From Candidatus Paracaedimonas acanthamoebae (lineage in GTDB: Bacteria > Pseudomonadota > Alphaproteobacteria > Caedimonadales > Caedimonadaceae), in the NCBI GenBank assembly GCA_000743035.1, contig CP008936.1:690001-722000 (forward strand): a stretch of DNA of 32,000 nt, read 5' to 3'. A program made the position numbers and the translations under genes. Positions within the stretch are counted from its first letter, which is position 1. Every line of letters starts with the position of its first letter. Of this stretch, positions 1 to 32,000 are shown piece after piece. The notes below the pieces were generated by a model. That model had not been told where the DNA came from. It saw nothing but the letters and a program-made list of their open reading frames with translations, and did not search any database.

Positions 1-785
1 TCTTCTTTCAACGCCGTATTAATATTTTGTTGGGCTTGAATCTGGGTCAGGGCGCGAATTTGATCTCGGTAGAGAGCGGCTTTTTCATAATCTTGGTGTT
101 CACTGGCTTCATGCATACGTTGACTTAGGTTTTGTTGAAGTTCGTGCGATTTTCCTTCAAGAAATGCCTTGGTTTGATTAACATATTCTTTATAGTCAGG
201 GGCATTAATGTAGCGGGTACATGGAGCAGTACATCTCTTAATATGGTATTGTAAGCACGGCCTTTTTCGGCTTGCAAAAAAACTATCACTACATGAACGC
301 AGCTTAAAAATTCGATACATTGTGGTGAGTGTTTGATTTACAGCATAAGTAGAGGCAAAGGGGCCATAATAAATACCGGAAAGTGTTTTAGCACCTCGAT
401 GTTTTGTGAGGCGAGGCCATGCATGATCTGTCAATAAGATATATGAAAAAAACTTATTATCCTTCAATAGAATATTATAGCGAGGTTTAAGGCGCTTAAT
501 CAAATTGGCTTCAAGAAGTAGAGCCTCAACTTCTGTGTGTGTTGTAATAAATTCCATTGTGTGGGTTTCAGCCACCATACGTTGTAAACGATTGGGAAGG
601 CGGTATGCTTGTATATAGCTAAGGACTCTTTTCTTTAAGTTTTTGGCTTTCCCAACATATAAAACTTCTTCTTGTTGATTAATCATGCGGTAAACACCGG
701 GAGAAGACGTTAATGTCCTGGCATGCGTTGCAATGGTAGAAATACCTTGCTCTAAAGAAGTATGAAAAGCAGGAGAATGTGTCAT
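1..785 (-). CDS. uvrC: Excinuclease ABC subunit C (UvrC), N-terminal ~261 codons. The C-terminus lies beyond the window start.
   Basis: Absent from the ORF track because it is open at the window edge. Hand translation of the minus strand from the ATG at 785..783 gives MTHSPAFHTSLEQGISTIATHARTLTSSPGVYRMINQQEEVLYVGKAKNLKKRVLSY (GIY-YIG motif), RKRPCLQYHIKRCTAPC (UvrC Cys-rich segment) and EHQDYEKAALYRDQIRAL (UVR domain). An in-frame TAG 8 codons upstream fixes the start. Confidence 0.9.
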   Translation of the reverse strand, partial: MTHSPAFHTSLEQGISTIATHARTLTSSPGVYRMINQQEEVLYVGKAKNLKKRVLSYIQAYRLPNRLQRMVAETHTMEFITTHTEVEALLLEANLIKRLKPRYNILLKDNKFFSYILLTDHAWPRLTKHRGAKTLSGIYYGPFASTYAVNQTLTTMYRIFKLRSCSDSFFASRKRPCLQYHIKRCTAPCTRYINAPDYKEYVNQTKAFLEGKSHELQQNLSQRMHEASEHQDYEKAALYRDQIRALTQIQAQQNINTALKE

Positions 786-1018
786 AGGACCATTGTGTAA
801 TAGATCACCCTAATGTCAATCAAAAGATTGACCTCTCAACGCCCAAATAATATTTGGTTAATATAAAAGTTACAAAAATGAACCTTAAAGTCATCCCATA
901 CCAAGCAATATTTTCATCCCCAAAAATTGTGAATAAGTCTGTGGATAAAGCGTAGTATAAAGGCAAAATTCCTTGAAAGGACTTCAGCTAGCATTAAGTT
1001 GCTTAAATTTTATGCAAA

Positions 1019-1040
1019 TCAAAAAAAGGTTGGAAACCTT
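1019..1040 (-). terminator. Weak candidate rho-independent terminator downstream of the M23 peptidase gene
   Basis: The minus strand reads aaggtt-tcc-aacctt (6-bp stem) followed by a T8 run (plus-strand A-run at 1021-1027). The stem is short and AT-rich. Confidence 0.3.
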
Positions 1041-1231
1041 AAGTTTCTTTTTAAATCAAGTAAATTTTTTTCTTATGATAAAAAAAATGTGTTGACACAT
1101 AAAAGTATACAACAAGGCTTGTGCATAAGTTTTAATATTCTTTAGTATTCAAAGAAAAGTTGAAGAAGACTCTTGTAATTCTAGGATTAATAAATCTTAA
1201 CCTTTTTTCACTAATAACTTTTTTATAAGAG

Positions 1232-2578
1232 TTACGAGTTGGGTGCCGTAATAGGGGAGGTTCTTTGTCCAGGCGCTTTATTCTCCAGTGTTGATCGCTT
1301 CTCATAAAGAGTTTTATATTGTTGATCAATTTCCTCTTTATGCATCATAAAGTTTTTCAGTTCTTGTCCTATCAATTTGCCGGTAGGTAACATTTTGATG
1401 CTTGAGGGATTAATCTGAACATTATGACGTAAGAGCTCATAATGGAGGTGAGGACCAGTTGTACGCCCGGTTGCTCCAACGTACCCAATAATTTGCGCTT
1501 GCTTAACGCGTTTTCCAGGACTAATTCCTTTCGCAAATCGGCTTAAGTGCGCATAAGCAGTTGAAAATTCGCTATTATGCCGGATACGAATGTAATTTCC
1601 ATAGCTTGCCCATGGGCCAGCTTTTTCGATAACACCATCACCTGAAGCCATAATAGGCGTACCAGCAGGAGCGGCAAAATCCACACCTTTATGTTGTTTT
1701 GTGTATCCTAAAACAGGATGTCTCCGGTTTCCATATCCTGAGGAAATACGTGCACCATCAATAGGTGTTCGTAATAACCCTTTTCTCACGCTTTCACCTT
1801 TCTCATTAAAATATGCATAATCTCCACTTTCGGTTTTAAAACGATAAATAGAAATTTTTTTACCTTGTAAAGTTAGTGTTGCATAAAGAAGATCTCCTGC
1901 TTCCTCTCGGTGCGTATTGGGGTCAGAATAAAGATCAAATACTAATGCATACTCGTCGTTAGCATGGAAGCTTCTTTGAAAATCAATATCATAACTAAAT
2001 GCTTTAAGGGCTTCATGTAATATTCTTTTTGGAACGCCTTGTTTTCCTGCATCGACATAAAAACTGTCATGAACTTTCCCTGTTACTTCTTTGACAACGT
2101 GATCAAGTTTTACAGGAAGCTTTTCAACGATAAAAGTGCCGTTATCAGTGCGTGTTATCCAAATTTCTTCGTCAATTGAAGGCCGAAAATAAAGAGATTG
2201 TAAATCATAGAACTTTTGTTTTTCGGGAATTGGGATAAAAGTTATATAGATTTCATGGTCGGGACGTAAATCTTTGGGGTTAAAAACTTTTCTTAAAAGT
2301 TCTGCGATCTCATGTGCCTGGCTTTTCTCAATACCAGAAGTAACTAAGACGGATGTTAAGGTATCACCTTTATGAATGAAAAGAGTCTTTTCTTTTGGGC
2401 CTTTTTCTTCATCGGGGACAACTTTTTCTTCAGCAGAAGGAAGAGGTGTCGATTCAATAGGAATATAATTTTCAAGTTTTTCTTGACGATGAAGCCAGAA
2501 ATCATGCACAGCTATTGCAATAGCTAGCATTAAACACAAAATTGCGGCAAAAATACGTGCATTAATACGAAAATTCAT
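1232..2578 (-). CDS. M23-family (LytM-type) metallopeptidase, membrane-anchored
   Basis: 448-aa ORF with an N-terminal TM segment (IFAAILCLMLAIAIAV). The C-terminal M23 signature is HPVLGYTKQHKGVDFAAPAGTPI...GRTTGPHLHYEL. Confidence 0.9.
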   Translation of the reverse strand: MNFRINARIFAAILCLMLAIAIAVHDFWLHRQEKLENYIPIESTPLPSAEEKVVPDEEKGPKEKTLFIHKGDTLTSVLVTSGIEKSQAHEIAELLRKVFNPKDLRPDHEIYITFIPIPEKQKFYDLQSLYFRPSIDEEIWITRTDNGTFIVEKLPVKLDHVVKEVTGKVHDSFYVDAGKQGVPKRILHEALKAFSYDIDFQRSFHANDEYALVFDLYSDPNTHREEAGDLLYATLTLQGKKISIYRFKTESGDYAYFNEKGESVRKGLLRTPIDGARISSGYGNRRHPVLGYTKQHKGVDFAAPAGTPIMASGDGVIEKAGPWASYGNYIRIRHNSEFSTAYAHLSRFAKGISPGKRVKQAQIIGYVGATGRTTGPHLHYELLRHNVQINPSSIKMLPTGKLIGQELKNFMMHKEEIDQQYKTLYEKRSTLENKAPGQRTSPITAPNS

Positions 2579-2654
2579 TCATTCTTCGGAGCTTTGAATT
2601 AATTATTAGGAATTATTGATACTCTGAACCAAGCATGGAGTCTATGAGAAAATC

Positions 2655-3623
2655 ATGACTGAGGTCCGTAAATATATTATTGAATCCCAACATGCAGGTC
2701 TGCGCTTAGATCGCGTATTGGCCCAAAAATTTTTAGATCTTAGTCGTACGCGAATTAAGAGCCTTATTGAACAGGATAAAATTCTGGTTGGAGGGAAGCT
2801 CTGTCTCCCTTCATCTAAAGTAAAAGAAAATGATGAAGTCATAATTACCATTGAGCCCTCAGTCGATGCTGTTCCGAAGCCTCAATCTATTCCTTTAGAT
2901 ATCATTTACGAAGACCAAGACATCATTGTAATTAATAAGTCTGCAGGAATGGTTGTTCATCCTGCCCCTGGGAATTACGATCAAACCTTAGTTAATGCTC
3001 TTTTATCTCATTGTAAAGGATCGCTTTCAGGTATTTCTGGAGTTAAGAGACCTGGCATCGTTCATCGTTTAGATAAGGAAACAAGTGGGCTTCTTGTTGC
3101 TGCCAAGCATGATAAAGCCCATCAAGGGCTTGTGATTCAGTTTGCTAAACGAGCGTTAAAAAGACAATACTTTGCTCTTGTATGGGGAGTACTCAGTCCC
3201 TTTGAAGGGCTGATAGAAGGGAATATCGGCCGTAGCCCTCGGAATCGTCAAAAAATGGCATTATTAAAGGAAGGCGGTAAGGAGGCTAAAACTGGCTACA
3301 AGATTGAAGAGTTCTTTGGGCGATTTGCAAGTTTAGTTGAGTGTCAATTAGAAACAGGACGGACTCATCAGATCCGCGTTCATTTAGCGGCTAAGGGGCA
3401 TGGAATTATTGGTGATCCTCTTTATGGACGATCCCCTAAGGGATATGCAGATATTGTTCAAAAAATGAAAGATTTGACAAAGCAAAATTCTAGGCCTCTG
3501 CTTCATGCTTATTGCTTAACATTTGTTCATCCAACTACGCAGCAAGAAATGAAGTTTAAATGTGAACTACCGAGCGACTTTAAGGAGGCACTCACTATTT
3601 TAAAGAAAAATACTGATTTTTAG
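2655..3623 (+). CDS. rluD: RluA-family 23S rRNA pseudouridine synthase (RluD-like)
   Basis: 322 aa with an S4-like N-terminus (GLRLDRVLAQ), the catalytic motif VHRLDKETSGLLVAAK, and GRTHQIRVHL. It lies upstream of rpoH, as is common in alphaproteobacteria. Confidence 0.88.
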   Translation: MTEVRKYIIESQHAGLRLDRVLAQKFLDLSRTRIKSLIEQDKILVGGKLCLPSSKVKENDEVIITIEPSVDAVPKPQSIPLDIIYEDQDIIVINKSAGMVVHPAPGNYDQTLVNALLSHCKGSLSGISGVKRPGIVHRLDKETSGLLVAAKHDKAHQGLVIQFAKRALKRQYFALVWGVLSPFEGLIEGNIGRSPRNRQKMALLKEGGKEAKTGYKIEEFFGRFASLVECQLETGRTHQIRVHLAAKGHGIIGDPLYGRSPKGYADIVQKMKDLTKQNSRPLLHAYCLTFVHPTTQQEMKFKCELPSDFKEALTILKKNTDF

Positions 3624-3807
3624 GGTAAATTTAATAATTTCTTTAAGTACTAAGCAAGATTATAATTCGTCATAATACGGAAAAATTCTTCTATTGTTTT
3701 TTTATATAAACGCGTTATCCTGACTTGCAAAAAATGAGGTGCGTGTGTCTCCATCAAGCCAAAAAGAGTCTCAGGGTTCTCAAAATTTCCGTTATTTAAT
3801 CCCTAAT

Positions 3808-4680
3808 ATGAGTGATGAGAATAGTCTTTCTCACTTTGTTTTACTAGCTAAAAGGTTTCCTATTTTAGAGTCAGGTGAAGAATTTAAACTCGCGAAACGT
3901 TGGCATGAAGAGCAACATGAAGAATCTGCTCATGCTCTACTACAGAGCCATTTGCGTTTAGTAGTAAAGATAGCTTCAGGTTATCGCGGGTATGGGCTGC
4001 CTGCACATGATTTGCTTGCAGAAGGGAGTATAGGGATGATGCAAGCATTAAAACGTTTTGAACCTGATAAGGGGTTTCGATTTTCGACGTATGCGATGTG
4101 GTGGATTGATGCAACAATCAAAGAGTACATTCTGAAATCTTGGTCCCTTGTAAAAATAGGCACGACAGCAAGTCAGAAAAAACTTTTCTTTGGGTTAAGA
4201 GCTCTCAAAAACAAATTAATGGGACAAGGAAGTGAAGAAAATCGAGACGGTATTTTGTCAGAAGAGATGATACAAGAAGTTTCGCAAAAAATGAATGTTA
4301 CCCGTGAAGATGTGATCATGATGGATCAGCGAATGCAAGGACAAGAATTTTCATTGAATTCAGTTTTAAATATAGACACCGGGGGAGAGTGGCAAGATTG
4401 GCTTTTAGATGAAGCGGATAATCAAGAAGAACGTTTTGCGCATCAACAGGAATTTGAGAAACGACACGCATTGCTTAAAGAAGCTTTCAAAACACTCGAA
4501 AAACGAGAATTTGATGTTTTTATGGCTCGTCGCCTCGAAGAGCCGCCTAAAACTTTAGAAGAACTTTCTGAAGTCTATCAGATATCCCGCGAACGTATTC
4601 GTCAAATTGAAATGAAAGCCTTTGAAAAAATTCAAAAAGATGTTCATAAGTCAGCTAGGAAAATAGGGATTTTAAATTAA
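3808..4680 (+). CDS. rpoH: RNA polymerase sigma-32 (heat-shock sigma factor RpoH)
   Basis: RpoH-box-like SQKKLFFGLRALKNKL, region 2 (FRFSTYAMWWIDATIKEYI) and a region 4 HTH (TLEELSEVYQISRERIRQIE). The ORF track starts at GTG 3739. The ATG at 3808 (MSDENSL...) gives a typical ~290-aa RpoH, so I prefer it. Confidence 0.9.
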   Translation: MSDENSLSHFVLLAKRFPILESGEEFKLAKRWHEEQHEESAHALLQSHLRLVVKIASGYRGYGLPAHDLLAEGSIGMMQALKRFEPDKGFRFSTYAMWWIDATIKEYILKSWSLVKIGTTASQKKLFFGLRALKNKLMGQGSEENRDGILSEEMIQEVSQKMNVTREDVIMMDQRMQGQEFSLNSVLNIDTGGEWQDWLLDEADNQEERFAHQQEFEKRHALLKEAFKTLEKREFDVFMARRLEEPPKTLEELSEVYQISRERIRQIEMKAFEKIQKDVHKSARKIGILN

Positions 4681-4760
4681 AGTAGCCGCTATTCTTGATT
4701 GCTGAATCTACCCATCTTGAGATATAAGCAAAACAGATAAACTATAAATTTTGGCAGACA

Positions 4761-7700
4761 ATGAGCTTTAGTTATATACCTTTACGCAATCATTCAACTT
4801 ATTCTCTTGCAGAAGGTGCTATCAAGTTTGTTGAGCTTATTCAAAAGTGCCAAGAATTAAAACTACCTGCAATTGCTTTAACGGATACGGGAAATTTATT
4901 TGGGGTTGTTGAATTCTCAAAAATAGCTGCTAATGCAGGTATTCAACCCATTATTGGTTGCCAGCTATTAGTTGATCTTTATGATCAAGATCCTCGGGCT
5001 CAAGAAACACGGCTTCCAGGAATAGAGTCAGCTTTAGATACACTTTTGTTTTATGTTCAAAATGAAAAGGGATATAAGAATCTTTTAAAGTTAGTTTCTT
5101 ACTCATATTTACATCATAAAATCGGTTCGAAACCCTATGTGCCTTTTAATATGCTTGAGTCGTATAATGAAGGATTAATCGTACTATCTGGAGGCATGAA
5201 AGGAGGGGTTAATCAACTTCTTTTAAAAGGGCAGGGAATAGCTGCCAAAAATCTTCTGTTGAAGCTAAGTGAGATTTTCCCTAATCGGTTTTATGCCGAA
5301 ATTACAAGGCAAGGACTTCGTGAAGAAGAAGAGATAGAACCTTCTCTGCTTGAGCTCGTATTTGAATCTAATATACCTTTAGTTGCTACTAATGAGGCGT
5401 TTTTTTTAAATGAAGATATGTATGAGGCACATGATGCCTTATTGTGCATTGCTTCTGGTCGGTACGTCAATGAACTTAATCGACCACGTCTTACTCTAAA
5501 TCATCGGCTTAAATCCCCTGAAGAGATGAAAGCTTTATTTTCAGATCTTCCTGAAGCAATTGAAAATACTTTAAAAATTGCGCAACGCTGTGGGTTTATG
5601 GTCGAATCGCAAAAACCAATGCTCCCACCGTTCCCATCTGAAAAACCTGAACCAGAAGAATTACGTCTTCAAGCTGAGCGAGGACTCGAAAGTCGCTTAA
5701 AGGCACTTTTTTTTAAGGGAGATATCCCGCCTCAAGAAGTAGAAGCGATACGCCAGAGATATTTTGATCGCTTAGAACAAGAACTCAAAATCATTATTGG
5801 TATGGGGTATGCAGGCTATTACTTAATTGTTGCTGATTTTATTCAATGGGCAAATTCACAAGGAATTCCTGTAGGGCCAGGCCGTGGCTCAGGTGCAGGA
5901 TCGCTTGTTGCATGGGTATTAACAATTACGGGAATCGATCCTATTCGCTTTGGTTTGATTTTTGAGCGTTTTTTAAATCCTGAACGTATTTCAATGCCTG
6001 ACTTTGATATTGATTTTTGCCAGGATCGGCGAGATGAAGTTATCCGCTATGTTTGTGAGCGTTATGGCAATGATCGCGTTGCGCAAATTATTACCTTTGG
6101 AAAATTACAGGCACGGGCTGTTTTAAGAGACGTTGGGCGTGTACTTGGGATGCCTTATGGCCAGGTTGATCGTATTTGCAAGCTAATTCCTAATAATCCT
6201 GCAAATCCAATTACTCTTAAAGAGGCAGTTGTCCAAGATCCACAACTGCAGGGGATGGCAGCACAAGAAGAAATAGTTGCGCGTCTTTTAGATATAGGAA
6301 TGAAGCTTGAGGGGTTAAATAGGCACGCATCAACTCACGCGGCTGGTATCGTGATTGGGGATCGCCCTTTAGATGAATTAGTTCCTCTTTATTATGATGG
6401 TAAAAGCACAATTCCAGCAACACAGTTTAATTTGAAAGATGTTGAAACTGTTGGTTTGGTTAAATTCGACTTTTTAGGGCTAAAAACCTTAACAATTATT
6501 CAGAAAACAGTTGATATGATCAAAGCACGGGGAAAAGAAATTGTTATCTCTGAAATACCTTTAGATGACTCCAAAACTTTTGAAATGCTGAGGCGAGTTG
6601 AGACTGTAGGTATCTTCCAGCTTGAAGGATCAGGAATGCGAGATGTGCTGCGCCGCTTGCAACCCAGTCGTTTTGAAGAAATTATTGATCTTAATGCACT
6701 CTATCGTCCAGGACCTATGGATGATATCCCTCGTTATTTGGCTTGCAAACATGGAGAAGAAACAATCGACACTCTTCATCCAATGCTTGATGATATTCTG
6801 CGGATTACTTATGGCGTTATGGTTTATCAGGAGCAAGTCATTAAAATTGCTCAAGTCATGGGAGGGTATACCCTCGGAGGTGCAGATCTTCTTAGACGAG
6901 CAATGGGTAAAAAAATTAAAAATGAAATGGATGCGCAACGGCAGATATTTTTAAATGGAGCTCAACAAAAAGGTGTTGACGAAGCAACAGCTTCAAGAAT
7001 TTTTGATTTGATGGCCAAGTTTGCGGGTTATGGATTCAATAAATCACACTCAGCTCCTTATGCTTTAATTTCATATCAAACAGCCTTTCTAAAAGCAAAT
7101 TACCCAGTCCAGTTCATGGCTGCTACAATGACATATGATATTAACAACACCGATAAGCTAAGCTTTTATAGACAAGAGCTCAAGAGGATGAAGGTTGCTT
7201 TATTGCCTCCAGATATTAATGCTTCTATGCCATGGTTTTCAGTTGAAATAGATCATAATGGCCAAGAAGCTGTTAGGTATGCTTTAGCAGCAATTAAAAG
7301 TGTTGGTGAAGCTGCTATGCAAGAACTTGTAAATGAGCGTGAACGTGGAGGTCCATTTAAAGATATCATTGATTTTGCAAGGAGGCTTAACTCAAAGGTT
7401 GTAAATAAACGCTTATTAGAGGGGCTTATTCCCGCAGGTGTCTTTGATTCTTTAGACCTTAATCGTGCTCAATTGATGGCAAATGTAGATGTTATTCTTC
7501 GATATGTAGGTGAAGCACAAGCTGCTCAAAATAGCAATCAAGGAAGTTTATTTGCTCATGAACAGCCCGTCACAGCTTCATCGGTAAAATTTCAAGAAAC
7601 TGACCGTTGGACCCGTTTGGAAAGCTTACAACATGAATTTAATACGATTGGTTTCTATCTTTCTGCTCACCCATTAGATGTTTATGGAGATAGTCTTGAG

Positions 7701-8237
7701 CGCTTATACTTGATCTCTTCATCAGAATTTTATGACAATGCTCAGCGGCAAGAAGGTACTTCTTTCAGCGCCGCTGGAGTATTAATTAGTAAAAAGGAAC
7801 GCATCAGTAAGAATGGAAATAAATACGCGTTTATTACATTTTCAGATGCTACAGGTGTTTATGAAGTGACTGTTTTCTCAGAAGTATACCTCTCAGTACG
7901 AGAAAGTTTAGATATTGGTAAAACTTTTTTTATGAAACTGACAAGTCGTATTGAAGAAGAAAATATCAGACTCACAGTCACTTCATTAGAAGAATTAGAT
8001 AAAGTACTTGAGCGTTATCCTAAAACGCTTCAAATTTATATCCAAAATTCTATGGCGCTAGATAAGTGCAAAGTACTTTTGTCTAAGTGTGATCAAGGAA
8101 ATGGAGCTATTCAAATAATTGTGAAGCCTGCTGATCGAGAAGTTCATTTAACGCTCGATAAGAGATACGCTATTACGCCTCAACTTAAAGACGCTTTGGC
8201 ACTTATCCCCGGGATTGAAGCCATTAGAGATGTATAA
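4761..8237 (+). CDS. dnaE: DNA polymerase III alpha subunit
   Basis: 1158 aa with an N-terminal PHP domain (PLRNHSTYSLAEGA), the polymerase core (PDFDIDFCQDRRDEV, GYGFNKSHSAPYA) and a C-terminal OB fold. Confidence 0.97.
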   Translation: MSFSYIPLRNHSTYSLAEGAIKFVELIQKCQELKLPAIALTDTGNLFGVVEFSKIAANAGIQPIIGCQLLVDLYDQDPRAQETRLPGIESALDTLLFYVQNEKGYKNLLKLVSYSYLHHKIGSKPYVPFNMLESYNEGLIVLSGGMKGGVNQLLLKGQGIAAKNLLLKLSEIFPNRFYAEITRQGLREEEEIEPSLLELVFESNIPLVATNEAFFLNEDMYEAHDALLCIASGRYVNELNRPRLTLNHRLKSPEEMKALFSDLPEAIENTLKIAQRCGFMVESQKPMLPPFPSEKPEPEELRLQAERGLESRLKALFFKGDIPPQEVEAIRQRYFDRLEQELKIIIGMGYAGYYLIVADFIQWANSQGIPVGPGRGSGAGSLVAWVLTITGIDPIRFGLIFERFLNPERISMPDFDIDFCQDRRDEVIRYVCERYGNDRVAQIITFGKLQARAVLRDVGRVLGMPYGQVDRICKLIPNNPANPITLKEAVVQDPQLQGMAAQEEIVARLLDIGMKLEGLNRHASTHAAGIVIGDRPLDELVPLYYDGKSTIPATQFNLKDVETVGLVKFDFLGLKTLTIIQKTVDMIKARGKEIVISEIPLDDSKTFEMLRRVETVGIFQLEGSGMRDVLRRLQPSRFEEIIDLNALYRPGPMDDIPRYLACKHGEETIDTLHPMLDDILRITYGVMVYQEQVIKIAQVMGGYTLGGADLLRRAMGKKIKNEMDAQRQIFLNGAQQKGVDEATASRIFDLMAKFAGYGFNKSHSAPYALISYQTAFLKANYPVQFMAATMTYDINNTDKLSFYRQELKRMKVALLPPDINASMPWFSVEIDHNGQEAVRYALAAIKSVGEAAMQELVNERERGGPFKDIIDFARRLNSKVVNKRLLEGLIPAGVFDSLDLNRAQLMANVDVILRYVGEAQAAQNSNQGSLFAHEQPVTASSVKFQETDRWTRLESLQHEFNTIGFYLSAHPLDVYGDSLERLYLISSSEFYDNAQRQEGTSFSAAGVLISKKERISKNGNKYAFITFSDATGVYEVTVFSEVYLSVRESLDIGKTFFMKLTSRIEEENIRLTVTSLEELDKVLERYPKTLQIYIQNSMALDKCKVLLSKCDQGNGAIQIIVKPADREVHLTLDKRYAITPQLKDALALIPGIEAIRDV

Positions 8238-8943
8238 AAATTTTTGTTCATTGAATTATAATGTTAGATCCTCTCAGGCATCTATTGAATATCTTATTTA
8301 TCATTATACTGCTTGCGATTTTGCAACCTCGTTAAAGATTTTATGTAATGATAAAGCTGAATACCCTGTAAGCGCTCATTATTTAATCGATGAAAATGGT
8401 GATATTTATCAGCTTGTAGACGAAGATAAAAGAGCGTGGCACGCTGGAAAAAGTTCTTGGGAAGGGCGTGAAGACATTAATAGTTGGTCAATAGGAATTG
8501 AACTAGTTAATCCTGGTCATGGGCCTCATTATAGGCCTTTCCCTAAAGTTCAGATGGAAGCTTTAGCTCATCTTTCTTTACAGATAATTGATCGATATAA
8601 AATTAAACCATGGAATGTTCTAGGGCATGCAGATATAGCGCCAACACGTAAAATCGACCCTGGCGAGCTTTTTAATTGGAATTGGTTAGCATTACAGGGA
8701 ATAGGTATAATGCCATCCCTAGGAATAGTTTCAGCATCGAACGACTCACTAGAAATGATACAAGAATTATTAAAACAATATGGTTATGGTATTGATAGCC
8801 CAGATGGAAATGATAGCCATATTCAAGCTGTCGTCCGTGCATTTCAAATGCATTTCACACCATCACACATCACAAAACAACCTAATGTTGAAACATGCCA
8901 AGCTCTTTTAAGCTTGTTAGAGAAAAAAAATAAGAAAGGTTAA
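8230..8943 (+). CDS. N-acetylmuramoyl-L-alanine amidase (amidase_2 / AmpD-like) with a C-terminal peptidoglycan-binding-like domain
   Basis: SAHYLIDENGDIYQLVDEDKRAWHAGKSSWEG...SIGIELVN...GHADIAP.RKIDPG is the amidase_2 signature. The C-terminus (LLKQYGYGIDSPDGNDSHIQAVVRAFQMHF) looks like PG_binding_1. The track start is TTG 8215. The ATG at 8230 overlaps the dnaE stop (ATGTATAA) and is the likelier start. Confidence 0.85.
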   Translation: MYKNFCSLNYNVRSSQASIEYLIYHYTACDFATSLKILCNDKAEYPVSAHYLIDENGDIYQLVDEDKRAWHAGKSSWEGREDINSWSIGIELVNPGHGPHYRPFPKVQMEALAHLSLQIIDRYKIKPWNVLGHADIAPTRKIDPGELFNWNWLALQGIGIMPSLGIVSASNDSLEMIQELLKQYGYGIDSPDGNDSHIQAVVRAFQMHFTPSHITKQPNVETCQALLSLLEKKNKKG

Positions 8944-9767
8944 TTCCTCTTTTTTAATATTTTTGTTCGCCTGGTTCTTTAAGATCATTGGGATAAGATC
9001 AATGATGATGAAAAGGAAGGGATGAGTCTCCCGTCACGACTTCAAACATTTGACTTCCAATATTCATTTTTTCTGAGACTTCCGCTTACGCCAAGAATCA
9101 TAAAAACATCCTCTAAAGTCCAGAATCGAAATCTCTAAATAATTTCTTAAATAGAGGAAATTAAGGGTTTCTTTTAAAATGCTTTCTAATTGCTTTAATT
9201 GCTAGTTTCCTCATAAAGCCCTTATTTTAACTTCTTCACAATATCAAAGATCCAATTTTGATGTTTCTCTCTTTCCCTGGTACCAAGGGAAGGTAAGAAC
9301 TTTTCCCCCTATCTTCAACCTGAGTGAAGAATCAGAAGGTGTGGTGTACATCCCTGGATGTACGAATAGTGTTTCACTAAGTCATTTTTTTGTTTTTCTC
9401 TCTTTCTTCCTGTTTGTTCTTAACCTTGTTTTAGGGCGCAGAAACTCATTCGCTTAAATCTTTAAATCCAAGCCTCTTAAAACCTTTATTTCTTATCTTT
9501 TGCTAATAATTCTATTCTTCTTTATTCTTTTTCTTATCTATCGCATCTTAGCTTTCTCCCATGTTAAACGTTAAACCTACCTGTTTTTTATTTTATCTTA
9601 CATCGGGGTGATCAATCCCTTAGGCTCTCTCGAGAAGAATGTTGAAGGGCTTGCCAGCCATTCAACCCTCTCCATTAATAGTAACAAATTTCATTTAAAA
9701 ACTCAACCTTTTTCTGTTATAAATTTCAAGGAATTAAAAAAAGAACGCAAAAATAACTTCGATATGT

Positions 9768-10415
9768 CTAAACACCAACTTTTAAAATAAAGTCTAAGGC
9801 TACGCGCTCTTGTTGAGAGATTTCCACATTAACCGCCAGTTTTTCACACAGCATCCGTGTATAAATTGCTTGTATGCTATGAGGTGACGCTTCATCCTCA
9901 GGGAGGTGGCTTTTTAAAGCACTTAAAATAATAGGCCGTAAAGGCACTAGATTACCTGTAAGTTTTAAGTGAATTTCTTGGAAATCTTCTTTTGTAAATT
10001 CTATCGTTAATTGGCCACCAGAAGGGGATATTTCTGCACAAATGAAGCTTAAATTAGCCAAAATTTGCGCATAATGAGGAAATTTTGGGCAAATGCGCGA
10101 GGTTTGGTCAGTTTGATTCTCTTCTTCCCAAAAAAGTTCAATTTTGTTGATCATGAGAAAGTCTTGAATAAGTTTTTTAGCCTGATTAAAAGTTGAAAAA
10201 TGGGAATCAGTAGAATATCCAAAGGCTGCACGATAGAAGATAAGCTTTCGAATAGCTTTTTCAGCACTTTGCTTTGCTAATTCTAAGAGTTGTAAACGAT
10301 TCTCTTCATCGGATTCGTCAAAAAGCTCAAAACTGGTGTTAATGGCGCCAATAGGCGTGATTAAATCATGACATAGCCGCGAGCAAAGCATTTGAGCGAT
10401 TTTTGTTGTATTCAT
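9768..10415 (-). CDS. chpT: Histidine phosphotransferase ChpT (CckA-CtrA/CpdR phosphorelay)
   Basis: 215 aa. The N-terminal LCSRLCHDLITPIGAINTSFELF matches the ChpT phospho-His helix motif (ICHDLISPxGAI). Size and the HisKA/HATPase-like pseudo-kinase layout also fit. Confidence 0.8.
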   Translation of the reverse strand: MNTTKIAQMLCSRLCHDLITPIGAINTSFELFDESDEENRLQLLELAKQSAEKAIRKLIFYRAAFGYSTDSHFSTFNQAKKLIQDFLMINKIELFWEEENQTDQTSRICPKFPHYAQILANLSFICAEISPSGGQLTIEFTKEDFQEIHLKLTGNLVPLRPIILSALKSHLPEDEASPHSIQAIYTRMLCEKLAVNVEISQQERVALDFILKVGV

Positions 10416-10445
10416 AGGATGTATTTTCTCTCTGTGGATTATTTA

Positions 10446-11039
10446 CTATACGAGGCACTCTTGAACACGTCGTTGGAGTGCCGGTAAAACATCTTGCGTA
10501 AACCAAGGATTTTTCTTTAGCCAAGAGTTATTACGCCAGCTTGGGTGTGGTAAAGGGAAAAAGTTGGGCAGACACTCTTTCCAAGAGCGAATAATATTGG
10601 TTGAAGACAATTTTTTATATGGCCTCAAATAATATCTTTGTGCATACATTCCCACAAGCAAAGTTAATTTAATCTGCGGCATAAAATTAAGAAAAAGGTG
10701 ATGCCATTTGGGGGCACATGCGGGACTTGGTGGTAGATCGGCTCCTTTAGAGTTTTGACCAGGATAACAAAGTCCCATAGGCATTATGGCGATTTTAGCT
10801 TCATCATAAAAGGTATCACGGTCAATATTGAGCCATTGGCGTAAACGATCACCGCTGGCATCATTAAAAGACATACCCGTCTCTTGTACTCGTGTCCCTG
10901 GTGCTTGGCCAATGATAAGTAGTCGCGCTGAGGGAAGTCCACGGATTACAGGACGAGGTTCATGCGGAAATGTTGAAGCACATAACTTGCATGTTTGAAC
11001 CTGCTTTAAAAGAGAATTAAATTTTTTTTGAGAGAGCAT
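10446..11039 (-). CDS. Uracil-DNA glycosylase superfamily protein (family 4/5-like)
   Basis: 197 aa with motif A (LLIIGQAPG) and motif B (LPHPSWRN). Only 30 nt separate it from chpT downstream, so co-transcription is likely. Confidence 0.85.
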   Translation of the reverse strand: MLSQKKFNSLLKQVQTCKLCASTFPHEPRPVIRGLPSARLLIIGQAPGTRVQETGMSFNDASGDRLRQWLNIDRDTFYDEAKIAIMPMGLCYPGQNSKGADLPPSPACAPKWHHLFLNFMPQIKLTLLVGMYAQRYYLRPYKKLSSTNIIRSWKECLPNFFPLPHPSWRNNSWLKKNPWFTQDVLPALQRRVQECLV

Positions 11040-11096
11040 TTCTTTTTATAGCAAAACTAGTTAGCTTTGGCGAGAAAAGAAAGGATGTTTTTATAA

Positions 11097-11993
11097 ATGT
11101 CACGCACGGATCTTTTATCTGAATTTTGGCTTGATCGTTGGTTGCCTTCGTGGATGAAACCTTATACTCGGCTTGCGCGGTGGGATCGTCCAATTGGTAT
11201 TTTATTATTACTTTACCCAGGGCTTTGGGGATTAGCGCTTGCCTCCACAAGCCTCATACCACTTAAAGAAGTTTTGTTATTTGTTATAGGTACAATCTTA
11301 ATGCGGGGCGCTGGCTGTACATATAATGATCTTGTTGATCACAAGTTTGATGCTCGTGTTTCTCGTACGGCAACTAGACCCTTACCAAGTGGAGAAATCA
11401 CCCATCCTCAAGCCATTATTTTTCTAATCATCCACCTTTTTTTAGCCGCTTTTATCTTATTTTCTTTTTCAACATCTGCAATTCAAATAGGGTTTGTTGT
11501 CTTGATTCTTGTAGCGCTTTATCCTTGGATGAAACGCATTACTTATTGGCCTCAAGCTTTTTTGGGATTAACCTTTAATTGGGGCGTTCTCTTAGGTTGG
11601 GCAGCTTTAAATGGTCAAATATCTATAATACCTTTTCTTTTTTACAGTGCCGGATTCTTTTGGACACTATGCTACGATACGATTTATGCCCACCAAGATC
11701 GAGAAGATGATTTATTGCTAGGTCTTAAATCAACGGCGATCACATTGGGGGATAAAACGCGTCCAGTTTTAAGTTTATTCTTTTTATTGATGATCTTATT
11801 TTTGATTGCTGGTGGGATCAAAGCTGATCTTAAATGGTCTTATCATTTGGTTGTGGCGTTAGTTATTCTCCACGCGCTTTGGCAACTTAAGAAATTAAAT
11901 ATTAATGACTCTTCTAGTTGTTTACAGCTCTTTAAAGCCAATCATTGGATCGGTCTTATTATTTTTATCGGAATTATTCTTGGAAAAAAATAG
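11097..11993 (+). CDS. ubiA: 4-hydroxybenzoate polyprenyltransferase
   Basis: 298 aa and polytopic. It carries the UbiA prenyltransferase Asp-rich motif (GCTYNDLVDHKFDARVSRTATRPLPSG) and a second motif (YAHQDREDD). Confidence 0.92.
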   Translation: MSRTDLLSEFWLDRWLPSWMKPYTRLARWDRPIGILLLLYPGLWGLALASTSLIPLKEVLLFVIGTILMRGAGCTYNDLVDHKFDARVSRTATRPLPSGEITHPQAIIFLIIHLFLAAFILFSFSTSAIQIGFVVLILVALYPWMKRITYWPQAFLGLTFNWGVLLGWAALNGQISIIPFLFYSAGFFWTLCYDTIYAHQDREDDLLLGLKSTAITLGDKTRPVLSLFFLLMILFLIAGGIKADLKWSYHLVVALVILHALWQLKKLNINDSSSCLQLFKANHWIGLIIFIGIILGKK

Positions 11994-12020
11994 GTAAGGC
12001 TTTTATAAAAGCCTTACCTA
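11991..12020. terminator. Perfect 30-bp palindrome, likely a bidirectional terminator between convergent ubiA and the 636-aa gene
   Basis: taggtaaggcttttataaaagccttaccta equals its own reverse complement. It overlaps the ubiA TAG stop and ends 6 nt before the convergent gene's stop codon. Confidence 0.6.
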
Positions 12021-12025
12021 TCATA

Positions 12026-13936
12026 TTATGGATAAACTTCTTTTATAGTAGCGACTAAAACAGCTGCAGTCTTTAGTCCTGGTTGAATTATAGTTTCAAT
12101 TCTTTTCCTCATTGTCATAAGCTTTGTATCTTTAGAGGTCAAGGCCGCATATGCAGAAGCTAGAATTATTTCATCATTTATTTCGAGCTCTTTCTCTTTG
12201 GTTTTGAGCTTATTTTGAATATCTTTAGCTTTGTTTTTATTCTTATTAATCTCAGCTTGAATTTGTATTTCTCGACCATGAATCGTAGCCAAGATATTAT
12301 CTTTAAATTCTTTACCTCCTTTAATTCCTGGATTCAAAGGGATTTCGTCCCCAATTTTGTAAACTTTAGCTTCAAGGACATTGCCACCACCGAGAACAGG
12401 AGCTTTACCAATCCCGGGAGGAGGGGGAGGAACTCCAGGCCCAGCAATCGGCGCAGGTGTTTTATCTTTTATACTTGTAATTGCGCCACGAGTAGTTTTT
12501 TCTGTAGCAGCTGTTAATGCTGGTTTGTTCTCTGATTTTAAAAATTCATTAATGCCAGCTATTGCTGCGCTTGCCTTTTCTTGAACTGAAGCAGCAGGTT
12601 TTGTTTTAAGCTTTTTCATGATTGCATTAGCACCAGCAATTACAGCTTGTCCATCAAGGAATGTGAGCCCTTTTAATGCATTAAAATATTGTAAAGCCTG
12701 TGGTGATGCATCAAGTTCCAAAGCAGCCTTAGGTGCCTTTACTGCCAGCGTAGAACCTACAGCTACCAGTTTTTTAAGTTCTTCTTTTAGTTGAGTATCT
12801 GCGATGTTGTTAATAAGGTCTACTAACGATTGCCTATCGACTTCAACAAGTTTTTTAAATTCATTTTCAGAAAGTTCATGGGTTCCTTTTTTTTGAGGAT
12901 CAATCATTTGACTTATGGTCTGCATTAGCGCAGATGAGTTAGAGGTTCTCATCGGATCTATACCAATCTTATGAAAATAAGAATAAATTGCTTGTATATC
13001 TGACTGAGAAGTTTTCTTAAATAAGCTAGTAAGTTTAGAGAAAGCTTTTTGAACAACGGAAAAATCAAGAGTATTTTTATTCATGAAAACTAAAATAGTC
13101 AGGGGGGATTTTTTAAAGTAAGCTGGATCGCTTTTAAGTAGGGTTGTTAACTCAGTTAGTCTTTGTTGCCCAAAATCTGCCAGACTATCATAATGGGCTT
13201 TCGCCTGCCGTTGATGCAGCTCTTTAAGAATATCTGATTTTTCTAGTATAATATTGATACCCTCCAGCCTTCCTGCATTAGGTGATTTAGTGGTAAGCTC
13301 TAAAATCTTGTTTTCTAAGTCTAAAAGTAACTGGGTACTTCCAGTATTTTCTATCTTTTCAAGCAATGTTTTGAACGTATTAACCTCGATTATACCACCC
13401 TTATTATTAAGTTCTGAGGTAAGTTTATGAGTGTACGTAGTCACTTCTTCACGTACTTTCTTTTCTGCTTCTGGATCTACGGTTAGCGCTCCTTTTCCAC
13501 CTTGGGCAAGTTGCAATCGAAGTTTTGCTATTTCAGCTTCTAGTTTTGAGATGTGAGCTTTAGTTGTCGGATCTTGGGAAGGAACCATCGTTTTTTTGAG
13601 TTCAGTATTCTTTTTCTTAAGTGCTTCAATTTTTGTTTTCAATCGAACAATCTCTGATTCAGGCGTATTATCACCCATTTTATTAATGCTGGATTGAAGC
13701 CCAGAAACTTCTCTTTGAAGAGAGGAACCATTTAAAGCTTGGTGTAACTTTAAAATTTCTGTTTTTAATTGAGAAATTTCTTTCTTTAATTTTTCTTCAT
13801 TTCGAGTATTAGCTGTTGGAGAAGGATTATTCCCAACATTAAGTTTTTTCCAACTTGAGAGAGCGTCTGCATGAAGGTCTATAAAACTCCCAAGTCCTAT
13901 CATGAGTGTGAATAAAGAAACTGAACTTCTTTTCAT
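12026..13936 (-). CDS. Secreted coiled-coil protein with a polyproline tract (uncharacterised)
   Basis: 636 aa with a signal peptide (MKRSSVSLFTLMIGLGSFIDLHADA). Heptad-like K/E/L-rich N-terminal third (EISQLKTEILKLHQAL, LKTKIEALKKKNTELKK, LEAEIAKLRLQLAQ). A GC-rich island encodes PAPIAGPGVPPPPPGIGKAPVLGGG at ~12400-12460. I recognise no family. Confidence 0.8.
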   Translation of the reverse strand: MKRSSVSLFTLMIGLGSFIDLHADALSSWKKLNVGNNPSPTANTRNEEKLKKEISQLKTEILKLHQALNGSSLQREVSGLQSSINKMGDNTPESEIVRLKTKIEALKKKNTELKKTMVPSQDPTTKAHISKLEAEIAKLRLQLAQGGKGALTVDPEAEKKVREEVTTYTHKLTSELNNKGGIIEVNTFKTLLEKIENTGSTQLLLDLENKILELTTKSPNAGRLEGINIILEKSDILKELHQRQAKAHYDSLADFGQQRLTELTTLLKSDPAYFKKSPLTILVFMNKNTLDFSVVQKAFSKLTSLFKKTSQSDIQAIYSYFHKIGIDPMRTSNSSALMQTISQMIDPQKKGTHELSENEFKKLVEVDRQSLVDLINNIADTQLKEELKKLVAVGSTLAVKAPKAALELDASPQALQYFNALKGLTFLDGQAVIAGANAIMKKLKTKPAASVQEKASAAIAGINEFLKSENKPALTAATEKTTRGAITSIKDKTPAPIAGPGVPPPPPGIGKAPVLGGGNVLEAKVYKIGDEIPLNPGIKGGKEFKDNILATIHGREIQIQAEINKNKNKAKDIQNKLKTKEKELEINDEIILASAYAALTSKDTKLMTMRKRIETIIQPGLKTAAVLVATIKEVYP

Positions 13937-13956
13937 ATTATTTTTCCCTACTTATT

Positions 13957-14667
13957 TTAATAGAATCGATATGTATAGCGTACAACAAGAGAATTAATCT
14001 TTGGTTTAAATCGAGTCGTTGTGATAGCGCTTGTTGAGTCTGCCTTTGATAAAGTCATCGAAGAGAAGCGTGTCTGTTTCAGATCAATGCCAATGGAAGA
14101 AGAGTTGTTCCAAGCATATTGATAGGTTAGACCATATTGGAAGCCCGCTTTTTGTTTTGAAACTTTATGAAATTCTTTTCCTACACCATCTTCATGAGAG
14201 CGTGTAAAACGAGCAGATTCAAAACCAAGGATGGTTCCAATAAAATGTTTTTTATGAATAATTGGGCCTAGTCTGAAGCTTCCGCCAAAAGATCTTTTTG
14301 TTTGTAATCTCTCTGTAAGATAAAATCCAATACCTGGTTGAATCTCTAAATCGTGGCGAATTCTATGGTTAAGAGATGAAAAAGCATAAAATCCTTCAAA
14401 ACTTATTCCTAATTTATCTTGGTAGAAAGGGAGGAAATAGCCTAGAAAGGCTTCGCCTCTCTCTGAAGTATTACTAATGGAAGCACCTTTGCTGAATTGG
14501 AACATTGTTCCATCATTACTTACATGCCAGTCCGAACGCTTTCCTTTAAAAGAGGATCCACCTAATGAAACGCCTGCATAAAATCCTTTTTGAAATCCTT
14601 CGTTAGCATTTGCAGTATAGGCGATACAACTAATACCAATTAAAAGTGATAGCATTTTATTTTTCAT
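13957..14667 (-). CDS. Outer-membrane beta-barrel protein (OMP_b-brl / OmpA-TM-like)
   Basis: 236 aa with a signal peptide (MKNKMLSLLIGISCIAYTANA), alternating hydrophobic/aromatic beta-strand pattern and a C-terminal YTYRFY (terminal aromatic). It lies 20 nt upstream of the 636-aa gene. Confidence 0.8.
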   Translation of the reverse strand: MKNKMLSLLIGISCIAYTANANEGFQKGFYAGVSLGGSSFKGKRSDWHVSNDGTMFQFSKGASISNTSERGEAFLGYFLPFYQDKLGISFEGFYAFSSLNHRIRHDLEIQPGIGFYLTERLQTKRSFGGSFRLGPIIHKKHFIGTILGFESARFTRSHEDGVGKEFHKVSKQKAGFQYGLTYQYAWNNSSSIGIDLKQTRFSSMTLSKADSTSAITTTRFKPKINSLVVRYTYRFY

Positions 14668-14936
14668 AATTATCTCCTTAAATTAATTCTTTTGATTTAT
14701 TTAAGCAAAAAGTTATTAACAATTAGTTTCTACAACTTGATATCTGAAGATAGATAAAACTGATTTTTTGAATAAGTTTTTAGTTTATTAAGAGATAAGC
14801 TTATTTTGCTTTGACTTTTTCTGCTTTTAGTTTGAGCTGCTGTTGTCCAAGTTTTTTTAACTGTTTTCCAAGACACTTGAATATAATGGTCTAATTGGCT
14901 GCTTAGTATTCTGATTTCAAGGTATGATTTAGATCC

Positions 14937-15137
14937 TTAGATACGATCTTGATGCTTAAAGTTGTCAATGACCAGCTCTCCTGAAGGTTTTATTTCTGGT
15001 AGCCTTTTCTGGATGCCAGCTAATTTATAGTGATCCATGTCTTTAAAACAGAAAGAGGGACATAGATACGTATCCTCTAATTTAAGACTGCAGATACAAC
15101 ATTTTATTTTCATACTTATAGACATGAAAATCTTCAC
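14937..15137 (-). CDS. Small Cys-rich hypothetical protein (doubtful)
   Basis: 66-aa ORF beginning 16 nt after the ligA stop on the same strand. It has a CCICS...CPSFC cysteine cluster. Start is GTG with internal ATGs. No family recognised. Confidence 0.3.
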   Translation of the reverse strand: MKIFMSISMKIKCCICSLKLEDTYLCPSFCFKDMDHYKLAGIQKRLPEIKPSGELVIDNFKHQDRI

Positions 15138-15153
15138 TGTTTATCGTCATCTA

Positions 15154-18908
<3,755 letters not shown>

Positions 18909-18919
18909 AGGTTACTTTA

Positions 18920-19744
18920 TTATTTATCATTCCAAAGTTTATTGTACCAAGATAAATACTCCTCTGAGTTCTTTTTTCTAAAATCTTCTCCTTTCATAAG
19001 GAGATAAGTCTCAGCATACCAACTACTAGTTGGAAAATTATGGCTTAAAATTGAGGCTGTGGATAAAGCTTCTTCTTTTAGATTAAGAGCCAGGTAAACT
19101 TCCACAAGGCGATGAAGTGCTTCCGGAACATGTGCTGTCGTTTGAAAGTTCTTTATAACTTTACTAAAACGATTCATCGCAGCTATATATCTTTTGTGTG
19201 CTTGATAATAGCGCCCAACATACATTTCTTTAGCAGCCATCATATCTTGAAGTAGGCTAAGCTTTAGTTTTGCATCTTTTGCATAATTACTTTCAGAGAA
19301 TCGCTTTAAAATTTCTTGGAAAGCATCCATTGCAAGCTCTGTCATTTTTTGATCTCTTTCTACAGGGGAAAGTTGCTCATAATAGCAAAGGCCTTGCAAG
19401 TAATAAGCATAAGAAATATCAGGATGTGCAGGATGAAGTTGAATAAAGGTATCTAATGCGGCTAAGGCTTTCTCATATTTCTGATTTTGATAATAAGCAT
19501 AGGAAGACATAAGTTGTGCTTGTGTTGCCCATTGTGAGTAAGGGTGTTGGCGTTCGACTTCATCAAATGCACTTGCTGCTTTATTAAAATTTCCTTTTTT
19601 AAGCTCTGTCAAACCTGTATTATAGAGTTCCTCTACGGATCTTTCGACATATTTTTCTTCTTCAGTACTAGAGCAAGCAGATAACACCAAAAAGATACTA
19701 GTGATGAGTAAAGTAGAGTACTTTTGAAAGCGAATATAAGGCAT
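18920..19744 (-). CDS. bamD: Outer membrane protein assembly factor BamD (TPR lipoprotein)
   Basis: 274 aa with a lipobox (VLSAC), TPR-like repeats and the YfiO-type motif (YYQNQKYEKA...HPAHPDISYAYYLQGLCYY). It sits in the lpxC-bamD-recN-ligA arrangement typical of alphaproteobacteria. Confidence 0.88.
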   Translation of the reverse strand: MPYIRFQKYSTLLITSIFLVLSACSSTEEEKYVERSVEELYNTGLTELKKGNFNKAASAFDEVERQHPYSQWATQAQLMSSYAYYQNQKYEKALAALDTFIQLHPAHPDISYAYYLQGLCYYEQLSPVERDQKMTELAMDAFQEILKRFSESNYAKDAKLKLSLLQDMMAAKEMYVGRYYQAHKRYIAAMNRFSKVIKNFQTTAHVPEALHRLVEVYLALNLKEEALSTASILSHNFPTSSWYAETYLLMKGEDFRKKNSEEYLSWYNKLWNDK

Positions 19745-19863
19745 ATTAACCCCTAAAAAATTATAATCCTTTATCCTGATTAACCTTCTTTCATAAAAAA
19801 GCCAAGAGGAAATGATAAGAACATAAAAAACCTCCTGGATGCTTTATTCAAGTATGTTGTGTG

Positions 19864-20784
19864 TTAAGCAGAGATAGAGTGAACTTTTGATAAAGAATAA
19901 ATAGTAGGATGCCACTCGGTTGAATCTCCTAGAGACTCAAATCTCCAGGCAGATTTATCCGATAAAAGCGCTTTCACTAATTTATGGTTAAGGGTATGGC
20001 CGCTATTATGGGCTCTATAACACCCAATTAGAGGATGGCCAATAACATATAGATCTCCAAATGCATCAAGAGCTTTATGGCGAACAAATTCATTTGAATA
20101 TCTGAGGCCTTCTGGATTCATTACTTGGCCATTATCGATAACAACTGTGTTATCAAGAGAAGCCCCCAGCCCTAATCCAGCTGCAAAAATCTTTTGTGCG
20201 TCTTCATAAAAACCAAATGTTCTAGCTTTAGAAATTTCTTCTCTAAAGCTCTGAGAAGAACTCTCAAAGACTATTGTTTCCGCACTTAACCCCTGACGAC
20301 CTTGAAAATCAAGGGTACAATGAATTGAAAACTCCTTAGCTGGCTCTAATGTTGCAAACCTATCTTTTTCTTTAATGGTAATTGGCTTTAGAATACGAAT
20401 GACGCGACGTGGCGCTTTTTGTTCTCTTATGCGAGCACTTTCTAAAAGATTAATGAAGTCAATAGAGCTTCCATCTAAAATAGGAACTTCAGGGCCATCA
20501 ATCTCAATGTATAAATTATCAATTTCACATGCAGCAATAGCTGCCATTAAATGTTCAATAGTTGCGACACTGGCACCGCTGGCATTCGCAATTTTAGTGC
20601 TGAGGAAAGTATCAACAACATTTGACACAGTTACCTTGATGATATTGTTATGTGTTAAGTCAACTCTTTCGAACACAATACCTGTATCGGCTGGAGAAGG
20701 GAATAAACTAATAGTAACATTTTTTGCTGAATGCACGCCAATCCCCCGATAAGAAACAGGATGAGAAATTGTTTTTTGTCGCAT
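19864..20784 (-). CDS. lpxC: UDP-3-O-acyl-N-acetylglucosamine deacetylase
   Basis: MRQKTISHPVSYRGIGVHSAKNV..., ATIEHLMAA, HKALDAFGDL and GHTLN are LpxC hallmarks. The track ORF extends to 20841. The internal ATG at 20784 gives the canonical LpxC N-terminus. Confidence 0.92.
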   Translation of the reverse strand: MRQKTISHPVSYRGIGVHSAKNVTISLFPSPADTGIVFERVDLTHNNIIKVTVSNVVDTFLSTKIANASGASVATIEHLMAAIAACEIDNLYIEIDGPEVPILDGSSIDFINLLESARIREQKAPRRVIRILKPITIKEKDRFATLEPAKEFSIHCTLDFQGRQGLSAETIVFESSSQSFREEISKARTFGFYEDAQKIFAAGLGLGASLDNTVVIDNGQVMNPEGLRYSNEFVRHKALDAFGDLYVIGHPLIGCYRAHNSGHTLNHKLVKALLSDKSAWRFESLGDSTEWHPTIYSLSKVHSISA

Positions 20785-20915
20785 TATAAATGAAGAAGAA
20801 TTGTCTATAGAATTAGCCTTATTCTTTAACTGAGATAACACAATTATCCTCTATAATTTTGTTAATTTAAGTTAATTATTACGCGGCTTTTGAACTAACG
20901 GCAAATCGAGCTTTA

Positions 20916-22160
20916 TTACGAAATATTACTGGGATGGTATTTTAAACGATGGATTAGTTCTTGCAGACAATCAGCATGGTTCGGTAAAAAATCCTTTTTA
21001 ATCCACCAATCTTCAATTTCATGAAGATATTTTCCTATTTGTGGTCCAGCAGGAATACTGAGTTGAAGAATATCTTCACCTTTTAAAGGGAAAGAAGGTC
21101 TTTGCCAAGTTTTTAAGTGAGCAATAAAGGCTTCTATTTTTAAATTATCGTTAGTTAAGGCAGCTTCTATCAAACGGCAATCTAATACGAGGTGTTTTGG
21201 ATAGTGGTAAAGTAAAATAGCATCAGTTAAGGATCTTTGACCTAAAAGAGTATCTAAAGTTGTTAGATAATTTTTCTCTTCTTTAGAAAATTTAAAAAAA
21301 TCTTGTTCTTTTAGAGGAGATAATGAAAAAGAAATGCATAGCAAATAAAAGCGCCTTAAGGGATTTTCATTATTTGATGGGACATATTTTTTTTCTAGTT
21401 GGATTAATCGACTTAATAATGCCTCATTAAATGTTTTATTTGTAGAGAAAAGGAAGTCAAGAATCTTAGCTTCATGCATTTTTTGTATAGCAAATACAGG
21501 ATTAGTTGCAGAACATAATTTTAAGAATTCTTTATGTACACGTTCTATTGATAATAATTTTAAAGAAGAAAAGAATTTTTTGCAGGCTTCATAGGAAGAA
21601 TGGTCAATTATCTCATTGCCAAAATGAGCAAGGAAACGAAAGAAACGTAAAATTCTAAGATAGTCTTCTTGAACACGTAGTTCAGGATCTCCAATAAATT
21701 TGATAAAGCCTCGTTTTAAGTCTTCTTGACCTTCAAACGGATCGTAGAGTTCTCCTTGGGGAGAAAGATAAAGCGCATTGATTGTAAAATCACGTCTTTT
21801 AGCATCTTCTAGCCAATCATCTGTAAAAGCGACTTTAGCATAACGTCCAAAAGTTTCTACATCTTTGCGTAAAGTTGTAATCTCAAAAGTTTGTGAATTT
21901 ATGATGGCAAGTATTGAGCCATGTTCAATACCTATAGGGATGACTTTGAAATATTTCTCTTTAATAAATTTAAGCATTTCCTGGGGAGTATATATTGTTG
22001 CTATGTCAATATCTTTTACAGAAAGCCCTAGAAGCGTATCTCGAATGCAACCTCCAACAAACCTAACTTTTTCATGAGCATTGGGTATGCAACTGAGTAA
22101 GGTTTGCGTTGTTTGGCTTTGAAGCCAGCCGGGCAAAGGAATAGTTCCAGCTGGCTTCAT
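20916..22160 (-). CDS. cca: CCA-adding tRNA nucleotidyltransferase / poly(A) polymerase family protein
   Basis: 414 aa with GGCIRDTLLG...DIDIAT (pol-beta nucleotidyltransferase head), then RRDFTINALY and EDYLRILRFFRF. Confidence 0.85.
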   Translation of the reverse strand: MKPAGTIPLPGWLQSQTTQTLLSCIPNAHEKVRFVGGCIRDTLLGLSVKDIDIATIYTPQEMLKFIKEKYFKVIPIGIEHGSILAIINSQTFEITTLRKDVETFGRYAKVAFTDDWLEDAKRRDFTINALYLSPQGELYDPFEGQEDLKRGFIKFIGDPELRVQEDYLRILRFFRFLAHFGNEIIDHSSYEACKKFFSSLKLLSIERVHKEFLKLCSATNPVFAIQKMHEAKILDFLFSTNKTFNEALLSRLIQLEKKYVPSNNENPLRRFYLLCISFSLSPLKEQDFFKFSKEEKNYLTTLDTLLGQRSLTDAILLYHYPKHLVLDCRLIEAALTNDNLKIEAFIAHLKTWQRPSFPLKGEDILQLSIPAGPQIGKYLHEIEDWWIKKDFLPNHADCLQELIHRLKYHPSNIS

Positions 22161-22164
22161 TAAA

Positions 22165-22695
22165 TTAGCTCATCCAGGTTGAAATATATGTTGGCAAGTG
22201 TTGAATTAGTTGTTTAGTCATTTGCTTATCTATATCATTGATCATCTCTTCTTGGAATCGTTTGAGCTGATTTTCTCTTTCCGCAAGAGAGAGATCAACA
22301 GGAATTTTAAGGGTGCGAGCAACAGCAGCATGTGCAGAACCTATCACGAAATCACGTTCATCGCGTAGCTCTAATTTGACACGAATTTTTCCATTATATT
22401 GTTCTTGATGGGTGAGTAATTTAGCATCCTCGATTATTAAAATTGCCTTCTTATCATGTCCGTACGTTACAAAACGAGAATCCCCCCATTTTTCAAGAGC
22501 AAGGCGAAGGTTTTTAGTTGTTTGTGTTTCGGTACCGACTGGGGTGTTAATGATCCGCAATTGTTTTACATTAAGGTGAATCGGTTGTTCTTTTGTGAAT
22601 TGATAACCTGGAGCTTCTTTTAAGTCATATTCTGCACAGCCTGAGAGTGAAATAATGCTAGCAAGACTTGAGAAGGTGAGTAATTTAAACTTCAT
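22165..22695 (-). CDS. Putative lipoprotein (unknown function)
   Basis: 176 aa with signal peptide and lipobox (SIISLSGC). It ends 4 nt before the cca start, so it is probably the first gene of that operon. Confidence 0.65.
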   Translation of the reverse strand: MKFKLLTFSSLASIISLSGCAEYDLKEAPGYQFTKEQPIHLNVKQLRIINTPVGTETQTTKNLRLALEKWGDSRFVTYGHDKKAILIIEDAKLLTHQEQYNGKIRVKLELRDERDFVIGSAHAAVARTLKIPVDLSLAERENQLKRFQEEMINDIDKQMTKQLIQHLPTYISTWMS

Positions 22696-22911
22696 AATTG
22701 TTCTCCATTTCTTAAAAATACGTCTATTATATTATATTCCTTAACTTTTAAATTTTATTCATTTCCAAACATTAAATCAAGCAAGGAGCTATAGTTTAAA
22801 GCTTTAATATCTTTTAAATTTTAAACTGGTGTGATGTTTTTTATTTGAGAATTAGGGCTTCTGAAATATAGAGTGTCAATTAAATAGACTTTTTCAAGCA
22901 CAGTCTTAACC

Positions 22912-22940
22912 TTGACTTTAAACAAATTTTATCCTACATT
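22912..22940 (+). promoter_or_regulatory. Candidate sigma-70-type promoter for the RRM protein gene
   Basis: TTGACT (22912-22917), a 17-nt spacer, then TACATT (22935-22940). It would give a ~130-nt leader. Confidence 0.35.
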
Positions 22941-23076
22941 ACAAAAGTCTATAATGGTTTAGACTATATAACTAAATCAGAGTCCAGGTCCAGTCGTATA
23001 GCCTTCTTGGCAGTCCAAAAGCCTTGCAGGGAGCGTTTGTAGGAAATGGTTTTTGGAATCTGACTGGAGAAAAAGT

Positions 23077-23442
23077 ATGAATAATGAATTGTTTGTTGGT
23101 AACTTGTCTTTTACAACATCTGAGCAAGACTTAGCGGCTTATTTCGAAGCAATAGGTCCGGTTGAATCTACAAAAGTGATTAAAGATCATCGCACAGGTC
23201 GGTCTCGTGGCTTTGGCTTCGTAAAAATGGTTAATGAAGCTGATGCAAAAAAGGCAATTGCTGACTATGATGGCAAAGATTTCTCAGGTCGTACCTTAAA
23301 AGTAAATATTGCAGGTGCTGGAGGTGAGGGAGGTGAACGCCGTAATAGTGGTGGTCCTCGTTTCAATAATAGAGGTCCTCGTGAAGGTGGCGGTCGTTCC
23401 TTCTCAAGAGGGGGAGACTTTGGAAGCCGCGGTTCTTACTAG
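23077..23442 (+). CDS. RRM-domain RNA-binding protein with a Gly/Arg-rich (RGG-like) C-terminal tail
   Basis: RNP-2 is LFVGNL and RNP-1 is RGFGFVKM. The tail is GAGGEGGERRNSGGPRFNNRGPREGGGRSFSRGGDFGSRG. The track starts at TTG 23053. The ATG at 23077 sits 6 nt after the GGAGA Shine-Dalgarno (23066-23070). Confidence 0.88.
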   Translation: MNNELFVGNLSFTTSEQDLAAYFEAIGPVESTKVIKDHRTGRSRGFGFVKMVNEADAKKAIADYDGKDFSGRTLKVNIAGAGGEGGERRNSGGPRFNNRGPREGGGRSFSRGGDFGSRGSY

Positions 23443-23460
23443 TTAGAGCTTCAATTTTAG

Positions 23461-23527
23461 AAAGCCAGTTGTGAATTCCTTACCTTTTAAAAAGATAAGG
23501 TTTATATCAACTGGCTTTTATTTTGAG
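23461..23527 (+). terminator. Rho-independent terminator of the RRM gene
   Basis: aaagccagttg (23461-23471) pairs perfectly with caactggcttt (23508-23518), and ttttatttt follows. The 36-nt interior can form a second imperfect hairpin (ccttacc/gataagg). Confidence 0.6.
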
Positions 23528-23998
23528 AACTAAGTTCGTAATATTTAGTCCTTAATTATAAAATGGATCTTTGGAAATATCATCTTCTTTTTTAATTACC
23601 ATAGAAGCACTTAGGCAAGTACCAATAAAATTTGGGACATGCTGCATTTATACGCGGCTAACTTCCTTTTTAAGTGACAAATTAGTGGAGTACCTTAGCC
23701 GATATGTACGTTACGTGAGATTCCCAATAAGATTAGTTCTTCTTTAGAGATTAAAGTTTTCGTAAGAACTTTAAAGTTAGCGCAAGAAAATAAAAAATTG
23801 CATTTAACTTACTTTTGTGTATTTTATTTTCCATAATGTTCATTATGCGATTTAAAAATGTTAGCGCTAGATAATAATGTCGTGTTTTAACAAAGTTAAA
23901 ATATCGCCATTTATTTCGAATTGCGTTTATGGTAAGTGAAACATGCACAAAAATCGTAATTAAAAAAGAAAAGATGAGATTGAGAAGTAAGTAGGCGA

Positions 23999-24520
23999 CT
24001 ATAACCTTATAAAGCCGCGCACTGTTGAGTCTTTCTGTCGTTTAAAGATGCCTGCGCAATTATGATAGTTGCCTTCAGACGTGATAATATAGTTTTGATG
24101 AATTTCAAGCAATATACCTATATGATCCAATTCTTTATCTTTTATAAGCTTATCAAATAAGACTAAATCTCCAGCCTCTGAAGGGCATGAACTTTCTATA
24201 AATATATCTTCTTGAATAGCCCAATTGTACCAAGTTCTCACTGCAGCTAAGTGCCATATAGAACTTTTTACAGGCATAAAATCTAATTCATAACCAGCCT
24301 GTTTCATAAGATAATAAACATAAGCACAGCACCAATCATAACCTATTTCATAATTTTTATATTTGGGATCTCTTGCTGAGAGAGCTTCTTTAAATACTGA
24401 TAAATATTTTTCAATTGTAGGACCTGCTTTAGAGGTATTTCCCTTTAATGCGAGCATTCCCTCCTGTCGTGCTAAACTTACAAGCATTTGTTTCCTACTT
24501 AATACTTTAGGTTTTATCAT
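23999..24520 (-). CDS. CHAP / NlpC-P60-like papain-fold amidase-peptidase with no signal peptide
   Basis: 173 aa. Candidate catalytic Cys in YDWCCAYVYY, then GDLVLFD, DHIGILL (His) and TSEGN. The order and spacing are typical of CHAP-type cell-wall hydrolases. Confidence 0.72.
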   Translation of the reverse strand: MIKPKVLSRKQMLVSLARQEGMLALKGNTSKAGPTIEKYLSVFKEALSARDPKYKNYEIGYDWCCAYVYYLMKQAGYELDFMPVKSSIWHLAAVRTWYNWAIQEDIFIESSCPSEAGDLVLFDKLIKDKELDHIGILLEIHQNYIITSEGNYHNCAGIFKRQKDSTVRGFIRL

Positions 24521-24531
24521 CTTAATAAAGA

Positions 24532-24783
24532 TTAATTGTGAGTTCCATTTAGGTAACGATAAACACTTGCCTTGGAGAGATCAAGTCTCGTTACAATAAG
24601 GGTATCCCCTTCCCTTACATATTCTAAACATTGCTTAAGGATGGGACGGTCATAATTGGTTGCACTTTTCTTCTCTTGAAAAACCTTGGAACAATTTCTC
24701 AACTTATCAAGTTGGACGTTTAAACTCTGTCCTAAAGAACTTACACGAGCATACCATATTAAAATGGTCATTTTTTGTCTCAT
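24532..24783 (-). pseudogene. Serine recombinase (resolvase/invertase) remnant with an in-frame internal deletion
   Basis: The N-terminus LIWYARVSSLGQSLNVQLDKL...DRPILKQCLEYVREGDTLIVTRLD is the resolvase catalytic-domain start (YARVS-type serine). It is fused directly at ~24580 to LSKASVYRYLNGTHN, which is the end of the C-terminal HTH. About 100 aa are missing (E-helix and most of the HTH). Confidence 0.8.
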
Positions 24784-24991
24784 AATATTTAAAAGGTATA
24801 TTTAAGAGGTTGTGAGAATATAGTTATGAGACATGTCAATGCAACACTTTGCTGAATATCTCATATTGTATACTTTTTGGTACATTTGAGGGACACAGCT
24901 ATATCAGTTTATTAAGCAATAGTATTTCACCTTCATTAATTCCAGCATAAACCCTAAAGTATATGAATTGTTAGATTATGGAGGTATGTGC

Positions 24992-25501
24992 ATGACAGAA
25001 CAAACTGATGATGATTTATCCATTGCTTCATTCAAAGATCAAGATACTAGAACTCTTGGCTTGGAGCAGTATAAACTGGTAGTTGAGTCAATCAATAAGA
25101 GTAATGATATTCGAGAACTCTCTAACAGCTATTGGATAACTGTTAATTCCTTAGGAGTATCAGCTGCTGCTTATATAAAAGACGCGAGCTCTCTTTCTCA
25201 TAACCATAAACCTTTAGTTTTATGGTTCATTATAGCCTTAGGTATAGTTCTATGCTTAAGTTGGCTTAACTTTCTTATGACAATTAAAAATAGTATTGAA
25301 CTGCGAAATAATCTTCTACTTGAAATGGAGAAGTACTTTCCTTTCAAAGCTTTTACAAAAAGCATTGCTGTATCAGGACGCCAGCAAGGTAAAGGATCTC
25401 TTACAATAAAAGAGATGATTCTACCTTGCTTATTCTTAATAAGCTATTTTGCTTTAGGATATTTTCTACTGTTTTACCAAGGTGAAGTTATTCGAAGTTA
25501 A
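24992..25501 (+). CDS. Small integral membrane protein (about 3 TM) with a soluble N-terminal helix, possibly RipA-like
   Basis: GGAGG at 24980-24984 sits 7 nt before ATG 24992 (the track starts at TTG 24968). The N-terminal motif is LEQYKLVVESINKSNDIRELSNSYWITVN. Hydrophobic segments are SLGVSAAAYI, LVLWFIIALGIVLCLSWLNFLMTI and MILPCLFLISYFALGYFLLFY. The family assignment is from memory only. Confidence 0.65.
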   Translation: MTEQTDDDLSIASFKDQDTRTLGLEQYKLVVESINKSNDIRELSNSYWITVNSLGVSAAAYIKDASSLSHNHKPLVLWFIIALGIVLCLSWLNFLMTIKNSIELRNNLLLEMEKYFPFKAFTKSIAVSGRQQGKGSLTIKEMILPCLFLISYFALGYFLLFYQGEVIRS

Positions 25502-25523
25502 CCCCTTAACGTGAGGAAATAAC

Positions 25524-25988
25524 ATGGACTATAATAAGAATGTTGGTAAGATAGAAAATCACGCTCTCTTAATTGCTAATAGCTCGGTTGCTAGAGTTTA
25601 TGAATTAAAAGGTCTTAAGCTTGGTAAGCTCATTTTTAACTTAAGTGCTTCTGAGACTATTATTGAGCATCAAAATGAAGGGCGAAGAGATAATTTTTCA
25701 CAGAGAATGAGCACTCCGGGTAGTTTTCTGGACCCTCATCAAGAAGCAAGAGAGATAAATAGAGCTAATTTTTCAAAAGTAATTTCAGATAAATTACTTA
25801 CGTTATATCAACATCATCCTTTTAACGCTCTTACTATAATCGCAGAACCAAAGGTATTAGGTGACTTAAGATCATACCTTAATAAAGATATTATTTCACT
25901 TGTACATGCTGAAATTGTAGAAAATCTTTCTCATTATGACGCGCAAGCTATCGAGAAGCATTTAACGTCTTTTCAAAGACGTCAGTAG
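25524..25988 (+). CDS. Host_attach (PF10116-like) / bacterial eRF1-like (baeRF1) domain protein
   Basis: 154 aa. HALLIANSSVARVYELKG...NEGRRDNFSQRMSTPGSFLDPHQEAREINRANFSKVISDKLL...FNALTIIAEPKVLGDLRSYL...AEIVENLSHYDAQAIEKHL follows the Host_attach consensus layout. Shine-Dalgarno GAGGA lies upstream, and the gene begins 22 nt after the preceding gene. Confidence 0.75.
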   Translation: MDYNKNVGKIENHALLIANSSVARVYELKGLKLGKLIFNLSASETIIEHQNEGRRDNFSQRMSTPGSFLDPHQEAREINRANFSKVISDKLLTLYQHHPFNALTIIAEPKVLGDLRSYLNKDIISLVHAEIVENLSHYDAQAIEKHLTSFQRRQ

Positions 25989-26012
25989 AAAATACTAGAA
26001 TTGGATATGATG

Positions 26013-26041
26013 AAAATAGGTTTAGATTTAACCTATTTTTA
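26013..26041 (+). terminator. Rho-independent terminator after the Host_attach-like gene
   Basis: aaaataggtt (26013-26022), a 7-nt loop, then aacctatttt (26030-26039) running into T residues. The stem is AT-rich. Confidence 0.5.
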
Positions 26042-26299
26042 AAAACATAGATTACGAAGAGGTTCTAATCTTGTAGTTTAGGTCAAGAATTAATACTTAG
26101 GAACTCTTGACTCTAAACATAATATACACTCACCCGGATTCTAAAATTCCTATGATCTGGTTTTCAAGGGGTTGAAAACGAGTATAAGAAAAAGTATGTA
26201 GCATAAGCACATAAAAGTGTTTAGATTAATTAAATTATTATACTTTTTTATAAAGTATTTACCATAATTAGATATTTAACTTAAAAATGGTACTATTAA

Positions 26300-26532
26300 G
26301 TTAACTAAAGAAAGTTAGAATTGTGAGTTAGAGAGTTTAAATGCCCATTTCTATGACGTCTTATCAAATGGCCAGAGAGCAATGGCCTCTTATACCAAGG
26401 CTCAAAGCCTTTACAAAAGTTATCGACAAAATAAAACAATCTATCATAATCTATCAACATTGAGGTAGCTCCCTATCGTTTTACAAATAGAGAATATCTC
26501 ATACCCTTTTTAGCTTAAACACCCCTCTTAAA
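26300..26532 (-). mobile_element. Truncated, degraded IS982-family copy (left end plus 5' transposase fragment), inverted relative to the full copy at 28597
   Basis: The reverse complement of 26461-26532 is aagaggggtgtttaagcta..tatgagatattctctatttgtaaaacgatagggagctacctca. It aligns with 28621-28690 of the full IS. Similarity continues, with indels, to ~26300 against IS position ~28830. The reading frame is broken (atg aga tat tct cta ttt gta aaa cga TAG). The outermost ~24 nt of the 27-bp terminal IR are not recognisable. Confidence 0.75.
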
Positions 26533-26785
26533 ATAATAATAAAATAACCAATAACGCTTGCTACAATAATTAAGCTTTTCTAAGCTCTACTTAGTATGTT
26601 TTCCTTTATTTACATTCGAGTTAAATGAACAAAATCAAGTATTGCAAATCAATACAATTTAAAACCTTCTCTTAAAATTTGTTATGCAATAAATAAAGTA
26701 GAATAGTTGTCTCTCTTTAACCTTAAAAATATTTCTTATTGATGGTTACTTAATAAGGTAGTTAACTAATCGAAAGGTATTACAA

Positions 26786-27061
26786 TTGTTTCATCAAAAT
26801 AAGATATTCCCCCTAGATCCTAAAAAATTTGAGATTAAAGAACTCACCTCTCAAGAACCCATCATCCCTCTTCAACCTGAAAGCCGTCAATCCATCGATG
26901 AAAAAAGAAATCTCAATAATCCTAAACCAATTGATGGCCAAGAGCCTCAAGATCGAAGAAAGAAAACGTCAATTTTAGAAGACATACCAAACCCTAATCC
27001 CAATAAAAACCCTAGGGATAATTGGGATGAAAACCATCCTATTCATCCTCTTATAGATTAA
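26786..27061 (+). CDS. Small Pro/Asn-rich hydrophilic hypothetical protein (TTG start)
   Basis: 91-aa ORF with AAAGG 8 nt upstream of the TTG. It is low complexity (PNPNPNKNP) with no hydrophobic segment. It would be the first ORF of a putative three-gene unit with the DUF378 gene. Confidence 0.4.
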   Translation: MFHQNKIFPLDPKKFEIKELTSQEPIIPLQPESRQSIDEKRNLNNPKPIDGQEPQDRRKKTSILEDIPNPNPNKNPRDNWDENHPIHPLID

Positions 27062-27095
27062 ATGATTTCAATAAATTTTATGTATGGAGGTTAAA

Positions 27096-27332
27096 ATGAT
27101 TACTGAAAATTATAGACGTTCTATTAATACGAAATCAGGAGAATATTATTTAAAGTTAGTTGCTAACATATTAACTCTTATTGGTGCCTTAAATTGGGGC
27201 TTAATTGGGATCAATAACTTTAATCTTGTAGCCTACCTTTTTAATCCCACTTTAAGCCGTATTATATATACGATCGTTGGTATATCTGGAATTTATCTTT
27301 TAATTAAATTATTTATAATAAGGAAACTATAA
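27096..27332 (+). CDS. DUF378-family small membrane protein
   Basis: LTLIGALNWGLIGINNFNLVAYLF...LSRIIYTIVGISGIYLL matches the DUF378 signature (GALNWGLVG...LV...YxxVG). GGAGG sits 5 nt upstream of ATG 27096 (the track starts at 27084). Confidence 0.8.
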   Translation: MITENYRRSINTKSGEYYLKLVANILTLIGALNWGLIGINNFNLVAYLFNPTLSRIIYTIVGISGIYLLIKLFIIRKL

Positions 27333-27592
27333 TGATAAAAAAATTACTTATAATCTCATCAATTGTTACGCTCGGCTGTGTACCAATATTGAAAGCAGGG
27401 GTAATTAATGTCCGAAATGAAAATAATAAAGAACTACTAATAAAAATTGAAGCTGTTGGAGATAGCTCAGCTGGTTTAAAACAAACAATTCCAGCTGAAT
27501 ATATTTCTTCTTTCACCATCAATTCAGATCAACTGAACGGTAAGACCAACTTTATAATAAAGATTATACAGTTACTTTCACAACAGATATAG
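27332..27592 (+). CDS. Small secreted or lipoprotein-like hypothetical protein, probably frameshifted near its 3' end
   Basis: Its start overlaps the DUF378 stop (TAATG). It has a signal-like N-terminus (MIKKLLIISSIVTLGCVP). The other forward frame stays open from 27544 to a TAA at 27646-27648, just before a strong hairpin (see findings). Confidence 0.5.
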   Translation: MIKKLLIISSIVTLGCVPILKAGVINVRNENNKELLIKIEAVGDSSAGLKQTIPAEYISSFTINSDQLNGKTNFIIKIIQLLSQQI

Positions 27593-27657
27593 TAGGAATA
27601 ACATGTATCGCTGAAGAAAGTTCTTTAATTAGAAATGTAATTAAGTAAAGCAAGTTT

Positions 27658-27695
27658 GTGCTGCAATTTTACGCCTCACTGTAAAATTGCAGCAC
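27658..27695. terminator. Perfect 14-bp-stem hairpin, a candidate terminator
   Basis: gtgctgcaatttta (27658-27671), a 10-nt loop, then taaaattgcagcac (27682-27695). There is no clean T-run on either side. Confidence 0.45.
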
Positions 27696-28218
27696 AATTA
27701 CTCTTATCAATTAATGAAATTTGATCAATTGCCAATGAAGTTAAAAGCTTTATAATTTTTATCACTTTATTTTAAAAAAGCCAAATGGCATTATTTAGAG
27801 AATCCTTTTAATTTCTTTATAGAAATATTTTAAGCTATAAGAAGATTTATTTAGTATAGTTTGTGGTTTTTCAGCGTCATATCTATCATATTTTGGATAA
27901 AGTCTGTGTAAACTTTTAGTAGTTGCATAATGTTTTTTTTCGCTATTTCCTATCATTTTTGAACCTTTCTTATTGAATATGGCACCTAACTATTCAACTA
28001 TAAGTAAATAGACAAAATTTTATGATGGGAATAATTAATATTTTTTAACAAAATAGTTGAATATAACTATTTGACCATTGAATTTTAATAAAAAAATTAA
28101 TAATGTTATTATATGTTTAATTTTATATTAAATTATCAACTTTTATTGATGTATATATCATCATACTTTTAAATTGTTCAGACTAAATTTGTTCAACTAC
28201 AATTTAAAGGAATTAATC

Positions 28219-28530
28219 ATGACTACACGTAAAGACGCTACACAAAATTCTCACAATAAAGAACATGGCAAGCAAGGATTTGCTTCTATGTCTAAAGAGA
28301 AAGTAAAAGAAATTGCTAGCAAAGGCGGTCAGTCACATGGAAAAAAACAGGACGAAAATAGCTCAAATAGGAGCAGCTCGTCATCTTCACACACAAACCA
28401 ATCACGTAATGAGCATCATGGCAAGCAAGGATTTGCTTCTATGTCTAAAGAGAAAGTAAAAGAAATTGCTAGCAAAGGTGGTCAATCACATGGAAAAAAC
28501 CATGACTCAAATAATAATCGTGATAGATAA
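28219..28530 (+). CDS. KGG-repeat general-stress protein (YciG/GsiB-like)
   Basis: Two copies of HGKQGFASMSKEKVKEIASKGGQSHGK (the KGG stress-induced acidophilic repeat) in a hydrophilic protein. AAGGA Shine-Dalgarno precedes ATG 28219 (the track starts at TTG 28174). Confidence 0.85.
   Translation: MTTRKDATQNSHNKEHGKQGFASMSKEKVKEIASKGGQSHGKKQDENSSNRSSSSSSHTNQSRNEHHGKQGFASMSKEKVKEIASKGGQSHGKNHDSNNNRDR
28264..28499 (+). repeat. Intragenic direct repeat, two 83-bp copies (28264-28346 and 28407-28489... see evidence)
   Basis: catggcaagcaaggatttgcttctatgtctaaagagaaagtaaaagaaattgctagcaaagg[c/t]ggtca[g/a]tcacatggaaaaaa occurs twice, starting at 28264 and at 28407, and the second copy ends near 28499. 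The two copies differ at only two positions, both synonymous third-codon positions. Confidence 0.9.
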
Positions 28531-28549
28531 TTTATCATATTAATTTTAA

Positions 28550-28582
28550 AAAGCGTACCAATAATAAGGTACGCTTTTTTTA
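28550..28582 (+). terminator. Rho-independent terminator of the KGG-repeat gene
   Basis: agcgtacc (28552-28559), loop aataataa, ggtacgct (28568-28575), followed by a run of seven T residues. Confidence 0.75.
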
Positions 28583-28596
28583 TTGTGTTGTAAGAA

Positions 28597-29570
28597 CTTA
28601 ATTTAACCTGAGTTGCGTTTAAGAGGGGTGTTTAAGCTAAGAGATGTATGAGGTATTCTCTATTTGCAAAAAGATAGGGAGCTACCTCAATGTTGATAGA
28701 TTATTTTTGTTTGTCGATGACTTTTGTAAGGGTTTTGAGTCTTGGTATCAGAAGCAATTGCTATCTGATCGTTTGATAAAGCGCCATAGAGATGGACATC
28801 TAAAATTATCAGAAGTACTGACAATTCTGATTGCATACCATCAATCTGGGATGGCTTGTTTTAAATACTTTTACTTGGACTTAAGCTCTTATTATCGTCA
28901 TTTGTTTCCAAGGCTTGTTCATTATGCTCGTTTTATCAAACTCATTAAGCAAGCCTTCCCAGCCCTTGTTTGCTTACTCAAAAGTCTAGTAGGAGAGATC
29001 ACAGAATATTTATTCATTGATTCTACCCCCATGGCTGTTTGCCATAATTTGCGAGAGAAGAAGCACAAGGTCTTTAAGGGATTGGCTACGAAAGGAAAAA
29101 CTTCAACAGGGTGGTTTTTTGGTTTGAAGATTCATTTGATCTTTAACACCCATGGTGAAATTATTCATCTTGCTATCACCCCTGGAAATGTTAACGACAA
29201 AACACCTGTGGCAGAAATGGTCAAAGGTATAACAGCTAAACTCATTGGAGATAAAGGATACCTCTCTCATAAACTCTTCCAACACTTATTTGAAAATGGG
29301 ATCACACTCTTACCAAAATTAAGAAAAATATGAAAAACATCCTTATGGATACAGCAGATAAACTCATGTTGATGAAAAGATCTTTTATAGAAACTATATT
29401 TTCTTCTCTCAAATCATTGAATACCTTAATCCATCACCGACATCGATGCCCAATCAATGCTTTTGCTCATCTTTTTGCTCGGCTTATTAGTTATCAACTC
29501 AGGACTGACAAGCCCTCTTTGCATAATCTCACAACGCTCATCACTTAAACACAACTCGGGTTAAGTAAAG
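28597..29570 (+). mobile_element. IS982-family insertion sequence, full length (~974 bp) with a frameshifted transposase
   Basis: The 27-bp terminal inverted repeats match at 23/27 positions: IRL cttaatttaacctgagttgcgtttaag (28597-28623) and IRR cttaaacacaactcgggttaagtaaag (29544-29570). They enclose an IS982-type DDE transposase. No flanking target-site duplication is evident. Confidence 0.85.
28644..29548 (+). pseudogene. IS982-family DDE transposase split into two ORFs (28644-29333 and 29330-29548) by a 1-nt frameshift
   Basis: FVDDFCKGF, IDSTPMAVCHN, GWFFGLKIHL, LIGDKGYLS, then KLRKI* / MKNILMDTADKLMLMKRSFIETIFSSLK...HHRHRCPINAF. Intact IS982 transposases read through ..RKNMKN.. here. 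One extra A in the A5 run (29322-29326) would restore the frame. Confidence 0.8.
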
Positions 29571-29574
29571 ATCA

Positions 29575-29825
29575 AACAGCTCGTCAAAAGAAACGAGGTA
29601 ACCCAAGAGATGGGTAGGTCCTTGTTGTGTTTCGTCAATTAACGGATGAACGGCCCACTTATGGATATTGGCGCATCACAGCGCTGCTCAGGAAGAAACT
29701 CAACAAGCCATTAACGCCAAAAGTGTTTATCGGATCATGAAAGAATATGGCTTACTTTTACAAAAGCATGATAAGAGGCCTGTTTGCGTTCATGACGGTA
29801 AGATTATTACCTTGAAAAGGAAAAA
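29575..29825 (+). pseudogene. IS3-family (rve-type OrfB) transposase remnant
   Basis: Hand translation gives LVVFRQLTDERPTYGYWRITALLRKKLNKP, then after a frameshift INAKSVYRIMKEYGLLLQKHDKRPVCVHDGKIITLKR. This is the conserved N-terminal part of IS3 OrfB (..RPTYGYRRITALL..VNHKRVYRIM.E.GLL..). It is truncated on the left by the IS982 IRR and lacks the DDE core on the right. Confidence 0.6.
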
Positions 29826-29828
29826 TGA

Positions 29829-30113
29829 TTAACTTTTTTTATTTTCAATTGTGAGCCAAGGATACATCTGCTGCGTAATGTACTTTTCTAATAGTTTTCT
29901 TACCTCTTCAGAAAATAAGGGAGATATTTTATTTAATAGAGCTAAGGGAGATTCTCCATACATAGCACTTAAATATTCTAATGAGTCAATAAAGTCATGA
30001 GAAAGCCTTTCCATATCATATATATCTATATTATGGAATAATTCTTCTAACTGAGGCCTAACTTGGTCCCATTCATTTTCAATTTTATTAATTGCTATTT
30101 TATCAATATTCAT
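29829..30113 (-). CDS. Small acidic helical hypothetical protein
   Basis: 94-aa ORF with an ATG start, no TM segment and no recognisable motif. It abuts the IS3 remnant. Confidence 0.45.
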   Translation of the reverse strand: MNIDKIAINKIENEWDQVRPQLEELFHNIDIYDMERLSHDFIDSLEYLSAMYGESPLALLNKISPLFSEEVRKLLEKYITQQMYPWLTIENKKS

Positions 30114-30386
30114 AATTCTAAAATGTGTTTATGTTTCTTATTAAGAATATTCATAAATATCAAACTCAAACCAGTTAACAATTTGAATAATTTTAAATAT
30201 TTGGCCGTGAACATAGTATAATTAATCAAGACTTATTTATTAAATAGTTAAATGATAATACGTTACAAATTGGCGTAATTTAAAGCTAAGCGCTTATAAT
30301 CTTTTAATATACTAAGATTAATAAAGAACTTTGGTCTATCCCTTGCCTATATAGACAAGGGAATAAAACAAAAAAGCATCATAAGT

Positions 30387-30653
30387 CTAACGATTGTTAT
30401 CATGCTTATCATGAGTGTCTTGTTCCTCATCAATGTCGCCTGTATCTTCATAATGGTTGCCTGAGAGCCAATCACTAATCTTCTCTTCAATAGCTTCTTT
30501 TGTATCTCCATACTTCTCTTGAAGGTAACCTACAGCTTCTTGCATCCCACCCTTCATCTTATCTAATTCTAAATCTGTAAGGTCGCCCCAAATTTCTTTA
30601 AGATTTCCTTTAATCTGATTCCACTTGCCTTCTAATTGATCTGTATTCATCAT
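30387..30653 (-). CDS. csbD: CsbD-family stress-response protein
   Basis: QLEGKWNQIKGNLKEIWGDLTDLELDKMKGGMQEAVGYLQEKYGDTKEAIEEKISDW is the CsbD signature. AGGAGG spacing favours the second ATG (30650) as the start. Confidence 0.88.
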   Translation of the reverse strand: MMNTDQLEGKWNQIKGNLKEIWGDLTDLELDKMKGGMQEAVGYLQEKYGDTKEAIEEKISDWLSGNHYEDTGDIDEEQDTHDKHDNNR

Positions 30654-30974
30654 GGCCTCCTTCTTATATAGTTGATAAGCTTTTATAAGTTGAAGAATTC
30701 CACTAATTTTATACAGTAGAATTTTACTTAAAAATTCTTCTTAAAAATATGGACATAGCTAGTATATCAGTGTTTGTTAAAGCTCCTATATCATGCTTGC
30801 GGCCATTGTTTATTTACGTTGATACTATGCTGGTTTACATCGCAATCTTCTGCTATATATGTGATTGAAAATATAATGTTTTCCGTATACTCCCCTCCCC
30901 TTTCATATACTCAATGATTTTCCTCAACAGTTTGCTGTGCTAAGGTCTCAAGTGTTAAATGAAAGGAACAAAAA

Positions 30975-31250
30975 ATGACTAAAGCTGAATTAGTTGCAGA
31001 AATTGCAAAAGTAGCAGGATCAACAAAGCAAGATTCTGAGCGTGCTCTTAATGGCGTTTTTGATTCAATCAAAGAAGCGCTGAGTAAAGGTGAGGAAGTC
31101 CGTCTAACAGGTTTTGGAAGCTTCAAAGTAAACGGGAGAGCCGCCCGCACAGGAAGAAACCCAAGAACAGGTGCAGAGATTAAGATTGCTGCAAGCAAAG
31201 TTCCTGTTTTTAGGCCGGGAAAAGAACTGAAAGACGCTGTTAACAAATAA
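30975..31250 (+). CDS. hupB: Nucleoid-associated DNA-binding protein HU
   Basis: The 91-aa protein MTKAELVAEIAKVAGSTKQDSERALNGVFDSIKEALSKGEEVRLTGFGSFKVNGRAARTGRNPRTGAEIKIAASKVPVFRPGKELKDAVN is a canonical HU/IHF fold sequence. Confidence 0.93.
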   Translation: MTKAELVAEIAKVAGSTKQDSERALNGVFDSIKEALSKGEEVRLTGFGSFKVNGRAARTGRNPRTGAEIKIAASKVPVFRPGKELKDAVNK

Positions 31251-31462
31251 CAGCTCAAGCTATCAGTTAAAAGATAAGGTTTTCACGTTAGATTCTGTGC
31301 AACCCCCAATTAAAGATCCAGATTTAGGTTCGCATTTCAATTAATGATTTTGCATAGGTGGTATAAAAATTGATGATTTTTAAGATGTTTATATTAATAG
31401 GAAATAAGCCAGCTCTTAAATCTTTTATTAATTAACAGGATATAGCCTTGCTTTTAGCCACC

Positions 31463-32000
31463 TTAACCAGAAGTCCCAACATCTGGTATTGATGGTATTA
31501 ACAATTCTTGGAATGTATTGATGCCAGCAGTATCTTCATCATCTAAAATTTGTTGATCAAATAACTCAGCTCGTTTACCACTATAAAGTAATAAGTTCGC
31601 TTTGGAGAATGCCCCCTTCAAAATTTGTAAACGCTCATTTAAATGAGGATGTATTGGAGTTAATTCTAAAAGATTTTTACTAAGATTAACTTCTTTAATT
31701 TCCTTTAGAGAGTTAGGCATATCATCAATTGCTGGTTTTAAGTGGTGGCGCCATTCAAGACCAGTATTCTGAAGGTTCAGCTTTTGAAGGTAAGCCATGT
31801 CTTTCAAGCTAGAAAACACCAACTTTAAGTCATAGATTAAATTATGGTTACTTTGTAGGTTTAATGTACGAAGCCCTTTCATCTTTGACAATGTTTTTGC
31901 AAGTTTTTTAGCATATTTATTATCTTGTCGCCATGCAGGAAGAGTAAATTCTTCAATAAGATGGATATCTTCATAGCTTCGTATCTCTTTAAAGCGTGCA
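31463..32000 (-). CDS. Leucine-rich-repeat protein, C-terminal part. The N-terminus lies beyond the window end.
   Basis: LRR units are LRTLNLQSNHNL, LQKLNLQNTGL and IKEVNLSKNLLEL. The track starts it at TTG 31891. Hand translation shows the frame stays open upstream to position 32000 (..ARFKEIRSYEDIHLIEEFTLPAWRQDNKYAKKLAKTLSKMKGL..), so the gene is probably longer. Confidence 0.75.
   Translation of the reverse strand, partial: ARFKEIRSYEDIHLIEEFTLPAWRQDNKYAKKLAKTLSKMKGLRTLNLQSNHNLIYDLKLVFSSLKDMAYLQKLNLQNTGLEWRHHLKPAIDDMPNSLKEIKEVNLSKNLLELTPIHPHLNERLQILKGAFSKANLLLYSGKRAELFDQQILDDEDTAGINTFQELLIPSIPDVGTSG

Follow-up and report, generated by a model that had tools for sequence, protein, structure and literature searches.

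Layout of the OMP-X gene pair

The stretch of DNA analysed here (the window, 32,000 nucleotides) carries two genes of the same orientation between ubiA and ligA, both on the minus strand and separated by 20 nt. The first encodes a protein of 236 aa, here called OMP, and the second a protein of 636 aa, here called X. Both open reading frames and the gap between them have exactly the coordinates given in the original prediction, and the placement of the pair between ubiA and ligA also holds for the window. The elements of the locus are:

13957..14667, minus strand: OMP gene, an open reading frame of 236 aa
13937..13956, minus strand: intercistronic spacer of 20 nt with an RBS-like AGGGAAA
12026..13936, minus strand: gene X, 636 aa, stop codon at 12026-12028 included
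11989..12022, minus strand: intrinsic terminator with a 15-bp stem and a T-run, 4 nt past the X stop

An AAGGAG lies 7 nt upstream of the OMP ATG, no terminator-like site was found between the OMP and X genes, and the terminator past X stands back-to-back with the end of ubiA. By this layout, with ribosome-binding sites and a terminator, OMP and X look like one operon. In relatives, an extra DUF1003 gene separates ligA from OMP; only a deleted remnant of it is left in the window, where OMP-X is intact. Rfam and tRNA scans of the window found nothing.

The first operon product is, from its sequence, a predicted small outer-membrane beta-barrel. The window copy matches the Pfam family OMP_b-brl (PF13505) with 22.7 bits (E 1.2e-4) against a gathering score of 28.7, and the alignment spans profile positions 6-175 of 175, covering the whole barrel; the same profile matches five of the six OMP family members scanned, with a best E of 1.1e-8. 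The protein combines a signal peptide (MKNKMLSLLIGISCIAYTANA followed by NE, with a cleavage-like site between ANA and NE, read by eye) with alternating amphipathic strands and a C-terminal aromatic residue (...RYTYRFY). About 8-10 such strands are present, an amphipathic-strand scan giving about ten segments. OMP is 75-78% identical to its orthologues. A comparison with PDB sequences returned no match for it, and a single-sequence AF2 model had a pLDDT of 29.9.

Domain architecture and relatives of X

As modelled, X is an exported, all-helical protein of modular build, in which the following parts can be delimited:

13865..13936, minus strand: Sec-type signal peptide, X residues 1-24 (MKRSS, then VSLFTLMIGLGSFI, then DLHA, with cleavage before DA)
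13574..13864, minus strand: variable spacer with heptad (coiled-coil) helices from heptad analysis, X residues 25-121
12761..13573, minus strand: family-defining domain, X residues 122-392, comprising a zipper helix (123-144) and a helical globular domain
12467..12760, minus strand: accessory helical segment with high pLDDT, X residues 393-490
12368..12466, minus strand: disordered Gly/Pro-rich linker with pLDDT 27-36, X residues 491-523
12029..12367, minus strand: C-terminal helical bundle of ~95 residues with pLDDT 80-92, X residues 524-636, ending in YP

X and OMP both begin with a charged n-region, a hydrophobic core of 14-15 residues and an AxA-like site, as read by eye. The cleavable signal peptide originally proposed for X is thus supported (its site reads LHA before DA); it is conserved in all homologues, and the distant relatives P0009, P0011 and P0012 have similar N-termini. 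The long heptad-rich N-terminal region that had also been described stands in part, since heptads occur only at residues ~47-144 and the remainder is a globular all-helical domain. In four of the five helices tested, L/I/V/M fills 83-100% of the a/d positions, and the heptad region matches a designed coiled coil in the PDB sequence search (E 0.007). The spacer is largely deleted in the orthologues P0005 and P0007.

The full-length AF2 model of X is all-helical, with short packed helices and a mean pLDDT of 70.8; the proline run falls in a disordered segment, one of several segments whose pLDDT is below 50. Residues 122-392, a domain of ~270 aa, are the most conserved part of the protein (identity is 88-90% with the nearest homologues and 46-72% with the remaining three) and the region matched in the distant full-length P0009, P0011 and P0012; here, pLDDT is mostly 70-89 at residues 155-392 and below 50 in the zipper helix 123-144. 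The accessory segment is mostly gone in P0007 and absent from P0009, P0011 and P0012. The C-terminal bundle is net basic (K+R 18, D+E 13), shows an orthologue identity of only 46-58% and is also present in the fragment P0010. P0009 and P0011 carry an unrelated beta-rich domain instead, and in P0012 the C-terminal domain is absent.

In line with the original prediction, which had recognised no family for X, neither Pfam, NCBIfam, PDB sequences nor Foldseek yielded one. Pfam and NCBIfam returned coiled-coil noise only, and Foldseek with the full-length AF2 model gave no PDB match with E<0.1. Among PDB sequence matches obtained with the profile and the C-terminal 164 residues, the designed coiled coil, VAMP2 (E 0.12) and an aIF2-gamma fragment (E 0.43) were set aside as compositional or too short; a VAMP2/SNARE-like reading was rejected on the grounds that the match is driven by the Pro-rich N-terminus and that the helices of X are short and packed. 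A BFVD match from Foldseek (E 1.5e-4) had a TM of 0.07-0.11 and an rmsd of 49 Å, and was discarded as a long-helix artefact.

Known export systems and envelope proteins fared no better. Tested as a type V autotransporter (Va, Vc), X had no Autotransporter or YadA_anchor match and ends in a helical bundle (...EVYP). For two-partner secretion (Vb), the partner is a protein of 236 aa with OMP_b-brl only and not an Omp85-type TpsB with POTRA. TonB_C, TolA or OmpA_C similarity was found in no member, isolated C-terminal domains being searched at E<=10. Housekeeping homology, which the original prediction had named as evidence against itself, was detected neither to Tol-Pal, TonB nor flagellar proteins.

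An exhaustive HMMER search with X against 1.8 billion representatives yielded six proteins. The close homologues, 42-72% identical, belong to amoeba symbionts of the Caedimonadaceae type, and OMP-X synteny is kept in all close relatives, while three distant full-length relatives (P0009, P0011, P0012) lie at other loci. At both distant loci for which DNA was read, an OMP beta-barrel gene lies directly upstream of X. In L007 the upstream gene is homologous over its full length to the OMP gene of the window (hhalign probability 95%, E 2.7e-8); in L008 it abuts X and scores 28.8 bits, at the OMP_b-brl gathering score; the gene upstream of P0009 encodes 286 aa. This recurrence of the pairing at unrelated loci argues for a functional module, and the predicted OMP-X operon is retained at such loci in different alphaproteobacteria.

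Further searching added no members: a word-indexed search with the central-domain profile returned two, both already known, a metagenome scan with the P0009 domain gave no relatives, and one with A1 gave two contigs, both seen before. The family is rare and patchy. The PNPase of the L007 organism groups with alphaproteobacterial MAGs, and X is absent from the same site in close relatives of this organism, the nearest genome with a long contig (1.46 Mb) being without OMP-X there. Restriction to symbionts, a question raised with the original prediction, agrees with what was found, X being limited to a few alphaproteobacteria that appear to be of symbiont type. One distant-member sample is a tropical soil metagenome. 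A GGDEF-EAL gene adjoins P0012; this and the soil sample count against a host-facing X. The neighbourhood of P0009 holds the envelope genes bamA, skp, lpxD, fabZ, lpxA and lgt.

X is also the fastest-evolving gene of the syntenic block, at three to six times the rate of its neighbours: its identity to orthologues is 67, 42 and 54%, versus 85-91% (LigA, RecN) and 82-90% (BamD, LpxC). Fast divergence is typical of host-facing proteins.

The proline run

The proline tract of X, PAPIAGPGVPPPPPGIGKAPVLGGG, is encoded at ~12380-12455, and its core, GPGVPPPPP, has five Pro codons at 12416-12430, the single run of five prolines in the window X. GC content at 12386-12460 is 62.7% versus a window average of 35.8%, a value reached by only 0.03% of 75-nt segments in the 32-kb window; the window-wide maximum for 75 nt (65.3%, start 12383) takes in the proline tract. 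The GC-rich island originally noted as encoding the tract therefore proved to be the most GC-rich 75 nt of the window. From the composition of X itself, ~1e-4 runs of at least five prolines are expected. In six-frame translations of ~170 kb (the window and ten related loci), all runs of at least four prolines lie in X homologues.

G499, P500 and P503-P507 are invariant in seven orthologues, and Pro505-507 are still invariant once distant members join the alignment. A run of at least five prolines is present in every full-length member, including relatives only 21-26% identical, and has the same architectural position in all members; loss of the tract in orthologues, by which the original prediction could have failed, was not seen. 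The number of Gly-flanked runs per full-length member ranges from one to four, with five to eight prolines in each, and in some members the unit is duplicated in tandem, as GPGVPPPPPL twice or GHGAPPPPPPPP three to four times; the run occurs twice in P0003, P0004 and P0007, and in three to four copies in P0009 and P0011. The linker ranges from ~17 to 60 residues with the proline core unchanged, and P0012 ends 8 residues past PPPPP, with no further ORF. Proline codons show synonymous differences between homologues, and the run is therefore not a conserved DNA repeat. Together with the invariance and the tandem duplication, this suggests that the run is under amino-acid-level selection.

The form of the run narrows the choice of ligand classes. 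No FPPPP element was found in the X family, and V or A precedes the run in all members; since there is no aromatic residue before the prolines, X is not an ActA-type EVH1 ligand, although EVH1 was among the modules originally named. An SH3-ligand reading was not sustained either: residues beside the run that might set a specificity for SH3, WW or GYF are not conserved, and the GYF (PPG-hydrophobic), WW (PPLP) and SH3 (PxxPx+) motifs each fit only some members. The FH1-like runs of the family resemble those of formins, and are followed by the ~95-residue bundle, a beta-rich domain or nothing. The likeness first drawn to actin-manipulating proteins does not extend to an actin-handling element in X, with no match to WH2 or FH2 at E<=1 in nine family members. 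A WH2 look-alike, ILATIHGRE, was rejected: it is without LKKV, one residue off register and part of a helix inside the modelled C-terminal domain. X has its only Trp at position 29 and hence lacks an acidic-Trp region for Arp2/3. As judged from sequence, the only invariant short linear motif of the OMP-X module is a putative eukaryote-type proline ligand.

Peptides representing the candidate ligand are GPGVPPPPPGIG and (GHGAPPPPPPPP)3.

Possible roles of X and its barrel partner

Several known systems resemble X in part. Rickettsia Sca2 is a signal-peptide surface protein, mostly all-helical, whose proline-rich domains recruit profilin-actin (PMC9569871). It shares with X an origin in alphaproteobacterial cytosolic intracellular bacteria, a cleaved Sec signal peptide (predicted for X), proline-rich segments that are among the few disordered parts, and a lack of sequence resemblance to eukaryotic nucleators. 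Unlike X, Sca2 is a type Va protein with its own ~280-aa C-terminal translocator barrel, whereas the barrel of X is encoded by a separate upstream OMP_b-brl gene; X is one third of the size of Sca2, with no sequence or fold similarity detected, and Sca2 is a formin-like actin assembler, whereas X is without known actin-binding activity or motif.

Listeria ActA and Rickettsia RickA are likewise surface proteins of cytosolic bacteria with proline-rich motifs that engage the host actin machinery (PMC9569871); ActA, however, has an FPPPP EVH1 ligand, whereas the run of X follows a Val or Ala, and RickA has WH2, central and acidic regions, of which X has none. Burkholderia BimA and eukaryotic Ena-VASP combine an oligomerising coiled coil, a proline-rich region and WH2/GAB; X matches this logic in its G/A-PPPPP-type motif, its potential oligomerising coiled coil and its association with an outer-membrane barrel, but is without WH2/GAB, a trimeric-autotransporter anchor or homology, and the order of the elements differs. 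The profilin ligands formin FH1 and VASP (GPPPPP)3 resemble the X family in their disordered, Gly-flanked, tandem runs of five to eight prolines, although no FH2 or EVH2 lies past the run in X and the window X has only one run, of five.

Our best explanation, to which we assign a probability of about 0.4, is that X may be a barrel-anchored, host-facing protein with a candidate profilin-type proline ligand. The central domain would dock onto the partner barrel at the outer membrane, which would account for the constant co-occurrence of both parts, and the short zipper and coiled-coil helices would oligomerise X. The disordered proline module would serve as a short linear ligand and not as a spacer, would be presented to the host cytosol, where this symbiont type lives, and would bind a host proline-recognition protein; the variable C-terminal domain could supply a lineage-specific second activity. 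Profilin, or profilin-actin, would be the best fit, as the run has the G/A-PPPPP form, no aromatic residue precedes it and distant members carry FH1-like copies of it in tandem. Five prolines are at the weak end of profilin binding, and we know of no export route by which a ~230-aa barrel carries a helical protein of 600 aa encoded apart from it; that X is exposed at the surface and binds a host protein is something we only infer from sequence. The host compartment of Ca. Paracaedimonas is the cytoplasm of Acanthamoeba (PMC11909080). Polyproline is deleterious because ribosomes stall on it (PMC11611912). We count this cost in favour of the host-facing reading, together with the persistence of OMP-X beside a decayed DUF1003 gene and the precedents of Sca2 and of a Holospora periplasmic protein with actin-binding motifs (PMC9866348).

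The main rival to this host-facing reading, which we hold to be rather unlikely, is a periplasmic envelope tether or ruler: X would be held by the barrel, with the polyproline helix as a rigid spacer to the peptidoglycan or inner membrane, in a TonB/TolA/OmpA-hinge-like logic spread over two genes. Those proteins resemble X in that the N-terminus is exported or anchored, the helical part is elongated, a stretch rich in Pro and a small C-terminal domain are present, and function is tied to an outer-membrane barrel; OmpA and TonB commonly have Pro-rich hinges. For its part, X carries a Sec signal peptide and no recognisable outer-membrane translocation device, is tightly coupled to OMP and, being helical with coiled coils, resembles periplasm-spanning proteins, and envelope genes are abundant around P0009. 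Yet X is without Pfam similarity to TonB, TolA or OmpA, the absence of TonB_C, TolA and OmpA_C similarity extending to every member, and it has a cleavable signal peptide in place of a transmembrane anchor. Its run is pure proline with Gly flanks, as opposed to an alternating (EP)n, (KP)n or (AP)n spacer. A spacer role is further opposed by the variable linker length (~17-60 residues) around an invariant core, by P0012, which ends right past the run and so has nothing to space, and by the C-terminal domain, which is swapped or lost among members with the run kept and is thus dispensable. Nor does a rare, patchy family, with no copy at the corresponding site in close relatives of the L007 organism and encoded by the fastest-evolving gene of its block, behave like housekeeping envelope parts.

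It is also possible, but unlikely, that X is a periplasmic infection protein stored until its release or exposure at entry, escape or transmission, with the barrel as a retention or release partner and a target that need not be profilin or actin. Precedent exists in Holospora, where actin-binding motifs of a periplasmic protein become exposed in the course of infection (PMC9866348), and more widely in Holosporales, whose periplasmic signal-peptide proteins are secreted or exposed in infection, one with actin-binding motifs (PMC9866348; PMC11909080). The 89-kDa and 63-kDa proteins of Holospora obtusa, the former with two actin-binding motifs, are like X signal-peptide proteins of Holosporales protist symbionts; they are stored in the periplasm and exposed or secreted to the host, as X might be. 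X itself is modular, fast-evolving and lineage-restricted. Unlike X, they have no reported partner barrel, and the exhaustive search revealed no homology: the six proteins found could be linked to no characterised protein, in a library that carries no names, so that Holospora homologues may have gone unnoticed. Moreover, infectious-form differentiation is not described for Paracaedimonas in the review PMC11909080, and storage explains the obligatory barrel partner no better than the host-facing reading does. That the run has no ligand function, having arisen incidentally through low complexity or slippage or acting as an EF-P-dependent translational regulatory element, we regard as highly improbable. 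The copy number and length of the tract do vary, and ribosome stalling at polyproline can tune expression (PMC11611912), but at least five prolines are kept in all full-length members down to 21% identity, at a constant architectural position and with synonymous codon differences that speak against a conserved DNA repeat. No other run of at least four prolines occurs in ~170 kb of these genomes, and neither Gly flanks nor tandem FH1-like units would be needed for stalling.

The host-facing reading can be carried further, to a previously unknown, non-autotransporter surface-display pair of OMP and X. The small barrel would be dedicated to exporting X or keeping it on the surface of cytosolic protist symbionts, where the FH1-like module would capture host profilin-actin or another proline-reading host protein and so build or reorganise actin around the bacterium. 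We consider this decidedly unlikely; if true, Holosporales would gain their first factor of this kind, and bacterial mimicry of actin assembly a new structural solution.

Very little is known of how Holosporales interact with their hosts at the molecular level: beyond the type VI secretion system, a 2025 review names no more than a few Holospora proteins labelled by molecular weight (PMC11909080). OMP-X is a concrete candidate. Its host setting is a bacterium that lies naked in the cytoplasm of Acanthamoeba, an organism whose profilin is routinely handled via poly-L-proline affinity (e.g. PMC2120189). Should profilin prove to bind the motif, actin-assembly mimicry would extend beyond autotransporters and injected effectors, and one would have to ask how a separate passenger can be displayed by a small barrel; should X remain periplasmic, it would represent a new envelope tether family. 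Either way, X, currently without a family definition, and OMP merit one each.

A barrel–X gene pair and its surroundings

The window is AT-rich (35.8% GC), and its minus strand carries an alphaproteobacterial block, lpxC-bamD-recN-ligA; ubiA, a UDG-family gene and chpT lie close by. As originally predicted, two ORFs lie 20 nt apart, encoding an outer-membrane beta-barrel protein (OMP) and an exported proline-run protein (X), and their coordinates were confirmed:

13957-14667, minus strand, OMP gene (ORF, 236 aa)
12026-13936, minus strand, gene X (ORF, 636 aa)

AAGGAG precedes the OMP start and AGGGAAA the X start, no terminator-like site was found between the two genes, and a terminator with a 15-bp stem starts 4 nt past the X stop; we read the pair as a putative bicistronic operon. 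The layout is operon-like, both proteins carry export signals, and the partner of X is a predicted outer-membrane barrel, with a signal peptide, ~10 amphipathic strand-like segments and the end ...YTYRFY. OMP matches Pfam OMP_b-brl across the full profile, at E 1.2e-4 and below the gathering score for the window copy; such matches occur in 5/6 OMP family members (best E 1.1e-8), and at the sequence level the protein is an ordinary member of this superfamily.

The order lpxC-bamD-recN-ligA-DUF1003-OMP-X, with ubiA convergent, recurs in all close relatives, while distant, full-length X relatives occupy other genomic sites: P0011 is flanked by truB and rnhA, P0012 adjoins a GGDEF-EAL gene, and P0009 lies in the vicinity of bamA-skp-lpxD-fabZ-lpxA. 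Immediately 5' of P0011 lies a gene that hhalign identifies as a full-length window-OMP homologue (probability 95%, E 2.7e-8); the gene 5' of P0012 scores at the OMP_b-brl gathering threshold and directly adjoins its X gene, and that 5' of P0009 encodes 286 aa. In close relatives of the P0011 organism the same site has no OMP-X pair. That the two genes stay adjacent in unrelated contexts is the strongest indication of a joint function for barrel and X.

In all relatives a DUF1003 membrane-protein gene stands between ligA and the OMP gene. Its counterpart in the window (14853-15161, minus strand), immediately 5' of an OMP-X operon that is itself intact, is a pseudogene retaining recognisable residues ~1-115 and ~199-224 only, with the transmembrane core deleted.

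Further features of the window are:

23053-23442, plus strand, RRM_1 RNA-binding protein gene
24968-25501, plus strand, 8xMP membrane protein gene
25524-25988, plus strand, Host_attach/baeRF-family protein gene (in a relative's locus, L009, a Host_attach gene also lies near pnp)
26000-28600, region of 27-30% GC with short ORFs only (at most 118 aa); Rfam and tRNA scans of it found nothing
26305-26460, minus strand, 51-aa fragment
28174-28530, small protein with two KGG-type repeats, HGKQGFASMSKEKVKEIASKGGQSHGK
28644-29548, plus strand, consecutive ORFs of 229 and 72 aa, by eye possibly a split transposase
31463-31891, minus strand, 142-aa ORF, leucine-rich-repeat-like by eye

The 51-aa fragment, 2 kb upstream of the consecutive ORFs and on the opposite strand, shares their N-terminal motif DRLFxFVDxFCKGFExWY, and both may be degraded IS copies.

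Distribution and architecture of the X family

Outside its proline peptide, X had been thought to belong to no recognised family, and this held: Pfam and NCBIfam returned nothing but coiled-coil noise, PDB sequence searches gave no significant match, and an AF2 model from a seven-sequence alignment (mean pLDDT 70.8, wholly helical) found no meaningful Foldseek match in PDB or BFVD. HMMER, run exhaustively against 1.84 billion representatives, recovered six proteins only, namely window X, a P0007 fragment, P0010 (a C-terminal-domain fragment) and the distant P0009, P0011 and P0012, whose common region corresponds to X residues ~120-390; GTDB species representatives and JGI metagenomes yielded no further members. 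The family is rare but real, and the nearest named relatives of window X are in 'Caedibacter sp. 38-128' and a 'Ca. Paracaedimonas acanthamoebae' MAG.

X comprises a signal peptide, a spacer, a zipper helix with helical domain, an optional segment, a Gly/Pro linker and a C-terminal domain. The variable spacer contains heptad helices; P0005 and P0007 have lost it, in P0009 it is rich in Pro, and in P0012 it is made up of five tandem ~29-residue repeats. Residues 122-392 (zipper helix and helical domain) are best conserved, at 88-90% identity in the nearest homologues; residues 393-490 form the optional helical segment, and the disordered linker houses the proline run(s). In most Caedimonadaceae-type members the C-terminal domain is a ~95-residue helical bundle with a [YL]P end; P0009 and P0011 instead carry an unrelated beta-rich domain with VTNR as its last residues, and P0012 has no such domain, stopping 8 residues past PPPPP with no ORF continuing.

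In P0012 (L008 515-2896) the repeats, PEALAAAKAQNEDLTRRLEEMTRQAD, are coiled-coil and precede the conserved domain; the P0012 start codon comes immediately after the stop codon of the barrel gene 5' of it. The [YL]P C-terminus occurs in 6/7 close homologues (window 12029-12040; P0002-P0006), P0007 having LS instead; the last two residues of P0010, a high-GC fragment, are FP. An aromatic/Leu-Pro C-terminus is conserved.

An invariant proline run in a fast-changing protein

Among all 75-nt stretches of the window, the one encoding the peptide PAPIAGPGVPPPPPGIGKAPVLGGG has the highest GC content, which bears out the predicted GC-rich island. From X's own composition, ~1e-4 runs of at least five prolines would be expected, and when the window and ten related loci (~170 kb) are translated in all six frames, all runs of at least four prolines sit within X homologues. 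A tract not conserved in orthologues had been named beforehand as a refutation; the run is invariant in 7/7, at an overall identity of 42-72%. Single runs occur in window X, P0002, P0005, P0006 and P0012, two in P0003, P0004 and P0007 through tandem duplication of a GPGVPPPPPL-type unit, and three to four FH1-like units in P0009 and P0011 (P0011 unit, GHGAPPPPPPPP).

X evolves fast: its identity to L001, L002 and L005, loci of close relatives, is 67, 42 and 54%, against 75-78% for OMP, 85-91% for LigA and RecN, and 82-90% for BamD and LpxC. Divergence is greatest in the N-terminal spacer and the C-terminal domain; the proline core is unchanged. X is thus a retained, modular, rapidly changing protein with an interchangeable C-terminus and a disordered, invariant proline motif, duplicated in some homologues, a pattern that is seen more often in factors facing the host than in housekeeping parts of the envelope.

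Candidate functions of the proline module

Profilin ligands in FH1 domains and VASP are tandem G/A-PPPPP units. An EVH1 ligand of the ActA type is disfavoured because no aromatic residue precedes the run, and for SH3, WW and GYF readers the specificity residues are not conserved in X homologues. One repeat of P0011 (L007 6601-8097) reads PPPPGHR, the same sequence as the CD2-tail motif that GYF domains recognise; family members do not generally keep the PPG-hydrophobic pattern, and the GYF reading was rejected. X as TonB or TolA was likewise rejected.

Our favoured reading, held at a probability of roughly 0.4, is that X is a barrel-anchored, host-facing protein with a profilin-type ligand. 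It rests on the reader-domain comparison, on the precedent of Sca2, whose proline-rich domains recruit profilin-actin (PMC9569871), on the retention of polyproline, which is costly to translate (PMC11611912) and whose retention implies function, and on lifestyle: Ca. Paracaedimonas acanthamoebae (1.7-Mb genome, 38% GC) is a cytoplasmic symbiont of Acanthamoeba, and Acanthamoeba is the host of the named relatives of X, with the bacteria in its cytoplasm (PMC11909080). The conserved central domain would dock on the barrel, and the zipper helices may oligomerise X. The proline module would be a ligand and not a spacer: its core stays the same over linkers of differing length, is kept when the downstream domain is swapped, and is practically the C-terminus in P0012. 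Weak points are the single run of five prolines in window X and that no actin-binding element was found in X; we also know of no route across the outer membrane for such a barrel and separate protein pair.

Alternatively, X could be a periplasmic tether with polyproline as spacer, which we consider unlikely. Storage of X as a periplasmic infection protein, Holospora-style (PMC9866348), is a little more doubtful. That the run is incidental or purely translational seems highly improbable, since proline codons vary synonymously between genomes (CCT, CCC, CCA, CCG), which indicates selection on amino acids and not a DNA repeat.

Functionally, X is closest to Sca2, BimA, ActA and RickA; it falls outside these families, because X was searched for their defining features and showed no WH2 or FH2, no central/acidic region with Trp, no FPPPP and no barrel fused to its C-terminus. 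Of the original interpretation, the conserved, putative proline ligand (7/7 orthologues) and the barrel pairing (adjacency at other loci) stood, and we treat its actin-specific reading and the surface exposure of X as hypotheses. A literature search found no description of the pair; X is an undescribed protein family, and OMP-X an undescribed two-gene module that extends a known theme, bacterial envelope proteins with eukaryote-like proline motifs.

What the first reader, a model, noticed from the sequence alone, without database searches (positions are those of the whole stretch)
24968..26041. Bicistronic cassette: 3-TM membrane protein + Host_attach/baeRF1-like protein inside mobile-element debris
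Seen in sequence:
- The two same-strand genes (24992-25501 and 25524-25988) are 22 nt apart.
- Each has its own strong Shine-Dalgarno.
- They are bounded upstream by a divergent intergenic region shared with a dead resolvase.
- They are bounded downstream by a hairpin terminator (26013-26041), which is followed by an IS982 fragment. The pair therefore looks like a discrete, horizontally delivered module.

The second protein follows the Host_attach consensus. As far as I recall from comparative-genomics work by Burroughs and Aravind, that family belongs to the bacterial eRF1-like (baeRF1) radiation. That radiation is proposed to act on stalled or attacked ribosomes in conflict systems, but none has a demonstrated mechanism.

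The first protein is a small multi-TM protein with an amphipathic N-terminal helix (LEQYKLVVES..R..N). This is the architecture of membrane-perturbing effectors or sensors.

A membrane effector coupled to a release-factor-like module would be an uncharacterised stress or conflict system.
Basis: partly seen in the sequence, partly recalled or inferred. Interest (0 to 1): 0.7.

Follow-up and report, generated by a model that had tools for sequence, protein, structure and literature searches.

The report
Membrane protein plus mini-Balon stress operon
In an amoeba endosymbiont, a small membrane protein gene and a one-domain relative of the ribosome-silencing factor Balon form a tight two-gene operon inside a stress-gene island; the pairing is real but confined to a few related bacteria, so it is moderately interesting rather than a new widespread system.

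Summary
The window is the Candidatus Paracaedimonas acanthamoebae chromosome. Gene 1 (24992-25501) is a Pfam 8xMP "octameric membrane protein". Gene 2 (25524-25988) is a Host_attach / baeRF_family12 protein. They lie 22 nt apart, and each has its own Shine-Dalgarno sequence.

An AlphaFold model of gene 2 matches best the middle domain of Balon, a ribosome hibernation factor with a demonstrated mechanism, and next eRF1/aRF1/Pelota. Gene 2 has only that one domain and no GGQ motif.

The pair, together with a 28-nt upstream element, is kept as a unit in three unrelated flanks. A very different Host_attach also follows an 8xMP in a Caedimonas genome. However, only 4 of 40 evaluable 8xMP loci carry Host_attach, and none of 9 other Host_attach loci carries 8xMP.

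In this clade the commonest 8xMP neighbours are stress genes: CsbD, DUF2383, DUF378, KGG, hemerythrin and HSP20. Distant 8xMP members are fused or adjacent to TIR, SLOG or NB-ARC proteins.

Best reading: a lineage-restricted, co-transcribed stress or dormancy operon. It would combine a non-catalytic, Balon-like ribosome binder with a membrane oligomer. A conflict-system reading is not excluded.

The parts
24906..24957 (+). Conserved upstream element, probably a promoter or operator. It consists of the 28-nt box AGTTTATTAAGCAATAGTATTTCACCTT (24906-24933) and a second short box CNCTAA ending at 24957.
   Evidence: Shared only by the three pair-bearing loci (window, L001/L002, L003/L004/L073). 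It occurs once in the window, with 0 matches expected by chance. A promoter function is inferred, not shown.
24980..24984 (+). Shine-Dalgarno sequence GGAGG of gene 1, 7 nt before the ATG.
   Evidence: Read directly from the sequence.
24992..25501 (+). Gene 1 (IM40_03720), 169 aa, a member of the Pfam PF24838 8xMP 'octameric membrane protein' family. It is predicted to form a long helical hairpin plus a C-terminal transmembrane helix.
   Evidence: Pfam E 7.9e-23, 81.2 bits. Identical to the NCBI protein. AF2 model with pLDDT 91.4. Hydropathy analysis.
25502..25523 (+). 22-nt intercistronic spacer containing the Shine-Dalgarno sequence GAGGA (25513-25517).
   Evidence: The same 22-nt gap, with a nearly identical sequence, is found in L001 and L003.
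25524..25988 (+). Gene 2 (IM40_03725), 154 aa, a Host_attach / baeRF_family12 protein. It is a stand-alone homologue of the aeRF1/Balon middle domain and has no GGQ motif.
   Evidence: Pfam E 1.5e-17 and 1.5e-14. AF2 model with pLDDT 80. Foldseek top hits are Balon on 70S ribosomes (E 7e-7), followed by aRF1, eRF1 and Pelota.
26011..26041 (+). AU-rich hairpin after the operon; a possible weak terminator.
   Evidence: -11 kcal/mol, z = -2.7. Not called by the terminator scan. Not conserved in L001 or L003.
24532..24783 (-). Internally deleted serine-resolvase remnant (83 aa), divergent from the operon.
   Evidence: Pfam Resolvase match to positions 2-73 of 145. Homologous to the intact 208-aa resolvase of L001.
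26305..26460 (-). IS982-family transposase N-terminal fragment. It lies within an approximately 200-nt IS end (26336-26532) that is repeated in inverted orientation at 28618-28804.
   Evidence: 65% identity to the transposase at 28644-29333. Inverted repeats I1 and I2.
27084..27332 (+). DUF378 small membrane protein, a recurrent neighbour of 8xMP genes in this clade.
   Evidence: Pfam E 2e-19. Found near 8xMP in 7 distinct loci.
28174..28530 (+). KGG-repeat stress-induced protein, a recurrent neighbour of 8xMP genes.
   Evidence: Pfam KGG E 1.5e-18. Found near 8xMP in 4 distinct loci, including syntenic L020/L066.

Best explanation
The locus is a lineage-restricted, co-transcribed stress or dormancy operon. 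It sits in a stress-gene island of an amoeba endosymbiont.

Gene 2 is a one-domain relative of the ribosome hibernation factor Balon. It keeps only the middle domain, the part that in aeRF1, Pelota and Balon reaches the peptidyl-transferase centre, and it lacks the GGQ motif. I infer that it binds the large-subunit A-site/PTC region without catalysis and helps to silence or protect ribosomes under stress.

Gene 1 is a small membrane protein of the 8xMP family, which Pfam calls octameric. Its conserved residues lie on the helices I take to be cytoplasmic, on an N-in topology argued from the K/R distribution. I infer that it forms a membrane oligomer made in the same response. It would either change membrane state or hold its cytoplasmic partner at the membrane, as it presumably does for the TIR or SLOG domains fused to it in other bacteria.

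What is shown:
- the family memberships;
- the fold of gene 2;
- the operon-like anatomy;
- conservation of the pair as a unit;
- the stress-gene context.

What is inferred:
- ribosome binding by gene 2;
- oligomerisation of gene 1;
- any physical link between the two proteins.
For: Anatomy. A 22-nt spacer, two Shine-Dalgarno sequences and one conserved upstream element; homology in three different flanks begins and ends with the pair.

Fold of gene 2. The AF2 model has the order beta3-loop-alpha-beta-alpha-beta-alpha. Foldseek ranks Balon on 70S ribosomes first (8v9j_z E 7e-7, TMq 0.62; also 8rd8_B). Next come aRF1, eRF1 and Pelota, and the isolated eRF1 M-domain 2hst with TMt 0.64.

No catalytic motif. 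There is no GGQ in the sequence, and the equivalent loop (residues 48-66) is disordered and variable. This fits the statement by Burroughs and Aravind that core-only baeRF-1 families are probably non-catalytic (PMC6514570).

Known relatives and stress.
- Balon genes lie in stress operons with Hsp20, OsmY, RaiA and HdeD (PMC10901736).
- Host attachment proteins are induced by microoxia in B. diazoefficiens and by heat shock in M. loti.

Context in this clade. Across 54 distinct 8xMP loci, the recurrent neighbours within 3 kb are CsbD (about 11), an HTH-receiver regulator (9), DUF2383 (9), DUF378 (7), a histidine kinase (6), DUF2795 (5), KGG (4) and hemerythrin (4). HSP20, seen beside one distinct 8xMP, and BON appear in individual homologous loci.

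Other Host_attach genes. They sit next to DUF2383 or opposite ClpB.

A second pairing. In Caedimonas (L040) the 8xMP is 46% identical to gene 1, but the Host_attach is only 22% identical to gene 2. The nearest relatives of the two Host_attach lineages are unpaired.
Against: - The pairing is rare. It occurs in 4 of 40 evaluable 8xMP loci, and none of the 9 other Host_attach loci has an 8xMP within 4-5 kb.
- Two close 8xMP relatives (73% and 68% identical) lack Host_attach.
- Gene 2 lacks the Balon N and C domains, which bind the decoding centre and EF-Tu. Ribosome binding by the middle domain alone is unproven.
- No canonical alphaproteobacterial general-stress promoter (GGAAC..CGTT) was found, and no motif is shared with the neighbouring stress genes.
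- There are no expression data for this organism.
- Distant 8xMP members sit in conflict-type contexts.
Confidence: 0.5

Rival explanations
1. A conflict (abortive-infection or addiction) module. The 8xMP would be a pore-forming or membrane-disrupting effector, as it appears to be when fused to TIR or SLOG domains or paired with TIR or NB-ARC proteins. The Host_attach protein would be its sensor or regulator, reporting attacked or stalled ribosomes.
For: - 8xMP members fused to ThsB-like TIR domains (P0126, P0136, P0138), and one (P0100) with a weak, below-cut-off match to the SLOG family YAcAr (E 6e-4, 20 bits against a 28.2 cut-off).
- A Rhizobium plasmid homologue lies directly after an NB-ARC protein.
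- A Novosphingobium plasmid homologue starts 2 nt after a TIR gene, with a HEPN gene nearby. An Acaryochloris plasmid homologue lies near a TIR gene.
- The pair lies among mobile-element debris and toxin-antitoxin genes: a resolvase remnant, IS982, MazE/PIN and IS110 in L001, and a MobA fragment in L003.
- Burroughs and Aravind proposed conflict-driven origins for baeRF-1.
Against: - Neither protein has a PADLOC or PHROG hit, and there is no phage or viral-contig match.
- In the clade of this protein the neighbours are stress and housekeeping genes, not defence genes.
- 8xMP stands alone in 36 of 40 evaluable loci. It is therefore not a toxin that needs Host_attach as an antidote.
- The TIR, SLOG and NB-ARC partners belong to members only about 25-32% identical to gene 1.
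- No sequence link to SLATT families was found.
Confidence: 0.2
2. There is no dedicated functional coupling. Two independent stress-island genes happened to become neighbours in a genome region that is constantly reshuffled by IS elements. Each does its own job, and they share at most a promoter.
For: - Both families are usually found without the other.
- 8xMP is found next to many different stress genes: hemerythrin, DUF2383, DUF2795 and DUF4385.
- Within such islands, adjacency by chance is far more likely than genome-wide.
- Close 8xMP relatives have lost, or never had, Host_attach.
Against: - The exact 22-nt junction and the upstream element are retained in three completely different flanks. 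The conserved DNA block is the pair itself.
- A second, very divergent Host_attach lineage also sits immediately downstream of an 8xMP in Caedimonas.
- The two genes have tight operon spacing, each with its own Shine-Dalgarno sequence.
Confidence: 0.25

Closest known systems
Balon (P. urativorans) and its homologues Msmeg1130 and Rv2629: bacterial aeRF1-type ribosome hibernation factors
   Same: - Best structural match of gene 2 (Foldseek E 7e-7 to 5e-6, TMq 0.53-0.62).
- No GGQ motif.
- Encoded among stress genes such as Hsp20 and OsmY/BON.
   Different: - Balon has three domains (about 360-375 aa). Its N domain binds the decoding centre and its C domain binds EF-Tu.
- Gene 2 is 154 aa and has the middle domain only.
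- About 12-16% identity over the aligned part.
- Ribosome binding has not been tested.
Host_attach (PF10116; called AtsE in a UniRef name) / baeRF_family12 (PF18856)
   Same: Gene 2 scores well above both curated cut-offs. It shares the invariant A18, F83, L112, G113 and R116 columns with 56 family members.
   Different: - It belongs to a small, divergent subgroup with a longer loop (NEGRRDNFSQRMSTPGSFLDPHQ).
- Only three clusters are 69-100% identical, and the next relative is 34% identical.
- Most family members are monocistronic and have no 8xMP neighbour.
aeRF1 / Pelota middle domain
   Same: Same fold order. Foldseek E 3e-5 to 1e-3 to aRF1, eRF1 and Pelota, and to the isolated eRF1 M-domain 2hst.
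   Different: No GGQ motif, no N or C domain, and no detectable sequence similarity to any PDB chain.
8xMP, octameric membrane protein family (PF24838)
   Same: Gene 1 matches the model end to end (positions 1-135 of 136, 81 bits). It shares the conserved Q26, Y27, R41, N45, G84, W91, E113 and P145.
   Different: - No function is known for the family.
- No solved structure matches: the best Foldseek E is 0.9 and there are no significant sequence hits (best profile E-value 0.2, judged chance).
- This clade is stand-alone and lies among stress genes, unlike the TIR-, SLOG- or NB-ARC-linked members.
SLATT-type transmembrane effector domains of nucleotide-signalling conflict systems
   Same: By analogy only: a small helical transmembrane module that in some members is fused to TIR domains (three members) or, on one weak sub-threshold match, a SLOG domain.
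   Different: None of the 74 8xMP members matches a SLATT Pfam model. One member has a weak S_4TM hit. No nucleotide-generating partner is present at this locus.

Membership tests
Host_attach (PF10116) | Whole-protein score above Pfam's gathering cut-off | tested here: met
   64.9 bits against 26.7; model positions 3-138 of 138 matched
baeRF_family12 (PF18856) | Whole-protein score above Pfam's gathering cut-off | tested here: met
   55.2 bits against 27.7; the precomputed Pfam annotation for P0001 agrees
aeRF1 superfamily (middle domain) | RNase-H-like core: three-stranded meander, loop, long helix, then beta-alpha-beta-alpha | tested here: met
   AF2 secondary structure is E13-18, E22-29, E32-41, loop, H71-97, E102-107, H109-118, E127-132, H140-153. 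26 PDB hits at E <= 1e-3, all of them Balon, aRF1, eRF1 or Pelota.
Catalytic release factors (aeRF1, VLRF-1) | Conserved GGQ (or GGxSQ) in the loop before the long helix | tested here: not met
   The loop reads HQNEGRRDNFSQRMSTPGSFLDPHQ. There is no GGQ, and the loop differs in length and sequence among relatives.
Balon hibernation factors | Three-domain N-M-C architecture with a decoding-centre-binding N domain and an EF-Tu-binding C domain | tested here: not met
   The protein is 154 aa and forms a single domain. Balon chains are 360-375 aa, and only their middle part aligns (TMt 0.24-0.28).
Balon hibernation factors | Binds the ribosomal A site/PTC of vacant or translating ribosomes under stress | not testable with these tools
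   Needs ribosome co-sedimentation or cryo-EM
Balon hibernation factors | Gene located among stress-response genes | tested here: met
   DUF378 and KGG lie downstream in the window. HSP20 and BON are present in L003, and CsbD, DUF2383 and hemerythrin in related loci.
8xMP (PF24838) | Whole-protein score above Pfam's gathering cut-off | tested here: met
   81.2 bits against 30. 362 representative clusters at E <= 1e-3.
8xMP (PF24838) | Octameric assembly in the membrane | not testable with these tools
   Only a monomer model could be made. No solved homologue was found.
SLATT effector domains | Match to a SLATT family model | tested here: not met
   0 of 74 8xMP members hit any SLATT model at E <= 1
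Known anti-phage defence systems (PADLOC) | Match of either protein to a defence-system model | tested here: not met
   No hit at E <= 0.1
Toxin-antitoxin pair (membrane toxin plus cytosolic antidote) | The toxin gene is always accompanied by its antidote | tested here: not met
   8xMP lacks Host_attach in 36 of 40 loci that have at least 600 nt of downstream sequence

The most novel reading that the evidence does not exclude
The 8xMP oligomer may be a membrane platform that docks, or is gated by, the one-domain Balon-like protein. Membrane state and ribosome silencing would then be directly coupled. This could take the form of membrane-tethered ribosome hibernation, or of a ribosome-sensing switch that opens a pore. 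The same platform would be used with TIR, SLOG or NB-ARC partners in conflict systems. That would make Host_attach proteins a large family (more than 1,600 clusters) of 'mini-Balons' and would give 8xMP a function.
Probability: 0.12. Interest if true: 0.75.

Novelty: new variant of a known kind. Interest (0 to 1): 0.4.

Why it matters
Balon showed that bacterial aeRF1 homologues silence ribosomes under stress. The far more numerous one-domain Host_attach proteins have no tested function. This operon is a compact case in which such a protein is hard-wired to a membrane partner. That partner's family is otherwise linked to TIR and NB-ARC immune-type proteins.

If the two proteins interact, the locus would connect membrane state to ribosome hibernation and assign roles to two uncharacterised Pfam families. 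If they do not, the locus is simply another stress-island arrangement in an IS-rich endosymbiont genome.

Tried and rejected
- **General-stress promoter.** I searched 300 nt upstream of every 8xMP gene for the alphaproteobacterial sigma-EcfG promoter (GGAAC-N15-18-CGTT). There were no matches.
- **Shared upstream motif.** K-mer counts gave only AT-rich words. The two-box element of the pair occurs upstream only at the pair loci.
- **Riboswitch or leader RNA.** Rfam at E <= 1 over 24500-26700 found nothing.
- **Defence and phage libraries.** PADLOC, PHROGs (for the two operon proteins), phage tblastn and the viral-contig motif scan all gave nothing.
- **Solved structures by sequence.** The single proteins and the Host_attach profile gave no hits; the 8xMP profile gave only weak hits (best E 0.2), judged chance.
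- **Foldseek of the 8xMP model against the PDB.** Nothing significant; the best hit was ClyA at E 0.9, which I treat as noise.
- **The search for related loci with 8xMP alignments.** I replaced it with a custom degenerate motif, EQY[KR]-x12-RE-x2-N-x2-W.
- **Literature searches** for '8xMP', 'octameric membrane protein' and SLATT plus octamer found nothing relevant.
- **Toxin-antitoxin reading.** Rejected, because 8xMP is usually found alone.
- **DNA search of plasmids.** No match.
Full report
**What is there**

The window comes from the chromosome of Candidatus Paracaedimonas acanthamoebae, an alphaproteobacterial (Holosporales) endosymbiont of Acanthamoeba. The two proteins are identical to IM40_03720 and IM40_03725, which lie on a 1.72-Mb contig.

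- Gene 1 runs from 24992 to 25501 and gene 2 from 25524 to 25988. Both are on the + strand, 22 nt apart.
- GGAGG lies 7 nt before the first ATG, and GAGGA lies 6 nt before the second.
- Upstream, in divergent orientation, is an 83-aa remnant of a serine resolvase. Beyond it lies a CHAP/NlpC endolysin-like gene.
- Downstream there is an AU-rich hairpin at 26011-26041. It folds at -11 kcal/mol with z = -2.7. The terminator scan did not call it.
- An IS982 N-terminal fragment follows on the minus strand.

Two need qualifying. The 'terminator' is weak and not conserved. '3-TM' means two strongly hydrophobic segments plus one marginal helix.

**Identity of the proteins**

Gene 2 matches Pfam Host_attach (64.9 bits) and baeRF_family12 (55.2 bits). 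Both scores are well above the curated cut-offs.

I modelled it with a 57-sequence alignment. The mean pLDDT is 80, the core is above 90, and the loop at residues 48-66 is disordered. The model has the order of the aeRF1 middle domain.

Foldseek against the PDB gave this ranking:
- First, the hibernation factor Balon bound to 70S ribosomes: 8v9j_z at E 7e-7 and TMq 0.62, followed by 8v9l and 8rd8.
- Then archaeal and eukaryotic RF1, and Pelota.
- Also the isolated eRF1 M-domain 2hst.

There is no GGQ motif. The equivalent loop varies in length and sequence among relatives. This agrees with the view of Burroughs and Aravind that core-only baeRF-1 families are non-catalytic (PMC6514570).

Balon occupies the A site, together with EF-Tu, in stressed cells (PMC10901736). 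Gene 2, however, has only one of Balon's three domains.

Gene 1 matches Pfam PF24838, '8xMP, octameric membrane protein family' (81 bits).
- A 74-sequence alignment gave a confident model with pLDDT 91.4. It shows a 48-residue helix, a turn, a 41-residue helix, a short helix and a C-terminal transmembrane helix.
- Nothing in the PDB resembles it significantly.
- The conserved residues are Q26, Y27, R41, N45, E113 and P145. They lie on the parts predicted to face the cytoplasm, and the K/R distribution favours an N-in topology.

**Is the pair a unit?**

Homologues of both genes, 69-78% identical, lie side by side with the same 22-nt spacer in two other assemblies:
- A JGI metagenome contig. Its flanks carry MazE/PIN, a GNAT gene and IS110.
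- GCA_006365035.1. Its flanks carry a MobA fragment, a hybrid histidine kinase, HSP20 and BON.

A three-way DNA alignment shows where homology begins and ends:
- It begins about 86 nt before the first ATG, at a 28-nt element (AGTTTATTARGCRA-N4-ATTTCAYCTT) found only at these loci.
- It stops at the second stop codon.

What is conserved in three unrelated surroundings is therefore the promoter-like element plus the two genes.

**How general is the pairing?**

I collected 8xMP loci in three ways:
- a degenerate DNA motif built from invariant residues, scanned over the genome collection (25 true loci) and the metagenome collection (24 true loci);
- tblastn against plasmids;
- exact-protein look-ups.

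After removing duplicates there are 54 distinct loci, and 40 of them have at least 600 nt of downstream sequence. A Host_attach gene follows the 8xMP in only four: the window, the two loci above, and a Caedimonas genome (L040).

In L040 the 8xMP is 46% identical to gene 1, but the Host_attach is only 22% identical to gene 2. The closest relatives of the two Host_attach lineages are P0212 (34%) and P0201 (41%). Both are unpaired. Two different Host_attach lineages therefore sit behind 8xMP genes.

Two further observations weigh against a general link:
- Two 8xMP genes, 73% and 68% identical to gene 1, have no Host_attach.
- Nine other Host_attach loci (Rhodopseudomonas, Paraburkholderia, Burkholderia, Sphingomonas, Phyllobacterium and metagenomes) have no 8xMP within 4-5 kb.

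The link is more than chance for a random gene pair. It is nevertheless lineage-restricted and clearly not obligatory.

**Context**

Across the 54 loci (this clade plus four distant plasmid homologues), the recurrent genes within 3 kb of 8xMP are:

| Neighbour | Distinct loci |
|---|---|
| CsbD | about 11 |
| HTH_3-receiver response regulator | 9 |
| DUF2383 / ferritin-like | 9 |
| DUF378 | 7 |
| Histidine kinase | 6 |
| DUF2795 | 5 |
| KGG | 4 |
| Hemerythrin | 4 |
| DUF4385 | 3 |

HSP20, alternative oxidase and DUF2267 occur in single cases.

The window itself has DUF378 (27084-27332) and a KGG-repeat protein (28174-28530) just downstream. The same set of a 91-aa ORF, DUF378, KGG and 8xMP is syntenic in Caedibacter sp. 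38-128.

Other evidence also ties the gene 2 family to stress:
- Host_attach genes elsewhere sit before DUF2383 or opposite ClpB.
- They are induced by microoxia and by heat shock in rhizobia.
- Balon genes are likewise reported in stress operons.

This is the basis for the preferred reading, a stress or dormancy operon.

**The other side of 8xMP**

More distant family members, about 25-32% identical to gene 1, show a different pattern:
- They are fused at the N-terminus to ThsB-like TIR domains (three cases); one further member has only a weak, below-cut-off match to a SLOG family.
- One follows an NB-ARC gene with overlapping ends on a Rhizobium plasmid.
- One starts 2 nt after a TIR gene, with a HEPN gene nearby, on a Novosphingobium plasmid.
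- One lies near a TIR gene on an Acaryochloris plasmid.

At the family level, 8xMP therefore behaves like a membrane module recruited by immune-type signalling proteins. No SLATT relationship is detectable. PADLOC does not recognise either protein, and no phage carries a homologue.

**Mechanism and weights**

1. Stress or dormancy operon (confidence 0.5). The two genes are co-transcribed from the conserved upstream element under stress.
   - Gene 2 binds the large-subunit A-site/PTC region as a non-catalytic blocker or protector.
   - Gene 1 forms a membrane oligomer in the same response. It may serve as a docking platform for gene 2, in the position that TIR or SLOG domains occupy in fused relatives.
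2. Conflict or abortive-infection module (confidence 0.2).
3. No dedicated coupling between two stress-island genes (confidence 0.25).

Ribosome binding, oligomerisation and any interaction between the two proteins are inferences, not results.

**Novelty**

Both proteins belong to existing Pfam families, and the fold of gene 2 has a characterised relative. The new elements are the operon arrangement and the recognition that Host_attach is a middle-domain-only Balon relative.

I rate the locus as a new variant of a known kind, with interest 0.4. The most novel reading not excluded is direct coupling of membrane state to ribosome silencing through an 8xMP/mini-Balon complex. I give it about 12% probability.

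Noticed in passing
window 26336-26532 and 28618-28804: Two IS982 left ends of about 200 nt, 82-89% complementary, lie in inverted orientation. They bracket the 2.1-kb segment that carries a 91-aa ORF, DUF378, an 86-aa ORF and the KGG stress gene. The arrangement resembles a composite transposon.
   Followed up: partly
window 28240-28360 and 28393-28513: The KGG-repeat stress protein gene contains an internal 121-nt direct duplication (86% identity). This gives two copies of the HGKQGFASMSKEKVKEIASKGGQSHGK unit.
   Followed up: no
window 23999-24520 (-): A 173-aa CHAP/NlpC-P60 protein with endolysin-like PHROG hits lies next to the resolvase remnant. It is probably a relic of a prophage or plasmid.
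   Followed up: no
window 23053-23442 (+): An RRM_1 RNA-binding protein with a Gly/Arg-rich tail, which I take to be uncommon for a bacterium. It lies just upstream of the accessory region.
   Followed up: no
L013 349-4456; L085 3463-4450; P0126, P0136, P0138, P0100: Distant 8xMP members are fused to TIR domains (one has a weak SLOG-family match), or are encoded directly after NB-ARC or TIR genes on plasmids. This suggests that the 8xMP family is a membrane module of immune-type systems.
   Followed up: partly
L010 845-4499 (Paracaedibacter acanthamoebae 15-kb plasmid) and L038: A compact plasmid-borne stress cassette: 8xMP, DUF2383, DUF378, a PA2169-type four-helix bundle, CsbD, an unknown 133-aa protein, and a divergent HTH_3-receiver response regulator. 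The same order recurs in a Paracaedibacteraceae genome assembled from a metagenome.
   Followed up: partly
L023 925-2572: In a Thiotrichales genome assembled from a metagenome, a 379-aa RES-domain protein starts 4 nt after the 8xMP gene. This is another possible effector-type pairing.
   Followed up: no
L020 2150-5810 and window 24992-28530: The 91-aa ORF (window 26786-27061), DUF378, KGG and 8xMP are syntenic between Paracaedimonas and Caedibacter sp. 38-128. The stress island therefore predates the IS982 insertions and the arrival of Host_attach.
   Followed up: partly
window 24000-31000: G+C content falls to 0.28-0.34 here, against 0.36-0.41 in the first 20 kb. This is consistent with an accessory, IS-rich region.
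   Followed up: no
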